Shown here piece after piece: positions 1 to 64,000 of a DNA stretch of 64,000 nucleotides. The DNA is from a virus. Numbering within the stretch: the stretch's first letter is position 1; every line of letters begins with the position of its first letter. The translations under genes and the position numbers were made by a program. Location: IMG/VR virus record IMGVR_UViG_3300021963_000055, positions 1-64,000 of that record; one strand, 5' to 3'. A model generated the notes under the pieces. The model had not been told where the DNA came from, made no database searches, and saw only the letters and a list, made by a program, of their open reading frames with translations.

Positions 1-104
1 GCAGGAACTTCTTCAGAAGAAGTAACATTTTCTGCGAGCACAGGAGCACACAGAGAATTTACAGAAATGGATACAGCAGCAGCAAGAAGAATATTATTAA
101 TCAT
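1..104 (-). CDS. Partial (5' part) secreted/membrane protein with N-terminal signal peptide
   Basis: Manual translation from ATG at 104 (TGATG overlap with the petF stop): [34 protein letters not shown]..., running off the window. Confidence 0.6.
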   Translation of the reverse strand, partial: MINNILLAAAVSISVNSLCAPVLAENVTSSEEVP

Positions 105-397
105 CACAGATTTTCTTCCTGCTCAGTCAGGATAACACAATCACTTGTGGGATATGCTACACAAGTCAGCACCCAACCATCAGCAATCTGGTCGTCGTCA
201 AGGAAGGATTGCTCCTCATTATCTACGGTGCCAGAGATGAGTTTCCCTGCACAAGCTGAACAAGCACCTGCTTTGCACGAAGAAGGAAGGTCAACACCTG
301 CTTCTTCTGCTGCTTCAAGAATGTATTGGTCATCAGAACATTGAATAGTAGTTTCAGTTCCATCGAGAGAACGAAGAGTAACATTGAAAGGGAACAT
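104..397 (-). CDS. petF: Plant-type [2Fe-2S] ferredoxin
   Basis: [10 protein letters not shown]...LTC motif; likely start MFPFNVT at 397, coupled to the upstream TAA. Confidence 0.95.
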
Positions 398-483
398 TAG
401 TAAGTCTCGCAAATTTTTTCTACGGATGCTGCCAGTAACACTAAGAAACTGACACTAGTAATTGTAAACAAAAGTTCAGTCAT
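397..483 (-). CDS. 28-aa single-transmembrane peptide ([28 protein letters not shown])
   Basis: Manual translation; fills the hli-petF gap with a TAATG overlap onto the petF start. Confidence 0.65.
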
Positions 484-496
484 TGTCAATCAATTG

Positions 497-691
497 TCAG
501 AAGATCCCGAAGAAGAGTTTGCCAGTGAGAGCATAAGAAATAGCCCCAGCAACAATACCGAGCATTGCCCAACGTCCATTATAGGTCTCTTTCCATTCAT
601 TTGGAGTTTGCATACCATAATTGTGGTAGTACATAGTAGGTTCTTTGGCCCACATGTTTTGTTGCCCACGGTCATTAGTCGTTACAGTCAT
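497..691 (-). CDS. hli: High-light inducible protein
   Basis: ETYNGRWAMLG chlorophyll-binding motif, C-terminal TG...GIF, N-terminal MTVTT..GQQNMWAKEP typical of cyanobacterial/cyanophage Hli. Confidence 0.95.
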   Translation of the reverse strand: MTVTTNDRGQQNMWAKEPTMYYHNYGMQTPNEWKETYNGRWAMLGIVAGAISYALTGKLFFGIF

Positions 692-694
692 AAT

Positions 695-871
695 TTACTC
701 AATAGATTTAGAAATTGCATTTTGCTCATCATATAACATTCCCTTTTTAATTAAATCTATTACAAGTCTTGAAGTTGTAATAAATTTTTCATCACTTATT
801 TTTTTCAATTCATGAAGTATATGCACATCTTTTTCTCTAAAAGATATGTTCAAGTTTCTTTGTGTAGTCAT
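695..871 (-). CDS. 58-aa putative ribbon-helix-helix DNA-binding protein
   Basis: Manual translation MTTQRNLNISFREKDVHILHELKKISDEKFITTSRLVIDLIKKGMLYDEQNAISKSIE; beta-alpha-alpha pattern. Confidence 0.6.
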   Translation of the reverse strand: MTTQRNLNISFREKDVHILHELKKISDEKFITTSRLVIDLIKKGMLYDEQNAISKSIE

Positions 872-901
872 TATTAATAAATGTTACAATAGTATATATG
901 A

Positions 902-923
902 AAAAGGGGGTTGTATAACCCCC
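902..923 (-). terminator. Rho-independent terminator after the porin-like gene
   Basis: GGGGTT-ATAC-AACCCC followed by a T run on the minus strand. Confidence 0.75.
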
Positions 924-936
924 AATTGTCAGAAAA

Positions 937-1803
937 TCAGAACTTAAAGCCTAGACCAGTGGTGAACACAGGACTATAAGCGGCATCAGCACCACCATAT
1001 GCATTACCAGCATTAGTGGTAGGGAACTTCAGATCTGCAAAACCAACTAGGGAGTTAGTTAGACGACCTTCAACCCCTAGAGCAAGCACAACTTGACCCT
1101 TCTCACCAATAGCAGACTGATAGTTTGATTGAGTACCATTGGTGAAAGGAACTTGATAACCAACACCAGCATAGATGTTAGCAGCACTCACACCTGCCTT
1201 ACGGGCGATAGACCAATCATAGGAGATGAGACCACCACCAGCGGTGCCGATGTTGCTGTCAGGTCCAGCAACGGCATTCAGGTAAGGACGAACCGACACA
1301 GCATTCTGATTGCTGAAAGTCTTGGCAGCGTAACGTGCTTGGAGAGTACCACCAGAGATAGTACGGTTGGCAGTATAACCACCACCATCAACACCTTGCT
1401 TATTCAGCAGCACACCGATACCAACGTAGTTACCAACGCCTTGTGCTTTCTGAGCAGCAGCAACCTCAAGGGCGCTTACGCGAGCGTTAACGGTAGCAAA
1501 CTCAGCACGAAGAGCAGCAGCGAGTTTAGCATCTGCTTCAGACTGATACTCAGTAATGCGGTCCAGGCAAGCGTTGGTGAGAGCAGCAAGCTCAGCACGG
1601 GTAGCGGGTTGTCCAGGTTCAAAAGTACCATTAGGATAACCAGCGATACAACCGTAACGCGACACCAAATTGGAGATGGCCTGATAAGACCACTCGGTGG
1701 GTTGAACATCACGCAATTGTGAAACACTAGTGATTTGTGCCATGGCAGGAGCAGCAACAGAAGCAGCAACTACACCAGCAGTGATAAGTGAACGAATCAT
1801 CAT
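937..1803 (-). CDS. SLH-domain outer-membrane protein (short cyanobacterial porin/Som-like)
   Basis: Signal peptide; SLH motif DVQPTEWSYQAI..LVSRYGCIAGYPNGTF...TRAE; amphipathic beta strands; terminal GLGFKF. Confidence 0.85.
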   Translation of the reverse strand: MMIRSLITAGVVAASVAAPAMAQITSVSQLRDVQPTEWSYQAISNLVSRYGCIAGYPNGTFEPGQPATRAELAALTNACLDRITEYQSEADAKLAAALRAEFATVNARVSALEVAAAQKAQGVGNYVGIGVLLNKQGVDGGGYTANRTISGGTLQARYAAKTFSNQNAVSVRPYLNAVAGPDSNIGTAGGGLISYDWSIARKAGVSAANIYAGVGYQVPFTNGTQSNYQSAIGEKGQVVLALGVEGRLTNSLVGFADLKFPTTNAGNAYGGADAAYSPVFTTGLGFKF

Positions 1804-1831
1804 AATTCAAAAAATGATTGAGTACAGATTT

Positions 1832-1839
1832 TATTTATA
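1832..1839 (-). promoter_or_regulatory. T4-type late promoter (gp55)
   Basis: TATAAATA upstream of the porin-like gene. Confidence 0.7.
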
Positions 1840-1878
1840 TTGTTAGAAACCGTAACACAGTTCGGTTCCTTCCCCAAT

Positions 1879-1907
1879 ATTATAGGGTAAAAGGTGGGGG
1901 CTGTCAA
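1879..1907 (-). promoter_or_regulatory. Sigma70-type early promoter
   Basis: TTGACA-N17-TATAAT; the -35 lies inside the hairpin GGGGGTTGACAGCCCCC. Confidence 0.8.
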
Positions 1908-1914
1908 CCCCCTT

Positions 1915-2313
1915 GCAGGCTCGCCACCAATTTTGATTACGAGAAAATTGGAAACTCGGCGGGAGCGTAAACTCCTCATCCGCACCAGTCGGCATATTTA
2001 ATGTCCAATCCGACGAGGACTAATTTGGGTCATTGACTCCACCAGGGTATTTTTTAAGTCATTCCAAGACTTCTAAATCTTTGTATATTTGCCAGATATA
2101 CTGTTTGTGTTCTTCAAGTTTTTCGATTGTTTCTTGAAGTTTGGTATAATTTTTCAAATTCATTTGGGGTTGAATTTGTTTAAGTGTAGTAATTACACTT
2201 TGAATTTCACTACATACATGAGATAACTTGAAAGAACGATAGTTTGTTTGTTCCATTTGAATTTTAAGGGGTTGCTCCCGACCAGGGCAGAGTTTATAGT
2301 CTACTCCGAGACT
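1915..2313 (-). ncRNA. manA-like structured RNA (cyanophage motif) interrupted by an ORF
   Basis: Repeated AGTC..GG..GACT hairpins, CCCTGGT(C/G)GG, TGGTGCGGATG..CTCCCGCC and 3' TGGCGAGCC resemble the manA motif as recalled; own promoter at 2338-2366. Confidence 0.6.
2059..2256 (-). CDS. Hypothetical coiled-coil protein inside the manA-like RNA
   Basis: 65-aa ORF with phage-like AT-rich codon use. Confidence 0.6.
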   Translation of the reverse strand: MEQTNYRSFKLSHVCSEIQSVITTLKQIQPQMNLKNYTKLQETIEKLEEHKQYIWQIYKDLEVLE

Positions 2314-2337
2314 AATAAAATTGATCTAAAAATATTT

Positions 2338-2366
2338 AGTCTATCACAGAATTTGTTTTGTGTCAA
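2338..2366 (-). promoter_or_regulatory. Sigma70-type promoter for the manA-like RNA
   Basis: TTGACA-N17-TAGACT, overlapped by late-like CTAAATA. Confidence 0.65.
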
Positions 2367-2369
2367 GAG

Positions 2370-3047
2370 TCAAATCATTACTAGTTTTTCATGACCAACC
2401 CTGCAGGTAGGATCTACCCAAATTTCAAATCCTGCATCTTTTGCATCATGACAAAATGCAACATCTTCAGAACATACATCCTGAATATTTTCTGCAATAT
2501 TAATTAATTTTGGAGCAAACCAAGGATATTCAATTTTTTCAAATACTCCTTGTTTAATTAACACCCAACCAAAACCAATGTAATCTACTTTAAATGGTTC
2601 AGTTTTTTCAAGAAGTTCATTTGATGTTAAAAATTTATAGGTTCCATTCTCAATAAAATATTCCGAATCCATAGTCTCAACGACTGGAGTATAAAACCCA
2701 TTAGATAAATCGCCACCTGGCTGTGAATACCAACCAGAAGCTATATCTTTATCCATAGAAATTAATTTTTCAAGCATTTGAAAATTGAATCTAATGTCGG
2801 AGTCAATCCACATCATATAATCATAATCCATTCCATTAAAAGGAAGTTGAGTTTTTCCTTCTAGCACATCTGCAGCTAAACACTTGCATCTAGCAAAGTT
2901 AACCATACTAGAGTATTGCTGCGAAATTTTAAAGTTTCCACCTTGATTGGAAATATAAGACAATAATTCAATAAAATTAACTAAAAAATCGCCCGAATAA
3001 TTATTTCCTGGCAAACAAAAAATAATACTTTTATCTTTTAAACTCAT
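2370..3047 (-). CDS. Glycosyltransferase (GT-A fold)
   Basis: WIDSD DxD motif, GFGWVLIK, SEDVAFC, VGHEK. Confidence 0.8.
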   Translation of the reverse strand: MSLKDKSIIFCLPGNNYSGDFLVNFIELLSYISNQGGNFKISQQYSSMVNFARCKCLAADVLEGKTQLPFNGMDYDYMMWIDSDIRFNFQMLEKLISMDKDIASGWYSQPGGDLSNGFYTPVVETMDSEYFIENGTYKFLTSNELLEKTEPFKVDYIGFGWVLIKQGVFEKIEYPWFAPKLINIAENIQDVCSEDVAFCHDAKDAGFEIWVDPTCRVGHEKLVMI

Positions 3048-3049
3048 AA

Positions 3050-3223
3050 TTAATGTTTGAATTTTAGTTTGTTGCACTCGTTACAATAATAAGAAAACCC
3101 AGTGCTAAAGTATTTTACCACTTGGTAGTGGTTTTTGTCAAGGGGGTATTCAGTGGAACAGTTGGAACACTGTCTAGTCCCACCACCAACAGAGGTTTTC
3201 AAGGGTGTTGATGAATTGCTCAT
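3050..3223 (-). CDS. Small zinc-finger protein
   Basis: CSNC...CNEC; start uncertain. Confidence 0.55.
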   Translation of the reverse strand: MSNSSTPLKTSVGGGTRQCSNCSTEYPLDKNHYQVVKYFSTGFSYYCNECNKLKFKH

Positions 3224-3755
3224 GATAGACCGTGCGACTCGGATTAGGTTTACCATCTTTCATGTCTTGTAGATACTGCATTATACCACGAACTACTGGA
3301 GTGTCTTGGAAGTATTCGTGCATTCGATAACAATTAAATTTTTCGTTGTACTGGATGAAGTCATGCAATGGTGCCATGTTGCGACGGTATGCACGAATGA
3401 ATACATCTTCATCTTTAATACCGTGCTTGTTGCGAATGTCAAGTGGTGTATATTTTTCACCATTATATTCTTCATCAAGTTTTTCTGGATCACCAAATAC
3501 AAAATGAAGATCTTCGTAATACTTTTCCATTAACTCAAGGTTTGGTGCTACACGAAGTTCTTCATTCTCTTCCATGTAATATTTCATTCGATTAATTGCA
3601 TCTGGATCTGTTAGACGGAATACAATATTACCAATGTAATAGTCTACAGGACCACCATAAAGACTGCTTGATGTTCTTTTACGAAAAGAGAGGTGGATTA
3701 TTTCAAATCCAGCCTCTTCATTCTCTTCTCCAACTAGTCCTTGAGAAAATGTCAT
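3174..3755 (-). CDS. Hypothetical protein
   Basis: 193-aa ORF in operon context. Confidence 0.75.
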   Translation of the reverse strand: MTFSQGLVGEENEEAGFEIIHLSFRKRTSSSLYGGPVDYYIGNIVFRLTDPDAINRMKYYMEENEELRVAPNLELMEKYYEDLHFVFGDPEKLDEEYNGEKYTPLDIRNKHGIKDEDVFIRAYRRNMAPLHDFIQYNEKFNCYRMHEYFQDTPVVRGIMQYLQDMKDGKPNPSRTVYHEQFINTLENLCWWWD

Positions 3756-3757
3756 AA

Positions 3758-3967
3758 TTAATGAAACCCAAAGTTTGAATTGTCTAACTCGTTGCCTTGT
3801 TTAATTTCTTGTTTACGAAGCTTTTTAAGCTCTTTTACTAGATCTTTAATTTGTTTGTATGCATCATCTGCATGGAGTTTTCCACCAACTTCAAGCCCAA
3901 CGATAACTTGAACTCGATCTCCAAACTGAGCAAGTTGTTTTTCAAAGGTAGTTAGTTCTTCATACAT
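3758..3967 (-). CDS. Small helical protein similar to a conserved cyanobacterial hypothetical family
   Basis: QF..RV..I..LE.GGKL....AYKQIK.L.K.LK pattern. Confidence 0.7.
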   Translation of the reverse strand: MYEELTTFEKQLAQFGDRVQVIVGLEVGGKLHADDAYKQIKDLVKELKKLRKQEIKQGNELDNSNFGFH

Positions 3968-3986
3968 GGCAGGTATTTAATTTTAA

Positions 3987-4060
3987 AGCCCAAGATCGGA
4001 CTTGAACCGATGGCCTACGCTTTACAAAAGCGTTGCTCTATCCAACTGAGCTACTCAGGC
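3987..4060 (-). tRNA. tRNA-Thr(UGU)
   Basis: Cloverleaf; anticodon arm ACGCT-TTTGTAA-AGCGT; GGTTCAAGTCC T-arm. Confidence 0.95.
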
Positions 4061-4323
4061 ATGTCTTCAGGATTTTCTAGATCAACTGGAAATAAACAAG
4101 GATGACATTCTTCATCAATCAAATAGAATGAAGTGCGGTACAAATCTTCAGGAGCATATTCCTGATTATTTGATGCATCTATTTGAACGTAAGGGTCATC
4201 CTGCATGATTTGAGGAATCTCTTCAAAAGTAAAAGGTACGTTGTTGATGAAATACATTTCCACAATTTCATTGTTGTAGTAACAATACTTTGAGGAAATT
4301 TTGTATTTCATAACTGTATCCAC
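4051..4323 (-). CDS. Hypothetical protein
   Basis: 90-aa acidic ORF; stop overlaps the tRNA-Thr 5' end. Confidence 0.7.
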   Translation of the reverse strand: MDTVMKYKISSKYCYYNNEIVEMYFINNVPFTFEEIPQIMQDDPYVQIDASNNQEYAPEDLYRTSFYLIDEECHPCLFPVDLENPEDMPE

Positions 4324-4345
4324 CGATACTGATATTTATCGGTAA

Positions 4346-4417
4346 CTGGCGTGGTAGGAATCGAACCTACAGTCCTACGATTAACAGTCGTTTGCATTAC
4401 CGTTATGCTACACGCCA
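4346..4417 (-). tRNA. tRNA-Asn(GUU)
   Basis: Cloverleaf; anticodon loop CTGTTAA. Confidence 0.93.
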
Positions 4418-4420
4418 TTG

Positions 4421-4601
4421 TGGTAGGTGGAGATAACGTTGCCTATGTTATCCCTCTTTACTTCATCCAGCCACAGAATACTAGACCAGCGAGAGGTTTT
4501 GGCACCTACAATTTTAAGGGCAAGAGTATCCACCTACGATAAAATCTACGATGTGGCCTAGGGGACTCTTTGTTTAATACAACGTTCCTTGTTGCACCCT
4601 T
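4421..4601 (-). ncRNA. Two candidate structured RNAs in the tRNA cluster
   Basis: Closing stems AAGGG/CCCTT (4516-4601) and GTAGGTG/CACCTAC (4421-4510), each with internal hairpins. Confidence 0.45.
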
Positions 4602-4640
4602 TACTACAGCATTCTGGTTTATCTTTCCAGTGCCATTAGT

Positions 4641-4713
4641 ACCTCTGGCTGGGAATCGAACCCAGTTTCCAAGTGCATTATCTGCCTGTCCTTACCAATA
4701 GACTAACAGAGGA
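4641..4713 (-). ncRNA. tRNA-like RNA with aberrant anticodon arm
   Basis: Acceptor CCTCTG/CAGAGG, D-loop with GG, T-arm CTGGG-TTCGATT-CCCAG, no canonical anticodon loop. Confidence 0.65.
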
Positions 4714-4717
4714 TATA

Positions 4718-4882
4718 CTAATTTTGCTGTAGAAGATATTCTACTGTATTTGCCACATCATTCATAGCATCACGAAGATTAGGACGTTGACCAGATTCTT
4801 GTTTGATAACTGGTCGGTGATCATCAGTTAGAGTCCACCTCCACTGTTTCATGTCTTTACAATACCAAAGATTAATCTTCAT
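4718..4882 (-). CDS. 54-aa hypothetical protein (MKINLWYCKDMKQWRWTLTDD...)
   Basis: Manual translation; overlaps the 3' end of the upstream ORF. Confidence 0.7.
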   Translation of the reverse strand: MKINLWYCKDMKQWRWTLTDDHRPVIKQESGQRPNLRDAMNDVANTVEYLLQQN

Positions 4883-5030
4883 GTTTATAATACTCTAGTT
4901 CAATCCAATTAAGGAGTGTTTGAAATGCATTAATAGATGCTTGAGTACAATTATCTTCTTTAAGTCGATGAATGTAAAACTCAAGAGCTTCAATGACCAT
5001 CTGACGGTCAGTTTGTGAAATAAGTGACAT
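4872..5030 (-). CDS. 52-aa hypothetical protein (MSLISQTDRQMVIEALEFY...)
   Basis: Manual translation with GAGG Shine-Dalgarno. Confidence 0.7.
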   Translation of the reverse strand: MSLISQTDRQMVIEALEFYIHRLKEDNCTQASINAFQTLLNWIELEYYKHED

Positions 5031-5052
5031 AGTAACCTCAATGTATGAGGGA

Positions 5053-5123
5053 AGCGGGAAACGGGGATCGAACCCGTGATTTCAACTTGGAAGGATGACG
5101 TGTTACCGCTACACCATTCCCGC
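5053..5123 (-). tRNA. tRNA-Gly(UCC)
   Basis: Cloverleaf; anticodon loop CTTCCAA. Confidence 0.93.
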
Positions 5124-5172
5124 AGTGACCCCTCTGTTTGAGCATCGTTGATAGGCTTGAGGGGTATTGAGT

Positions 5173-5424
5173 TTATTTATTAAATGTGATTACATCATCT
5201 TGGTAATAAGGTGTTGATGATGGAATTACTGTATCGCCTAGTTTAATTTCATATTTTGAACTAGTTTCTTGTGCTTTCTTCATTACAATAATGTAACCTA
5301 GCTTTTGTAAAGCTTCAGCAATAGAATGAAGAGTATAAGGATCTTCATGCATTGCACCTAGTTCAAGTGCAGAACGAAGTGCATGTTCAGCCTTTTCAAT
5401 TTGATACTTAACTGAATCGCCCAT
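5173..5424 (-). CDS. Hypothetical protein
   Basis: Start MGDSVKYQ chosen downstream of tRNA-Ala. Confidence 0.7.
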   Translation of the reverse strand: MGDSVKYQIEKAEHALRSALELGAMHEDPYTLHSIAEALQKLGYIIVMKKAQETSSKYEIKLGDTVIPSSTPYYQDDVITFNK

Positions 5425-5443
5425 GATAATTATATAGTGGGGA

Positions 5444-5516
5444 TGGAGAATAGCGGACTTGAACCGCTGACATCCTGCTTGCAAAGCAGGCGCTCTACCA
5501 ACTGAGCTAATTCCCC
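5444..5516 (-). tRNA. tRNA-Ala(UGC)
   Basis: Cloverleaf; CCTGC-TTTGCAA-GCAGG; G3:U70. Confidence 0.95.
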
Positions 5517-5635
5517 AGATGGATTAAGTGTGATATATCTCATAAGGATATATCAGGGACTTAATCTCTATCCGTATACTGACTTTGCAGTTCACCGACA
5601 ATTTACCGTCAGAATGGAAGTTCTGGAAACGGCAA

Positions 5636-5710
5636 TCGGGATGATAGGACTTGAACCTACGACTTCCGCTTCCCAAAAGCGGCGCTCTAGCCAAACTGAG
5701 CTACATCCCG
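5636..5710 (-). tRNA. tRNA-Pro(UGG)
   Basis: Cloverleaf; CCGCT-TTTGGGA-AGCGG. Confidence 0.95.
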
Positions 5711-5714
5711 TAGT

Positions 5715-5897
5715 GAATGGTGGGAGTCTGTCATACCCACAACCTGGAAGGTTACACTGACAACCGTATTTTCCAAGTACCTAGATTCTTCTTGGTCGGA
5801 AGTTCTATACCTTTGATTTCTCAACGATACAGCGGGCACCACCCCTAATCCGTTGCATTATCCCGTGAGTAACCACAAGGATTATTCTGCCACATTC
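5715..5897 (-). ncRNA. Candidate ~180-nt structured RNA between tRNA-Ile and tRNA-Pro
   Basis: Terminal pairing GAATG/CATTC, GAAA tetraloop hairpin, several further stems, no ORF of 60 aa or more. Confidence 0.5.
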
Positions 5898-5920
5898 TTT
5901 AGAGATCCGTCAACCTCTAA

Positions 5921-5991
5921 TAGGAACACTGGGAATTGAACCCAGACCAACCCGTTATAAGCAGGCCGCTCTACCATTAAGCTATGCTCCC
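5921..5991 (-). tRNA. tRNA-Ile(UAU)
   Basis: Cloverleaf; anticodon loop CTTATAA; discriminator A. Confidence 0.88.
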
Positions 5992-6000
5992 GAGACTAAA

Positions 6001-6255
6001 TTATCGAACTTCGTAATCTAGTCTACGTATTCGTCTTTTCGGCACATCAACTTGATCAATAACTTTGGGTTTTGGTTTTGGTTTCATAAATCCACTCACC
6101 ATTTCAACTTGGCTGATGTCTTGTCCTATTATAACAGGTAACCCATTGTTGTCAAGTCTTATGTATGTCTCATTAGGACACTTACATGACTGACCTCTAT
6201 TTGGTGTTGCTACCTGAAGTGTTGCATTGCAACATTTACATCTGATTGTGTACAT
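6001..6255 (-). CDS. Cys-rich (zinc ribbon) hypothetical protein
   Basis: RCKCC...SCKCPN; C-terminal RRLDYEVR. Confidence 0.75.
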   Translation of the reverse strand: MYTIRCKCCNATLQVATPNRGQSCKCPNETYIRLDNNGLPVIIGQDISQVEMVSGFMKPKPKPKVIDQVDVPKRRIRRLDYEVR

Positions 6256-6284
6256 TGTGTCATACCTTAAATATTCAGTTGTCA

Positions 6285-6358
6285 CGACTCAGGAGGGACT
6301 TGAACCCCCGACCAACTGCTTAGAAGGCAGATGCTCTATCCAACTGAGCTACTGAGTC
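6285..6358 (-). tRNA. tRNA-Arg(UCU)
   Basis: Cloverleaf; anticodon loop CTTCTAA. Confidence 0.95.
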
Positions 6359-6764
6359 ATTGATTTGATTTTACCATGTTCTCGGGGCAGTTGTCAACCC
6401 ATGGGGCACACAACCTCATTTCCCCTCCAAGTGCTCGACACTCATCAGTATAACACACATCAGTGTCAACTGGTTTCTCTGAGTATCGTGGTGGTGATAT
6501 TGTAACACGTCCTGTGTCACCTGTCAAGCGTTCATAATCTCTGATTGCTTTATCGACATCTCTCTTAACACGACGGTCAAGTAATGTCGGATCCTTTATT
6601 ATATAGTCGTTTAATTGACTCTTTGGAAAATATTTTCTTTGAACTTCGTCAATCAGGTCATACCAATGTACTGCATCAATCCCTGTGCATTTTGTAAGTA
6701 AACCTACTGATGAAGTAAGAATAACTCCTATGATAGCAAAATTTATAACTTGCTTTTTATTCAT
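6357..6764 (-). CDS. Hypothetical membrane-anchored protein
   Basis: N-terminal hydrophobic helix; Cys-rich C terminus. Confidence 0.7.
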   Translation of the reverse strand: MNKKQVINFAIIGVILTSSVGLLTKCTGIDAVHWYDLIDEVQRKYFPKSQLNDYIIKDPTLLDRRVKRDVDKAIRDYERLTGDTGRVTISPPRYSEKPVDTDVCYTDECRALGGEMRLCAPWVDNCPENMVKSNQ

Positions 6765-6801
6765 GAGAAAGGGGAGAACGAATCTCCCCATTATTTATCT
6801 G

Positions 6802-7164
6802 TTAAACTCTAGAGTAACAGATTCTCGCCACTCCCTGTCCAGGGTGAGCAATAGTAGAGAATGCCCCGTAGGACAGGTCGAGGTCTCGTCCTCCGACATA
6901 TGGACCTCTATCATTCACTCGCACAATAACTGACTTACCATTACTTTGATTTGTAACACGTAACCTAGTACCGAATGGAAGCCACCTATGTGCAACAGAT
7001 CGACCATATGCATTATATCTTTCACCGTTTGCGGTGGTTTGGCCGTGATATCCATCACCTACACCATAATGTGACGCCAGGGAACATCCGCTGGCAGCTT
7101 CAGCTTTTTGGGGCGTAAATCCAAGAAGTGTTGAAGCAATGAGAAGTGTTGAAATAAAACGCAT
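6802..7164 (-). CDS. rlpA: RlpA-like lytic transglycosylase (double-psi beta-barrel)
   Basis: Signal peptide; ASHYG..YHG.TTANGERY, AHRWLPFGT, VRVNDRGPY..GRDLDLS. Confidence 0.92.
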   Translation of the reverse strand: MRFISTLLIASTLLGFTPQKAEAASGCSLASHYGVGDGYHGQTTANGERYNAYGRSVAHRWLPFGTRLRVTNQSNGKSVIVRVNDRGPYVGGRDLDLSYGAFSTIAHPGQGVARICYSRV

Positions 7165-7283
7165 TTAAATTAATAGAACTCTACATCCCAATAGAAGGGG
7201 GGTACACCCACCTCTCGATGGGCACCTTCCTGGGCACAAAATGATAACACTCAACCGCATATAATAAAAATTGGTGTTATCAA

Positions 7284-7365
7284 TGGGTAGGGAGGGATTT
7301 GAACCCCCGTAGGCAGAGCCAACGGATTTACAGTCCGCCTCCATTAACCACTCGGACACCTACCC
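7284..7365 (-). tRNA. tRNA-Tyr(GUA)
   Basis: Type II cloverleaf with long variable arm; loop CTGTAAA. Confidence 0.95.
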
Positions 7366-7374
7366 GATAACAAA

Positions 7375-7403
7375 ATGTTACCACACTTTCATCAGGTTGT
7401 CAA
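7375..7403 (-). promoter_or_regulatory. Sigma70-type promoter heading the tRNA cluster
   Basis: TTGACA-N17-TAACAT with extended TG. Confidence 0.7.
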
Positions 7404-7429
7404 GGTACTTGGGATATTTATAAACCTTA

Positions 7430-8122
7430 TCAGGGTTGGAAAACCCTACCCCATCCATCGTTTCCTTTTGGACACCATCTACGAGATAGTTCGGATCTCT
7501 TGTATACAGCTCCTTTTCCATTGTTTACTGAGCCTGTATAACCATCATTTAAAGAACCGTATGGATCATTAACTACATAATCTCCTGCTGGAGTCTTGCC
7601 AATAACTACAACCATGTGCCCACCAGTAGGTGCAGAAAGAGATCCCCTATGAAGGATACCAATAACAACGGGTCTTCCTGCAGCTAGTTCTCTATCAAGA
7701 TCATTAAAAGTTAATGAATATGAGAATGAAGACTTAATTCCATATGATGCAAGAACTTTAGTTTGAACTAGATGATCTGTAGTATCTCCAATAGCAAATA
7801 CTTTTTGAACATATGCATCGTCACCTTTAGATCCTTTTAACGTGCCTGGTTTAAAATATTCAAGACACATAGCACAACTAGAACTGTTACAAGTACGGTT
7901 AGCATCTCTGTAATTATCGGTTTGTGGAAAGAATGGAACTTCTAGAATATTTGATTTTGGTTTATCTGGTTTAGATCTATAGATTCTTACCCAATTGGAT
8001 TCATCTTCAAGAAGACTTTTAACAGAAGCGTCTAGATCTTTTTCAAATTGTTCTACTGCAGCAACATGCTTTGGATTGTTCTCGTCGTAATGTTTAAAAA
8101 AGTTGTGTAAATCAATTTTCAT
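7430..8122 (-). CDS. C39-like cysteine peptidase (candidate endolysin)
   Basis: Q...RTCNSSSCAM, GGHMVVVIG, VNDPYG catalytic Cys-His-Asp pattern. Confidence 0.8.
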   Translation of the reverse strand: MKIDLHNFFKHYDENNPKHVAAVEQFEKDLDASVKSLLEDESNWVRIYRSKPDKPKSNILEVPFFPQTDNYRDANRTCNSSSCAMCLEYFKPGTLKGSKGDDAYVQKVFAIGDTTDHLVQTKVLASYGIKSSFSYSLTFNDLDRELAAGRPVVIGILHRGSLSAPTGGHMVVVIGKTPAGDYVVNDPYGSLNDGYTGSVNNGKGAVYKRSELSRRWCPKGNDGWGRVFQP

Positions 8123-8457
8123 TTTAGTTCTCCGAATAGTTTGATAAAGTATTCTGCATCAACAACAACTAAAGGTTTCTTGTGATTCTTTTTCATGACT
8201 ACAATAGGTTCATAATCACCTGAGTTAGCTTTAGCTTGTTCATAAGCTTCCCATACATTTAATCTTTCGCAATTTTTGCACTCGATGGAAAAAGGAAACT
8301 TACTTCTAGCAGCTCTGGCCATGATTAAGTCTTCACCACCAGCACCCATAGATCTAGATTCAATATCTTCAGGATGTATCTCTAGTTGTTCTATGAGTTG
8401 TTCTCTAACCCATTTCTGCAAATTCCTACCTTTAGCTTTAGCACTCTGAGGTTTCAT
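8119..8457 (-). CDS. PD-(D/E)XK nuclease, Holliday-junction-resolvase-like
   Basis: KAKGR..., GEDL, SIECKN motifs. Confidence 0.75.
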   Translation of the reverse strand: MKPQSAKAKGRNLQKWVREQLIEQLEIHPEDIESRSMGAGGEDLIMARAARSKFPFSIECKNCERLNVWEAYEQAKANSGDYEPIVVMKKNHKKPLVVVDAEYFIKLFGELK

Positions 8458-8489
8458 TATATATCTCTAAGTATTATCTAAGATATTTA

Positions 8490-8545
8490 TCTGAACCCTG
8501 ACAGAGTTATTATACAGGGTTTTATGGGTCTTGTCAAGCCCCCCC
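8490..8545 (-). promoter_or_regulatory. Strong sigma70 promoter with conserved flanks (copy 1)
   Basis: G7-C-TTGACA-N17-TATAAT-AACTCTGTCAGGGTTCAGA. Confidence 0.8.
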
Positions 8546-8613
8546 TATCGAAAATCCTTAATAGGTCAGAAAACAGGCTTTTTTTCCACGGTTTTACTAG
8601 GAGTTTGAGCCAT

Positions 8614-8642
8614 AAAAAAGAGGGTTGGTTAAACCCTCTTTT
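8614..8642. terminator. Bidirectional intrinsic terminator
   Basis: AAAAAAGAGGGTT-GGTT-AAACCCTCTTTT. Confidence 0.75.
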
Positions 8643-8650
8643 GATTATTG

Positions 8651-9751
8651 TCACGTACCCTTTTGTCTTTGCATATCAGAATATTTACCAACAAGATTTC
8701 CTTCCCTATCTTGTTTATACTTTTGCTCAAACTTTTCACCCTTTTTCTGCTTCATACCTCTTGCAAATTGATGCATTAATCCAAGTGGGCGATCAGACAT
8801 ACCTTCAACAATTACATCAATCCACTCTTCACTCATGTTTACCATGATAGCCTGTGCAGCTTCTGGAGTTTCTGCATAACCTTCCTCTAGAAGATGCTCA
8901 AGAACTACATCATACACATCTACATCTTCACCAAGTCTTGATGCTAGCTTACCTGCGCCAGAAGCTACCTTTCTAGCAACTCTGCCGACTAGGCTCTTAC
9001 CAGATTTTTTCGCAGCAGATCCCGCTGCTTGCATCTTAGCCTGAGCAGCATCACTAGAAGACTTAGTTTTTGCTACTGCAGCTTGACCTGCAGACTTAAC
9101 TGCACCCTTAGCTTTATTTACACCACGCTGAAGCTTATTTGCAGCTCTTTGTGCTAGATGTCCAACTACAGCAGAACGAACTCCTCTGCGGCCAGCAGGA
9201 TCCTTAGAAGCCTGCTTCATTCCGATAGCACTTCTGTTAAGTGCTTGACCTTTCTTACCAGATACTAGCTTATGCTTAGCTGCATAATCTCCTGCAGCAG
9301 TATCTACAGCCTTTCTAGCTTTCTCTACACCACTCTTGATTGCGCCCTTAACACGAGCTGCAGCCTTACCAGGAGCGTCTTTAACTGCTTGTGCTTGGCG
9401 CTGGCGAGCAGCAGAAACCACCGCACTACGTCTTGCTTGCTGACGCATTGCGGTGCCCTGACCAGTGGTTACTGGTGCTGAACGCTTATCTGAGCTGAGC
9501 TTGGTGTATCCACCACGACCAGTAGTTACTGTAGCTTCAGAAAGAAGATCTTCAAATGCTTCTTCGATCTCATCGAGATCAAAGCCTTCTTCCATCATAG
9601 CTTCGATTGTTTCATCAACAATCTCTTCTAGCTCTTCATCATAAAGATAATCAATATCTTCAAATAGTTCGGTTTCTTCTGCTAGAGTTTCTCTTAGATC
9701 ATCGTTATAAACGGCGAAATAAGACTCGTATAGTTTTTGAGTACTTGTCAT
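8651..9751 (-). CDS. Putative capsid-internal protein (acidic helical modules plus Lys/Arg/Ala-rich region)
   Basis: Late promoter; YDVVLEHLLEEGYA..EAA.AIMVNMSEEW module; L/I-x-E sites. Confidence 0.65.
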   Translation of the reverse strand: MTSTQKLYESYFAVYNDDLRETLAEETELFEDIDYLYDEELEEIVDETIEAMMEEGFDLDEIEEAFEDLLSEATVTTGRGGYTKLSSDKRSAPVTTGQGTAMRQQARRSAVVSAARQRQAQAVKDAPGKAAARVKGAIKSGVEKARKAVDTAAGDYAAKHKLVSGKKGQALNRSAIGMKQASKDPAGRRGVRSAVVGHLAQRAANKLQRGVNKAKGAVKSAGQAAVAKTKSSSDAAQAKMQAAGSAAKKSGKSLVGRVARKVASGAGKLASRLGEDVDVYDVVLEHLLEEGYAETPEAAQAIMVNMSEEWIDVIVEGMSDRPLGLMHQFARGMKQKKGEKFEQKYKQDREGNLVGKYSDMQRQKGT

Positions 9752-9782
9752 GGGAATTTTTATAAATGTTACTTTATAGTAT

Positions 9783-9790
9783 TATTTATA
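9783..9790 (-). promoter_or_regulatory. T4-type late promoter
   Basis: TATAAATA. Confidence 0.75.
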
Positions 9791-9806
9791 AAAACTCCCG
9801 TATTGA

Positions 9807-10967
9807 CTATAGTTTGAAGCCAGAGAAAGTATCGTTCTTCATGTCTTGTTTGATACCACCAATCACATAAGATTCAATCTCTGTTTCCTGTGGGGCATTC
9901 TGCATCATCTTAGAATTCAGCCAATGCTCAGTCCAAGGTAGTGGATTGTTTGACATAGAAATATCAAACTCTGGCTTGAGACCAATAGCTTTCATTCTAC
10001 GATTTGCAATATACTCAACATATGAAGATAGTAGCTTTGCATTCAGACCAATCATAGATCCATCTTTAAACAGATACTCAGCCCAAGCTTTCTCTTCATT
10101 TACTGCACGAAGATACATCTGACGTACATTGTCTTGCTCTTCTTCAATAATTTCAAGCATCTGAGGATCATCACCATTCTTCCAGTTCTTGATGATATTC
10201 TGAGTGATGACTAGGTGCTGAGATTCATCACGAGCAATCAAGCCAATGATCTTAGCAGATCCTTCCATAAGCTTAAGTTCACCAAATGCAAATGAACATG
10301 CAAAGGAAACATAGAATCGAATACCTTCAAGAATATTCACATTCATTACTGCACGATATAGTTTCCTCTTAACTTCTTTCAGCTCAAGGTTTGCAGTAGT
10401 ATGATCCCCAAGTTCCCATAATGTACCTCCACCCCATTGCTGAGCAGATTCAATTAACTCATCATATGCTTGAGTCACACTAGTTGCACGTTCTAGAATC
10501 TTTTCATCATCAAGAATAGTATCAAATACTTCAGTTACATCTGAGTATACATTCTTGATAATGTATGTATATGAACGACTATGAATCATCTCCATAGTTT
10601 CCCAGATGGTCATGCAAGCTTCTAGTTCTGGGAGTGAGCAGTATGGCAGGAATGCCATACCAGGACCACGACCCTGAACGGAATCAAGCATGATCTGATA
10701 CTTCAGATTTGAAGTAAAGATGTGCTTTTGTTCTGAACGAAGTGTTTGATAGTCTGCACGATCTTTTTGGAGGGAGACCTCCTCAGGTCTCCAGAAATAT
10801 CCCAGTTGCTGTTGGGTTAGTTTTTCAAAGATAGGATACTTGTATGAATCATACCTTTGAACTCCTAGAGGTTTACCAAAGAACATTGGTTGCTTTTTGG
10901 TATCTACATGATTGCTGTTGAATACGGTCATTCCTTTGATTTCACTGTTGTTTTTAATGAATTGCAT
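9807..10967 (-). CDS. nrdB: Ribonucleotide reductase class Ia beta subunit
   Basis: FWRPEE, EMIHSRSY, EGIRFYVSF, RDESQH diiron ligands. Confidence 0.97.
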   Translation of the reverse strand: MQFIKNNSEIKGMTVFNSNHVDTKKQPMFFGKPLGVQRYDSYKYPIFEKLTQQQLGYFWRPEEVSLQKDRADYQTLRSEQKHIFTSNLKYQIMLDSVQGRGPGMAFLPYCSLPELEACMTIWETMEMIHSRSYTYIIKNVYSDVTEVFDTILDDEKILERATSVTQAYDELIESAQQWGGGTLWELGDHTTANLELKEVKRKLYRAVMNVNILEGIRFYVSFACSFAFGELKLMEGSAKIIGLIARDESQHLVITQNIIKNWKNGDDPQMLEIIEEEQDNVRQMYLRAVNEEKAWAEYLFKDGSMIGLNAKLLSSYVEYIANRRMKAIGLKPEFDISMSNNPLPWTEHWLNSKMMQNAPQETEIESYVIGGIKQDMKNDTFSGFKL

Positions 10968-10979
10968 GTAAATTCTCCT

Positions 10980-13280
10980 TTAGATTTTGCAGCTTTCACA
11001 ATCATCTTCAACTTCTAATTGAGTTAGTAGCTGAGATAAAGCTTCTCCTTTTTCTTCTACATCTCCGTCAGACTTACTATCATAGGTGTTTTGATAGTAG
11101 CTTGTCTTCCAACCATACTTATAGGTCATAAGTAAATCTTGTGCCATCACGCTAACAGGAACTTCATTATCGGCATAATTTTCTGGATTATACGACCAGT
11201 TTCCAGAAATCGCTTGATCAAAGAACTTTTGCATAACAGCAACAATATTAATGTAACCAGTATTGCTAGACATATCCCAAAGCAGCGTATAGTTCTTTTT
11301 GAGAGTTTGATAACTTGGAACAATCTGCTTGAGAGGTCCTTTCTTTGATTTCTTAACGGACAAGTAATCTCTAGGAGGCTCGATTCCATTTGTCTCGTTT
11401 GACACAACGGAGCTACTCTCCGATGGCATCTGTGCGGACAACGTTGAATGTCGCAATCCAAATGTTTGAATTTCGGTACGTAGAGTCTCCCAATCATGTG
11501 TAAGGTTATTCGGTACGATTTCGTCTACATCTTGCTTATATGTATCAATCGGCAGAATACCCTGAGAATATTTTGTACGATTGAAATACTCACATGCTCC
11601 CTTCTCTTTAGCAAGTTGATTGGATGCTTTGAGAAGATAGTATTGGAATGATTCAGTTAGATCATGAACTAGTTGCCAAGCTTCCTTATCTTCATATTTG
11701 GCTCCGTTGCGAGCCAAGAAGTGAGCCAAACCAATATATCCAATACCAAGAGAACGTCTGGACTCGGTTGAGATACGTGCAGCTTCTACAGGATAGTTTT
11801 GATAGTCAATCAATTCATCTAGAGAACGAACTGAAAGATCACATAGTTCTTCTAATTCAGAGAAGTTGTTGAGTTTGCCAACATTAATTGCAGATAGAAT
11901 ACAAAGTGCAATCTCACCTTTTGAATCATCAATATGATCAATAGGAACTGTTGGAAGTGTGATCTCCTGACAAAGGTTAGACATATTAACTTTGTCAAGG
12001 AAAGATGAGTGTGAATTGCAGTGGTCGATATTCATGATGTAGATACGACCAGTTTCAGCACGTTCTTTTAGGAGGTCCAGAAAGAGTTCTTGAGCAGAGA
12101 TAGTTTTTCTTGGAATAGACTGATCTCGTTCGTAAGATACATATAACTCGTCAAATCCATCAGTACCAAAAGCATCATAAAGCCCAGGAACGTCGTGTGG
12201 TGAGAAGAGTGAAATTTCTTGGTTTTGAATGAATCGTTCATAGAATAGCTTGCTGATTTGAATGCTATAGTCTAACTTACGAACACGGTTATCCTCAGTT
12301 CCTTTGTTATTTTTTAATACTATGATGTCTTCTATTTCTTGGTGCCAAATAGGGAAGTGAACTGTAGCTGACCCACCACGAATGCCGTTTTGAGTGCAAC
12401 ATCTGACCGTCGCTTCAAATTTTTTGAGAAACGGAATGACTCCTGTATGTGCAACCTCTCCTCCACGGATTTTGCTATTGATACCCCTGATTCGGCCTGC
12501 GTTGATACCGATTCCAGCACGCTGAGCCACATAACGGCCAATAGCCATGTCAGAGCTGAAGATAGAATTGAGAGAATCGTTAGAATCAATAAGCACGCAA
12601 GAAGCAAATTGACGAAGAGGGGTTCTAACACCTGCCATGATTGGCGTGGGGATGTTGATTCGGTGCTTGGAGATTGCGTTGTAGTATCGTTTGACATAAT
12701 CTAGTCTCGTTTCCTTTGGATATTCTGCAAACATTACTGCAGAAATGAGCATGTACATGTACTGAGGAGTTTCAAAAATTGTCTTGGAACTCCTGTCCTG
12801 AACCAAATACTTATCTACTACTTGACGAAGACCAGCATAAGTAAAGATATAATCTCTTTCGTGATCCATCCAAGAATTAATTTTATCCCACTCTTCCATA
12901 GAATACTTACTGAGAAGTTCTGCATCGTAAATTCCCAGAGAAACTCCCGCAGTAAGATGATCATGGACATTTGGAAATTCTACTTTCCAATTAGGTCCAA
13001 AGACTTGTTTATATAAACCGAAAAGCAGAAGACGAGCAGCAACATACTGATAATTTGGATTATCGAGACTGATAAGGTCGCTAGCTGACCTAACCAGGAT
13101 TTCTTGGATTTCATCTGTAGTGATTCCGTCGTAAAATTGAATACCTGAATTAATTTCTACTTGAGAAGCACTTACTCCAGCAAGACCTCCACAAGCACAT
13201 TCAACCATATTATGAATTTTATCTAGATCTAGAGGTTCAAGAGTACCATTACGTTTCTTAACTGTAGTACCGTTACTCAT
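10980..13280 (-). CDS. nrdA: Ribonucleotide reductase class Ia alpha subunit
   Basis: N-terminal ATP cone, SNLCQEI, C-terminal CESC. Confidence 0.97.
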   Translation of the reverse strand: MSNGTTVKKRNGTLEPLDLDKIHNMVECACGGLAGVSASQVEINSGIQFYDGITTDEIQEILVRSASDLISLDNPNYQYVAARLLLFGLYKQVFGPNWKVEFPNVHDHLTAGVSLGIYDAELLSKYSMEEWDKINSWMDHERDYIFTYAGLRQVVDKYLVQDRSSKTIFETPQYMYMLISAVMFAEYPKETRLDYVKRYYNAISKHRINIPTPIMAGVRTPLRQFASCVLIDSNDSLNSIFSSDMAIGRYVAQRAGIGINAGRIRGINSKIRGGEVAHTGVIPFLKKFEATVRCCTQNGIRGGSATVHFPIWHQEIEDIIVLKNNKGTEDNRVRKLDYSIQISKLFYERFIQNQEISLFSPHDVPGLYDAFGTDGFDELYVSYERDQSIPRKTISAQELFLDLLKERAETGRIYIMNIDHCNSHSSFLDKVNMSNLCQEITLPTVPIDHIDDSKGEIALCILSAINVGKLNNFSELEELCDLSVRSLDELIDYQNYPVEAARISTESRRSLGIGYIGLAHFLARNGAKYEDKEAWQLVHDLTESFQYYLLKASNQLAKEKGACEYFNRTKYSQGILPIDTYKQDVDEIVPNNLTHDWETLRTEIQTFGLRHSTLSAQMPSESSSVVSNETNGIEPPRDYLSVKKSKKGPLKQIVPSYQTLKKNYTLLWDMSSNTGYINIVAVMQKFFDQAISGNWSYNPENYADNEVPVSVMAQDLLMTYKYGWKTSYYQNTYDSKSDGDVEEKGEALSQLLTQLEVEDDCESCKI

Positions 13281-14257
13281 ACTTTCTTCCATGTAGTAAA
13301 TTGAACTTTAGCTTCCAACCCTTGATATGTGTTTCGTTTAATTATTTGCTGCGGGTTGAGTCCAGCAATAACCATGTCATTGATATCTTTTTCTTTTATA
13401 GTACTTGGCCAGATAACAATTTTTTCTCCTGCATCAATAAGCTTTTCATAACGTTTAACTATTTGTAAATTGCGAGGCTCGTTGTCCAAAATAAAAACTC
13501 TATCCTTGTAGATAGATTTATCTAAATGAACATCAGATCCACACATCGCAATAGCATTAGATAGAAAAAGAGAGTCGAAAGGACCCTCCGTGACATAGAT
13601 AGTTTTATTAAAATCTACAGAATCAAGTCCAAATAGTTTAACGTACTTATCATCCAGGATGGTAGTAATATAGCGTAGTTTTGCAGTTTTGTCAAGAGCC
13701 CTTCCCTGAAATCCAAAAAAGTTTCCACTTTTTGATATGAGGGGAATAACAATTCTAGACTCCTTAATTTTTGTTTCTGTTTTTGCCCAAGCATGAAAAT
13801 CCTCTGTGTAATAAAACTTAGAAAAATATTTTTCTGGTATCTGTCTTTTAGAAAGGTATTCTTTTGCTGGGTGTGAATTATTTAGTTCTGATACTTTCGT
13901 AAGCTCAGATAATGGCGTTTTTTTGAATACAGGCTTTTGAAATTCAAACTTTGGCTCAGCAACATTCATTCCTGCACCAGTCAATCCCGACTTAAATCTT
14001 TCCATGACATACTCATCATGAATAGCAATATCTAGATCTTTTAGAAAGTTTGCAAGAGTGCGTCCTACTCCGCAATTATGGCACTTGTATACCATATTCG
14101 CATTCTTGCGATAGAAAAACCCCCTAGCACGATTTCTGTTTCGTGCGGAATCCCCACAGTAAGGGCATCGAAAATTATATAGATTATCCTTCTTTTTTGC
14201 GAACTTGTCTAGACGAATTGAAATTAGGTTGATGTACTTGGTGTCAATGTAGCTCAT
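13277..14257 (-). CDS. gp61: DNA primase
   Basis: CPYCGD..CHNC zinc finger; TEGPFD TOPRIM; KDIND. Confidence 0.95.
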   Translation of the reverse strand: MSYIDTKYINLISIRLDKFAKKKDNLYNFRCPYCGDSARNRNRARGFFYRKNANMVYKCHNCGVGRTLANFLKDLDIAIHDEYVMERFKSGLTGAGMNVAEPKFEFQKPVFKKTPLSELTKVSELNNSHPAKEYLSKRQIPEKYFSKFYYTEDFHAWAKTETKIKESRIVIPLISKSGNFFGFQGRALDKTAKLRYITTILDDKYVKLFGLDSVDFNKTIYVTEGPFDSLFLSNAIAMCGSDVHLDKSIYKDRVFILDNEPRNLQIVKRYEKLIDAGEKIVIWPSTIKEKDINDMVIAGLNPQQIIKRNTYQGLEAKVQFTTWKKV

Positions 14258-14670
14258 TTAGTGGTGGTCTGCTCTGTCCTCCCACTATAGGGCATCCCAA
14301 CCACATTGTCAATGAAGGGCACGACCAGTCCGACAACTAGCACAACCACCCCAGAGATCGCTGCCACCTGCCACCTGAATTTTAATAAATCTCCAACTGA
14401 TTGTTCTATTTTTTCTACTCTTTTAAGTACAGTTGTATGATCTTCTGTATTAGTTTTTTTAATATCATCTACCATCTTTATAATAACTTCATCAGCTTTA
14501 GATGTTTGTTCTATTCTTTCCTCATGTATAACTAACATCTTACTAATGTTTTGACTTGTTTCACTTATCTTTTCGATTGCAGACTCGATCTTTTTCATCA
14601 TTTGTTCGTAGATACTAAGTCTTTCTTCTAGTAATGCAATTTTTGTTTCGGTGGCAGAATTCTGAAACAT
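14254..14670 (-). CDS. Coiled-coil protein with C-terminal TM helix
   Basis: Heptad region then AAISGVVVLVVGLVVPF. Confidence 0.75.
   Translation of the reverse strand: MFQNSATETKIALLEERLSIYEQMMKKIESAIEKISETSQNISKMLVIHEERIEQTSKADEVIIKMVDDIKKTNTEDHTTVLKRVEKIEQSVGDLLKFRWQVAAISGVVVLVVGLVVPFIDNVVGMPYSGRTEQTTTK
14284..14312 (-). promoter_or_regulatory. Sigma70-type promoter for primase/nrdAB
   Basis: TTGACA-N17-TATAGT inside the upstream gene. Confidence 0.7.
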
Positions 14671-14684
14671 AGTTCCTCTTAGAG

Positions 14685-15071
14685 TTATTGTGCGGGTTGA
14701 GTTCCTCTGGAGGATGCAAAAGTTGCAATTTTTTCAAATCCAGCAGAAGATGAATTGATAGTTTTAATCATCTTAACTCGATTACTAGCGTTTAGATTTC
14801 TATACAAGTCAATCATTTTATTTGCATTATCAGGAGAAACCTGAACTTTTTCTCCATTGTCAAACATTACAACACCTTGCTGGCCACTTAATGTAATTTG
14901 TTTTAACTGGTCAACTACTTTACCACCACTTTCAACCAATGTTTGTTCATTCATTTTTTTTCTTTTTTTCTTTTTAGATGCAGGGATTCCAGGTGGTTCT
15001 ACACTAGGAGGAATTGATACGGCAGAACCATCTCCCACACAATTAACAGCAACTTCTTCATTGTAATTCAT
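14685..15071 (-). CDS. Hypothetical protein (possible processed head protein)
   Basis: EE..AVN.VGDG N-terminal module, basic linker, second domain after LVE. Confidence 0.7.
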   Translation of the reverse strand: MNYNEEVAVNCVGDGSAVSIPPSVEPPGIPASKKKKRKKMNEQTLVESGGKVVDQLKQITLSGQQGVVMFDNGEKVQVSPDNANKMIDLYRNLNASNRVKMIKTINSSSAGFEKIATFASSRGTQPAQ

Positions 15072-15430
15072 ATCTTGTTAAGTTCCTCCAAACAATATAA
15101 ATCTGGATCTATGTTAGTAATAACGTCTTCTTCAAGTCTGTTTAAAAACAACATAAATGATTTTAGATATTTCCAATATTGAGTTTCTATTTTAAAGAAC
15201 AATATTGGAGTTGCTGCATCACCAAAAATATTATAAACAACAATAATATGATTTAACAAAAGATGAGTTTTGAGAATACCTGTTTTATCATATCTTTTAA
15301 GTAATCTTTTAATATACTTAAATCTTTTCAAGTCTTCAAAAAAATCATCTTTTGTCATCGCATTTGGGTTGTCATAATGTTTTATTGCAAATAACAAAAA
15401 GTTATCATCATTCAACTCATTAAATCTCAT
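15068..15430 (-). CDS. Conserved T4-like hypothetical protein
   Basis: FAIKHYDNP...EDLKRFKYIKRLL...LLLNHII. Confidence 0.8.
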   Translation of the reverse strand: MRFNELNDDNFLLFAIKHYDNPNAMTKDDFFEDLKRFKYIKRLLKRYDKTGILKTHLLLNHIIVVYNIFGDAATPILFFKIETQYWKYLKSFMLFLNRLEEDVITNIDPDLYCLEELNKI

Positions 15431-15436
15431 TTGTTA

Positions 15437-16045
15437 TCATGCATAAGTTAAAGTAGCTGCTGCTGAGATAACTTCTTCAGTGCCACCAGCAGAATTAATC
15501 TTCACACGGAACTTGTAACCATTATAGGTTGCCTTAGCAGCTGCAGTGAGTGTAAGAGTATCTGTAGTTGTATCAGAATACACTCCAGTGTCAGTAAGGT
15601 TTGTCCACTTAGTTGTCTGTGTAGCAGTTTGAACTTGCCACTGATAAGTAAGAGTTCCAGGTGTTCCAGTTGTAGAAGTTGTTACTGCAAACGTTCCAGT
15701 ATATGGAGTTGTAGCACCAGTAACATCTGCTGGTTGTGCAGTAATAGTCACTGCAGATGCTACGTCAGCTGCGATAGTATCATCAGTTTGAGTTTCATTT
15801 GCATTGGTATCTGGATTTGCAAGAGCTACAAGCTTTTCTGCTTTGTGGCGAGTATTTCCTGCAGCATCAGTATATGTAAAATATGACCACCAACCAGGAC
15901 CATCAATTCCACGCTGACGGTTTTCATTTAGTTGAGCTTCAGTTTCATCAACAAAGACAATAGTTTTTGCTTGTGATGAAGAAGCAATTGTTGTTTCAAC
16001 TTTTGACTTATTAGCGTTTGAATCAGTTCTTCCGTATAGAGACAT
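15437..16045 (-). CDS. Ig-like domain virion protein
   Basis: ITAQP...LTYQWQ...LTL..YNGYKFRV Ig fold; late promoter upstream. Confidence 0.8.
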   Translation of the reverse strand: MSLYGRTDSNANKSKVETTIASSSQAKTIVFVDETEAQLNENRQRGIDGPGWWSYFTYTDAAGNTRHKAEKLVALANPDTNANETQTDDTIAADVASAVTITAQPADVTGATTPYTGTFAVTTSTTGTPGTLTYQWQVQTATQTTKWTNLTDTGVYSDTTTDTLTLTAAAKATYNGYKFRVKINSAGGTEEVISAAATLTYA

Positions 16046-16079
16046 TTAACAATCCTCTGAAAAATATTTTTTCTATTAA

Positions 16080-16087
16080 TATTTATA
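16080..16087 (-). promoter_or_regulatory. T4-type late promoter
   Basis: TATAAATA directly after a terminator hairpin (about 16088-16110). Confidence 0.7.
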
Positions 16088-16099
16088 AAAAATGGGGAG

Positions 16100-16252
16100 T
16101 TACCTCCCCAAAAGCTTTTTGATAGTGTTTTTTGTAAAATCTATTACTGTATTTTCTTTGAATCGTTTAGTTTTTCCTAAGTATTCTGAACCTGCTAGGA
16201 GTAGAATTAAAATTAATTCTACTCCCCAGTTCAGCAATAAACATTCAATCAC
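16100..16252 (-). CDS. 50-aa membrane peptide, holin-like
   Basis: Manual translation (GTG) MIECLLLNWGVELILILLLAGSEYLGKTKRFKENTVIDFTKNTIKKLLGR; GTGA overlap. Confidence 0.55.
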   Translation of the reverse strand: MIECLLLNWGVELILILLLAGSEYLGKTKRFKENTVIDFTKNTIKKLLGR

Positions 16253-16422
16253 TTACAATTTTTGAGAAGTGCAGTTCTTACAGTTACAGCAATTACATCA
16301 TCAATATCATTATCAGTAGTAGCTACATAACGATCAAGAAGTTGACATACTAGCTTTTTAGTATGGCAGCTATTCATAGCTGCTAGAAGTAGTGGTTTTA
16401 CTAATTCTACAAGTACTCCCAT
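16249..16422 (-). CDS. 57-aa hypothetical protein (MGVLVELVKPLLLAAM...TTDNDIDD...)
   Basis: Manual translation; AGGAGG SD; late-like ATAAATA upstream. Confidence 0.75.
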   Translation of the reverse strand: MGVLVELVKPLLLAAMNSCHTKKLVCQLLDRYVATTDNDIDDVIAVTVRTALLKNCK

Positions 16423-16457
16423 GATGTCCTCCTATAGTGGATCTATTTATATTTATC

Positions 16458-19106
16458 TCAATCGAACCTGGAAGACATATTATCTTGAGATCTCTGTGCT
16501 GCAGCACGACGTTGTGCTACTTTTTGTGCAGGAGATGCTGGTGCTCCATACTGACCAGCGGCAGGTGGCTTTTTGCCAGGAACTTTTTTCTGTTGGCCAG
16601 CAGGCTTACCAGACATCTTACGCATAGTTTGTCTAACTGATCTGAGTGCAGGATCCGTATCACCACCTTTTTGAGTTGGTCTTCCTTTTGGCATATTAAG
16701 AGAACCAGAAGATGTTCCAGTTTCCTTTTCATAACGATTAAGTTCGTCAAGATGCTCAACTTCTTCCATGTGACCAGTTGGAAGTTTACCTTGCTTTTGC
16801 ATTTGAAGCCTTTGCTGTTGAAGCATTAAATGCTTTCTTTGCATCTGCTGCTGAGCTTTCATTCTTTGCTGACTTTGTGCTGCACTCTTAGCTGCTTCAG
16901 GATCAACTTCTTCTTGTCTATTATAAGCTTTCCAAGCGGCACCAAATGCCTTTCTTTTTTCTACATCAGTTAAACCATTTTTTGCATATTTAGCTTTAAT
17001 GTGCTTAGCCATTCTTTTGAATTGTTCACCTGGAGGAGAAACTTCATCAATCTGTTCAACTTCTTCTCTTCTCATATCAACCTGAGGATTGATGATCACA
17101 CCATCCTTTCTCTTTCCCTTCACATCTGGAGTATTGTCAGTTCTATTGGTCTGAGTTAAACTAACAAACTTTCCAGTTGCATCATCATCACTAGACTTTT
17201 TTTCGGTTAACTGCCTCCAGTCTGCGAATGTAAATCTTTCAATATCAAAAGTGTTTTGCAGTTTCTCTTCAATTAGTTCACGAGCAGAAGGACCAGATTC
17301 TTCTACCATTAGTTGAGCTTGTTCCATGAAGTAATCAAAGTGTTCTTGATCAAGAGTCTCAAAGATCTCTTGAACTTCATCGTAATTAAATGCAATTTCA
17401 GACTCAAGGAAATAACGAGTTAGAAGTTCTTTTTCTTCCTTCTTCATTTTTTTAACAAAAGTACCCACTGCTCTACCTGCAGTTGCAGCAGCGGATGCTC
17501 CAGATCTTCTGGCTGCTACTGCTTGTCCTGCAGCCGCTCCAGCAGCTCCCGCAGCCTTGACTGCAGTTCTACCTGCTGCTTTAGCTGCTCTACCAGCCGC
17601 AACAGTTGCCTTTCTTCTTGCTCTAGTTGCTTGTGGAGATGTTTCTGCTTGTCTTCCCCTCTCCCTAACCGCATCATAAGTTGCTTTAACTTCTGCAGCA
17701 CGTCTTGCTCCTACTTGTCTTGCTGTGTTTACTGATTGTCTAACAGATGCGATATCCTTTTCTGCTCTTGCTTTAAGTGCTCCGAGAATACCACCTTTTG
17801 CCTTTTCTTTTGTTTGTGTTGGAGTTGATTTGGTTGCTGGTTGTGCTTTCTTTGCACTTGCAATTTTTGACTGACTTTGTAGTGCAGCCTTCATCCCAGA
17901 AGATTTAGATGCTTCTTTTTCTTTTTCAGCTTTTCTTGATTTATGCTCTGCAGTTCCACGAATTGCAGAAGACTTAGCACCACCCTTTAATGAACCAATT
18001 GACTTGCCACTCTTAGAAGTACCAGATCCACGAACCTTAGTGCCACCAGCACCTCTTCTCCATTCTAGGAGAACTTCTTCTGATGAAATTTCATCTACAA
18101 AATCACAGAAATCATCGAGACCCATTTCTTCAATTAGAATATCAATACCGTATTCATTGAGACCTTCAGAAATTAGATAGTCTGCTACAAACTCAACATC
18201 TTCTATCTTCACACAATTATCTACAACTCTGCCACCCTTCATTTTAGTGCCAGCTTTTTTATAACCTTTCCAGCAAGCTTTTCCATCAACACCTTGCTCT
18301 TTACCCTCTTTGTTTTTTGCTTCAATTGCAAATTCCTCAGGAAGTCCTTTTGAACCACCTACTTTATTATATTCAGCTCTACGCTTAGCACCGCTCTTAT
18401 TATATTGATGATATTCTCTTTCTGAGCTACTAAGTTTTGGAGTATTCTTTGGCTTTGCACCAGGAGCAGTTGGAGCATCTGGTGTTGCTCCTCTTGCACG
18501 ACCTAAAGTATAATATCTTGGTCCTGTTTTGTCATCCCCAGAAATTCTCTTGCCTGCATCAGATCTACCTGCTTGATATTCAGTATCGGATTGTCCGTGT
18601 CTTCCTTTCCAAAGCTCAGCAACATAATCTACGGCTTCTTTTCTAGTCTTCTTAACATCATCACCTGGCTCGTATGGCTTATCATCACCATCAGAATTCC
18701 ACCAAGGATTCTTACCATTAAACTTACGACCCTTCAACTTAGGTCTTTTCTTTTCGTCAATAACTTCAACTTCTTCTTTACGAACTCCACCTTTCGCATT
18801 TAGTTTTGCCTGAATGCGTTGTTTCATTTCTGGCATTGAAGCAACGTTATATAATGCAAGAGTAGGGGCACTGAAAGTAGTGCCATTAGTGTAAACAGCA
18901 ACACCCATGTAATCTCTTACTTTCTTGTCTTCAAGAAGAGTTAGAGCATAATCCAGGGTAGTATCAATTAAATTTTCTCTTAGATACTCTTCTTGAGAAT
19001 CCACATCACCTGGAAAGTACGCTTGTGCGGACTCAACCATTTTTGTAGCCTTATACATCATGTCAGGAGAAAGTGACATGAATTGTGAGACAATAGATAA
19101 ATCCAT
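16458..19106 (-). CDS. Large modular putative capsid-internal polyprotein
   Basis: Alternating acidic helical and basic low-complexity modules; CWKGYK...NCVK motif; many (L/I/V)xE junctions. Confidence 0.65.
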   Translation of the reverse strand: MDLSIVSQFMSLSPDMMYKATKMVESAQAYFPGDVDSQEEYLRENLIDTTLDYALTLLEDKKVRDYMGVAVYTNGTTFSAPTLALYNVASMPEMKQRIQAKLNAKGGVRKEEVEVIDEKKRPKLKGRKFNGKNPWWNSDGDDKPYEPGDDVKKTRKEAVDYVAELWKGRHGQSDTEYQAGRSDAGKRISGDDKTGPRYYTLGRARGATPDAPTAPGAKPKNTPKLSSSEREYHQYNKSGAKRRAEYNKVGGSKGLPEEFAIEAKNKEGKEQGVDGKACWKGYKKAGTKMKGGRVVDNCVKIEDVEFVADYLISEGLNEYGIDILIEEMGLDDFCDFVDEISSEEVLLEWRRGAGGTKVRGSGTSKSGKSIGSLKGGAKSSAIRGTAEHKSRKAEKEKEASKSSGMKAALQSQSKIASAKKAQPATKSTPTQTKEKAKGGILGALKARAEKDIASVRQSVNTARQVGARRAAEVKATYDAVRERGRQAETSPQATRARRKATVAAGRAAKAAGRTAVKAAGAAGAAAGQAVAARRSGASAAATAGRAVGTFVKKMKKEEKELLTRYFLESEIAFNYDEVQEIFETLDQEHFDYFMEQAQLMVEESGPSARELIEEKLQNTFDIERFTFADWRQLTEKKSSDDDATGKFVSLTQTNRTDNTPDVKGKRKDGVIINPQVDMRREEVEQIDEVSPPGEQFKRMAKHIKAKYAKNGLTDVEKRKAFGAAWKAYNRQEEVDPEAAKSAAQSQQRMKAQQQMQRKHLMLQQQRLQMQKQGKLPTGHMEEVEHLDELNRYEKETGTSSGSLNMPKGRPTQKGGDTDPALRSVRQTMRKMSGKPAGQQKKVPGKKPPAAGQYGAPASPAQKVAQRRAAAQRSQDNMSSRFD

Positions 19107-19137
19107 ATTCTGTACGTTATTGAAGTTCTATTTATTA

Positions 19138-20322
19138 TTATTTATCTTTTCGTTTGCCTTTAGTAAATGACTTAACTGGTTCAGTTGGATGCATTCTCTG
19201 CAGATATTCTCGGTAATCATCAGTACCAATCTCAAGTGGACCTGGATGATAACTTAGATCTTTGATCCATGTACGATGAATTTTCTTTTGCTCATCTACA
19301 AAAATTACATAGTTAGATCCACGAGTGACAATCTTTCCAGAAATACCTGTGACAACATCTTGAACTTTTTCGCCAAGATTAAAAATACTTCCTTGGTAAT
19401 ACTCTTCACGAAGATTATCAATATCTAAATTTGGTGCAATTTTCCAAAGATCTTCTTTCAAATTCATAGAATTACGTACTTGTCTATAGATTGCACGACA
19501 TTCTTTTTTGCTTACATTGCCAGGAAGACCTTGTTTAAATGTTTCATAATCATTCTCAAGTGCGGCTTTACGCATCATTGCACTAGTAATTCCTTCTGTC
19601 TTATCATTATCAGGATCTTGCATGTTCGTACTGACAACTTCTACGCCATAAAAGTCATACACACTTCCATTATATTTCTGTGCAATTTTTTCATACTTCT
19701 GAACGTTCTCTTCCCCACATACAATAACAACATGATGATATCCTTCATCATGGAGTGAAGTCAAAATGTCGTAAATATTATCTCCGTTCTCTGGGTCATT
19801 GATAATGTTCTCTGCATGATCTGGGAATACATGCTGAAGAATATTATACTTGGTTTTGAAGTCTAATGGATTTTGCTTTTTATCAGATGTTCTACTTGGA
19901 TAAATTCTATACTCTGCTTCTAGTTCTTCTGCTTGTTCCTGAACAGCATTGAGTAGATTTTCATGTCCGAGTGAAGGAGGATTAAATCTCCCAAAAGTAA
20001 TAACAACCGCAGGACCTTCTCCATGCTGAAGTTCCTGAGGTTGCTCTGCGTCTGCAGGTTGTTGAGTTTGTTGGGGCTGTGAAGGAAGATTCTGCACATC
20101 CGCCATTGAAGATGGTCCCAACAATGGTTGCCCAGTCTTCAGTTTTTTCTTTTCGTCTTTGGTGATAGATACTAATTTCTGACCACCCTTCTCACTCTTA
20201 GCGACTATCTCTCCCTTAGCGTTAGAATAGTATCCTTTCCCCATGTGGGTAAGACCTTTCTTTTCCGCTTCCTTCCCCGCAGGAGTTCGTGCTTCTGTTA
20301 TAAATTGTCTAAAAGTTTTCAT
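19138..20322 (-). CDS. Cytidylyltransferase-like (HxGH-type) nucleotidyltransferase with N-terminal capsid-targeting-like sequence
   Basis: FGRFNPPSLGH, KQNPL, ITSAMMRKAA; starts MKTFRQFITEA. Confidence 0.85.
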   Translation of the reverse strand: MKTFRQFITEARTPAGKEAEKKGLTHMGKGYYSNAKGEIVAKSEKGGQKLVSITKDEKKKLKTGQPLLGPSSMADVQNLPSQPQQTQQPADAEQPQELQHGEGPAVVITFGRFNPPSLGHENLLNAVQEQAEELEAEYRIYPSRTSDKKQNPLDFKTKYNILQHVFPDHAENIINDPENGDNIYDILTSLHDEGYHHVVIVCGEENVQKYEKIAQKYNGSVYDFYGVEVVSTNMQDPDNDKTEGITSAMMRKAALENDYETFKQGLPGNVSKKECRAIYRQVRNSMNLKEDLWKIAPNLDIDNLREEYYQGSIFNLGEKVQDVVTGISGKIVTRGSNYVIFVDEQKKIHRTWIKDLSYHPGPLEIGTDDYREYLQRMHPTEPVKSFTKGKRKDK

Positions 20323-20354
20323 CAAAAACAAAAGTTCTACATCTATTATTTAGG

Positions 20355-20768
20355 TCAAATCTTAACTGAGACAATGGATTTTGCAGTGCTCAAGTATTCA
20401 GAAAGTTTATAAAGTTCTTCAAAATTTTTCTTATACAACTTAAAAAAATCAAATGCATATTTAGCATTCTTATTTTTAGATGTTAGTTTTGTATAATACT
20501 CTTCAAACGTATCTAGTTTGTTTCCTGTCGTAATAAATGATTTGAAGATTATGAAGAGGTAGAAGTTTTGGTTTTTAAAAATAAAGTTTAGGAACGCAGA
20601 ATTTTTTTTAATTGATAACTCTGCATTCCTAAGAGCAATATTAAACATTTTATATTGCGACACTGTGAAATTAAATGACTGTCCGATTGATCTAATTTTA
20701 CTAACATCAGACAAAATCATTGTGGAGTTTTTTCCAAATAGATCAATCAAACAATCATTTGAATTCAT
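20355..20768 (-). CDS. Hypothetical protein
   Basis: 137-aa AT-rich ORF coupled to the mazG stop. Confidence 0.6.
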   Translation of the reverse strand: MNSNDCLIDLFGKNSTMILSDVSKIRSIGQSFNFTVSQYKMFNIALRNAELSIKKNSAFLNFIFKNQNFYLFIIFKSFITTGNKLDTFEEYYTKLTSKNKNAKYAFDFFKLYKKNFEELYKLSEYLSTAKSIVSVKI

Positions 20769-21208
20769 CAGATATCTCCCTCTTGGCGATTTTCGGATCG
20801 GAATACACGGAAAGCTCCTTCGGGATACCGTGCAGTTAGTTTATCAACGTTGGTTTCTAGAACTTCTTCTAGATTTGTTCCTAGTGCAATACAACCTTGA
20901 GCGATATACCACATCACATCTCCCATTTCTTTGATCATGTGAGTACGTGATTGATCGTTGTATGGTTTTCCTTGGAATGCAATCTTCTTGACAATTTCAG
21001 CGAACTCACCACCTTCAGCAGTTAGACCGATTGCAGCAGTCAGAAGTCGGTTCAAGTCAACACCAGTCCCATTTACGTTGTCATCAGGCAACTTACGTTC
21101 AAGTTCGTTGACCTTGTTAACAAATTCTTCTGGATTGCTTGAATAAATGCTGGTGGTGTCACCAACAAAGTTTTGATATGCATCGAGACTAATTAGCTTT
21201 TTTGTCAT
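20768..21208 (-). CDS. mazG: MazG-like NTP pyrophosphohydrolase
   Basis: GLTAEGGEFAEIVKK, KEMGDVMWY, KL..RYP. Confidence 0.93.
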   Translation of the reverse strand: MTKKLISLDAYQNFVGDTTSIYSSNPEEFVNKVNELERKLPDDNVNGTGVDLNRLLTAAIGLTAEGGEFAEIVKKIAFQGKPYNDQSRTHMIKEMGDVMWYIAQGCIALGTNLEEVLETNVDKLTARYPEGAFRVFRSENRQEGDI

Positions 21209-22590
21209 ACTTTAAATCCGTCAAATGTTCTAGTTTGATGTTTGGTGATTTTTTCTTGGAAGTTGTACTCTTCGTCTTGACCAGAATCAACAATGTTTCG
21301 TTGAGCACTGTCCTCCACATTATACAGCTTCATCTTGGATCTGTCAATACCCACCACGAACCTCTTGTATGCTGTAGGATCGTTGTAACGATTCTTTAAC
21401 TGCTTGATCATAATCTGATTCAAGCTTTCCAACTCTTCAGTGCTAATAAGGGCAAACATAAAGTCAGCAGTAGCAGGAAGACCAAATGATTCAGAGGTAT
21501 CGGTAAGCTCAACATCAGAGTTACCATAACCTGAACGAGTAGTTTGTGTAGCAGAGACAATAGGAACATTGCACTCCACAGCAAGTCCACGTAACTCTTC
21601 AGCAATCGCTTTGACATAAGTGTAAGAGTTAACGAGAGTTCCCTTGTATCGAGAAGATGCACAGATATTTAGATAATCAATAAAGATAATATCTGGTCTA
21701 AATCCTTTCTTTAGTGCAAGATCATTCAATAAAGATTTAAAATGTCCAACGTGAGCTGATGCAGTTGGATATTCTTTGATGATTAGCTTTCCTCTAGTCT
21801 TTTCCTGTAACTTATTTAATTTTGATTCGTAACTAGATTTAGGTAGACTTACAATATCTTGAATATTTACATTCAAGAGGTTGGCATCAATTCTTTCAGC
21901 AATGCGTTCTTCTGCCATTTCCAGCGTAATGTACAGAACGTTCCTCCCTTGGAGCAAGACGGAGCTAGCAACGTGGCACATGAATAAAGACTTCCCGACA
22001 CCCGTACCAGCAAGAGCGATATTAAGAGTTTTGTTAGGGAGACCACCTTTCGTGATTTTGTTAAGTAGTTCAATATCAAAGGGAATTTTGTCTTCTTTTT
22101 TGTGGTAGAAATCATATCGAGAATCTGAATCTGAAATATAGTCATGACCAATATGGTCATCAAATGAAACTGATAGTGCATCGGAAAGGATAGAAGGTAT
22201 TGAATCCTTACTTCTAGTTTTATCCTTTCCATCTGCGATTTTAACTGATTCTAGTAGAGCCAAATAAATGGCTCTATCTTTACACCATTTTTCAGTAGTG
22301 TCTAGCAACCATTGCTGATCGACTTTTTCCTCTTTTAAATCAGCAATAGTCGCCATAGCACTCTGAAACATATCATCAGAGATGTCCTTTCTATTTTCAA
22401 TTTCAATATTTAAAACTGACTTAGTAGGAATATCGTCATACTTAGTTACGAAATTATAGATCTCCTGAAAGATAATTTTTTCGTAAATAACATCGAAGTA
22501 TGTTTCTTTGATAAAGGGAATTACTTTTCTTGTATAGGTTTCATCATATAAAAGATTTGAAAGAATCTTTGTTTCAAGTCTATCCATCAA
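21205..22590 (-). CDS. gp41: Replicative DNA helicase
   Basis: [30 protein letters not shown]. Confidence 0.97.
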
Positions 22591-23627
22591 GCCTCGTCTC
22601 CATCAAGGGTGTCGATCACCCCATAACTATACTCCTTTTTGGCGCATTCGTCAAGTGCTTCCATCACTTCGGGGGTGAAAAATTTTTCAGGCTCTGAAAG
22701 AATAGCCTTAGCATAAAATTTCCCACCATTAATTTCATAACGACCCCCAGATTTAATGAAGACTCCGTGCTTCTCACCCAATTCCAATAGTCCATAGTAC
22801 TTGTCAAGTCCACGTTCATCATAGAATAGCCTCGTTTCAATTAGTGAATTTTCTTTTGTAAACCTAGACTTAAATGCTTTACACTTAATGATGTTACCAA
22901 CTACTTCAGTGCCATCTTTTTCCTTTGATTTGGAAAGATATACAATAGTTGAAGCTGCATATTTTAAACCAGATCCACCACCCATTTCTTTGGTTGGCAT
23001 GTAAGATCCAATAACATCATAGGTATGGTTGGTCACGATCATTGGAATTCCTGCTGTGCCAAGCTTCAAGGACAGGATACGGAACACCGATTTGATGACC
23101 TGTGAACGAGTCATGTCACGGGTTTCCTTGCCTGCAGAAGCATCCTCGATTTCCTTGGTGGTCGCAAGCATTCCCAGAGAATCCAGGACAAACATTAGAG
23201 GTGGGCGCTCATTTTTATTGAGCTTCATGTATTCATCAACAACTTTAATTGACTGAGTGCGAAACTCTTGTACAGTTGATACTGGAACCAGACCAACTCG
23301 TTTTGCATCAATGCCACGAGTAGTCATCATATCTTTCGTGATGGCAGACTCAGTTTCAAAGTAAATTACTTCTCCTGTAGGATTTTGTTGAAGGAAGTAT
23401 TTAACGATTGAGAGAGCAAAGAAAGTTTTTCCAGTAGATGACTCACCAGCGAGAGCTGTAATCTTGTTGTTAGGTAGCCCCCCAAAAATACTGCCACTAA
23501 GGAGAGCGTTAAAGATATAACTCCCAGTGTCAACAAAGCCCCCACAATCTCCTGCGGCGACTCCATCTTCAACGATTCCTGCATACTCATTGTCCAGCTC
23601 TTTAATAATACTATTTAAGAAACTCAT
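22587..23627 (-). CDS. uvsX: RecA-like recombinase
   Basis: [18 protein letters not shown]. Confidence 0.96.
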
Positions 23628-23646
23628 AGTAACCTCGGTAATAATT

Positions 23647-26139
23647 TTAAAAGAATGCTTCTAGTGTACCACGTTTTTCGGATACCCATCCGATTGCATT
23701 TAGAACAGAGTTTAGTGGTTCAAGGAAGCTCTTGGAGAATTGCATATCGTAATCAATATACTTTTCTACATTGAACTCTGTCGGAAGTGTTTGGAAATAT
23801 GAAATAACATTTTCCTGAATTGGATTAGGAACTTTCAAGTATACAAACTTGATCTTTTCTCCCTCTTGGATATATGGATACTTATTTGAAATATTTAATT
23901 GTTTGATGAGATGATTGTAAAGGATTGCACCTCTAACCTGAATTGGAGTTTTGGGTGCAAACAAGGTTGAACTTCCTTTATACTTATCTAAGTTGTTTAG
24001 ACTCCTTGGGAATGAGATATTAACAATGTCTTGCTTTCTAGTTTCAAGTTTTACATTGTTAATAAAATTAATTAGAGTGTCATTATCTTTGGCAATAATA
24101 ATCTCAAAAGCTTTCATGAGTTTATCACGAAAATAAGATGGAGTAGATGATCTGGCAGTCTCAAGACCCATGATCTTCATCTTTGCCTTCTCATATCTTA
24201 CACCCTCGGAATCCCATACGTTGAGAATATAACGTTTCTTTGCAGTCCAAATTCCTTTATCTGCAATGTTCTCACGTTTCATCTTCATCTTCTGAGCGTA
24301 AGCATTCACATACTCCGCCAGTTCTTGGTAGCAACTTTCAATATAAGTTTCAAGTTCCACCTTACAGATCTTATCAAGGAAGTTAACAATTTTTTCAGTA
24401 GTTGCCTCTCTTCCTTTGAATACAGTTTCAACCAAAGGACCCATATTAAGATAAATGGAGTCAGTATCTGAAGCAATAACATAATCAACATCATGTGTCT
24501 TAAGAACTTTATTCATATACGAATTAATTTTATTCTCGATCCAACGAATAGATAACTGACCCGACATAGTAATTGCTTCTGCATTAGTAATAAGAAAATA
24601 CCTAAAGTATTCATTACCAATAGCACCATAAGCGGAGTTGAGTTGAATCTTACGTGCCATCTGAATGTTGTTGCAGCGGGCAATCTCTTTTTTCAACTCA
24701 ATCGTTGGAGTTTTTTCATATTGCTGTTTAGCAGCAATCATTTTGTTTTTGTATATGGTACGATCTTCATAGATTTTTTCCATCAGCTTTGGGAGAAACC
24801 CCTGCTTATGCGTATCGTACATCGCACCATTTGCACACACTGTTGCACAATCTAGATAACTTGTATCTACTGATTGACTAAGAAGTTTATTTACATCAAT
24901 GGATGGAAACCTTTCATCTAATAATGTTTCAGGAGAAATGTTGTATTGCATAATTAGATGTGGATATAGACTGTTCAAGTCAAAATTTACAACCCAATCA
25001 TGCTTACCAAGAATAGGGTCCTTTACATATGCACCTTCATATGCATAATCTTTCTTCTGAATAACCTTTGGTGGAACTACGATATTCTTTTGCTTTAGAT
25101 AATTGAAGATAATGTTGTCCCAAGTTTTTACCTGAGAGTATACATCCTCAAAATTTTCCTTAGCGTCATATGCCATAGTGATGGCAAGCTCAATTAACTT
25201 CATCTTATCATCAAGACGATCAACAAGTTCTACGTCACGAATGTTGTAGTCAATAAATTTTTGCCAATCATTAGTGTAGAACTCTTTGAAGTTTTCAAAC
25301 TCGGAGTGATCAAGTTTCTTCTCGCCAAGTTCAACGAATGCGATGTGATCAAGTCGATATGATTCTTGGTTGGTATAAGTGAACTTCTTGTATAGATCAA
25401 GATAATCTAACACAGATAGTCCTGCAATCTCATAGATGATGTGAGTGCGACCCATGATAACAACTTCTCGATTGGTCACAACTGTCCAAGGAGAGAATGA
25501 TTTCATGTGCTTTGTAGATAGCACTTTATCTAAACGACGCATAATATATGGAATGTCATACAAATACACGTTCCATCCAGTAACTACATCTGGAGTATCT
25601 TGAACCCACCAATCAAGAAAATTTTGAAGCATTTGTTGCTCAGTCCAGAATACTCGATATTCTACATCTGAACGTGTGTTTTCATACTCTCTAGTTCCCC
25701 AGACAATAATTTCTTTAGTATTGATATCTTTTACTGTGATGCAAAGCATTTCTTCTGAGGCTTCTTGCACATTTGGAAATCCATTTTCGCAAGCAACCTC
25801 AATATCAAGAGAAATAATCTTCATAGAAGAAATATCAAACTTGATTTCCTCTTCTGGAAACTGATTCCCAATGTACTGATACAAAAATCTCTCATATCCA
25901 TACACAGTAAAATTATCTACATTTTCATATTTTGATAAAAACTCCTTGGCTTCTTTAGTTCTATCGAATTTTATTGGAGCTACAAACTGACCATCTAAAG
26001 TAGTATATTTAGATTTTTTATTTGATGGAACAAACAATGTAGGGGAAAACTTGTCTTGGTAGATCTCTTTGACCCCATTATTATATCCCCTATAATGAAT
26101 TACATCTTTAATTAGTTGGATGTTTGTGTAAAACCTCAT
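23647..26139 (-). CDS. gp43: Family B DNA polymerase
   Basis: DIE exonuclease; DLNSLYP, K..LNSAYG, SDTDS. Confidence 0.98.
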
Positions 26140-26501
26140 TTAGAAATCAATTGAGTGTATAGAGTTAAAATTTCGGGGCAGGGTTCTACAATAGTCATGA
26201 TTTTATTTGAGTTGAGAAGAATATCTACATCTTCTGTGAACAGCGGATATCTGACCAATTGAGCGTAATCAGTTTGAATAGTTACAATTTCTTTTCCATC
26301 TTTAATATTTTTTTCTTCTATGGTCCGTAAAAATACTGCATTATCTGGAGGAAAATGTTTATCTTCCTCATTATAATCCCAATAAGTTAAATCCAAAACC
26401 CGATATGGATTTTTCATGTATAGAGAGGGTTCTTCGTCTAGCTCTTCATATTCACAAATAATATAGTCATTGTTGATAAGTTGAATCAATTTGATATTCA
26501 T
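26136..26501 (-). CDS. Hypothetical protein
   Basis: IKLIQL.N.D.II...EP..YMKNPY; start uncertain (26501 or 26513). Confidence 0.7.
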   Translation of the reverse strand: MNIKLIQLINNDYIICEYEELDEEPSLYMKNPYRVLDLTYWDYNEEDKHFPPDNAVFLRTIEEKNIKDGKEIVTIQTDYAQLVRYPLFTEDVDILLNSNKIMTIVEPCPEILTLYTQLISK

Positions 26502-26529
26502 GGGTAGCTCCATGGGAACAACTCTATGT

Positions 26530-26558
26530 AGTATAGCATACCCAGGAGCCCATGTCAA
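26530..26558 (-). promoter_or_regulatory. Sigma70-type promoter for the gp43 operon
   Basis: TTGACA-N17-TATACT. Confidence 0.75.
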
Positions 26559-26560
26559 GT

Positions 26561-26598
26561 AAAAAGACCCAATCCCTGATATTTGCCAGGGTGGGTCT
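26561..26598 (-). terminator. Terminator downstream of hsp20
   Basis: AGACCCA..CCCTG/CAGGG..TGGGTCT followed by T run. Confidence 0.7.
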
Positions 26599-26632
26599 GT
26601 GCCGACGATATTTGGGGATTTCCCAATTCTAT

Positions 26633-27136
26633 TTATTTGATTGTGTTCTCGCCTGGAAAGTTTGAATTTCTATCCTCTGTTAAAAATTGAGGATCTGATT
26701 TTACTCCAGGAATGCTCCAGGTTGTTTTCTTTTGGTGTTCTGGAATAATTCTTTCAATATCTATAGTTAGTAGTCCATGCTCAAAATTCACAGAGGATAC
26801 TCTATGTTCATCTGAGAGTTGAATTTTACGGGTGAAGGAACGTTTTGATAAACCTTTGTGTACATACTGTCTTGTAGTATCTCGTTCCTCAACTTTGCTG
26901 GCAATTGTGAGAACGTTTTGTTCTGTAAAGACTTCAATCTCTTCTGGGTTAAATCCTGCAAGAGCGACTTCAACTGTGTAGTTACTGTTGTCATGTTTGA
27001 CGATGTTGTAGGGAGGATAGTTAACATTAACCGTGTGCTGCATAGCATCTAATCGGTTAAACATTTCATCCAGACCTACAGCGAGTGGAGCGTAATCGTT
27101 CCAAAATGAGTCTAGTGATTGGGTAGTGAATTTCAT
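26633..27136 (-). CDS. hsp20: Small heat-shock protein
   Basis: NYPPYNI, EVALAGF, HKGLSKRSF, GLLTI. Confidence 0.95.
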   Translation of the reverse strand: MKFTTQSLDSFWNDYAPLAVGLDEMFNRLDAMQHTVNVNYPPYNIVKHDNSNYTVEVALAGFNPEEIEVFTEQNVLTIASKVEERDTTRQYVHKGLSKRSFTRKIQLSDEHRVSSVNFEHGLLTIDIERIIPEHQKKTTWSIPGVKSDPQFLTEDRNSNFPGENTIK

Positions 27137-27195
27137 TTTAATTCTCCTTATTAAGCGAGAGTTGGTTTTAGAGACCCCGAAGGCATCTCTTCACA
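27137..27195 (-). promoter_or_regulatory. ROSE-like RNA thermometer in the hsp20 5' UTR
   Basis: UUCG hairpin followed by CUCGCU pairing with SD AGGAG. Confidence 0.6.
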
Positions 27196-27272
27196 ATTAT
27201 ATATATGAGAGTTTGAAAATTGCAAGTGCGGATGACCGAAAATAAATAGATTATAATCGGAACAAATTAATT

Positions 27273-27593
27273 ATGTTATCTACTCAATATCGTCTTCGCC
27301 TTGAATTTATCTGCAGTCGAATTGCAAATCATGAGGAAGTAAAATTAGAAGACATGATTTGGGCAGAGAAATTGGCAAAGGTAAATAGAACTGCAGGTAC
27401 AATGCTTCGCCAAGCAAGAAGAAAAGCAGAAAATCCCAACATGCAGGAGGGAGATATGGATGATTTTTTAAACCAACTTGACATCGGTGGACTTGGAAAT
27501 CAAAGAAAAGGAATCAGTAGATTTGATACTGTAGATGATATCGTAGATTTCTTCACAGATGACAAACCAGAAGACTGGAGGCAACATGATTAA
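27273..27593 (+). CDS. Conserved cyanophage hypothetical protein
   Basis: MLSTQYRLRLE.IC..I...EEV.L.DMIWA.KL. Confidence 0.8.
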   Translation: MLSTQYRLRLEFICSRIANHEEVKLEDMIWAEKLAKVNRTAGTMLRQARRKAENPNMQEGDMDDFLNQLDIGGLGNQRKGISRFDTVDDIVDFFTDDKPEDWRQHD

Positions 27594-27837
27594 TAATAAT
27601 CTTTATTATGCATTTATTACTGTCTTTGCAATTATAGGATATATAATTGTAGTGGATAAAAATGTTGCAACTTATATAACACTACTATATAAACTATTGC
27701 AAGTAAATGTAAGAAAATTTATATTTTGGATTCAATTTTATCCAAAACTTCGATATGATACTTGGAAATTAAAAAGAAGCATGAAAAAATTCATCAAAGA
27801 AATGAATCAAGATACATCAGGAGATAATAATATCTAA
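27586..27837 (+). CDS. Hypothetical membrane protein
   Basis: N-terminal TM helix; GGAGG SD before ATG 27586. Confidence 0.7.
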   Translation: MINNNLYYAFITVFAIIGYIIVVDKNVATYITLLYKLLQVNVRKFIFWIQFYPKLRYDTWKLKRSMKKFIKEMNQDTSGDNNI

Positions 27838-27840
27838 AAT

Positions 27841-27856
27841 TGTATCAAATATTACA
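27841..27856 (+). promoter_or_regulatory. NtcA binding site
   Basis: TGTA-TCAAATAT-TACA matches TGTA-N8-TACA; upstream of the glutamine riboswitch. Confidence 0.7.
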
Positions 27857-27878
27857 ATTTTACTCAGATATATATTAA

Positions 27879-27982
27879 TACGTTCATCTGCTATTTGCGA
27901 ATAGCGAATGCAGACGGAAGTAAGCCGACTCGGAACGGATCGTTCATCGGGAAACCGACGCAAAAGCCGACTGAAGGAACGC
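27879..27982 (+). ncRNA. Tandem glutamine riboswitch (glnA-type motif)
   Basis: Two units CGTTCATC...GACG(GAAGT/CAAA)AGCCGACT...GGAACG. Confidence 0.85.
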
Positions 27983-28012
27983 TCTTTAGCCTAAAAATTA
28001 AGGAGAACCCTA

Positions 28013-28171
28013 ATGTCACAAGCAACTTATAGAGGGTGTAAGTATAACACTGACACACCCAAAGAAGAATATCGCCAGTGGTATTCACAAACCCATGCTC
28101 CAGCTCATCCACAAAATACATATCGTGGTGTTGCTTATCGTCCTTGTAACAACCAGGAGGTAGCAAAATGA
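28013..28171 (+). CDS. DUF4278 (YRG-repeat) small protein
   Basis: Manual translation MSQATYRGCKY...NTYRGVAY...; AAGGAG SD. Confidence 0.85.
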   Translation: MSQATYRGCKYNTDTPKEEYRQWYSQTHAPAHPQNTYRGVAYRPCNNQEVAK

Positions 28172-28251
28172 ATTGGTTGAATGTTATTCGTAAACAAATT
28201 CAAAAACAAAATCGCCTACGTCAAGCACAACTTGTAATGGCAATGAAATAA
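28168..28251 (+). CDS. 27-aa basic peptide (MNWLNVIRKQIQKQNRLRQAQLVMAMK)
   Basis: ATGA overlap with the DUF4278 gene; AGGAGG SD; ends at the terminator. Confidence 0.7.
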   Translation: MNWLNVIRKQIQKQNRLRQAQLVMAMK

Positions 28252-28280
28252 AAAAAGAGGGGGTCATAAGACCCCCTTTC
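28250..28280. terminator. Bidirectional terminator between convergent units
   Basis: A-run, GGGGGTC-ATAA-GACCCCC, TTT. Confidence 0.75.
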
Positions 28281-28281
28281 T

Positions 28282-28704
28282 TCATTCTGACTGTTTTTTC
28301 TTGCCAATATTATATTTACTTTCTAAAGTCCATTCATGTTTGTCTTTAAATGATAAAACTTTAATTTGACTTAATGGAGCTGCATCTGCTACTTGATCTG
28401 CGTTTATGATCTTTACAAGACCCCAATCTTGAAGCAGTTGTGCAATTCTGTTTTTCCTTTGTACATCATTCTGGAAAAGGTTTGCTCTTTTTCCATCGAG
28501 AGCAAATAGCTCTTTAAAATGTACAATATAATATCTACCTTGTTTATGTAATATATGACAAGATTGATATATTTTTTTTTCTTTGCGTGATGCTACGCCA
28601 ATTCTAGTAAGTGTCTCTCTAACTTTTAGAAAGTCATCTGGTTCACTTAGAGTTACTTCAACCATTTGATCTGGTGACCAACTTACTTCACTATCAGTGT
28701 TCAT
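28282..28704 (-). CDS. regA: Translational repressor RegA
   Basis: DDFLKVRETLTRIG, CHILHKQGRYYIVHFKELF. Confidence 0.97.
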   Translation of the reverse strand: MNTDSEVSWSPDQMVEVTLSEPDDFLKVRETLTRIGVASRKEKKIYQSCHILHKQGRYYIVHFKELFALDGKRANLFQNDVQRKNRIAQLLQDWGLVKIINADQVADAAPLSQIKVLSFKDKHEWTLESKYNIGKKKQSE

Positions 28705-29083
28705 TTTTTCCTCCACGATTCAACTTAGATTTAATAAATTCAATTTGTTCGTCTGTCAAAATTTTCAAAGCATTTTTTGCTTTTTCATTATTATATCCGT
28801 AGTACTGTTTGATGTACTCCAGAGAATCCAGCTTCTCTTTCTTTAGCCAAGGAGAGAACCGTTTCTTTGGTCTGATAATATTTATATAAAAATCATATTG
28901 AAGTTTCTTGTCTAAATCGGAATGTAGATTCATTTCATTTGCCAATAAAACAGTATCAACAAATCCAGAAAAGCATCTATTCACAATAAATGAAGGATAT
29001 CCATTTTCACAAAAAGGATCTTCATCCATCAAATTTAATTTAGTCTGATTAATTGAATTTAAATAATCTTTTAGTTCTGCCAC
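28694..29083 (-). CDS. gp62: Clamp loader small subunit
   Basis: Y..FIVNR..S...D....NEMN; position. Confidence 0.92.
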   Translation of the reverse strand: MAELKDYLNSINQTKLNLMDEDPFCENGYPSFIVNRCFSGFVDTVLLANEMNLHSDLDKKLQYDFYINIIRPKKRFSPWLKKEKLDSLEYIKQYYGYNNEKAKNALKILTDEQIEFIKSKLNRGGKNEH

Positions 29084-29086
29084 AAT

Positions 29087-29374
29087 TTACACAATAATTT
29101 TTTTATCGGGAGTAACAATTTTACTAAACATTTGTTTATATTGGTCTACAATATCAGAATTTACTTCCGCAACATAGACTACAAATCGCTTATTGACTGG
29201 GATTTCTTTCTGATCTTCGCTGATAATAGGAGACCAAGGAGCAAATCCCATCTTTCCCTGTCCAGTAGGAATTGCAACAATTGCATCCTGAATGGCGAGA
29301 AATTCATCTCCATCCTCCACAATAGTAGCAACAACGTCTTCACCTGAAGACATACGAATTAGTTTTACATTCAT
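29087..29374 (-). CDS. Conserved hypothetical protein
   Basis: VKLIRMSSGEDVVA...GFAPW. Confidence 0.8.
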   Translation of the reverse strand: MNVKLIRMSSGEDVVATIVEDGDEFLAIQDAIVAIPTGQGKMGFAPWSPIISEDQKEIPVNKRFVVYVAEVNSDIVDQYKQMFSKIVTPDKKIIV

Positions 29375-30318
29375 TTGAATTTACAATCACACATTAGTTC
29401 GGTAAAGCAGGCAAGAAGATTAATTTCTTGATCTGCTGCAAATGGAATTTTAGACTGATAATTTGCAATGATAATTACAGCCTGGGGAATGGATTGTGGT
29501 TCTAAAGAAGAATACAATACATCATAAACACTACGAATAACACGATTTACATCATTATCTAGGTTTTCCACTACCCACTTTCTAACAGAAGCAAAATTTC
29601 TATCTTTCATAAAACTAACAAGAGCTTTAGTATTTACATCAGAAAATGCAGTTAAAACACCACTGTCAATTATTCCACTAGAAGAATATCGCTGAAGTTC
29701 ATTTAAAACTCGTCGCCAATCTGGAAAAAATTTATTGATTACTTCTGCAACAACCTTTTCATCATACTGAACATTCTCTCCCTCAAGAATAATCCTGATA
29801 TGGTTGAAGAATTCTCCTGCAACCTTTGGCTTGTCCTTTCCTGCAATACTGAAGTCAAAGACTGCACACCTAGATTGCAATGGCTCAATAATCTTGTTCT
29901 TATAGTTGCAGGTGAAGATAAACCTGCAGTTGCTATGAAACGTCTCAATATTAGCCCGTAGGAGGAGTTGAACGTCGTTGGTTGTGTTATCTGCTTCATC
30001 AATAATGATGACTTTTGGTTTACCATTTCCTTGAAGTGATACGGTCGAAGCAAAGTTCTTTGCTTGGTTCCGTACCGTGTCCAAAAATCGTCCTTCATCA
30101 GATCCATTGATGACATAAAAATCTACCCCCAGTTCATTACATAGTGCCTTTGCAATAGTGGTTTTTCCAATACCTGGAGGACCACATAATAGTAAATTAG
30201 GAATTTCTCCCTGATCTACGAAATTTTGAAATGTATCTTTTACATTTTTAGGAAGAATACAATCACTTACCTTCTGAGGTCTGTATTTTTCCACCCACAA
30301 GAAATCATTACGAATCAT
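29371..30318 (-). CDS. gp44: Clamp loader large subunit
   Basis: LWVEKYRP, GPPGIGKT, IIDEAD, SRC. Confidence 0.97.
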   Translation of the reverse strand: MIRNDFLWVEKYRPQKVSDCILPKNVKDTFQNFVDQGEIPNLLLCGPPGIGKTTIAKALCNELGVDFYVINGSDEGRFLDTVRNQAKNFASTVSLQGNGKPKVIIIDEADNTTNDVQLLLRANIETFHSNCRFIFTCNYKNKIIEPLQSRCAVFDFSIAGKDKPKVAGEFFNHIRIILEGENVQYDEKVVAEVINKFFPDWRRVLNELQRYSSSGIIDSGVLTAFSDVNTKALVSFMKDRNFASVRKWVVENLDNDVNRVIRSVYDVLYSSLEPQSIPQAVIIIANYQSKIPFAADQEINLLACFTELMCDCKFK

Positions 30319-30322
30319 TCAA

Positions 30323-30991
30323 TTAACCTCCAAAAGTGGAATCTGGTTCTAGTGCAATCCAATATTCAAGATTGTACTTTGAACTAGTAAATTGAGAAAT
30401 ATTTAAAGAAGAAACTACAACTTTATATACATCGGGAATAATTTTAATATTCTCAATCTTGAAGTTAAAAATAAATTGTTTATTTGTTTCTCCTACTTTG
30501 GCAGAAAAATTATTTGAGGTATCATTATCTTTGTTTCTTACAACAAGATTAATTTCTCCATCCTCACCAATCAAAGACATATCTTTAAGCTGATACACGT
30601 TTGCAGCTTTAAGAAGTGATGATAATACTTCTTCACTCAATTCAAATTCAACCAGCTCTCCTGCCATGACAATATCTTTATCTGGGGGTGTCGTAATTAA
30701 AGTTGGATCTGAAAAGAAATATTTTACCTTTGATCGACCATTTTTGATAGTCATGTAACTTGGATTGCTGAAGATAAATTCCGCATCTTTGAATAGAGTT
30801 AATCCACCAAGAAACTCATTTAAATCGTAAAGTGCAATATCTTGTTCAAATACTTCACTGCACTTATACTCTGCAAGAATATTCTTTACAGGAGAAATAG
30901 TACGAATTACACTACCAGCCTTTACTACGATAGAAGAATTGATAGTGGCAAAGTTCTTGAGAACATTTAGAGTTTCATTGGAAATTTTCAT
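30323..30991 (-). CDS. gp45: Sliding clamp
   Basis: LKNFATINSSI, YDLNEFL, YWIALE. Confidence 0.95.
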   Translation of the reverse strand: MKISNETLNVLKNFATINSSIVVKAGSVIRTISPVKNILAEYKCSEVFEQDIALYDLNEFLGGLTLFKDAEFIFSNPSYMTIKNGRSKVKYFFSDPTLITTPPDKDIVMAGELVEFELSEEVLSSLLKAANVYQLKDMSLIGEDGEINLVVRNKDNDTSNNFSAKVGETNKQFIFNFKIENIKIIPDVYKVVVSSLNISQFTSSKYNLEYWIALEPDSTFGG

Positions 30992-31302
30992 ACTGATTTA
31001 AACTCCTGAAGACCGTTGTTGGTACGTGAATAATGTTTATCAAAGTGAAGCAAAAGCATAGCATAGTGAATGACTTTCATCAAATCACGTTTGTTGTGAC
31101 CATCTTTGTCACCATAACGAGAGCCATATTTTAAGATGTTCGCTTGACAGAAATCTTGAGCTAGCCCTTTGGCTGCCATAAGATCAATAGTCTGAACATC
31201 AGAATATTCTTCGTCATGTCCACAGTAGTGGCTTCCATAAGTACTTACTACATACTCCTCAATATCCTTAAGAATCCTGTCTTCATTGTACTTCCATTGC
31301 AT
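30988..31302 (-). CDS. DUF3310-like conserved phage protein
   Basis: TY..HY, NILKY.SRYG.KDG...DLMKVIHY. Confidence 0.8.
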   Translation of the reverse strand: MQWKYNEDRILKDIEEYVVSTYGSHYCGHDEEYSDVQTIDLMAAKGLAQDFCQANILKYGSRYGDKDGHNKRDLMKVIHYAMLLLHFDKHYSRTNNGLQEFKSV

Positions 31303-31344
31303 AATTAAAATCTCCAAATAAAAAATGGGGAGAAAGACTCCCCT

Positions 31345-31373
31345 AGTATACATCAATCAGATAGAGCTGTCAA
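31345..31373 (-). promoter_or_regulatory. Sigma70-type promoter
   Basis: TTGACA-N17-TATACT. Confidence 0.7.
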
Positions 31374-32469
31374 GTGCTTCTTGATTAGGTTCTACCACAT
31401 TTTCTTCAGTGGCATCTAGAGCAGAAGCATCAATGTTCTTATAAAGATCTAGGAAAGAACTCTTGGTATCATCATCAAAACGATTGATACAAACATTGAT
31501 AGCCTTCTTGCGATTCTTGAAAATGGCAAATGACTGAACAATATGAACAAGGCGACGAGTAGTAATAATTTCATCTACGCCACCATCATAGAAGGTTTTG
31601 CGAATGTTGTCAGCCCAGACGATCAGCTTGTCTACAAACTCCTCATCAACAACCTCAAAAGAGTTCATCAGATTCATGAGAATCTTCTTTTCAGTTGTCA
31701 TGGAAGGATATGGTTGCTCAAACGTGATGGGGAAACGTTCTAGGAAAGCTTCATTCATTACATTGGTTCCAATAAAGCGACCATCATCAGAACCCTTACC
31801 TTTGGTGTTGGCAGTGGCGATCACATTGAATCCTGCTGTAGGAGTTACGTACTGGTTGATCTTTTTGAGGAAAACACCTTTACCTTCTAGGACAGACTGC
31901 AAACACATGATCTTGTTAGAAGCAAGGTCAATCTCATCAAGCAGAAGAACTGCACCACGCTTCAGAGCATTCACTACAGGACCGTCATGCCATACAGTTT
32001 CTCCATCAACAAGTCGGAAGCCACCCAGCAGATCATCCTCATCGGTCTCAATAGTGATGTTGACACGAATCAGTTCACGCTTCAGGTGAGCACAAGCTTG
32101 CTCTACGCTGACAGTTTTACCATTGCCAGAAAGACCAGTAATGAAAACAGGATAAAACATCCCAGACTTGATAATCCGCTTCACATCACTGAAGTTACCA
32201 AACGAGACGTAGTTTTTGTCTTTCTGTGGAATGAAACTAACTACAGGAATAGCAGGAGTTGCAGACATAGAATTAAAAGTTTTTTCAAGTTGTTCAGTTA
32301 CAGTCAAATTCCAGACTCCACGACCAGTTTTGTTGGGTTCAAGTGTCTTGCAGATAGATGCAAGAGAAGTGTTTGAGCTTGCAGCATATTCAATGAGTTG
32401 TTGGCGAGTCACAGTTTCGCCGTAAATAGCAGTCAGGTTTTGAACAAGCTGATCAATCATTTGAGTCAT
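31357..32469 (-). CDS. cobS: MoxR-family AAA+ ATPase (CobS-like)
   Basis: GLSGNGKT, LLLDEID, ATANTKG, AFLERF. Confidence 0.9.
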   Translation of the reverse strand: MTQMIDQLVQNLTAIYGETVTRQQLIEYAASSNTSLASICKTLEPNKTGRGVWNLTVTEQLEKTFNSMSATPAIPVVSFIPQKDKNYVSFGNFSDVKRIIKSGMFYPVFITGLSGNGKTVSVEQACAHLKRELIRVNITIETDEDDLLGGFRLVDGETVWHDGPVVNALKRGAVLLLDEIDLASNKIMCLQSVLEGKGVFLKKINQYVTPTAGFNVIATANTKGKGSDDGRFIGTNVMNEAFLERFPITFEQPYPSMTTEKKILMNLMNSFEVVDEEFVDKLIVWADNIRKTFYDGGVDEIITTRRLVHIVQSFAIFKNRKKAINVCINRFDDDTKSSFLDLYKNIDASALDATEENVVEPNQEALDSSI

Positions 32470-32498
32470 AATGAAGTTACCTCGTTTGGTATGAAAGT

Positions 32499-32527
32499 AG
32501 TATAGGGCAAAGGGAGTGGAGTGTCAA
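32499..32527 (-). promoter_or_regulatory. Sigma70-type promoter
   Basis: TTGACA-N17-TATACT. Confidence 0.7.
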
Positions 32528-34668
32528 GCGATTTGCTCGATGAATTTCGATAAGATGATCTTATTAAAAGCCTTCTTACTCATTTTAGTTTTAAATGCTG
32601 TCAGTACATTTGATGAATTTACTAAAGAGTCATCAGTGGGAGAACTATTTCCAATTTCAATAAAGTAGAGTTCATTGTACCCCAAAGAAGTTGCAGTAAA
32701 TGACCTAGTTTTTGCCCACTCTGAAGACACTTCACTCCAAGATGAAAATTCATCTTGAAGATAACGATTAAGAAAACTCTTAGCTCCATAGAAATCAATA
32801 AGTCGGAATCCCACGGCATTAGATCCAGTAATTTGACGATAGTAATCTACAAATGCACTGGTAATTCCCATACTTCCATTCTTACTGATATTCATCATGG
32901 TAATTTTGTTTTTCTTGTCTTGAAGACATAGAACTTCATTAAAGTTAAGCCACCCAGAATGAACAATGTTTTTACTACCATAACTTGGACGATTGTATGC
33001 AACTGAGTTGGATTCTCCATCAGTCAAGAAAACTGTGTTAACCTTATCTACTTTATAAGTTTTTTTGAACTTGTCAAACACCTCAATAGCTGCGAATACG
33101 CATTCATTTAGAGGAGTGCTACCTAGATCATAATGACCATACTCACTAGTTAGATATGATTGCTGATCTAGAGTATGTGCGAGTTTCCAAAGATTCTTCA
33201 TCTGACTCTCCATTTGAGCAGTATTCATTTTACTACTCAGAAAATTCACAAGAAGAAAATCACTATTGATATAAATTTGATTTTCCTTTACGGTTATTTG
33301 CTTACTGCGAGACATTTGAGCATAGTTCTTTGCAATGTTCCTGTCGTTAAAGGAATACACTTCAAAAGAAATCTGTGTCTTTTTACAGAACTGAATTAGA
33401 TTGAATAGTTGCTTGATAGTGCCTACTAGGTTTCCTTGCATGGAACCAGACCAATCAAGATACATGATCAGACCATGAGACTTACCTTTAGGAACTACAG
33501 TTACCTTCTTGAAGATATCATCATTCCACTTGTAGGAATACATCTTATTGGTATCAAGAACACCAGTCCCAGCAGTAGCAGACCGATTGTATTCGGCTGC
33601 TCGCTTCTTCATTTCAAATTCCTTAATCAGATATGACACAGACTTCTTACAATCATCTTTGTAATTTTTGTAATCATTTTCTGCTTTGTTAAACATACTC
33701 TGGTAATAATTCTTGTTTTTATATCCAGAGTGATTAGCATAATCAATTATGCTGGTAAAAATCTTGGGAAGATCGTTGACACATTCTTTCCAGGGAAGAA
33801 GATGATTATCAATATTAATAGATGGTGGAGTCAAATAGATGTAGGTGTCACCAGTAAGACTAGCAAGTTGCTGTTGATTTTTAGACCATGCCTTATCCGT
33901 ATCAGAACTAAAATCTGCTTGCTTCCCTGAGTTGGTGGAAGAAGATGGAGTAGATTCCTCAGGAACATCTTCCTTATTGTCGCAATCTGATTGAGCAGAG
34001 ATTTGATTCTGACTATCGCTCACGTTACTCTGAAAACTCTGATTCTCTTGAGGATCCGACTGATTTATTTCACCTTCAAGTGAATCACCTGCAGTAGAGG
34101 TCAATTGAAGTTCAACTTCTTGTTCAGTGTGCTCTACCAGTTCTTTGACAATATTGACAACATCATCAAAAGTTTCTGCATTAGAAACTTTACCAATAAT
34201 TACCTGCTCTTCTGGAGTAAAATTGATAAACACCCCAGCATTAACGTTACCAAGTTTAAAATGAAGATTAATTTTATCAATAAATTTCAGTGAATTGATA
34301 TCAATTGTTTTAACTTCAAAGAAATCCTCATCATGAAGTTCTGAATATCCACGATAAAATGCACGAGCAAGACCAGGGTACTTGCGTTTCATGAGTTTCT
34401 CGATGCGAGCATCCTCAATCACGTTCAAGTAACCCTGAGGGAGATTTAAATCACTACCATAAAGATCTGGAGTGTAAATGGCATGACCAACTTCATGACC
34501 CACAAGAAGATCATATACATCATTAGAAGTGCCTTCCCAAATAGGAAGAGTCAGCACACGATTGTGAGTGTCAAAGCTTGCAGTAGAAACAGAACGATGT
34601 TCAACGGTGAGGTTTTCAGTCGCTAGGAGTTTCGCAAGAATACTCTTGGTCTGTTTGATGTCGGACAT
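32524..34668 (-). CDS. Metallopeptidase-like plus VWA domain protein (CobT-like partner)
   Basis: HEVGH...EDARIE; MIDAS DWSGS, STPL, LTDGE. Confidence 0.85.
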   Translation of the reverse strand: MSDIKQTKSILAKLLATENLTVEHRSVSTASFDTHNRVLTLPIWEGTSNDVYDLLVGHEVGHAIYTPDLYGSDLNLPQGYLNVIEDARIEKLMKRKYPGLARAFYRGYSELHDEDFFEVKTIDINSLKFIDKINLHFKLGNVNAGVFINFTPEEQVIIGKVSNAETFDDVVNIVKELVEHTEQEVELQLTSTAGDSLEGEINQSDPQENQSFQSNVSDSQNQISAQSDCDNKEDVPEESTPSSSTNSGKQADFSSDTDKAWSKNQQQLASLTGDTYIYLTPPSINIDNHLLPWKECVNDLPKIFTSIIDYANHSGYKNKNYYQSMFNKAENDYKNYKDDCKKSVSYLIKEFEMKKRAAEYNRSATAGTGVLDTNKMYSYKWNDDIFKKVTVVPKGKSHGLIMYLDWSGSMQGNLVGTIKQLFNLIQFCKKTQISFEVYSFNDRNIAKNYAQMSRSKQITVKENQIYINSDFLLVNFLSSKMNTAQMESQMKNLWKLAHTLDQQSYLTSEYGHYDLGSTPLNECVFAAIEVFDKFKKTYKVDKVNTVFLTDGESNSVAYNRPSYGSKNIVHSGWLNFNEVLCLQDKKNKITMMNISKNGSMGITSAFVDYYRQITGSNAVGFRLIDFYGAKSFLNRYLQDEFSSWSEVSSEWAKTRSFTATSLGYNELYFIEIGNSSPTDDSLVNSSNVLTAFKTKMSKKAFNKIILSKFIEQIA

Positions 34669-34691
34669 AGATGCCTCAATTCAGTCCTCAT

Positions 34692-34720
34692 ATAGTAACA
34701 GGTCCATCCCACTGTGTCAA
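34692..34720 (-). promoter_or_regulatory. Sigma70-type promoter within an inverted repeat
   Basis: TTGACA-N17-TACTAT; -35 flanked by TCCATCCCA/TGGGATGGA. Confidence 0.65.
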
Positions 34721-34742
34721 TGGGATGGATTATAAGGATTGC

Positions 34743-36455
34743 TTATAGCTCTTTTACTTTACTAAAATTCTTGACTTTCTGGAATTGTAGAACCTTTTCA
34801 AATTTATCGTGAAGCATATCTCCTTTATGAGAGATGACAAACACATTTGTATCAGCATCAATTCCACGAATAATACGAAGAAAATCTTCAGTGCCAGAAG
34901 TATCTAGTGAACTATCAAAAACTTCATCCAAGATTAGCAAATTTGTATTTGTAGAATTTTTTAGTTTAGCAACTGCTCTCCAAGTAAACATCAATGCCAA
35001 ATCAATTCGCATCTTTTCTCCTTCTGAAAATGAAGTGTAACTAAATTCATCCCGATGTCTAGATTTGATAGTTTCTTCAAAGTTTTCGTCAAGATTAAAG
35101 TTTACATAGAAGTCCATTAACTGAAGATACTTATTGATCAACTGATTCATTACTGGCAGATATTTTTTAATGATCTTAGACTTGATGCCAGTATCCTTTA
35201 ACAAACTAGAAATAATTTCAAAGTATGTTTTATTGGCTTTCATTTTGTCAACTTGCTTTTGCAGAGCAACTCCTTCAGAAGCAAGTGCGGTTAGTTTTTG
35301 TTTTTCAGTTGCAATGTCTTTATCGGATTCAGAAATTTTTTGAATTTCTTCTTTAAGTGCATCAATAAATTTTGTGAGTCCGTTACACTTATAATTTTGT
35401 GATGTCATCTTGACAGTCAAATCATTAATTTCAGCTAAAATTTTCTGAGATTTATCAATGATTTCTTGTGACTCTTGAATTTTAATTTCAACTTCCTTTA
35501 TTGAATTTTGAAGTTTTTCTATCTCAGAGTTGCATTTTGAAATGTGTTTGATTTTAACTTCATCAGTCAAATCCTGATGGCAAGTTGGGCACGTATGATT
35601 TTGATCATAAAACTGGATATTAGATTCATGATCGGATAGTTTAGTCGAAAATTTTGTCCTATAGTTTTCAAGTTCTTTGATATTAATTTTTGGAAGACTT
35701 GCAAGCTCTTTATTTTTAGCGTGAAGATCTTTACAGATTTTATCGTAGGTTTCGTTGCATTCCGTTATTTGTTGTTCGTAATCTTTTATTTGAGCTTGCT
35801 TATCTTCGATATTTTTCTGAGATTGATTTTTAATGTAGTCAATATGATTCTTTTGCATCTTAACTTTTTCTTTCAGAAACTCAATCTCATTTTCATATGA
35901 TTTGATATTGTCATTATTTGTTTTGACTCTATCTTTCAAGATGACATTCATTGTCGAGAAGATACGAATGTCTAGAAGGTCTTCAATAATTTCTCTGCGG
36001 TGTGCTGCAGGAAGTTGCATGAATGGAACAAAGGTACTTGATCCAAGAATTACAATCTGAGTAAATGATTTGTAATTTAATTTTAGAATATTTTGCTCTA
36101 GATATTTTTGCTGATCTGACGATGCAGCAGCTTGATCCAATAGCTGACCATCTATCCAGATCTCAAAGATGTTTGGTTTGAGTCCACGAATAATTCTATA
36201 TTCTTTTGAACCTATACTGAACTCTAGGTCTACTTTACAGTCTTTTTCGTTTATAGAGTTAATAAGTTGGTTTTTATTGACCTTGCGAAAGGACTTGTTG
36301 AAGAGAGCAAATACAATAGCCTCGATAACGGTACTCTTACCAGCTCCATTAGATCCAACTACCAAGGTTGTATTTGCGTCGTTTAGATTAATTTTTATAG
36401 GTGTGTTACCTACTGCAAGAAAATTAGAATATGTTATAGACTTAAATAAAATCAT
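34743..36455 (-). CDS. gp46: Recombination endonuclease ATPase subunit (Rad50/SbcC-like)
   Basis: GSNGAGKS, CPTC hook, FSEGE, LDEVFD. Confidence 0.96.
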   Translation of the reverse strand: MILFKSITYSNFLAVGNTPIKINLNDANTTLVVGSNGAGKSTVIEAIVFALFNKSFRKVNKNQLINSINEKDCKVDLEFSIGSKEYRIIRGLKPNIFEIWIDGQLLDQAAASSDQQKYLEQNILKLNYKSFTQIVILGSSTFVPFMQLPAAHRREIIEDLLDIRIFSTMNVILKDRVKTNNDNIKSYENEIEFLKEKVKMQKNHIDYIKNQSQKNIEDKQAQIKDYEQQITECNETYDKICKDLHAKNKELASLPKINIKELENYRTKFSTKLSDHESNIQFYDQNHTCPTCHQDLTDEVKIKHISKCNSEIEKLQNSIKEVEIKIQESQEIIDKSQKILAEINDLTVKMTSQNYKCNGLTKFIDALKEEIQKISESDKDIATEKQKLTALASEGVALQKQVDKMKANKTYFEIISSLLKDTGIKSKIIKKYLPVMNQLINKYLQLMDFYVNFNLDENFEETIKSRHRDEFSYTSFSEGEKMRIDLALMFTWRAVAKLKNSTNTNLLILDEVFDSSLDTSGTEDFLRIIRGIDADTNVFVISHKGDMLHDKFEKVLQFQKVKNFSKVKEL

Positions 36456-36717
36456 GAGTGATAGTATCAGGAGGAATTACAAAATCATCGGGGGTAATTA
36501 CACAATAGCTGTAACCAAAATTTTCACACGCTGCAATAGCATCTTCTTCTTCTATCTGAATTAATTGCATTTCGGGAAAACCATCAGCCTCTAAAAGTCC
36601 AATATATCGAGCTGCATCATCTTCATCAACAAACATCTGAAGAACTTTTGTTCCATCAGATGTTGTTACTGCGTATGCACCTTCTTCTTTTTTGTCTTTT
36701 AGAGTGAGTATGAACAT
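36442..36717 (-). CDS. DUF3110-like hypothetical protein
   Basis: EGAYA...F.DEDDA.RY..LLEA..F...VIPP. Confidence 0.8.
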   Translation of the reverse strand: MFILTLKDKKEEGAYAVTTSDGTKVLQMFVDEDDAARYIGLLEADGFPEMQLIQIEEEDAIAACENFGYSYCVITPDDFVIPPDTITHDFI

Positions 36718-37766
36718 TAGAGAACTTCAGAAGCTTCGATGTAAATAGATTTAACGATAGATTTCAAATGAAATTTATCATAATTATCTTTCATATCTTC
36801 TATATATTTCTGAAGAGTTGTGAGGGTATCTTCGTGTTCAATGGTTTCAATATCACCATTGTCGGAAGCTATTTGAGTATCCTCGATAATTTTAAGATCA
36901 TGGATACCTACATTATAGAACCTTTCCACAATTTTGTCAAACAGGTATAGGTCAGTTTTATTTTCGACTATGATCTTCACATAAGTATCTTTGTACTCAC
37001 TGAGATCCATTTTCAAATAATCGTTAGCGATATCATCATAATAAAACTTTCTAAACATTCGGAATGGATTACGAATGAACTTGAGTTTTCTAGCATCTAG
37101 ATCATAAAGATGAAAACCTCTTTCTTCATTGTAATCACTCCAAGTCATTTCATATGGATTGCCAAGATAGTAAATATTATCACTTCTAGACTTGTGATGA
37201 AAATGACCTGAGAATACTCGTTTAAACTTGGAGAATATATCTCGATCTAAACCACCCTCAAATGTATGTCCTGGATGGGCTTCAAATCCATTGATTTCTA
37301 GGTGTCCCATCAAAACTTCAGATTTAGTGTTCTGAAGATGAGCCATCACTTTTCCTTGATTTTCAGAGTTAATCCAGGGAACCATAGTAATGGTATTGCC
37401 AAGAACATCAATGTCGCAAATCTCATCATAGATTGTAATATTATCATAACAATCTAACAATAGAGTTGGAGTGTTTACTCTGTTAGTATTCTTGTAGTAT
37501 GCAGTATGGTTTCCAACAATCATGTGGACTTGTATACCCATATCTGCTAGTCGATCATAATAATGTCTTTTGATTCTATCCCAAGCTACAAAATCAATAG
37601 CCTTACGATTGTCAAAAGTATCTCCAAGATCAAATAAAATTTTAATGTTATATTTTTCTAGAGTGGGGAAAAATACTTCATCATAGAATTTTAGAAAGAA
37701 CTCCCAGAAAGCTTGGGAGCCTTTTCTTCCGTCGAGATGCTGATCAGTAATAATTGCAGAGTTCAT
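36717..37766 (-). CDS. gp47: Recombination endonuclease subunit (Mre11/SbcD-like)
   Basis: TDQH, LGDTFD, VGNH, SGHFH. Confidence 0.96.
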   Translation of the reverse strand: MNSAIITDQHLDGRKGSQAFWEFFLKFYDEVFFPTLEKYNIKILFDLGDTFDNRKAIDFVAWDRIKRHYYDRLADMGIQVHMIVGNHTAYYKNTNRVNTPTLLLDCYDNITIYDEICDIDVLGNTITMVPWINSENQGKVMAHLQNTKSEVLMGHLEINGFEAHPGHTFEGGLDRDIFSKFKRVFSGHFHHKSRSDNIYYLGNPYEMTWSDYNEERGFHLYDLDARKLKFIRNPFRMFRKFYYDDIANDYLKMDLSEYKDTYVKIIVENKTDLYLFDKIVERFYNVGIHDLKIIEDTQIASDNGDIETIEHEDTLTTLQKYIEDMKDNYDKFHLKSIVKSIYIEASEVL

Positions 37767-38233
37767 CGGTTGTTGCGATATTCAAGGTTTTCTTTGATAC
37801 TATTCATATCAGACATATTAAATCCCATGATGGAATCGTCTGCAGCAAATACTTCATCAAATCCAGATCGTTCTAGAAGTTTGGTTTTAACTTCCAACTG
37901 TTTCTTTTCTTTTTGGATTCTACGAAGAAAAGCAAAGTAAATAATTTGAGTGAAGTAAGCAAATGGATTAGTAGACTTTTCTGGATCAAAGTTGTCGATA
38001 TACTGTAGACAGTTTTCAATTCCATCACAGATCATATCATCCTTGAACATATAGTTCACGAAATTAGGACGGTAAGAAAGATGAGTTGCGATTTTAAGAA
38101 AACACTCTCCAATATAATTTGGGACTCTTGGTTTTTCTTTGCCTTCTTCTTTAGCTAGTTTAACTTCTTTCCTGTAAACCATTAAGGCATCCAAAAAGTC
38201 CTTATTGTTTACGTAGTGTTCTTTTTTCTTCAT
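37763..38233 (-). CDS. gp55: Late transcription sigma factor
   Basis: HYVNN, NF.NY....DMI.DG.EN, NPFAYFTQI..FAF.RRI.KEK. Confidence 0.96.
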   Translation of the reverse strand: MKKKEHYVNNKDFLDALMVYRKEVKLAKEEGKEKPRVPNYIGECFLKIATHLSYRPNFVNYMFKDDMICDGIENCLQYIDNFDPEKSTNPFAYFTQIIYFAFLRRIQKEKKQLEVKTKLLERSGFDEVFAADDSIMGFNMSDMNSIKENLEYRNNR

Positions 38234-38259
38234 TCAATCTTTTAGTTGCGAGTGTATTC

Positions 38260-38288
38260 ACTTTAACACATTTGAATAGCTTTGTCAA
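38260..38288 (-). promoter_or_regulatory. Sigma70-type promoter of gp55
   Basis: TTGACA-N17-TAAAGT. Confidence 0.7.
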
Positions 38289-38345
38289 GGGGGGGTTGAC
38301 AAGAGTGCTCAAAGTGTGTATAATAACCATGTCAAGGTTCAGAAC
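38289..38345 (+). promoter_or_regulatory. Strong orphan sigma70 promoter with conserved flanks (copy 2)
   Basis: G7-TTGACA-N17-TATAAT-AACCATGTCAAGGTTCAGA; no plus-strand gene follows. Confidence 0.75.
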
Positions 38346-38350
38346 TTATA

Positions 38351-38749
38351 TTAAGTATCTATATTGAGTTTAAAAGACTTCTCTAGAAGTCTTCTTGCCT
38401 CATCAATTTTATTTTTAAATCCTAATTCTTTGTCTAATGATACTCTATTAGTATTTTCTTTATTGATATATTTTTTTAAAGTATTACGATAAAGATTTAA
38501 TATTTTATTATCTGCTTCACCTACAGTAAATACTTTACTTTTTTCAATAAAGAATATATCTTCTCTAGAAAATTTAATCCAAGGTCTCATATCAACTTTA
38601 TACATTTCTCCTGCAGGAGTCATTATAAGTTCTACTAGTATTTCAAGTGGATTTTCAATAATAAATCCATCCTCTTCTTCGCAAGAAACTATAATTCCAA
38701 CTATTTCCGTTCCATCTACTAATTTAATTACTCCATAAAATTCAGTCAT
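38351..38749 (-). CDS. Conserved hypothetical protein
   Basis: FYGVIKLVDGTEI...NPL...PW; usual position downstream of uvsW. Confidence 0.8.
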   Translation of the reverse strand: MTEFYGVIKLVDGTEIVGIIVSCEEEDGFIIENPLEILVELIMTPAGEMYKVDMRPWIKFSREDIFFIEKSKVFTVGEADNKILNLYRNTLKKYINKENTNRVSLDKELGFKNKIDEARRLLEKSFKLNIDT

Positions 38750-40218
38750 GTTTGATTCCTTTTAAAATTTACTGGAATTATTTCATACTCAAAATTTTCT
38801 TCTGAGTAAGTTTTAATTCGTTCTATTAAATGATTTAACGTATAGTTTTTCTTTTCTCCTTTTGAGAAATCATCAGCAATATCGAATAGTTTTGCTTTTG
38901 ATTTATTTTCTCCTTTTCTTAATACTCTTCCAATTGATTGAAGGTTTCTAACCCTTGATTTACTAGGGGAGGCAAAAATAACATTATGTAAATTTCTAAT
39001 GTTAATACCAGTAGAAAAAGTGCCGTAAGAAGCAATGATGATAGCATTAGATTCTTCTTCTGTTAATTTTCTAATTAATTCTCTTTCTTCGGTATCAACT
39101 CCACCATATACAAAAAATACTTTTCGTTCATGCCCCACATCACTATTTATTATTTCGTAAAGTATCCTACCATGTTTTTCTACCATAGCAAACAATATTA
39201 AAGTGTTGCCATCTTGATTGATAGCTATTTTTTTGATATAATTGTTTCTCTTTTCAGATCTACAAATATAATCTATTTCTTCTTGATATGAACTAAATTT
39301 ACATGCATCATGTTGAAGAAGTAATACATTAATTTTGAGGTTTGATAGGTAACCTTTGTCGATCAATTTTTTGGTCTTAATAACCTTGTTAACAGGTCCA
39401 AATAACCCCTCTAATACGAGTTGATTTGTATTAGACCCATCCAGAGTACCTGTGAAGCCAAATCTATACTTACAATTGTGTAGTTTTGTCATGATTGATA
39501 TTAGAGACTTAGCTTTAAACTGATGAGCTTCATCTCCAATAACGACATCATATTTTTCAAAGAAACTTTTTGGAAGTTTATAAATTGACTGCCAAGTAGT
39601 GACAGTTACTGATTTATTTGTTTGCTTTGATTTTCCTGAATAAATTTTATGTGTTTCTTCTCCCCAACCATATTCTTGAAAATCTTTTGATAGTTGTTCT
39701 ACAAGAGAAGTTGTAGGAGTAATAATTAACACATTTAAATTTTTGTCAGTATAATATCTAACAATGCAATAAATTATGAGAGATTTACCTGAAGCAGTAG
39801 GAGATAACAATAACTTTCTATTGTTCCTCAGTGCTTCATAAATTGCTTTGTATTGGTAGTCTCTAACTTTAAATGGAATTCCTATAGATTTAATGTAATC
39901 TACAAGTCCTTCTGGAGTTATATTTTGATTGGAATCTTTTGGCATTCCATAATATGGATTATCCTGATCCAAATATGTGTATCCTCTAATACACAACCAT
40001 TCAGTTAGGTAATCATACAATCCAACATAAATTAATCCATCAAATGGACTAAATAATCTAATTTTTCCATCCCACAATTTATTTTTATATTGTGGCATAA
40101 ATTTAGCATTTGGGACATCGAATGTGAAATACTCAGATAATTCGTATTTAATATGAGGTTCACATTCTACAGTGAGATAAACTTCGTTCTTCTTCTTGAT
40201 AATAACATCTGTCATCAA
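38746..40218 (-). CDS. uvsW: DNA helicase UvsW
   Basis: SPTASGKS, DEAH, QSIGR. Confidence 0.96.
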   Translation of the reverse strand: MMTDVIIKKKNEVYLTVECEPHIKYELSEYFTFDVPNAKFMPQYKNKLWDGKIRLFSPFDGLIYVGLYDYLTEWLCIRGYTYLDQDNPYYGMPKDSNQNITPEGLVDYIKSIGIPFKVRDYQYKAIYEALRNNRKLLLSPTASGKSLIIYCIVRYYTDKNLNVLIITPTTSLVEQLSKDFQEYGWGEETHKIYSGKSKQTNKSVTVTTWQSIYKLPKSFFEKYDVVIGDEAHQFKAKSLISIMTKLHNCKYRFGFTGTLDGSNTNQLVLEGLFGPVNKVIKTKKLIDKGYLSNLKINVLLLQHDACKFSSYQEEIDYICRSEKRNNYIKKIAINQDGNTLILFAMVEKHGRILYEIINSDVGHERKVFFVYGGVDTEERELIRKLTEEESNAIIIASYGTFSTGINIRNLHNVIFASPSKSRVRNLQSIGRVLRKGENKSKAKLFDIADDFSKGEKKNYTLNHLIERIKTYSEENFEYEIIPVNFKRNQT

Positions 40219-40646
40219 ATACTACCTTGCATAAATTTCTGCCAGTCAATGCTGTTTTTAATTTGAAAACCTCTAGTGCTAATATTGCTTAGAATATTTT
40301 CTAATAAAAATATCATCTCCTTATAATAATTTAGTTTATTTAAAGATGACTGAATTTCATCATCAGATTCGATATACAATTGAACATCTTGTTTGAGCAC
40401 TTTTAAATCGAATGGTTTTTGTTTATATACTTCTGGATCTGACTTTCCAGTATAATACTCATACTTTTCTTTGAGCATTTTTTTATAATCTTGCTCTTTT
40501 TTAATTTTAATTAATCTAACATCAGAAAGCCAATTTAAATATTTGCTATGAAGTTGTGGAATTTTAATAGATTCATGATCAAGAAGGTCCTCATCCATTT
40601 TAGAATCTTGAGCCCAATGATCTTTAATGAAGTCAATGTCAATCAT
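40215..40646 (-). CDS. uvsY: Recombination mediator UvsY
   Basis: D..L..ES.KIP.LHSKY...RGFQIKN.IDW.KF..G. Confidence 0.92.
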   Translation of the reverse strand: MIDIDFIKDHWAQDSKMDEDLLDHESIKIPQLHSKYLNWLSDVRLIKIKKEQDYKKMLKEKYEYYTGKSDPEVYKQKPFDLKVLKQDVQLYIESDDEIQSSLNKLNYYKEMIFLLENILSNISTRGFQIKNSIDWQKFMQGSI

Positions 40647-41179
40647 AGTTTTTTATCATTAATAGTGTATATATCGTATATAGTATACTTAAAATTGGCG
40701 CTAACAGTAAAATATTGAACATCTTGTGATGTAGATTCAAATCTTAATTGTCCAATATTTGTAGGAAATAAATCTTTAAAAATTACTTTAAATTTTTTTT
40801 TAAAGTTAGAATCTAGAATAAACAAAATTCCTTCGCTATAAGTTTTATTTTCTAAATCGTCGCCAGGAAGTTCTGAAATATCTTTACCTGAATATGGATG
40901 GCCAAGTTTCCTTACCCAATTATGAATGGCAAGGTAATTTTTCATGCCCTCATCCACAATAAATTCAAGATTTAAATCTTCAAAATTAATTTCATCTCCA
41001 GGATGTGGAATTGCATTCCATCGTGTAGATTGAGTAGCTACAGATAAAGATACTCCAGGAATATTTGCTGACTGACAAAAGAATGATACATTAGGATATT
41101 TAATTAATTGAAATTGAAATCCAATTCCTGTTAAAAAATTAGCTGGGCAAGAAGAATTTGTTACAAAATTAGCAGCCAT
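40643..41179 (-). CDS. gp3: Tail completion / sheath stabilizer
   Basis: NFL...F.F...YP.V.FFCQSANIPG...F.VDE...NY. Confidence 0.9.
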   Translation of the reverse strand: MAANFVTNSSCPANFLTGIGFQFQLIKYPNVSFFCQSANIPGVSLSVATQSTRWNAIPHPGDEINFEDLNLEFIVDEGMKNYLAIHNWVRKLGHPYSGKDISELPGDDLENKTYSEGILFILDSNFKKKFKVIFKDLFPTNIGQLRFESTSQDVQYFTVSANFKYTIYDIYTINDKKL

Positions 41180-41201
41180 GATGTTTTATTTTTATTTAGA
41201 T

Positions 41202-41226
41202 AAAAAAAGAGCCCCAAAAGGGGCTC
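41202..41226 (-). terminator. Terminator after gp23
   Basis: GAGCCCC-TTTT-GGGGCTC plus T7. Confidence 0.85.
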
Positions 41227-41247
41227 CTGAAGTATATAAACCAGCGA

Positions 41248-42633
41248 TCACATTAGGTTGATCACACGGGTTCTTCTGTAGTAAACGTTGTCGTTTGCTT
41301 GGAGAGCACCAGAACGCTGGGTAAGACCACCTGCAAATGGGTTTGCAACCATGCCGTAACGGGTCTTGAAGCCAATCTTAGGCTGGAAGGTGTCCTGACC
41401 GATAGAACGAACCATCTGGAGAGGGACATATGGGCAATAGAAGAGACCTGCATCGTATGCATTGCTTCCCTTATAACCCATTACATAGTAATGATCGTTA
41501 GAGATGTTTGCGGAATATGGATCAACATAAACCTTGATACGACCGTTGATAGTACCAGCAAGAGTAGAAACGGTGTCATCTGGGGTGTCACTGGTGTTGA
41601 GTAGTGGGGTGTAATCCATTACTTTAGCAGCAGCTAGAGCACTTGCAACGTCTGCGGAACAAACGATGAAGTTACCCTTTCCTCTACGAGTCTCATGACC
41701 GATTGCGTTTGCATCACGCTCGATCTGGAATAGTAGACCCTTGAACTTCTCAACTGACCAACGACCGTTGGAGTCAACGTCGAGGTCGAAAGTACCAGCG
41801 TTAGCTACGTTGTTCTGAGCACCAGGCTTTGCAGTTACGTAGATGGTACGTACAACTTCACGGTTGATTTCAGTTAAAATCTCTGAGCTTAGGATGTTAG
41901 CAAGCTCAGTCTCGGCATCAAGACCATGAATAGCCTTGAGGTCTTGTGCGAGTTCTAGGGTGTACTCAGCTTTTAGAGCACGGCTCTTTGCTGTTACAGT
42001 TACCTTCTCAATGCTGAAGCTCATTTCACGGAACTCGGAACCAGCTTCACCTAGAGCTTCTGCAGCGTTGGTATTCATACCACCAACTGCAGCGTAGTTG
42101 CCAGAAGCGTTAAGTACACCAGGGTTGGTTGCAGTCTCACCAGTTGCTGCAGAGTATGCACCACCAGCAGCAGAGTAACCAGAAGGAACTTCGTTGAAGA
42201 AGGTCTCGTTATCGAATACGTTTGGAGTAGCACCGTTACCGTTACGGTCAGTACCACGATGAGCACGCATTGCGAAGATGAGTCCAGTAGGACCGCTCAT
42301 TGGCTGAACACCGCAAATGTCATAAGCAATTAGCTTAGGCATGGAACGGCGGATTAGGCTGATTAGAACTGGATCGAAACCAGCAACTGGACCGCCAGCA
42401 GCAGCGCCGCCAGAGAAACCATGTGCTCCTGCACCTGCACCACCTGCAGTGAAGGAACCAGTGCTGTTAGCAGCTACTTCGGAAAGAACGCCACGCTCTT
42501 CACGAAGGAAAGACTCTTGGTTCTCAAGGAGAACTGCAGTTACTGCCTTACGATATCTGTCTGTAATTGGGTTTAGATCGTTATGCTCCAGAATAGGAGC
42601 CCATTTTCTTTGTAGCTGTTCTGAATTAAACAT
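41248..42633 (-). CDS. gp23: Major capsid protein
   Basis: GVQPMSGPTGLIFAMR, ELAQDLKAIHGLDAE, FQPKIGFKTRYG. Confidence 0.99.
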   Translation of the reverse strand: MFNSEQLQRKWAPILEHNDLNPITDRYRKAVTAVLLENQESFLREERGVLSEVAANSTGSFTAGGAGAGAHGFSGGAAAGGPVAGFDPVLISLIRRSMPKLIAYDICGVQPMSGPTGLIFAMRAHRGTDRNGNGATPNVFDNETFFNEVPSGYSAAGGAYSAATGETATNPGVLNASGNYAAVGGMNTNAAEALGEAGSEFREMSFSIEKVTVTAKSRALKAEYTLELAQDLKAIHGLDAETELANILSSEILTEINREVVRTIYVTAKPGAQNNVANAGTFDLDVDSNGRWSVEKFKGLLFQIERDANAIGHETRRGKGNFIVCSADVASALAAAKVMDYTPLLNTSDTPDDTVSTLAGTINGRIKVYVDPYSANISNDHYYVMGYKGSNAYDAGLFYCPYVPLQMVRSIGQDTFQPKIGFKTRYGMVANPFAGGLTQRSGALQANDNVYYRRTRVINLM

Positions 42634-42681
42634 TGGGGGTTAACTCCTTGGTTGTTAAATTTATTGTTAGGAATCTATTAA

Positions 42682-42689
42682 TATTTATA
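42682..42689 (-). promoter_or_regulatory. T4-type late promoter of gp23
   Basis: TATAAATA. Confidence 0.8.
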
Positions 42690-42702
42690 AAAATCTAGAC
42701 TA

Positions 42703-43851
42703 TCACTGAGCCCATCTGGAAACAGCATTTACATATGCTGCCATTGGTCCCTCATAGAAGTCTTGATTCTTTTCAACGAGGTCTTCCACATAATTAGACT
42801 GAACTCTTGGGAAATAATTTTCCTTAATAGTTTCAATCTTGTCACGGAAAGATTCTTCACTAATAAACTCAACACCTTCTGCAAGGTTGAACATCTTTTC
42901 CTTTTGTGTTTCTGCTAGACCTTCGGATACTTCTGCAATAATTCCATGTTTAATATAGGATCCGATTTCTTGGTTTAGTTCAACATTAACTTCAATCTGT
43001 TCGTTGAGTTTTTCCTCCATCTCATCTAGTTTAGCTGCCATTTCGGCAACTACATCTTGTTGCTCTTCTGGAAGATCAATGTTGTTCTCCATGAAGAGGT
43101 TTGCAAGACCTTGCATTAGATTTTCAGCAATTTCGGTCTTGATGCCGTTGTCAATAGAAAGCTGGTTCTCAGCAATCCACTGTTCAGCAACATAATCAAG
43201 GTGAGCGTCTACACGAGTCTCTAGGGACTCAGCAATCTCTTCAATTTCCTCGATTAGACGCTGTTCGTATAGTGCCTCAAACTTTTGAACTTCTTCAACA
43301 ACTTTAGCCTTTACTGCTGCTTCAAAAATAGTTGCAGCCTTTTGCATAAAGTGCTCGGAGAGTTCTTCTCCGTAGAAGAGTGCATTGAGATCGTCGGTAA
43401 TATCGACTTCAATCTCTTCTGCCTTCATTTCTGTTTTTTCTTTCTTGGAAGACTTTTTCTTGCCTTCCTTTTCATCTTCTTCATCCTCATCTTCATCTTC
43501 ATCCTTTTCGTACTCACCTTCAGCAAGTAGTTCATCATCCTCTAGTTCCTCTTCTTCTCTCATTCCTTTTTGGCCTGGAGCGGAACCTTGGAGATGTGGC
43601 ATTGTATCTGGAGACTTAGCTCCAGCATTTACTTTAGAAGATGACTTCTTTACTCTGGAAGAAGCTTTTTTGCCAATTTCATCACCTTCTGGCTTAGTTG
43701 TGGAAGAACCACCTAACTCTTCTGGTGATGCACCCTGTCCAGGAGTGCTGTGCTGTAATTTTTGCATACGGTCTCCTGGTTTAGCGTGAGCAGTGACAAC
43801 GTTTCCTTCTTCTAGAAATTCGTCAAATTCTGTATTTAATACATTGGACAT
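42703..43851 (-). CDS. gp22: Prohead core scaffold protein
   Basis: LSE.F..KAATIFEAAV, YLDYV-like HLDYVAEQW; position. Confidence 0.93.
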   Translation of the reverse strand: MSNVLNTEFDEFLEEGNVVTAHAKPGDRMQKLQHSTPGQGASPEELGGSSTTKPEGDEIGKKASSRVKKSSSKVNAGAKSPDTMPHLQGSAPGQKGMREEEELEDDELLAEGEYEKDEDEDEDEEDEKEGKKKSSKKEKTEMKAEEIEVDITDDLNALFYGEELSEHFMQKAATIFEAAVKAKVVEEVQKFEALYEQRLIEEIEEIAESLETRVDAHLDYVAEQWIAENQLSIDNGIKTEIAENLMQGLANLFMENNIDLPEEQQDVVAEMAAKLDEMEEKLNEQIEVNVELNQEIGSYIKHGIIAEVSEGLAETQKEKMFNLAEGVEFISEESFRDKIETIKENYFPRVQSNYVEDLVEKNQDFYEGPMAAYVNAVSRWAQ

Positions 43852-43892
43852 CGAAAAAACCCTCTAGAATATGTGATATTTTCTACTATTAT

Positions 43893-44546
43893 TTATGAAA
43901 TTTTGATATTACGGAGAAAACTTTCAAAAACTTGTAGTTTTCTTTCAGTTAAACTATTAGAAGATGCGTTATTAATTGCTCGTCTGTAACTATTAATTAC
44001 CTTTTCTTCTAACATACCATTGTTCCAAATCCACTCTTTGCCTTCCATAATGCCTTGTACAAAAGCATCTGGAGCAGAAGGATCCGCAACAATGTCTGCA
44101 GCAGTAGATAACATAAAGTCATCTTTCACTACATTTACTCCATTCCTTTCCTCAATAGATCCAATACCTCTTGAGGAAACTCCGAGTGTAACTCCAGACT
44201 CAAGGAGAGACTTAGCGATTTTACCCATAGGAGTTTCTAGAATTTGAGCTTTCCCAATGAAGTTTGTTCCTTCTGCACGGAGAGAAACAATCTTATGGGA
44301 TACTCGATCTAGATTGATTGTTGGGCTATCTGGATGTCCCAGTTCACCTAGAGCACGACCCTTGGCAACGTAGTTCTCATTGTATGAGCCTACCTCTCTA
44401 TTGAGAGTTTCCATGGGATACATTCGACCATTGCGGTTCTTTAGTTCCGCTTGAAGAAATACTCCTTCAATATATAGGTTCTTTTTACCACCTCTTTCTT
44501 CGGTGATAACTTTAATGTTTTCTATAGTTTCTGTGATTAGTTTCAT
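43893..44546 (-). CDS. gp21: Prohead protease
   Basis: NRNGR.Y, GELGHP, GVSSRG.GS, DPSAPDA. Confidence 0.97.
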   Translation of the reverse strand: MKLITETIENIKVITEERGGKKNLYIEGVFLQAELKNRNGRMYPMETLNREVGSYNENYVAKGRALGELGHPDSPTINLDRVSHKIVSLRAEGTNFIGKAQILETPMGKIAKSLLESGVTLGVSSRGIGSIEERNGVNVVKDDFMLSTAADIVADPSAPDAFVQGIMEGKEWIWNNGMLEEKVINSYRRAINNASSNSLTERKLQVFESFLRNIKIS

Positions 44547-44791
44547 TGTTCGTACTCTTCTTCTGGTACTTCGTCCCCATCATCTTCATATTCAACTACA
44601 GATTCACTACCGTCATAATAATCATCATCTTCTTCATAATTATTAGATGCAAACATATTTTGTGCAATTTCAATTTTTCTCATCCCAATCTTTTCGGAAG
44701 TTTTTCCAAAAAGTGAATCATAGATTTTTTCATTTGCATTTACATTATTTCTAGCAATAATGCTATCAACAATTTCCTGTGCCAAAGACAT
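44543..44791 (-). CDS. Prohead core protein (gp67/68-like)
   Basis: Small acidic ORF between gp20 and gp21. Confidence 0.65.
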   Translation of the reverse strand: MSLAQEIVDSIIARNNVNANEKIYDSLFGKTSEKIGMRKIEIAQNMFASNNYEEDDDYYDGSESVVEYEDDGDEVPEEEYEQ

Positions 44792-44831
44792 AAAAACTCC
44801 AATAATGTATAAAAATTACAATAACTATTTA

Positions 44832-46502
44832 TTAAAATTTAGCTCTTCCATAATCGGAAGGAGAGATGTAATTTTTAAATTGTGCATCTACTCCACCTCC
44901 TGCGGGACCTGCTTCACCTGATGCTGATTGATCAGTTGGAATTTGTTGGTCTTGACCTGGAGGTAATGCATCTCCACCCATTCCCTGATCCATCATCAGT
45001 GCGTTAGGATCTTGAATAATTCCAAGTTCCTTTTCTTTATCAATTTGCATATCAATTTCTTCAATCTCATCATCAGTTTGCTTGAGAATTTGTCTGCGAA
45101 CATATTCAACAGAGAAATACTTACCGAGATATGGTTCTACCTGATTAACAATGGCTAGTCTATCATTTAAAATTTCTGAATTTTTTAACTCAGTGAAATG
45201 ATTGTCAAAGATATAATCATACTGAATAAATTCCTTCATTTCTTCCCAATCATCTGCAGTGATGATTCCTTTGAGAAGAAGTTGAGTTCTGAGAAGATCA
45301 TGAAATAGATCACTAAAACGCTTACGAAGTCTTCCGACAAATTTAGCAAACTTAAGTTCATCACGAGTGATTTCGTTAGTTCTACCGATGGTAAATGAAC
45401 TTTCTTGCTCTAGTCTTGAAAGAGGAATATTTAGTGACTTATAAAGTTTCTTTTGGAAATACTTGACATCCTCAAGTTCTCCAAGATTTTGTCCCCCAGG
45501 AAGAGTTGTGATTTCTGTACCACGGCCACCTTCTCTTCTTGGTAGCCAAAAATCTTCAAGCATACTTAGATGCTTACGATCATCACGAATTTCTCCAGTT
45601 GCAGAGTCATAAACTAGCTTGTTTCTGTATCTACCCATGACTTCTCTGAGGTACTGTTCTGCCTTAACTTTAGGTAGATTACCCACGTCAATATAAAAGA
45701 TTCTACGTTCTGGAGCACGAGATAATCTGTAAATTACTAGAGAGTCTTCGATCATTCTAAGTTGATTTACAGACTTAATAGCCTTATAAAGATAACTTAG
45801 AACCATATTTCTATTATGATCATATAAACCAGATGGAACATAGGTTATAGCATCATTAGAAATTTTGATACCGTTTGCATCAGAACCTTTGTATCCTCTT
45901 GGGAAATAAATGTAGTATTCAATAAACTCACCATAGTCATACTTCTGACCTTCCATGGTGGTTAGTGAATCTACATTTTTCTGTCTTTTAATTTCTCTAA
46001 CTCTTTTTATTTTAAGTGAGTCAATATATCTTAATTCTTTAATTCCTTCTTTTGGTTTATCGAAGTCAATAATTTTATGGTAATATAGTCTTCCATCAAT
46101 ATACCAGCGACGGAAGATGTTATGACATTTTTTATCAAAATTTAAAAGTCTTAGAAGATTTCCAAACTCTTCTTTGATTGATTTTTTAATTTTATCACTC
46201 GCTTGAAGATTTGAAAGTTCTACTGATACTGGAGCAAAATCTAAATCACTACTGATAGCTTCATTAATAATATCATCAATAGCGCCATCAATTTCTGGAT
46301 GTAGAGCAATTTCTCTATATTTTCTAACCAGCTCAAATTCGTTATTATGTTGACCAACACCATCTAAATCTAGGTACTGACCAAAATAGGCACCTGCAGC
46401 AACTACTGAGGTGCCATCATCATCATTAGGTGGCGCTGGTGAAAACGCTTTTGCTGGTTTCTTCTTTCTATCCTCAATTGAGAAACCAAATAACTGGGTC
46501 AT
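44832..46502 (-). CDS. gp20: Portal vertex protein
   Basis: IYRLSRAPERRIFYIDVGNLP, EDFWLPRREG. Confidence 0.98.
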   Translation of the reverse strand: MTQLFGFSIEDRKKKPAKAFSPAPPNDDDGTSVVAAGAYFGQYLDLDGVGQHNNEFELVRKYREIALHPEIDGAIDDIINEAISSDLDFAPVSVELSNLQASDKIKKSIKEEFGNLLRLLNFDKKCHNIFRRWYIDGRLYYHKIIDFDKPKEGIKELRYIDSLKIKRVREIKRQKNVDSLTTMEGQKYDYGEFIEYYIYFPRGYKGSDANGIKISNDAITYVPSGLYDHNRNMVLSYLYKAIKSVNQLRMIEDSLVIYRLSRAPERRIFYIDVGNLPKVKAEQYLREVMGRYRNKLVYDSATGEIRDDRKHLSMLEDFWLPRREGGRGTEITTLPGGQNLGELEDVKYFQKKLYKSLNIPLSRLEQESSFTIGRTNEITRDELKFAKFVGRLRKRFSDLFHDLLRTQLLLKGIITADDWEEMKEFIQYDYIFDNHFTELKNSEILNDRLAIVNQVEPYLGKYFSVEYVRRQILKQTDDEIEEIDMQIDKEKELGIIQDPNALMMDQGMGGDALPPGQDQQIPTDQSASGEAGPAGGGVDAQFKNYISPSDYGRAKF

Positions 46503-46534
46503 AATAATCCTATAACTCTTTTATGTATTTAGTA

Positions 46535-47170
46535 TCAAGATAAAGACTTGGATGTAGCTTCAAAGAAATTATACTGGAACTCTACAGTGAATTCCTCGAT
46601 TTGATCATTTGCTTCAAAAGAAAGATCAATTGAAGAAATTGCTGAAGGCCATGCATCATAAAATTTATATGCACGAATAACTTCTAGTTCAGCACCTTCT
46701 CCATTATTTGGATTAGCTGGAGTCTTGCTAGGGTTTTGATTATCTCTACTGAGCTGAAATACAGTCATATCTGCACAATATGACTTACCTCCATCACTTC
46801 CGTACCCTAATTGAGACGCATTTTCAGTGAGGGCATTGATACCTCTTGACCATGCTTCAAATGCTTGTCTAATTTCAAAGCTACCATCATTAATAATTGT
46901 CACAGACCATGGTTCAAAAGTTCTGTCTCCAGCAACTTTTAACATTCTTCCACGGAAGGGAACTTCAATTGTTCCAATATTTGAAGAGGGAATCTGAGCA
47001 GTTTTTACTAAAAATTCTGCTTGCTTTTGAAGATTTTGTGCAGTTTGCACATTTCCAATATCAACAATTTGAGAAATAGATGTTGGAAATGTTAACCTAA
47101 CTAGAAATAGATTAGGTCTTGCACCACCCTTTTTTAATTGTGATTTAAATTCTGTAATACTCTTAGCCAT
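46535..47170 (-). CDS. gp19: Tail tube protein
   Basis: GGARPNLF, FRGR..KVAGDRTF..W, IEEFTVEFQY. Confidence 0.96.
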   Translation of the reverse strand: MAKSITEFKSQLKKGGARPNLFLVRLTFPTSISQIVDIGNVQTAQNLQKQAEFLVKTAQIPSSNIGTIEVPFRGRMLKVAGDRTFEPWSVTIINDGSFEIRQAFEAWSRGINALTENASQLGYGSDGGKSYCADMTVFQLSRDNQNPSKTPANPNNGEGAELEVIRAYKFYDAWPSAISSIDLSFEANDQIEEFTVEFQYNFFEATSKSLS

Positions 47171-47204
47171 TGTTTTCTCCTAGATGGTTTACAAAATAGA
47201 ATAA

Positions 47205-49490
47205 TTACTGAGTTAGTTCGCTAAATGAAACGCCAGTTCTCGTGGCTATAAAAGTGATGGTGATGTAATTAATACTTCTAGCAGGTTTAATGTAAATCTC
47301 AGCATTAAATTCATTTCTATCAATTACATCTGCACTATTATTGGTTTCATCACATATTACAAGGAAATCGTAAATTCCTCTTCTTCCTTGTACTCCTCTA
47401 AGATAAGGCTCAACAGCAGCTTTGAAAGAACTTCTAGTTATTTCATCATTAATTTCAAATAATTGGAATTTGGAGAATGTAGCAACATTCTTTTCAAGTT
47501 CAATGAAGAGTCTGCGAACATTAATTCTGCTAAAAGCACTAGGGGAAGATAACGCAGTTTTATCACCAAATAAAACAATTCCTTGCCCTGGGAAAGAAAC
47601 AATAGGATTAATTCTATTTGTATAAAGTCTATCTCTTTCACTTTGTTTTGGTGAGTATGCAAGTTTAGTTGCATTTTTTAAGTTTCCTCTATTGTAACCT
47701 GCTGGAGAGAACCAAGTTTCAGAATTAATAGTGGTACTAATGCAAAGACCCGCAACATCAGCAGCACAAGGGACATAACGATAGGTATCATTAAATTTAT
47801 CATAAATGTATTTGTATCCAGAATCAAAAATTGCAAATGAACTACTTGCTAGACCACTGAAAAAATCAATTATAGCTTCAGTTTTTATTGAACTAGCTGA
47901 ACTATTAATAACGTCACTTCTTCTTGGAGAAATTACTGCCATGCAATCTTTTCTTGAAGATGCAATATCAATAAGTTTGGAAGCTCTCTCTACGCTAATT
48001 TTTCCAGGAATTAAAAAGTCGATATCATTAAATCCTTCAGAATCTCTTAAAAGTTCATACGCATTGGTGGTTGCAGATTCAATATCTGCAAGATCAGTAG
48101 TAAATTCATAATCTTTACCGCCACTTAAGCTAAATCCAAGTGTAGGTGAATAGTTGATAGATGAAATTAATGAATATAATTTATTTGCACTATTTGTTTC
48201 TCCAATAGATGCAGTTGAATTTGCAGGACCTTCTAAGTTAATTTTTGAATTGCCAATAAAATCTAAACCAGCTCCAAATCCTGGGAAAATATATTTGGAT
48301 TTCTCTGCAATTGCTGAGTGAAAATAAACAAGAGAACCATCTAATGTACTTGCATCTTTTGCTTTAGAAACAAATAAATATTTTTCTAAAATTGTGTTTG
48401 GGACGCCAGTAATAACGCCATCTTCATCTAAAACCAAAATGTGCATTTCATCAAATTTACCGCCTTTACTGGCAACTGAAGATGAAGTTCCTGGTTGTGG
48501 TGCTACTTCTCTCCACTTAAGACCAGAAGCATACTCAAGAGAATCATAATATGTATTATCTACTGAAATAATATCTCCAGCAGCAATTAAGGTTGTTGGG
48601 GTATCAGCATTATCAGTGATGCTATAATTATTAAATGCAGAACTTGGAACTCTTTCTGTGCTCTTATTTAAAACAATATAAAATTTATTAGTAGTAGTAT
48701 CTACTTTATAAACCCATCCAGTTCCTACTTTAGTTGCTCCATTTTTGATTACAATAGCATCTCCTGGTGTGACTGTAGGATCGACAACAACTCCAGTTAC
48801 TGTTAGTGTAATATTATTTGCTGGGGCAGCTCCACCGACATCAGAACCTAAAATAGTAATTGTATCATTGACAACAAAATTTTCTCCACCTGTTATAGTT
48901 ACAGTATAAACATTTCCTGCAGATACTTCAACATTTAAAATTGCTCCTGTTCCAGATCCATTGGTAGTATATGCAACATTTGGATATGAAGCAGCACCAC
49001 CAGTTGCAGTTCCAGTAGTTGTAAATGTAGTAATTTTTCCAGTTGTTGCAGCGTAATTAATTATTTGATCTGCACCGTGATCAACTGCAACCACTCTGAG
49101 TGAATTTAATTTTTCCCCTGCAGTTCTACCTGCAAACTTAAATGCTGTACCATTATAGTTATCAAAATCAAATTTACTCTTAATAGTAAAATTTGATAAT
49201 CCAGTATCAGAAGATGAATTTAAAGTGATATTTGAACCACTTGGTCTAATTACTGCAGCAATTCCGCCATATTCGATAATAGTTGATGCGGCAAACCAAG
49301 ATTCATAATTATAATCATTTGGTCTGCCAAATGTATCTACTAATTCTCTTTCGCTAGAAATAAAAGTTACTGTATCTACAGGACCAGTTTCTGCAGCGAT
49401 TACGACTGCACCAACGTTCTGATCAGATACATTAACTATTGGAGTTAAATCAATTTCTTTAATGGATACTCCAGGTGAAGCAAACGCCAT
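47205..49490 (-). CDS. gp18: Tail sheath protein
   Basis: SPGV...EIDLT, WFSPAG..RG, RINVRRLF, KPARSIN. Confidence 0.97.
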   Translation of the reverse strand: MAFASPGVSIKEIDLTPIVNVSDQNVGAVVIAAETGPVDTVTFISSERELVDTFGRPNDYNYESWFAASTIIEYGGIAAVIRPSGSNITLNSSSDTGLSNFTIKSKFDFDNYNGTAFKFAGRTAGEKLNSLRVVAVDHGADQIINYAATTGKITTFTTTGTATGGAASYPNVAYTTNGSGTGAILNVEVSAGNVYTVTITGGENFVVNDTITILGSDVGGAAPANNITLTVTGVVVDPTVTPGDAIVIKNGATKVGTGWVYKVDTTTNKFYIVLNKSTERVPSSAFNNYSITDNADTPTTLIAAGDIISVDNTYYDSLEYASGLKWREVAPQPGTSSSVASKGGKFDEMHILVLDEDGVITGVPNTILEKYLFVSKAKDASTLDGSLVYFHSAIAEKSKYIFPGFGAGLDFIGNSKINLEGPANSTASIGETNSANKLYSLISSINYSPTLGFSLSGGKDYEFTTDLADIESATTNAYELLRDSEGFNDIDFLIPGKISVERASKLIDIASSRKDCMAVISPRRSDVINSSASSIKTEAIIDFFSGLASSSFAIFDSGYKYIYDKFNDTYRYVPCAADVAGLCISTTINSETWFSPAGYNRGNLKNATKLAYSPKQSERDRLYTNRINPIVSFPGQGIVLFGDKTALSSPSAFSRINVRRLFIELEKNVATFSKFQLFEINDEITRSSFKAAVEPYLRGVQGRRGIYDFLVICDETNNSADVIDRNEFNAEIYIKPARSINYITITFIATRTGVSFSELTQ

Positions 49491-49550
49491 GTTTATTACC
49501 TCTATGAGATTTTTTTCTCAAAACTATTTATTTATCTTTATATTTTGAGG

Positions 49551-51227
49551 TTACTTATATTCCCACATGTAAGCCATATCGCCATACTCATCAACATTCC
49601 ATTTACTATCAGTAGCAGAAGTCCAATAATCTCCTTTTGTATCTATAAAAGTAGTTTCATCATCAGTTAAGCCATCTAGTATAAAACCAAATGGAGCCAT
49701 ATCCTGTTCAATAGCCTCTCTTTGGTCTTCAAAAATTCTTTTTCTGACATCATTTGAAGTAAGCTCTCTAAAGTAAGGTTGAGTGGATAGCCAGGAAAAA
49801 ATCACAAGACACATGGCAAGGTCATCGTTACATCCTTCTTCTGCATTAAAGGTATCACTTTTTTGAATGAACGTAGTAAGCTCACTAATAATATCGTAAT
49901 CAGGAATCAATAATTTATCATCTTCAATCAATGCTTTCAGATTAGCACATCCATACTTTTTGACAGCTTTAGTCATCTTGACTCCTAACTGTGCTTTATT
50001 GGAAAACCCAGTGCCAACTAATTGTCCAGCACGACCTTTCATTGCACACATAAGCAAGTTATCATATTCAAGATCAAACTGAAGAATATCTGCCACTTGT
50101 CCTCCAATATCATTAACTTCAACAAGTACGTTAGCGTTGTTGTAATTTTTACCTACGGTATCAATAATATTAGGGAACAATATTGGTTTGATTTCGTTGT
50201 TTTTATATTTTGCTACTAATTTATATGGAATAGTAGTTACATCAATCACAGCAAATGCAGAGTAATCATTTCCAACTCCTCGTGCAACGTCAACAGTCAT
50301 AACATAGTCATGACCTTCTATTACGTCTTCATATACATCCAATCCACCACTTCTCTTTAGTGGATCTTCATAAACCATAGAACGAAGTTTATTTGGATTA
50401 ATGAGAGTATCAACAGATCCTAGGAAGGTACATTCAAATTCTTGCTCAAACTGTCGTTGAGAAGTGTTTGCAATAGTTTCTTCTTTCCATTTTTGGTCTC
50501 TACCTGGAACATCCCACCAATTAACTTCAAGTGGAGTGTAACTGTTTTTTCCTCGTTCTGCATCATGCCAAAACTTGTAGAACATGTTCATTCCATTTGG
50601 TGTGGAAATGATAATAACTTTAGTTGTCTTACCAGATGAAATGGTTGGATATACAGAGCTAAAGAACTGTTCTGCAATATGGTTTGGAATGAATGCAAAC
50701 TCATCCAAAAAGATGATGTTAAAAGAGTTCCCTCGGACAGCAGATGATGAGGTAGATGCAGCAATAATTTTAGATCCGTTCTCTAGCTCCAGTGAGCCAC
50801 GGTTCCAAGAACCCACGCCCTGCTGTAACCATTTGGGTAGATTTTCATAGGATAACTGCAATCTGGATAGAAGTTCCCTTGAGGTCTCTGCTTTATTTGC
50901 AAGAATAGCTATTTTTACGTTTGGGTTGAAAAGTGCATAGTGCAACAGGTAGGAAACCACAGTAGTTGATTTCCCTGTCTGTCTTGGAAGCTTTGCAATA
51001 TTGAATCTATGTTTATGAAAATTATCAATTAATCTTTCTTGAAATTCCCACATTTTAAAAGGTACTAGACCTTCATCAAGAGAAACAATTTTAATATACT
51101 TTTTGGCAAAGTAAATTGGGTCTTCTTGACACTTCAAATATTCTTCTAATTGTTCAGAAGTAAATTGTATTTGTACATTAGAAGGTTTTAGGTTGGGATT
51201 ACCCTTATAACTAGATTTATCACTCAT
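49551..51227 (-). CDS. gp17: Terminase large subunit
   Basis: PRQTGKST, FLDEFAF, ISTPNG, DDLAM. Confidence 0.98.
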   Translation of the reverse strand: MSDKSSYKGNPNLKPSNVQIQFTSEQLEEYLKCQEDPIYFAKKYIKIVSLDEGLVPFKMWEFQERLIDNFHKHRFNIAKLPRQTGKSTTVVSYLLHYALFNPNVKIAILANKAETSRELLSRLQLSYENLPKWLQQGVGSWNRGSLELENGSKIIAASTSSSAVRGNSFNIIFLDEFAFIPNHIAEQFFSSVYPTISSGKTTKVIIISTPNGMNMFYKFWHDAERGKNSYTPLEVNWWDVPGRDQKWKEETIANTSQRQFEQEFECTFLGSVDTLINPNKLRSMVYEDPLKRSGGLDVYEDVIEGHDYVMTVDVARGVGNDYSAFAVIDVTTIPYKLVAKYKNNEIKPILFPNIIDTVGKNYNNANVLVEVNDIGGQVADILQFDLEYDNLLMCAMKGRAGQLVGTGFSNKAQLGVKMTKAVKKYGCANLKALIEDDKLLIPDYDIISELTTFIQKSDTFNAEEGCNDDLAMCLVIFSWLSTQPYFRELTSNDVRKRIFEDQREAIEQDMAPFGFILDGLTDDETTFIDTKGDYWTSATDSKWNVDEYGDMAYMWEYK

Positions 51228-51242
51228 AATATTTTATTTAAA

Positions 51243-51464
51243 TTAACAATTCCAGGCTCTTAAAGATTTATTGATTCTGCTGTTTGGATCGTTGGCTGTT
51301 TTTGAACTAGTAAGTTTCTTTTTCATACCACTCATCCTGGCACAAAATGATGCCCTGCGAGGATTGCCTACCTTTTTTGAAGGTGCCTTGAGATCGCTTC
51401 CAGGATTTTCTTTTTCGTATGAGCGGCGTCCTTTTTCATTCAGTCCGCCGCTTGGGGCTTTCCC
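51243..51464 (-). CDS. -1 frame C-terminal extension (DUF6321-like) of the 51440-52504 ORF
   Basis: GKAPSGGLNEKGRRSYEKENPGSDLKAP...RRASFCARM...NSRINKSLRAWNC; no start codon near its 5' end; joined at slippery GGGAAAG. Confidence 0.75.
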   Translation of the reverse strand, partial: GKAPSGGLNEKGRRSYEKENPGSDLKAPSKKVGNPRRASFCARMSGMKKKLTSSKTANDPNSRINKSLRAWNC

Positions 51465-52504
51465 GATTTCTTAGTCCAAGCAGCTCCCTCAGTCTTTAAC
51501 TTTGGCTTTTTCCACTCAGGACCTTTTAGTTTTGATTTAGCTACAGAAGCTTCCCCTGCACTAGTAGTTCTATCTGCAAGATTTCTAATCTTTGCTTGCT
51601 TTTGAGCAGTTTTATGTCCAGGACCAATCTCAAAGCTTGCTTCTTTCATAAATTCAGAGAAAGATTTTGATTCCCCTCTAAGCTGACGATAATGTGCTTT
51701 CTTTTCTGCACCAGAAGAACTCTTTAACCATGGATCATCATGATCAATTGAAGATTTATTAACTTGAACAGTCTTTACTTTATTCTTTGCATATGATTTT
51801 CCACTACCATATACAACTTTAGTTTTTGTTGGTCTAGTTGATTGATAAACTCTTCCTCCGCTACCAGTACGACCAACTTCTACTCTTCCTTTTGCTTTAT
51901 CAATTAATCGTCTAATTAATCCTTCATCCAATTCTTCATCAGATGCAAGATATTCGGCAGCAGTATCTACAAAGTCCGCAGCTCTAGTAATTTTAGATTG
52001 TACCCATGCAGGTAGTTGCTGATTTGATTTACGAATAACTTTACGAAGCATAGCAATAGATCTTTCCATTTGATCTAATTCAAGTTTTGCCATGTAACCT
52101 TCATGGTCTTTAATCTTTCCTGAAGCTATCTCTTTATGGTCTTCTTGCATGTTGAGAAGACTAGTATTCATTTCCCATGCACTAGGTCCATATGAACACT
52201 CAGATTTTTTCTCTGGTTTTTCGCAAAGATGGCAATAACGAGTTTCTTCTTTCTCTTCTTTGACGGCTTTTTTACCGTTTCTCCATTCTCCCTTTAGTTT
52301 CTTTTCCATCTTGAGTAAGTGCTTGTAGTAATCTGGAAATTCTGCAATATGCTGAAGTGCGATATTGTACGCCTCATCATGCTTTGTAACATGCTCTCGT
52401 TCTACAGTAGATCCAATTTCAGCTTGCCTGATAACGTAATCTACTGAGACGCCATGTTTTTTAGCAATCTCCTTTTCAGTAGGAACTCTTTTGTGTGCCA
52501 TCAC
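51440..52504 (-). CDS. Modular putative head-internal protein (DUF5661-like N-terminus)
   Basis: G..VEREH......A..IALQHI.EFPDYY..L.KME; LPAWVQSKIT module; internal KSFSEFMKEA. Confidence 0.75.
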   Translation of the reverse strand: MMAHKRVPTEKEIAKKHGVSVDYVIRQAEIGSTVEREHVTKHDEAYNIALQHIAEFPDYYKHLLKMEKKLKGEWRNGKKAVKEEKEETRYCHLCEKPEKKSECSYGPSAWEMNTSLLNMQEDHKEIASGKIKDHEGYMAKLELDQMERSIAMLRKVIRKSNQQLPAWVQSKITRAADFVDTAAEYLASDEELDEGLIRRLIDKAKGRVEVGRTGSGGRVYQSTRPTKTKVVYGSGKSYAKNKVKTVQVNKSSIDHDDPWLKSSSGAEKKAHYRQLRGESKSFSEFMKEASFEIGPGHKTAQKQAKIRNLADRTTSAGEASVAKSKLKGPEWKKPKLKTEGAAWTKKSGKPQAAD

Positions 52505-53052
52505 CCACCTACAATCTGAACTTCAGTAATATGTCCTGTAGCAGCGCCATTGCCATCAGGCTTTACAGAAAATTTAATTGAATTTGAAAGAGTTGCAGTG
52601 TCAGTAAAATCTGCATATGCAGATGAATTTAATGCAACAGTAATTGAAGTATCTGTAACTGCAATAACTTCTAGGTGTGCAATGCCAGTATTGTACGCAG
52701 CAACTGAAGATCCAGTTAAAGTTACATAGTCTCCAACCGCAAAAGGATGTCCAGGAGTACCAGTATCAAGAGGAATATTCATCACTGTATTGGTTGCACC
52801 TTTAGTGATTGAAGTTATTCTTACTCTTTTTGGAGTAGCACACTTTACAATTTCAGAACTTTCTTTTGGGATATGAAAATCATTTCCATCTACTGCAGTT
52901 GGATTGCCACCCCATGCTACATGAATTGCATCACTAGCATCAGCAGTAAAACGATAAATTCCACTTCGTACAATTACTGCAGCGGACTGTGTAGCGTTAC
53001 CACCAGTACACGCCACCGCAGCAATATTTTGGACAACCTTAAGTACAGACAT
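52501..53052 (-). CDS. Hypothetical virion protein
   Basis: Beta-rich 183-aa ORF between gp16 and gp17. Confidence 0.7.
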   Translation of the reverse strand: MSVLKVVQNIAAVACTGGNATQSAAVIVRSGIYRFTADASDAIHVAWGGNPTAVDGNDFHIPKESSEIVKCATPKRVRITSITKGATNTVMNIPLDTGTPGHPFAVGDYVTLTGSSVAAYNTGIAHLEVIAVTDTSITVALNSSAYADFTDTATLSNSIKFSVKPDGNGAATGHITEVQIVGG

Positions 53053-53062
53053 TAAAATACTC

Positions 53063-53491
53063 CTATTCTTCTGTATTATTTATTTTTGATTGTTTTAGAA
53101 ACTTTTGTAGTTCTGCGGTGGAACCAACAAACATAGTATTATTTACAGTAGATGGACCTTTAGTTGGTTTATCTTCTTCAATATCTTTCATCTTTTTCTG
53201 AACTTCTATTAGTTTTTCTGCAAGCTCTGAAACATTTTTAATCCCTTGGAAAGCAACTTCATAAGCTCTTGGATGATCACTTTGAGAAGCTACATCTAAA
53301 ATTCCATCAATTGCTTTTTGTCCTTTTTGAATTAAATTGTATAGTTGACCTCTACTATATTTGTAATCTTTTTTTAGATCTTCTAAATCTGAATCTAAAA
53401 TAACTTCAAGTTCTGAAACTATTTCTGATGTGTCATTTGAGTTAGTTGGAACTATATCAAAAGTGTCATCTAATTTATCGTATGCTGACAT
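53063..53491 (-). CDS. gp16: Terminase small subunit
   Basis: DY.YSR.QLY.LI.KG, HPRAYEV, FVGSTAEL. Confidence 0.93.
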   Translation of the reverse strand: MSAYDKLDDTFDIVPTNSNDTSEIVSELEVILDSDLEDLKKDYKYSRGQLYNLIQKGQKAIDGILDVASQSDHPRAYEVAFQGIKNVSELAEKLIEVQKKMKDIEEDKPTKGPSTVNNTMFVGSTAELQKFLKQSKINNTEE

Positions 53492-53493
53492 AA

Positions 53494-54291
53494 TTATTGT
53501 GTCCAAAGTTCATTAAATCCAAAGTTATCGTCAGATTCAACTAATAAATCATCTGCAGAGTTAATTTTACCATCTTTATTTAAATCTGTTAGTGCCTTAG
53601 GAGTTACACTATAAGTAACATATCTATTTGCATTGATAGCAGTTCCAATATCAACGTTAACCTTTTTAATGACATCAGAAGTAGTAATAGGACCATAAAT
53701 ATATGACTTTGCAGTGAATGTTAAAGTATAAATAATTGTTCTTCTTTGTGTAAAATCACCTTCATAGTCATCTTGAATAGAAACATTATTCAGTAAAATT
53801 GGAATATCTCTTTTCTCATTTGTCTCTGCTACCATATTAATAGTAATTGAAAAATATGGCTGAAAGAATGGTAAAATTTGCTCTAAAATTTGAACGGCAT
53901 CATCATTATTCTTGCTGATGATTGCAACTTCAAAGTCTAGATTGTATGGCACTGGCAGATAATGAGAATATGTTTTTTCAGTATCTCCAGATTTTGGGGT
54001 TCTGCAGATTTGAGTAGGTCCAAGCTTTCTCGCAGCATCATAAGAAATTCCTTTCATCTCAAAAGAAATTCTGGGAAGCTGAATTTGTGTTGGTCGTCTC
54101 TTGTCTAAATCTGGCTCTGCTTCTATTCTAGCAAGAAATTTTTCTGTAGGTCCATATGCAAGAGGAACCTTAATTGTCTGCTTAACAACTCCGTCTTTGT
54201 CTTTACGTTGAAGTTCTATATTATTGAATAATGTACCAAATCCAACAATAGTTTTACGAATTGATTCGTTATAAAAATGTGTACCTAACAT
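53494..54291 (-). CDS. gp15: Tail terminator / sheath stabilizer
   Basis: FGTLFNNI, VPLAYGP..KFL, QILEQILPFFQP. Confidence 0.95.
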   Translation of the reverse strand: MLGTHFYNESIRKTIVGFGTLFNNIELQRKDKDGVVKQTIKVPLAYGPTEKFLARIEAEPDLDKRRPTQIQLPRISFEMKGISYDAARKLGPTQICRTPKSGDTEKTYSHYLPVPYNLDFEVAIISKNNDDAVQILEQILPFFQPYFSITINMVAETNEKRDIPILLNNVSIQDDYEGDFTQRRTIIYTLTFTAKSYIYGPITTSDVIKKVNVDIGTAINANRYVTYSVTPKALTDLNKDGKINSADDLLVESDDNFGFNELWTQ

Positions 54292-55388
54292 TAAAATTCT
54301 CCCATGTTTGAATATTCACCAAATGGATTTCGTTCGGACCAGTCAATAATTTTATTTCCTTCGTCTTCAAACCATTTGTTTTCATTGAAATCATCATTTT
54401 CATTTTCAATAGAACTGAATGTATTAATTACCCATTCAGCATTACTAGTTCTACCAATTAAGGTTTCTCCATCAACAAATTTACCTACTATATCTATAAG
54501 CTCAAGTTCTTTAGTTGTGACATCATAACGAATAACCTTACCTTTTGCTCCGCTTCTGGAACCAGTTACAGTTTCTTCATATTTATAAGTTCCTCTTGGG
54601 GCTAAAATTGCTTGTGCAGTTGCACCAGTTCCAGCTCCAGTAATTGTAACTGCAGGTACAGAAGTGTATCCAGTTCCAGGCTCAATTACTTTTATACCTG
54701 TAATAACTCCAGCAGATACTGTAGCAGATGCTCTAGCTCCAGATGCTCCATTTACAGAACCAAAATTAACTGTTGTTCCTGATGCAGTATATCTAGTTCC
54801 ACCAGAAATAACATTAATTTGTTTAATACCTTCGGTAAGTTTAAATGTAATTGAATATCCTTCATCTCTTCTAATTTTATCAATTTCATCAATTCCAGTT
54901 TCAAATCTTTCGCCAGAATCTTCCATCACTTCACAAACTAGTTGATACGTTGCAATCTGCCCTAGCTGTCTGAATGGTTTATTATGTTCTACAAATTTAA
55001 TTTGGAACAACTGATTAGTTAATGGGAAATAAATTACATCACCTTCATTAGGTCTTTTAGATGTAATTAAATTATTTGATTTAGAAATTAAATCTTCCCA
55101 ACGTCGTTTGGATACAATAAAGGTAGCTTCTTCGGCAATTCTAACTCCAAATCTAGTTAATAAAGTTCCTTCTCCAGTAAATCCCTCATAATTTGAAACA
55201 TACATTTCAATTATATAATTTTCATCAAATTTTGCTAAAGGGTCTTCGCCAAACAATCTTTCATCGTTAGAAAATTCTCTTGGCAAATAATAAACATCAA
55301 ATCCATATATTTTTAAAGATTCTATTATTAAATCTTCATAAAGTTTTTGTTCAGATGAAGTTCCGTGAGAAAAATAAACGTTTTTCAT
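54291..55388 (-). CDS. gp14: Neck protein
   Basis: EQ.L.EDLIIES.KIYG.DVYYLPR, RPNEGD.IYFP, E.NPFG. Confidence 0.93.
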   Translation of the reverse strand: MKNVYFSHGTSSEQKLYEDLIIESLKIYGFDVYYLPREFSNDERLFGEDPLAKFDENYIIEMYVSNYEGFTGEGTLLTRFGVRIAEEATFIVSKRRWEDLISKSNNLITSKRPNEGDVIYFPLTNQLFQIKFVEHNKPFRQLGQIATYQLVCEVMEDSGERFETGIDEIDKIRRDEGYSITFKLTEGIKQINVISGGTRYTASGTTVNFGSVNGASGARASATVSAGVITGIKVIEPGTGYTSVPAVTITGAGTGATAQAILAPRGTYKYEETVTGSRSGAKGKVIRYDVTTKELELIDIVGKFVDGETLIGRTSNAEWVINTFSSIENENDDFNENKWFEDEGNKIIDWSERNPFGEYSNMGEF

Positions 55389-56209
55389 TATCCTACCATA
55401 TCAAGTGGTGGCAATTCATATGTGTTAAGTAATTCTTCATATAGCTTGTCTAATTCTCCTATTGCGTCATCATATAACTGACGGCCATTAAAAGTTACTC
55501 CACCTGGCATTTGAATACCTTCAAATTTAGATAAATTTTGTCCCCACTGTTTTTTAATAAGTGAAGTTAAATATTTTTTAACCCAAATTTCATTATAAAG
55601 TTTGGTAAAACTATTTGGATCTAACGCTCTATAGCAGTCTACTACAATAAAATCATTAACAGATTGCATACCCCAATCTAGATCAATATACAGCCTATTT
55701 TGAACTTTGTTATATCTAATATCTTTATTACCTTCTAACATAAAATCAAGAGTTTCAAGATAAGTCAATACCATGTAATAATTCATGATATCATATGAAT
55801 AAAAATTATAAAAATCATTTAGGAAAAATTGATACCTAAAACCAAACATATTATTCACAAAAGCATTAGATACTTTAAAAATTCCTTGAACACCAACAAC
55901 ATGGTCTGGAACTGTTAAATATCCTCTACCTTCTTCAAAATTTAAAGTTCTGGAATTAACAGAACCGTTTGTATCAGTTTGAGTTGTAGTGAAATTACGT
56001 TTTTTTCCATTATCAATATCTTCTTGAGTAAGTTTGTACTTTAAGTACATTCTTTCCATTCCATTATAAGCTCTTTCATTAAAGATCTGAATGGTGTCAT
56101 CAATAAGATCTTCAACTTGGTCATCATCTACGTTAATTTCAATTACTGGTTTGCCAAGCTTACGAAGACAATATTCTTTTAATTGTAATCTACTACTTGG
56201 TTTTGACAT
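55388..56209 (-). CDS. gp13: Neck protein
   Basis: LKEYCLRKLG.PVIEINV, KKQWGQNL.KF.G..MPGGV. Confidence 0.95.
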   Translation of the reverse strand: MSKPSSRLQLKEYCLRKLGKPVIEINVDDDQVEDLIDDTIQIFNERAYNGMERMYLKYKLTQEDIDNGKKRNFTTTQTDTNGSVNSRTLNFEEGRGYLTVPDHVVGVQGIFKVSNAFVNNMFGFRYQFFLNDFYNFYSYDIMNYYMVLTYLETLDFMLEGNKDIRYNKVQNRLYIDLDWGMQSVNDFIVVDCYRALDPNSFTKLYNEIWVKKYLTSLIKKQWGQNLSKFEGIQMPGGVTFNGRQLYDDAIGELDKLYEELLNTYELPPLDMVG

Positions 56210-56269
56210 TATACTAACCTTTTAAATTTTTACGATTTGTTTGGACAATTATTAACGCAATTTTATTTT

Positions 56270-56602
56270 TTATGTTACTCCAGGATTAATAGTGACAACA
56301 CCTTCAATTACTCTAATTTTTTTGTTGGATGGATCTGAAAGAACTACATCATATAAGTATCTTCCTTGCTCCATTAAAGAAGTTTGTGAAGATGTCAAAT
56401 TTAAATTTACGATTCCGTCAGTTCTAGTTGAAGAAAAGGTCACTAAAAAGCTCACATAAGTTGTACTATAATAAGATTTTTTTATTTTAGCCAATCCAGT
56501 GTAATCAGTTAAATCACGAGGATTATTATTATTATTGTACACTACAAATTGAACATCAAAATCAGCTCCTTGGTCAACATATAAGTTTTTTACCGCTGCC
56601 AT
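56270..56602 (-). CDS. Small virion structural (baseplate/fibre adaptor-like) protein
   Basis: NL.VDQGADF...DLT.Y.....K....GRY.YDV...RV.EG.V...PGVT. Confidence 0.75.
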   Translation of the reverse strand: MAAVKNLYVDQGADFDVQFVVYNNNNNPRDLTDYTGLAKIKKSYYSTTYVSFLVTFSSTRTDGIVNLNLTSSQTSLMEQGRYLYDVVLSDPSNKKIRVIEGVVTINPGVT

Positions 56603-56640
56603 TTTATGTAGGGAGATTTCAATAATATTTATAATAAGAC

Positions 56641-56799
56641 CTATTTGTTTAATAACATATTTAATATGAGATGTTGTTGCATATGATATAATTTAGCAAA
56701 TTCTTTTGCTATTTTTTTAGCTTCTTCTTCATTTAAAGTATCTATATCATTATAAATTTTTTGAAGAGTAAATTGTTTAGTTAGAGGAAGTTCGTTCAT
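56641..56799 (-). CDS. nblA: NblA-like phycobilisome degradation protein (52 aa)
   Basis: Manual translation MNELPLTKQFTLQKIYNDIDTLNEEEAKKIAKEFAKLYHMQQHLILNMLLNK; matches the NblA EL.L..QF helix-loop-helix pattern. Confidence 0.6.
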   Translation of the reverse strand: MNELPLTKQFTLQKIYNDIDTLNEEEAKKIAKEFAKLYHMQQHLILNMLLNK

Positions 56800-57010
56800 T
56801 TAATTTTAAAAGTAAATTTTTGATATCATTGATATCAGATTTTAAAGAATTTAAATCTTCTTCTATTTTATCAATTCTTTCAGATTTGTTTTTTCTTAAT
56901 TCATAATTTTTAATATAGTTATCGTATTCATACGAATTATCATTTATTATTGCACCACTAGATGTATCTCTGTAGAGACTTGGGTGCCCGTCTACTATTA
57001 ATTTATTCAT
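56777..57010 (-). CDS. Conserved cyanophage hypothetical protein
   Basis: VDGHPSLYRD..SGAIIN plus coiled coil. Confidence 0.8.
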   Translation of the reverse strand: MNKLIVDGHPSLYRDTSSGAIINDNSYEYDNYIKNYELRKNKSERIDKIEEDLNSLKSDINDIKNLLLKLNERTSSN

Positions 57011-57011
57011 A

Positions 57012-60000
57012 TTATACTGCAAGTGCAATAGCTCTAAAGTTTCTTATTTTTGGAATGTTTGTTTGATCATTACTGATCATACAAATTTTAATTGAAAATT
57101 GTTTAAATTCTGAAACATTTTTTAGTTCAAAATCGAAAGCTTTATAATCTTTTGAATTTAATGATTTTGGATATGATACTGCAGGAATTTCAATATAACT
57201 CATTGAATCAAAAGATCCTAAATTTCCTTCACTATATATTTTTGCAAATACTTTAATATCAGAATACTCTCCATTTAGTCCTTGTTCTCTAATTGCATCC
57301 AATAAAACTTTAATAGAAGTTGATGTATTTTGTAAAGTAATTTTTTTGGTAATATAAGAAGAATAAATTCCAGATAAAGGAGTAAGTTCTTGTGTTATAT
57401 CAATTTTATTATTAGCAATTTTTTTAATGATTCTATTTGAAACTGCAATCGCAGATGAACCATTAATATCTAATGCGGGACTGACATTATCTTTTTCTGT
57501 AGATAAATTTACATTTAATGTTAAAGATGCAGAATTTTCAGAACCAAAATACTGATTTGAATTAGTTGGAGATGCAACTAATCTAGAACTACTTAACTCA
57601 TTGTATTGTCTATTTTGTACTGACTGCTCAGAAATTCTTACAAATGAAGTTTCCGCTTGATAAGGACTGTTTGCACTAACGCTTTCAAGTCCAAAAGAGA
57701 CATTTGTAAATGGAATTGATAAAATATTTAAATTTGGATATAATTCTTCATACTGTATATTTCGTGAAGCTTTAATATAAATGCCTCCAGAAATTACATT
57801 AGAATTAGCATTCACTCCAGAACTAATTTTATATCTATCTAAATCAATAATTTGCGTAATTTTATGAATTTTATTAATTTGATTTAATGGAACTCCATTG
57901 ATAGAATAGCAATACAATACACTCCCTGCTGCATGTGTCGTTGCAGTTGTTCCAAACTGACCTCTTCCATCAGGAGGTATGGACAACGTAGTTCCAGATA
58001 TAGCAGTATATTTTATAATTTCATTATTTACTAAAATATATCCAGGGTTAGTTGCTGAAACAGGTGTCTCTGCTATAGTACTCCAAGTAGTATCGGAAGT
58101 ATTTCCTACATTTATAGCTCCACTTTGAGTCGCTGTTGTAATTGAAGTATTTAAAGATGTTACTAAAGCTTCTGAAACTACAGAAGAAATTTTGACATAA
58201 TTTTGAATACTATTCATTCCATGATTTGGATGATAGACTTCAATTGATCCTGAAGATTGAGTGAATTTTAATGCATTAGCAGGAAGAGTTACATCTGTCA
58301 CTGGACCATTTATTAGTTTACAATTATATGTCGTTTCAGTAACAAATTTGGCTCTATTGAGTGTAAATTTAAGATCTTCAAATTGATCTGGAGTCCATAC
58401 AGACATATTCTGAGATTTATAAAGAGAACCAGAATATGGTTGCTTGTCAATAATAAATCCTCCCAATACATCAGTTTCAGAAAGTCTTGAAATCCAAACT
58501 TTATAATTCTTGGAAGCACTTCTAACAATAAATGCGTATTCTGTATTCTGATTTAAATAAATTGGACATGGGAAGGTGAATCTAGTAGCAACAGAGCCAT
58601 TGTTTGATACATTTACATTTGCAGATTGAACAGTAGCAATACTATTTGGAACTACTGTATTTGTTAAAGTGCCATTTTCCATGGTTCTAACTTCAACAGA
58701 TACTGGAAGTATAGAATCTTTGGTCTGGAAATACAAATCAATAGATGTAGCAAAGATTCCACCTTCAATATCAACCAAGAATGATTGTGCTAAAGGATCT
58801 CTTCCTGCTGGAGCTGGTGGTGGAGGTGGTGGGAATGGAATAAATACCGTTCTTGTTCCAATACCTGCGGTAGAAGAAATTTGTGCAGTAGTAAGTGAAA
58901 CTACGTTACTAGTGAGAGATACGTTTGTACCTAGTGTATTGTAAGTTGTTTGAGCACTTGAATCAGAAATTCCGTAAATAGAAGTTCCTGTAATTTGATC
59001 ACATAGTTTAAATACAGTTTCTCCAGTTTGATATGTATTTGGTGGAATAACTAAAAATGCTTCAACTGTTCCATTTACATCTGACTTTACTCTAGGTCCA
59101 GTGAATTGAACAGTTCCAGTAGCTCCAGATGCCAATCCTCTAATCTGAATTGTATCAATAAGTGCAGTTGGATTGATTTCTGTACCATCTCTTGTAGTAA
59201 TGTTATCAATTTTTAGGAAAGTTGTTGTTGATGTGTAACTTCCTAGGGGAGATGTTACTACTATTCCTCTTACTGGATTTGTAGCATTTGTTGCAGGAGA
59301 GAAAATCTCTACAGTTTCGCCATTGACAAAAGCAACACCATTTCTATTAGTCATCCCAGTTATTTGTTTGGGGAAGATCATAGAATTATTTAATCTATCA
59401 TCAACAAAGAAATGGAATAGTGTATCTGGCTTTAGCTTTGTTGATGTAAGCTCAACAATTCTAGATCTAATAAATCTTTCTGCAGAGATATTATTGATAC
59501 TATCTCCAACTTGAATATCTTGTGTTACTGGTGTAAATGTATTATTTCCACCTGGAGTGTTTTGAACACTTAAAGTTCCTCCTCCAACTACAAGACGTGG
59601 AACAATGTTTCTATTCCAGTCATTCCATTGATCTGCAAGAGCAGAAGTTCTATCGAATAGTGCTCTTAGGGGCTGAGATAAATCAATTCGTTGGACTTCT
59701 CTTGCAGTTCTTACTGTATCGAACCAAACATCCTTTTCTGGTTCTAGTTGAATGTCGCCATACCATTGAATAACTTCAAATGGCTGAAGATTTTCAACTC
59801 TGCTTGCATAACTTTGAACAACAAATGGAGTCTCCGTATATGGGAGAGTAACTAAGCTACCAGTCTGCTTTGCTGTAAATCCAGAAGTTGCTGGTTTTAA
59901 CTGAATATTAGTAACATATGGATATGGTCTTAGTATAGCTTTTTCAGTGTCAATACATGCAGTATATGAAGTATTATTTAAATCGGCTAAATCTGTAGTT

Positions 60001-63000
60001 TTAAAATTATCTGCAACAAATCCAGTTTTAAATCTATTATTGCCATCTTCATCAACAATTGTTAAACTGTTAGTGCCAATTTCCAAAAGATTTAATGAAG
60101 TTAACTCTTCTACTGTTTCTAGACGTTTATCAATTAATCCAATATCTTTCATTGTATAACGTCTTGATTTAATGATTTCTAATGTAGAATCATTTACTGA
60201 TTTCATATATGGAGGTATTGTTAAAGTGCCAATATGTAAAGTATTTGGCACATCTTCAGGTTCTTTAGGAATTAAAGAATCTGAACCTTTTGCAATGATT
60301 ATATTTCCATTTTCATCAAGAAAAATTTTATCAATTCTTCCAAGATAATAATCATAATCTAAACTAATTATTTCTCCAGGAAATGCAAACGATGGAATTA
60401 CTCTGTATAAAGATAATACATCAAATGCAGAAGCAGATTCTTGATATGGAGTGATTAAAGAACCTCCAGAACCAGGGGAAGGAACAGTTTCAAATCTAAA
60501 ATCTACTATATTACTATATGGAGTTCCATCATAACATAGTGGAATTTCTGAATATTCAATTTGTGAAGTATCATATGAATTTGTAGAATAAAAATCATTA
60601 CTAGTATTATTATGAATAAAATAATCAAATACAACTATAAATTTATTTTGTGGAGTTGGGCTACTTGAACGTCTAACTAATTTGGAAATATTATAAAACT
60701 CAGGTCCATCATTTTTATTTAATATAAAATCATTTGTAATATCTTTATAATTTCCATTTGTAACAGAAGTAATAAATTTGCCAACTACTGGAGAAATGGA
60801 TGTTATATCTACTGATAAAGTTAAATTAGTTCCATTTTGAAATTTATTATCTGAAAGATATACAATATAGAGAGTATTTCCACTAATTGAAATAATTTTT
60901 GCTCTAATATTTTGGTATGATATAATATCTCCAGCTACTAATCCAGTGGAATCATTGATATTAATTTTATCAAATAAGTCTTGATTTGATGCTTGCGAAT
61001 TTAGTGCTTGTCTAATAGCATGAATTTTATATACATCTGGAAATTTTAAAGATATTTCATTATCTACAAATCTAGTTCCATATATTGTGTTTGTACTAGT
61101 TTTTAATTTATCAACTAGCAAAAAGTTAAATTTACTTGCAGATTTTGTTTTTAATGAAGGGTTATTAGATCTAACTTTATAAGTAATATTTACATTAGTA
61201 TTACTCAATGAATCGCTAACAAAAATATTTACAGATGATGGAGATATTGAAGAAGCAGAAAATTCAACAATTCCAGAACTATTTGTGATTATAATATCAT
61301 TGGGAGATATAGTAAAATTAGAAGTTGTGGAAATAGTAAATCCAGCATTTGAAACTAGTTTCGTTTCTGTTATGGCTTTATAATATGATAGATCTGAAGT
61401 TGTTTTGACAGAATTATTTGAAATTCTTGAGAAAAAATTTGTCCCTGAAGTTTTAACTTTAGGAATTAATTTTTTTACATTATAATAAACTCCATCAGCT
61501 ACAGTTTCAGTAATAGTTATTTCACTATCAGTAACATTAGTTACTGTAGCAACAGAAGTTCCAATCAATAGTTTCATAGGAACTTGAATTTCGGATGAAA
61601 ATCTTGATCCGATTCCAGATAAAGTATTTCCAATAACTTTAAATGAAGTTCCAGAAATTGATACTTGTTCTAATTTTACGCTTGAACTAAATCCAGGTGC
61701 GCTTAAATTTGTAATATTTTCAATATTATTTGCAATTACTGTGGATATAGTGTATGTTGAATTATTTTTGCTATTTGTAAATGTAGATCCTGGTAAAAGT
61801 GTTCCTGCAACTTGTCTTAATGTAAGGGTAGAACCATTAATTGAATCTATTACTGCACTTGCACCATTATTTGTAAAAATAAAATCTCCTATAGCTAATG
61901 CGGGAGAATTTTCAGATGTTGTAACAACAGTAAACATCGAAATATCTGCCAAATATAATTTTCCACCTACTATTAATGATAATGCTACTGCTTTACCAAT
62001 CGAAGTTTCTACACCGCTTGCAATTTTTTTTAGTGTTACTAAATTTCCTGGTAACACTGATCCCTGTATTGTTGTCGTATCTAATTCAATATAATTGCCA
62101 AATGCAGAAATTAATCCTTGATTATTAATTGCTAAAGATTTTCTTGGTTTTTCTATCGTTACATATTTTTTATCTGTGTTATTAATTTCAAATCCTTTTA
62201 CATATGCTTTTATGGGAGAAAGTTCCATAGTATAATAATTTCTTCCATCAATAGATTTCCCATCTGTAATACTTGGAGTTCTATTTAATACTACTGTTCC
62301 ATCTAGTAAAGTATCGTTATAAGAATATACACCATTATTTTCACCATCATTATAAGTTTCTCGTAAATTTAAGTTAAAATCTGTTACAGTATAATTTCCA
62401 GATTCATCAAAAGTTCTTCTGGCTAAGTTTTTTTCAAGTTGATTATATACAGAATTTTCTACTAATTTAGCTACTTTTCCTTCTTCTAGTCTGAGAAGTT
62501 CAATAAATGTAGAATCTGTAGGGAGATCAATATCTTGTTTAGATAAGATAGCTTCAATTTTTAATCTATCTGCTCCTGGTGCTGCAAAATTAGGAGAACC
62601 AATTGCATTATCATATAAAGAATTATCTTCGTCTGTAGTTACAACACTTTCTAATATAGATAATCCAATTTTATATGATGAAAAATTGTTATATTGATCT
62701 AAAATAATACTTTGTTCTGGAACTTCTACAAAAAATCCACGAATAAAATATACTCCAGCTGTAATATATGCGGCACTTCCGACAAATGATGTTGCATTTT
62801 GTGTTGCAGTTACAGCTACGGGATTGTTATTTTCATCTTGTAATATTTCTCCATTTGTAAATTTTGTTAATTGAACGCCATTTACAACATTTCCAGAAGC
62901 AACATATTTTACATATAATGTTGCTGTAGATTTATCAGATTGTGTGGCACTAATGCTATTTAAAACTTTAGCTTTAACTCCTGAAGTTTGACCCACTAAA

Positions 63001-63293
63001 GTTTTTTCTGTCAGATTAGTTCTAATGCTTTCAAATGATATTCCTCCAATTGATGGCTGAACTAAAACAGCCTGATATTGAAGGTCATACCCAACTTGTC
63101 CTGGAATTACTACAGAACCGTGTTTAAATATGTGCTTACCAAATTTTTCAATTTGTCCCTGAAGGATTGATTGTAGAGTAGTTAATTCTCTAGCTTGAAT
63201 AGGATAATTTGGTTTAAATAGTACCCTATAAAAATTTTTAGATGAATCAAAATCGTCAAAATATGGCTGCAAATTAAGATTAGTATCTTGCAT
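57012..63293 (-). CDS. Large virion structural protein (DUF4815/VrlC-like)
   Basis: PYFDDFD..KNFYRVLF.P...QARELT.LQS, APGADRLK, DPLAQSF. Confidence 0.9.
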   Translation of the reverse strand: MQDTNLNLQPYFDDFDSSKNFYRVLFKPNYPIQARELTTLQSILQGQIEKFGKHIFKHGSVVIPGQVGYDLQYQAVLVQPSIGGISFESIRTNLTEKTLVGQTSGVKAKVLNSISATQSDKSTATLYVKYVASGNVVNGVQLTKFTNGEILQDENNNPVAVTATQNATSFVGSAAYITAGVYFIRGFFVEVPEQSIILDQYNNFSSYKIGLSILESVVTTDEDNSLYDNAIGSPNFAAPGADRLKIEAILSKQDIDLPTDSTFIELLRLEEGKVAKLVENSVYNQLEKNLARRTFDESGNYTVTDFNLNLRETYNDGENNGVYSYNDTLLDGTVVLNRTPSITDGKSIDGRNYYTMELSPIKAYVKGFEINNTDKKYVTIEKPRKSLAINNQGLISAFGNYIELDTTTIQGSVLPGNLVTLKKIASGVETSIGKAVALSLIVGGKLYLADISMFTVVTTSENSPALAIGDFIFTNNGASAVIDSINGSTLTLRQVAGTLLPGSTFTNSKNNSTYTISTVIANNIENITNLSAPGFSSSVKLEQVSISGTSFKVIGNTLSGIGSRFSSEIQVPMKLLIGTSVATVTNVTDSEITITETVADGVYYNVKKLIPKVKTSGTNFFSRISNNSVKTTSDLSYYKAITETKLVSNAGFTISTTSNFTISPNDIIITNSSGIVEFSASSISPSSVNIFVSDSLSNTNVNITYKVRSNNPSLKTKSASKFNFLLVDKLKTSTNTIYGTRFVDNEISLKFPDVYKIHAIRQALNSQASNQDLFDKININDSTGLVAGDIISYQNIRAKIISISGNTLYIVYLSDNKFQNGTNLTLSVDITSISPVVGKFITSVTNGNYKDITNDFILNKNDGPEFYNISKLVRRSSSPTPQNKFIVVFDYFIHNNTSNDFYSTNSYDTSQIEYSEIPLCYDGTPYSNIVDFRFETVPSPGSGGSLITPYQESASAFDVLSLYRVIPSFAFPGEIISLDYDYYLGRIDKIFLDENGNIIIAKGSDSLIPKEPEDVPNTLHIGTLTIPPYMKSVNDSTLEIIKSRRYTMKDIGLIDKRLETVEELTSLNLLEIGTNSLTIVDEDGNNRFKTGFVADNFKTTDLADLNNTSYTACIDTEKAILRPYPYVTNIQLKPATSGFTAKQTGSLVTLPYTETPFVVQSYASRVENLQPFEVIQWYGDIQLEPEKDVWFDTVRTAREVQRIDLSQPLRALFDRTSALADQWNDWNRNIVPRLVVGGGTLSVQNTPGGNNTFTPVTQDIQVGDSINNISAERFIRSRIVELTSTKLKPDTLFHFFVDDRLNNSMIFPKQITGMTNRNGVAFVNGETVEIFSPATNATNPVRGIVVTSPLGSYTSTTTFLKIDNITTRDGTEINPTALIDTIQIRGLASGATGTVQFTGPRVKSDVNGTVEAFLVIPPNTYQTGETVFKLCDQITGTSIYGISDSSAQTTYNTLGTNVSLTSNVVSLTTAQISSTAGIGTRTVFIPFPPPPPPAPAGRDPLAQSFLVDIEGGIFATSIDLYFQTKDSILPVSVEVRTMENGTLTNTVVPNSIATVQSANVNVSNNGSVATRFTFPCPIYLNQNTEYAFIVRSASKNYKVWISRLSETDVLGGFIIDKQPYSGSLYKSQNMSVWTPDQFEDLKFTLNRAKFVTETTYNCKLINGPVTDVTLPANALKFTQSSGSIEVYHPNHGMNSIQNYVKISSVVSEALVTSLNTSITTATQSGAINVGNTSDTTWSTIAETPVSATNPGYILVNNEIIKYTAISGTTLSIPPDGRGQFGTTATTHAAGSVLYCYSINGVPLNQINKIHKITQIIDLDRYKISSGVNANSNVISGGIYIKASRNIQYEELYPNLNILSIPFTNVSFGLESVSANSPYQAETSFVRISEQSVQNRQYNELSSSRLVASPTNSNQYFGSENSASLTLNVNLSTEKDNVSPALDINGSSAIAVSNRIIKKIANNKIDITQELTPLSGIYSSYITKKITLQNTSTSIKVLLDAIREQGLNGEYSDIKVFAKIYSEGNLGSFDSMSYIEIPAVSYPKSLNSKDYKAFDFELKNVSEFKQFSIKICMISNDQTNIPKIRNFRAIALAV

Positions 63294-63338
63294 TTAGTTA
63301 AACCTTCAAGAATTTATGGTCGTTTTTTATTATTTATT

Positions 63339-64000
63339 TTAGAATTCTACTACTAATTTAATATCTTCAATTTGATCATTAGATCTGAAAACTGGTTTTC
63401 TATTTTCAATGTAAATAATTTTACCACTATATTTTTTAATTTCTCCGTTAGAATACCCGTTTACAAAGGTAGTTCCTGAAAGAACTGTCCCCACTGGAGT
63501 GCTATATGAAGTATCTGGCATTGCAGTAACATTACCTTGAGAAATTGCAAAATTACCAGAAAAATTAATAAATTTATCTTTATTTGCTCCTTCTTGAGTT
63601 TTATTGATATGCTCATTTTGATAATATTTTAAAATTTTATTCACTGAATCCCAATGAATAATTCTTCCTTTTGCACCAGTAGTTGGCTGAGTGATAATTT
63701 CTCCGTTTGTAAAATCATCAATCATTGTGGATGGAAATTTAATTGCTTTGCATACTGAAGCAGTAGGAGCAGTATAATCTAAATTTCCTATAGTTTGGGG
63801 ATCTTCAATAAGCCCAAATCTTCTAAATTGCATGTTGATTGGAATATCTCCATTTCCATCAAGAAAATCAAGACTTTTATTAATCATTACTCTATACCCT
63901 CCTAATTCGTAAATAGAATTTGATCCATGTCCGCCAGGAGGAGAAATAATAATTTCAAGTTTTGCAGTTGTTCCAAGACTAGTCACTGCACCAGATTGGG
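63339..64000 (-). CDS. gp8: Baseplate wedge subunit (3' part, truncated by window)
   Basis: IISPPGGHG, FRRFGLI.DP, YSG.IIYIENR.P..R..DQ.EDIKLVVEF. Confidence 0.88.
   Translation of the reverse strand, partial: QSGAVTSLGTTAKLEIIISPPGGHGSNSIYELGGYRVMINKSLDFLDGNGDIPINMQFRRFGLIEDPQTIGNLDYTAPTASVCKAIKFPSTMIDDFTNGEIITQPTTGAKGRIIHWDSVNKILKYYQNEHINKTQEGANKDKFINFSGNFAISQGNVTAMPDTSYSTPVGTVLSGTTFVNGYSNGEIKKYSGKIIYIENRKPVFRSNDQIEDIKLVVEF

What the first reader, a model, noticed from the sequence alone, without database searches (positions are those of the whole stretch)
51243..51480. Likely programmed -1 ribosomal frameshift in the gene upstream of gp17
Seen: the 354-aa ORF ends ...AAWTKKSGKPQAAD*, in the middle of a recognisable domain whose remainder (APSGGLNEKGRRSY...RRASFCARM...SRINKSLRAWNC*) is in the -1 frame up to 51243. 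The junction is an in-phase X XXY YYZ heptamer, G GGA AAG (51464-51458), the same as the lambda G/GT site. A 5-nt spacer and a 7-bp GC stem, AGCGGCG/CGCCGCT, follow, built from GC-rich codons unusual for this genome. Predicted products are 354 aa and about 420 aa. Known phage frameshifts mostly concern tail chaperones or capsid/tail extensions; here it would set the dose of the last module of a putative head polyprotein. A single-base deletion (sequencing error or mutation) is the alternative.
Basis: partly seen in the sequence, partly recalled or inferred. Interest (0 to 1): 0.85.

Follow-up and report, generated by a model that had tools for sequence, protein, structure and literature searches.

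The report
Conserved -1 frameshift adding DUF6321 domain
A gene of unknown function just upstream of the large terminase gene in an uncultured T4-like, cyanophage-type virus very probably makes two proteins, a short one and a longer one carrying a conserved 71-residue end domain, because some ribosomes slip back one base at a textbook slippery site that several distant relatives also keep.

Summary
The 354-aa ORF (51440-52504, minus strand; more likely 353 aa from the ATG at 52501) stops five codons after an in-phase G GGA AAG (51464-51458). A complete DUF6321 domain follows in the -1 frame to 51243. A 5-nt spacer and a 7-bp GC stem lie downstream, built from codons used for 2-10% of their amino acids here.

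It is not an error. Six other distinct contigs and four protein clusters from other assemblies have the same shifted layout. All seven DNA copies share the identical heptamer, the spacer length, the stem (only G-C to G-U changes or a one-base register shift) and a 0-frame stop five codons on. Their terminases are only 68-95% identical. The -1 ORF is intact in all seven and under purifying selection (pN/pS 0.04-0.24 at pS 0.41-0.62). Of 141 distinct in-frame homologues, one has the heptamer and none has the stem.

In the window and in L205 the -1 frame opens only two codons before the site and has no start codon.

"Head polyprotein" is unsupported; the function is unknown. The mechanism is canonical and the gene context is new. 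I found no paper on it. This scan has noted GGGAAAG frameshifts in other phage genes, not in this family.

The parts
51440..52504 (-). 0-frame ORF (354 aa from GTG 52504; likelier 353 aa from ATG 52501). This is the short product, ending ...SGKPQAAD*.
52298..52474 (-). DUF5661 domain (residues 11-69 of the 354-aa ORF)
   Evidence: PF18905, E 7e-13
51471..51473 (-). TAA stop in the -1 frame, two codons before the slip site. It closes the -1 frame upstream, so the domain has no start codon of its own.
51458..51464 (-). Slippery heptamer G GGA AAG in X XXY YYZ phase
   Evidence: Identical in 7 of 7 shifted copies against 1 of 141 in-frame homologues.
51453..51457 (-). 5-nt spacer (CCCCA here; CAGCA or CACCA in relatives)
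51446..51452 (-). 5' arm of the stimulatory stem (AGCGGCG)
51429..51445 (-). 17-nt loop, containing the 0-frame stop TGA at 51442-51440
51422..51428 (-). 3' arm of the stem (CGCCGCT)
51243..51464 (-). -1 frame ORF of 73 codons plus stop, holding a complete DUF6321 domain. After the shared GK, 71 residues are added to the long product (419/420 aa).
   Evidence: PF19846, 1-72 of 72, E 5e-24; intact and under purifying selection in all 7 shifted copies
49551..51227 (-). Large terminase subunit (gp17), immediately downstream. The same synteny holds in the five shifted loci that contain terL; L210 shows no terL hit in the roughly 930 nt of sequence held downstream.
52501..53052 (-). DUF7243 gene upstream; its stop overlaps the ATG of the frameshift gene
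53063..53506 (-). Small terminase subunit (gp16)
   Evidence: phrog_445, E 1e-51

Best explanation
This is a programmed -1 ribosomal frameshift. Ribosomes translating the DUF5661 gene reach G GGA AAG (Gly-Lys). A GC-rich hairpin starting 5 nt downstream sits at the mRNA entrance and slows translocation. The Gly and Lys tRNAs re-pair one base back, on GGG and AAA. Ribosomes that slip then read GCC CCA AGC... and add a 71-residue DUF6321 domain, giving a long product of 419/420 aa. Ribosomes that do not slip unwind the 5' arm and stop five codons later at the TGA in the loop, giving a short product of 353/354 aa.

Shown here: the signal, its conservation, selection on the -1 frame, and the lack of an independent start in the window. 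Inferred: that slippage occurs, its efficiency (unknown; the stable stem suggests a few percent to tens of percent), and the purpose.

The likely purpose is to set the ratio of domain-bearing to domain-free protein. DUF6321 is a very conserved, basic, helical module. It sits at the extreme C-terminus of more than 2,000 otherwise very variable protein clusters, which suggests it binds a conserved partner. Natural relatives exist with the domain permanently fused and with it deleted, so both forms appear viable.
For: (1) The signal is present and in phase and the hairpin is significant.

(2) The same shifted layout occurs in L204/L208, L205, L206, L207, L209 and L210 and in protein clusters P0005, P0009, P0042 and P0044, which end SGK-x-QAA-x*. 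The window's exact 353-aa product is on 4 contigs held by JGI, Logan and ENA.

(3) All 7 copies have GGGAAAG, a 5-nt spacer, the stem and a 0-frame stop 5 codons on. The preceding codon is TCG or GCG, so the X position stays G.

(4) The -1 ORF is 73 codons and intact in all 7. Pairwise pS is 0.41-0.62, pN 0.02-0.12 and pN/pS 0.04-0.24, leaving out the near-identical pair L204/L206.

(5) Signal codons are invariant in 5 of 6 cases, and the sixth change (CGC to CGT) keeps a G-U pair. Other conserved-residue codons are invariant in 12 of 53 cases; Fisher p = 0.006.

(6) Controls from 141 distinct in-frame homologues: 1 has the heptamer, 0 have the stem (at most 6 of 7 positions paired, mostly 1-4), and the 50-nt MFE averages -6.5 against -14 to -20.7 kcal/mol for the shifted copies.

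(7) In the window and in L205 the -1 frame opens only 2 codons before the site and has no start codon.

(8) Synteny next to terL is kept while TerL identity falls to 68%.

(9) G_GGA_AAG is documented as highly shift-prone in E. coli (PMC5009743).
Against: There is no experimental evidence for two products. The stem has no compensatory double substitutions, only one-sided G-C to G-U changes, so the covariation tests are uninformative. On a tree of the domain with the signal codons removed, the shifted copies fall in one broad clade. A single origin is therefore likely, and the Fisher-type contrasts overstate independence. The host, and so its tRNA-Lys repertoire, is unknown. L207 and L209 have an SD-like sequence plus an ATG in the -1 frame 4 codons upstream, so a free domain could also be made there.
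Confidence: 0.87

Rival explanations
1. A sequencing or assembly error (loss of one base in the G3A3 run) in a metagenomic contig; the real gene is in frame.
For: The record is an uncultured viral contig. About 40 IMG/VR relatives and all cultured cyanophages inspected are in frame. A deletion in GGGAAAAG would create this heptamer automatically.
Against: The same shift is found in 6 other distinct contigs and 4 protein clusters from other assemblies, with about 50% synonymous divergence. The exact product is on 4 contigs in three sources. None of the 141 in-frame homologues has GGGAAAA at this site, so no in-frame parent population is visible. The rare-codon stem is unexplained by an error.
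Confidence: 0.02
2. A real but non-programmed indel. The DUF6321 part is a dead remnant, or is rescued only at background level, and the short protein is the functional product.
For: Relatives that lack the domain altogether are common (P0006, P0010, P0016, P0018; P0001 ends AAWNC*, a clean deletion), so the short form is viable.
Against: A remnant would accumulate stops and non-synonymous changes. Instead all 7 copies keep 73 open codons with pN/pS 0.04-0.24 at pS of about 0.5. The heptamer and stem are kept at synonymous sites.
Confidence: 0.04
3. The domain is made as a separate small protein by internal initiation or coupling in the -1 frame, not by frameshifting.
For: L207 and L209 have AAGGAAGGAG followed by an ATG 4 codons before the GK. 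L204, L206 and L210 have a TTG there. A few stand-alone-sized DUF6321 proteins (105-140 aa) exist.
Against: In the window and in L205 that TTG is followed two codons later by a TAA, and no start lies between the stop and the domain. The ATG or TTG comes from the Ala-Trp codons (GCA TGG or GCT TGG), which in-frame homologues also carry. This reading does not explain the invariant heptamer, spacer and stem. DUF6321 is almost always the C-terminal end of a larger protein.
Confidence: 0.05
4. Transcriptional slippage, or phase variation by slipped-strand mispairing at the G3A3 run, restores the frame in a subpopulation of mRNAs or genomes.
For: The site is made of two short homopolymers.
Against: Productive polymerase slippage in bacteria is described on runs of about 9 A or T (PMC5009743), whereas the runs here are 3 nt. 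No in-frame siblings with GGGAAAAG or GGGGAAAG were found among the 141 homologues. A conserved hairpin 5 nt downstream is the hallmark of ribosomal frameshifting, not polymerase slippage.
Confidence: 0.02

Closest known systems
Phage lambda G/GT tail-assembly-chaperone -1 frameshift
   Same: It uses the identical heptamer G GGA AAG. A minority long product is made of the whole short protein (minus a few residues) plus a C-terminal extension. The two ORFs overlap near the end of the first.
   Different: The gene, position and protein family all differ: this gene lies between terS and terL, not between the tail tube and tape measure genes, and carries DUF5661 and DUF6321. A strong GC hairpin follows at 5 nt here. 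From my own knowledge, the lambda site is not described as depending on such a 3' structure.
E. coli dnaX (tau/gamma) -1 frameshift
   Same: It is a bacterial-type cassette with a slippery heptamer ending in AAG and a simple stem-loop about 5-6 nt downstream, giving two isoforms that differ by C-terminal domains. PMC5009743 notes dnaX variants in which the longer product is the frameshift product and the 0-frame stop follows the site directly, as here.
   Different: The dnaX heptamer is A AAA AAG, and it has an upstream Shine-Dalgarno-like stimulator. No conserved upstream stimulator was found here: the purine-rich stretch 19-24 nt upstream is also present in in-frame homologues.
Capsid-gene -1 frameshifts that add C-terminal domains (T7 gene 10A/10B; phiEco32-like capsid plus Ig domains)
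   Same: A structural-module gene gains an extra C-terminal domain in a fraction of its copies.
   Different: This protein has no homology to capsid proteins and no evidence of being a virion component.
In-frame DUF5661/DUF6321 proteins of Kyanoviridae (for example S-RIM2 SWUG_00084, Bellamy gp123, S-H38 QPB07978)
   Same: They share the domains, the position upstream of or near terL, and the junction sequence ...AAW(T/Q)(K/R)K(S/E)G(K/Q)-xxx-GGLNEKGR...
   Different: They are single ORFs with varied codons at the junction, and have neither the slippery heptamer nor the stem.

Membership tests
Canonical -1 programmed ribosomal frameshift cassette | X XXY YYZ heptamer in phase with the upstream ORF | tested here: met
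   G GGA AAG at 51464-51458. It is identical in all 7 shifted copies.
Canonical -1 programmed ribosomal frameshift cassette | Stable 3' RNA structure about 5-9 nt downstream | tested here: met
   A 7-8 bp GC stem follows a 5-nt spacer; -21.1 kcal/mol, z = -3.5. The consensus stem is kept in 7 of 7 copies and is absent from 141 in-frame homologues. There are no compensatory double changes.
Canonical -1 programmed ribosomal frameshift cassette | -1 ORF encodes a functional, selected polypeptide with no start of its own | tested here: met
   The -1 ORF holds a full DUF6321 domain. pN/pS is 0.04-0.24. There is no start codon in the window or in L205. In L207 and L209 a possible start does exist.
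Canonical -1 programmed ribosomal frameshift cassette | Layout conserved in diverged relatives | tested here: met
   Six other contigs and four protein clusters share it, with TerL identity 68-95%.
Canonical -1 programmed ribosomal frameshift cassette | Two products demonstrated, dependent on the heptamer and the structure | not testable with these tools
   This needs a reporter assay, western blot or mass spectrometry.
Lambda-type G/GT tail assembly chaperone | Gene pair between the major tail and tape measure genes, with homology to gpG/gpT | tested here: not met
   The gene lies between terS/DUF7243 and terL. The only Pfam hits are DUF5661 and DUF6321.
Capsid (head) protein or head polyprotein | Sequence or fold similarity to capsid, scaffold, protease or decoration proteins | tested here: inconclusive
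   Pfam, PHROG and PDB sequence searches gave no such hit. The DUF6321 model has no fold match above Z 3.5. The N-part model is too poor to search (pLDDT 48.9).
DUF6321 (PF19846) | Full-length match above the gathering score, at the protein's C-terminus | tested here: met
   85.1 bits against a cut-off of 28.5, profile positions 1-72 of 72. The match is C-terminal only if the frameshift product is made.
DUF5661 (PF18905) | Match above the gathering score | tested here: met
   49.1 bits against a cut-off of 27, residues 11-69.

The most novel reading that the evidence does not exclude
DUF6321 is a conserved anchoring module that ties hypervariable cargo proteins to an invariant partner of the packaging or virion machinery of cyanophage-type T4-like viruses. 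In one lineage, a -1 frameshift has replaced the all-or-none states (domain fused, domain deleted) with a fixed ratio of anchored to free protein. As far as I could find, it would be the first programmed -1 frameshift in the packaging/structural module of a T4-like phage, and a natural series showing how recoding evolves from an in-frame domain junction.
Probability: 0.3. Interest if true: 0.7.

Novelty: new member of a known kind. Interest (0 to 1): 0.58.

Why it matters
The finding adds a well-supported recoding site outside the usual phage contexts (tail chaperones, capsid extensions, transposases, dnaX), in a virus group where I found none described. Gene callers split or truncate this gene: the collection holds the 0-frame product of 353 aa, so the DUF6321 part goes unannotated in these genomes.

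The family offers three natural states of the same junction: fused, deleted and frameshifted. The signal codons can be compared directly with about 140 in-frame homologues that lack them. That makes a clean system for studying how a slippery site and its stimulator arise. It also marks DUF6321, found in more than 2,000 protein clusters, as a module whose dose matters. Because the mechanism is canonical and the protein's function is unknown, the wider importance is moderate.

Tried and rejected
- An exact-cassette search in IMG/VR found nothing. A degenerate pattern that fixes only the flanking residues was needed.
The DNA behind P0005, P0009 and P0042 could therefore not be read, and only their truncated tails are known.
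- tblastn of P0009 against GenBank phages found no close record. No cultured phage with the shift was seen; the top cassette hits align 85 nt to the window's 84.
- Covariation: there are no double compensatory changes, and the shuffle control is uninformative.
- RNAalifold also paired the heptamer with a downstream UCCUG. I reject this as incidental: it is Asn-Pro-Gly coding sequence and is broken in L207.
- Rfam gave no relevant family.
- Function: the Atlas returned only its own family. PDB sequence searches were empty. The DUF6321 AF2 model is a small four-helix domain (pLDDT 78.6) with no fold match (Foldseek E 7; best VIA Z 3.5). The AF2 model of the 354-aa part is unusable (pLDDT 48.9).
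- Large DUF6321 proteins carry only further DUFs, plus one weak sub-threshold Zn_peptidase_2 hit in P0213 (23.9 bits against a cut-off of 27).
- Literature searches for DUF6321, DUF5661 and cyanophage frameshifting gave nothing relevant.
- No psbA is present in the 105-kb record, so the host is unassigned.
- An upstream SD-like stimulator was considered and rejected. The GAGGGAG lies 19 nt upstream, encodes the conserved E-G, and is shared with in-frame homologues.

Full report
**What is there.** On the minus strand the window carries gp15, terS (53063-53506), a DUF7243 gene (52501-53052), the ORF in question (51440-52504), terL (49551-51227) and the tail sheath gene.
- TerL is at most 76% identical to cultured Kyanoviridae, with Synechococcus phage S-CREM1 the closest.
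- The record is a 104,877-bp uncultured viral contig, estimated 57% complete.
- The ORF has an N-terminal DUF5661 and ends ...AAWTKKSGKPQAAD*.
- The -1 frame from 51464 to 51243 encodes a complete DUF6321 (Pfam positions 1-72 of 72, E 5e-24).
- The junction is G GGA AAG in X XXY YYZ phase, followed by a 5-nt spacer, a 7-bp stem AGCGGCG/CGCCGCT and a 17-nt loop containing the 0-frame TGA.
- The 65 nt from the heptamer fold at -21.1 kcal/mol, z = -3.5, and 0 of 200 shuffles fold as well.
- The window is 35.5% G+C. The codons that make the signal are rare: TCG 2.0%, AGC 5.9%, GGC 10.2%, CGC 5.4%.

The only corrections are that the break lies at the N-terminal edge of the Pfam domain, and that the start is more likely the ATG at 52501.

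**Relatives.** I found three kinds.
- In frame. A scan of IMG/VR with the 354-aa product gave 79 loci. Wherever both parts are present they are in one frame, reading ...SGK-xxx-GGLNEKGR..., with varied codons. Cultured cyanophages (S-RIM2, Bellamy, S-H38) are also in frame.
- Domain absent. Several close relatives end before the domain (...KKPKLK*). P0001, 91% identical, ends ...AAWNC*, a clean deletion of the domain.
- Shifted, like the window. Protein clusters P0005, P0009, P0042 and P0044 (267-350 aa, 76-80% identical over the aligned part) end SGK-x-QAA-x*. A degenerate DNA pattern fixing only the flanking residues, with an 8-nt instead of a 9-nt gap, found L204-L207 in IMG/VR and L208-L210 in metagenomes; L208 is the same contig as L204.

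**The shifted copies share the signal, not just the shift.**
- All seven distinct DNA copies have GGGAAAG.
- The preceding codon is TCG in six copies and GCG in L210, so the first X stays G even where the residue changes.
- The spacer is always 5 nt (CCCCA, CAGCA or CACCA).
- The stem arms are the same in five copies, L205 adding an eighth G-C pair. L209 has one G-C to G-U change. L210 loses the basal A-U pair, gains a G-C pair at the top, and has one G-U.
- The 0-frame stop (TGA or TAA) is always five codons after the site.
- The N-terminal proteins differ greatly: 268, 269, 354, 517 and 596 aa, with shuffled modules. TerL identity to the window runs from 95% down to 68%. The gene is immediately upstream of terL in the five shifted loci that contain terL; L210 shows no terL hit in the roughly 930 nt held downstream.

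**The -1 frame is translated.**
- In all seven copies the -1 ORF is 73 open codons ending ...AWNC*.
- Pairwise synonymous divergence is 0.41-0.62, non-synonymous divergence 0.02-0.12, and pN/pS 0.04-0.24, leaving out the near-identical pair L204/L206. A dead remnant would not look like this.
- In the window and in L205 the -1 frame opens only two codons before GGG and has no start codon. L204, L206 and L210 have a TTG, and L207 and L209 an ATG with an SD-like sequence, four codons upstream.
- These come from the Ala-Trp codons, which in-frame homologues also have. They are not conserved. Internal initiation cannot be the common mechanism, although it might add free domain in some lineages.

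**The signal is under its own constraint.** I looked at codons whose residue is conserved in six non-redundant shifted copies. The six codons forming the heptamer and the stem arms are invariant in five cases, and the sixth varies only CGC/CGT, which keeps a G-U pair. The other codons are invariant in 12 of 53 cases (Fisher p = 0.006).

**Controls.** These use 141 distinct in-frame homologues.
- One has GGGAAAG and none has GGGAAAA.
- At the seven stem positions at most six pair, and usually one to four.
- The 50 nt after the heptamer fold at a mean of -6.5 kcal/mol (minimum -13.5), against -14.0 to -20.7 for the shifted copies. No in-frame sequence reaches the weakest shifted one.

**Caveats.**
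- The stem shows no double compensatory substitutions, so the formal covariation measures say nothing.
- On a tree of codons 16-73 the shifted copies lie in one broad clade together with some in-frame sequences. A single origin is likely, and the contrasts above are not seven independent events.
- What remains robust is long persistence after that origin: the ORF stays intact under selection at near-saturated synonymous divergence, and the signal is preserved.

**Error and mutation alternatives.** An assembly error is excluded by the independent contigs and clusters, and by the window's exact 353-aa product occurring on four contigs in JGI, Logan and ENA holdings. Some of those may be re-assemblies of the same reads, and raw reads could not be inspected. 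Phase variation or transcriptional slippage is unlikely on 3-nt runs. No in-frame sibling with an extra G or A was seen. Polymerase slippage is described on runs of about nine (PMC5009743).

**Mechanism.** Canonical tandem slippage is the best reading. GGA in the P site re-pairs with GGG and AAG in the A site re-pairs with AAA, stimulated by the hairpin 5 nt downstream. G_GGA_AAG is listed as highly shift-prone in E. coli (PMC5009743). The products would be 353/354 aa and 419/420 aa. Efficiency cannot be inferred.

**Function.** Function is unknown, and the 'head polyprotein' label has no support.
- DUF6321 matches 2,044 representative clusters and sits almost always at the extreme C-terminus of proteins of 105 to more than 1,200 aa. 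Their remaining sequence is very variable while the domain stays 84-95% identical in all but two of the 150 best hits.
- Its AF2 model is a small four-helix domain (pLDDT 78.6) with no fold or sequence relative in the PDB.
- The N-terminal part models poorly and has only DUF matches.
- The terS-terL interval is a variable region in cultured cyanomyoviruses, holding accessory genes.

That a very conserved C-terminal module rides on variable proteins suggests partner binding. This is inference only.

**Comparison with what is known.** The cassette works like lambda G/GT (same heptamer, long minority fusion) and like dnaX (stem-loop at 5-6 nt). It is not a member of those gene families.
- I found no paper on DUF6321 or DUF5661, and none reporting a frameshift in cyanophages. 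The large recoding review mentions neither cyanophages nor T4-like phages in the 300,000 characters held.
- Notes of this scan record GGGAAAG frameshifts in other phage genes on other DNA, and two first-reader notes on this same stretch. None concerns this family elsewhere.

**Verdict.** This is a real, conserved, very probably programmed -1 frameshift. It is a new member of a known kind, in a gene of unknown function.

Noticed in passing
window 3987-7365 (-): There is a cluster of nine tRNA genes: Thr-UGU, Asn-GUU, His (called with anticodon ATG, which is odd), Gly-UCC, Ala-UGC, Pro-UGG, Ile-UAU, Arg-UCU and Tyr-GUA. tRNA-Gly(UCC) at 5053-5123 reads GGA, the P-site codon of the slippery heptamer, and could also pair with GGG after the slip. 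No tRNA-Lys is encoded.
   Followed up: no
P0001 (343 aa, 91% identical to the window's ORF): It ends ...NTEGAAWNC*. The DUF6321 domain has been removed cleanly, apparently by deletion between the AAW that precedes the domain and the AW of its last residues (AWNC).
   Followed up: partly
L204, L206, L210 against window 51440-52504: The proteins that carry the frameshift cassette are mosaics. The DUF5661 module and the EDHKEIASGK...QLPAWVQSKITRAADF module occur in different orders and numbers, alongside Cys-rich and basic low-complexity stretches. Protein lengths run from 268 to 596 aa.
   Followed up: partly
L207:2067-2168(-) and L209:1439-1540(-): An SD-like AAGGAAGGAG followed by an ATG lies in the -1 frame four codons before the slip site. 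In these two lineages a free 77-residue DUF6321 protein could be initiated as well.
   Followed up: partly
window 52499-52504 (-): The DUF7243 gene's stop TGA overlaps the ATG of the frameshift gene (TGATG), which suggests translational coupling. The GTG one codon upstream, which ORF listing takes as the start, is probably not used.
   Followed up: partly
L118 (in-frame homologue): This is the only one of the 141 in-frame homologues with TCG GGA AAG at the junction. It has no downstream stem, so it may be a natural control, or a precursor state, for the slippery site alone.
   Followed up: no
L211 951-1475 (S-CREM1 SCREM1_176): The gene in the position of the window's DUF7243 gene in S-CREM1 is annotated 'ubiquitin-like modifier-activating enzyme'. 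Pfam and PHROG give the window's own gene only DUF7243 and unknown function. I did not compare the two genes directly.
   Followed up: no
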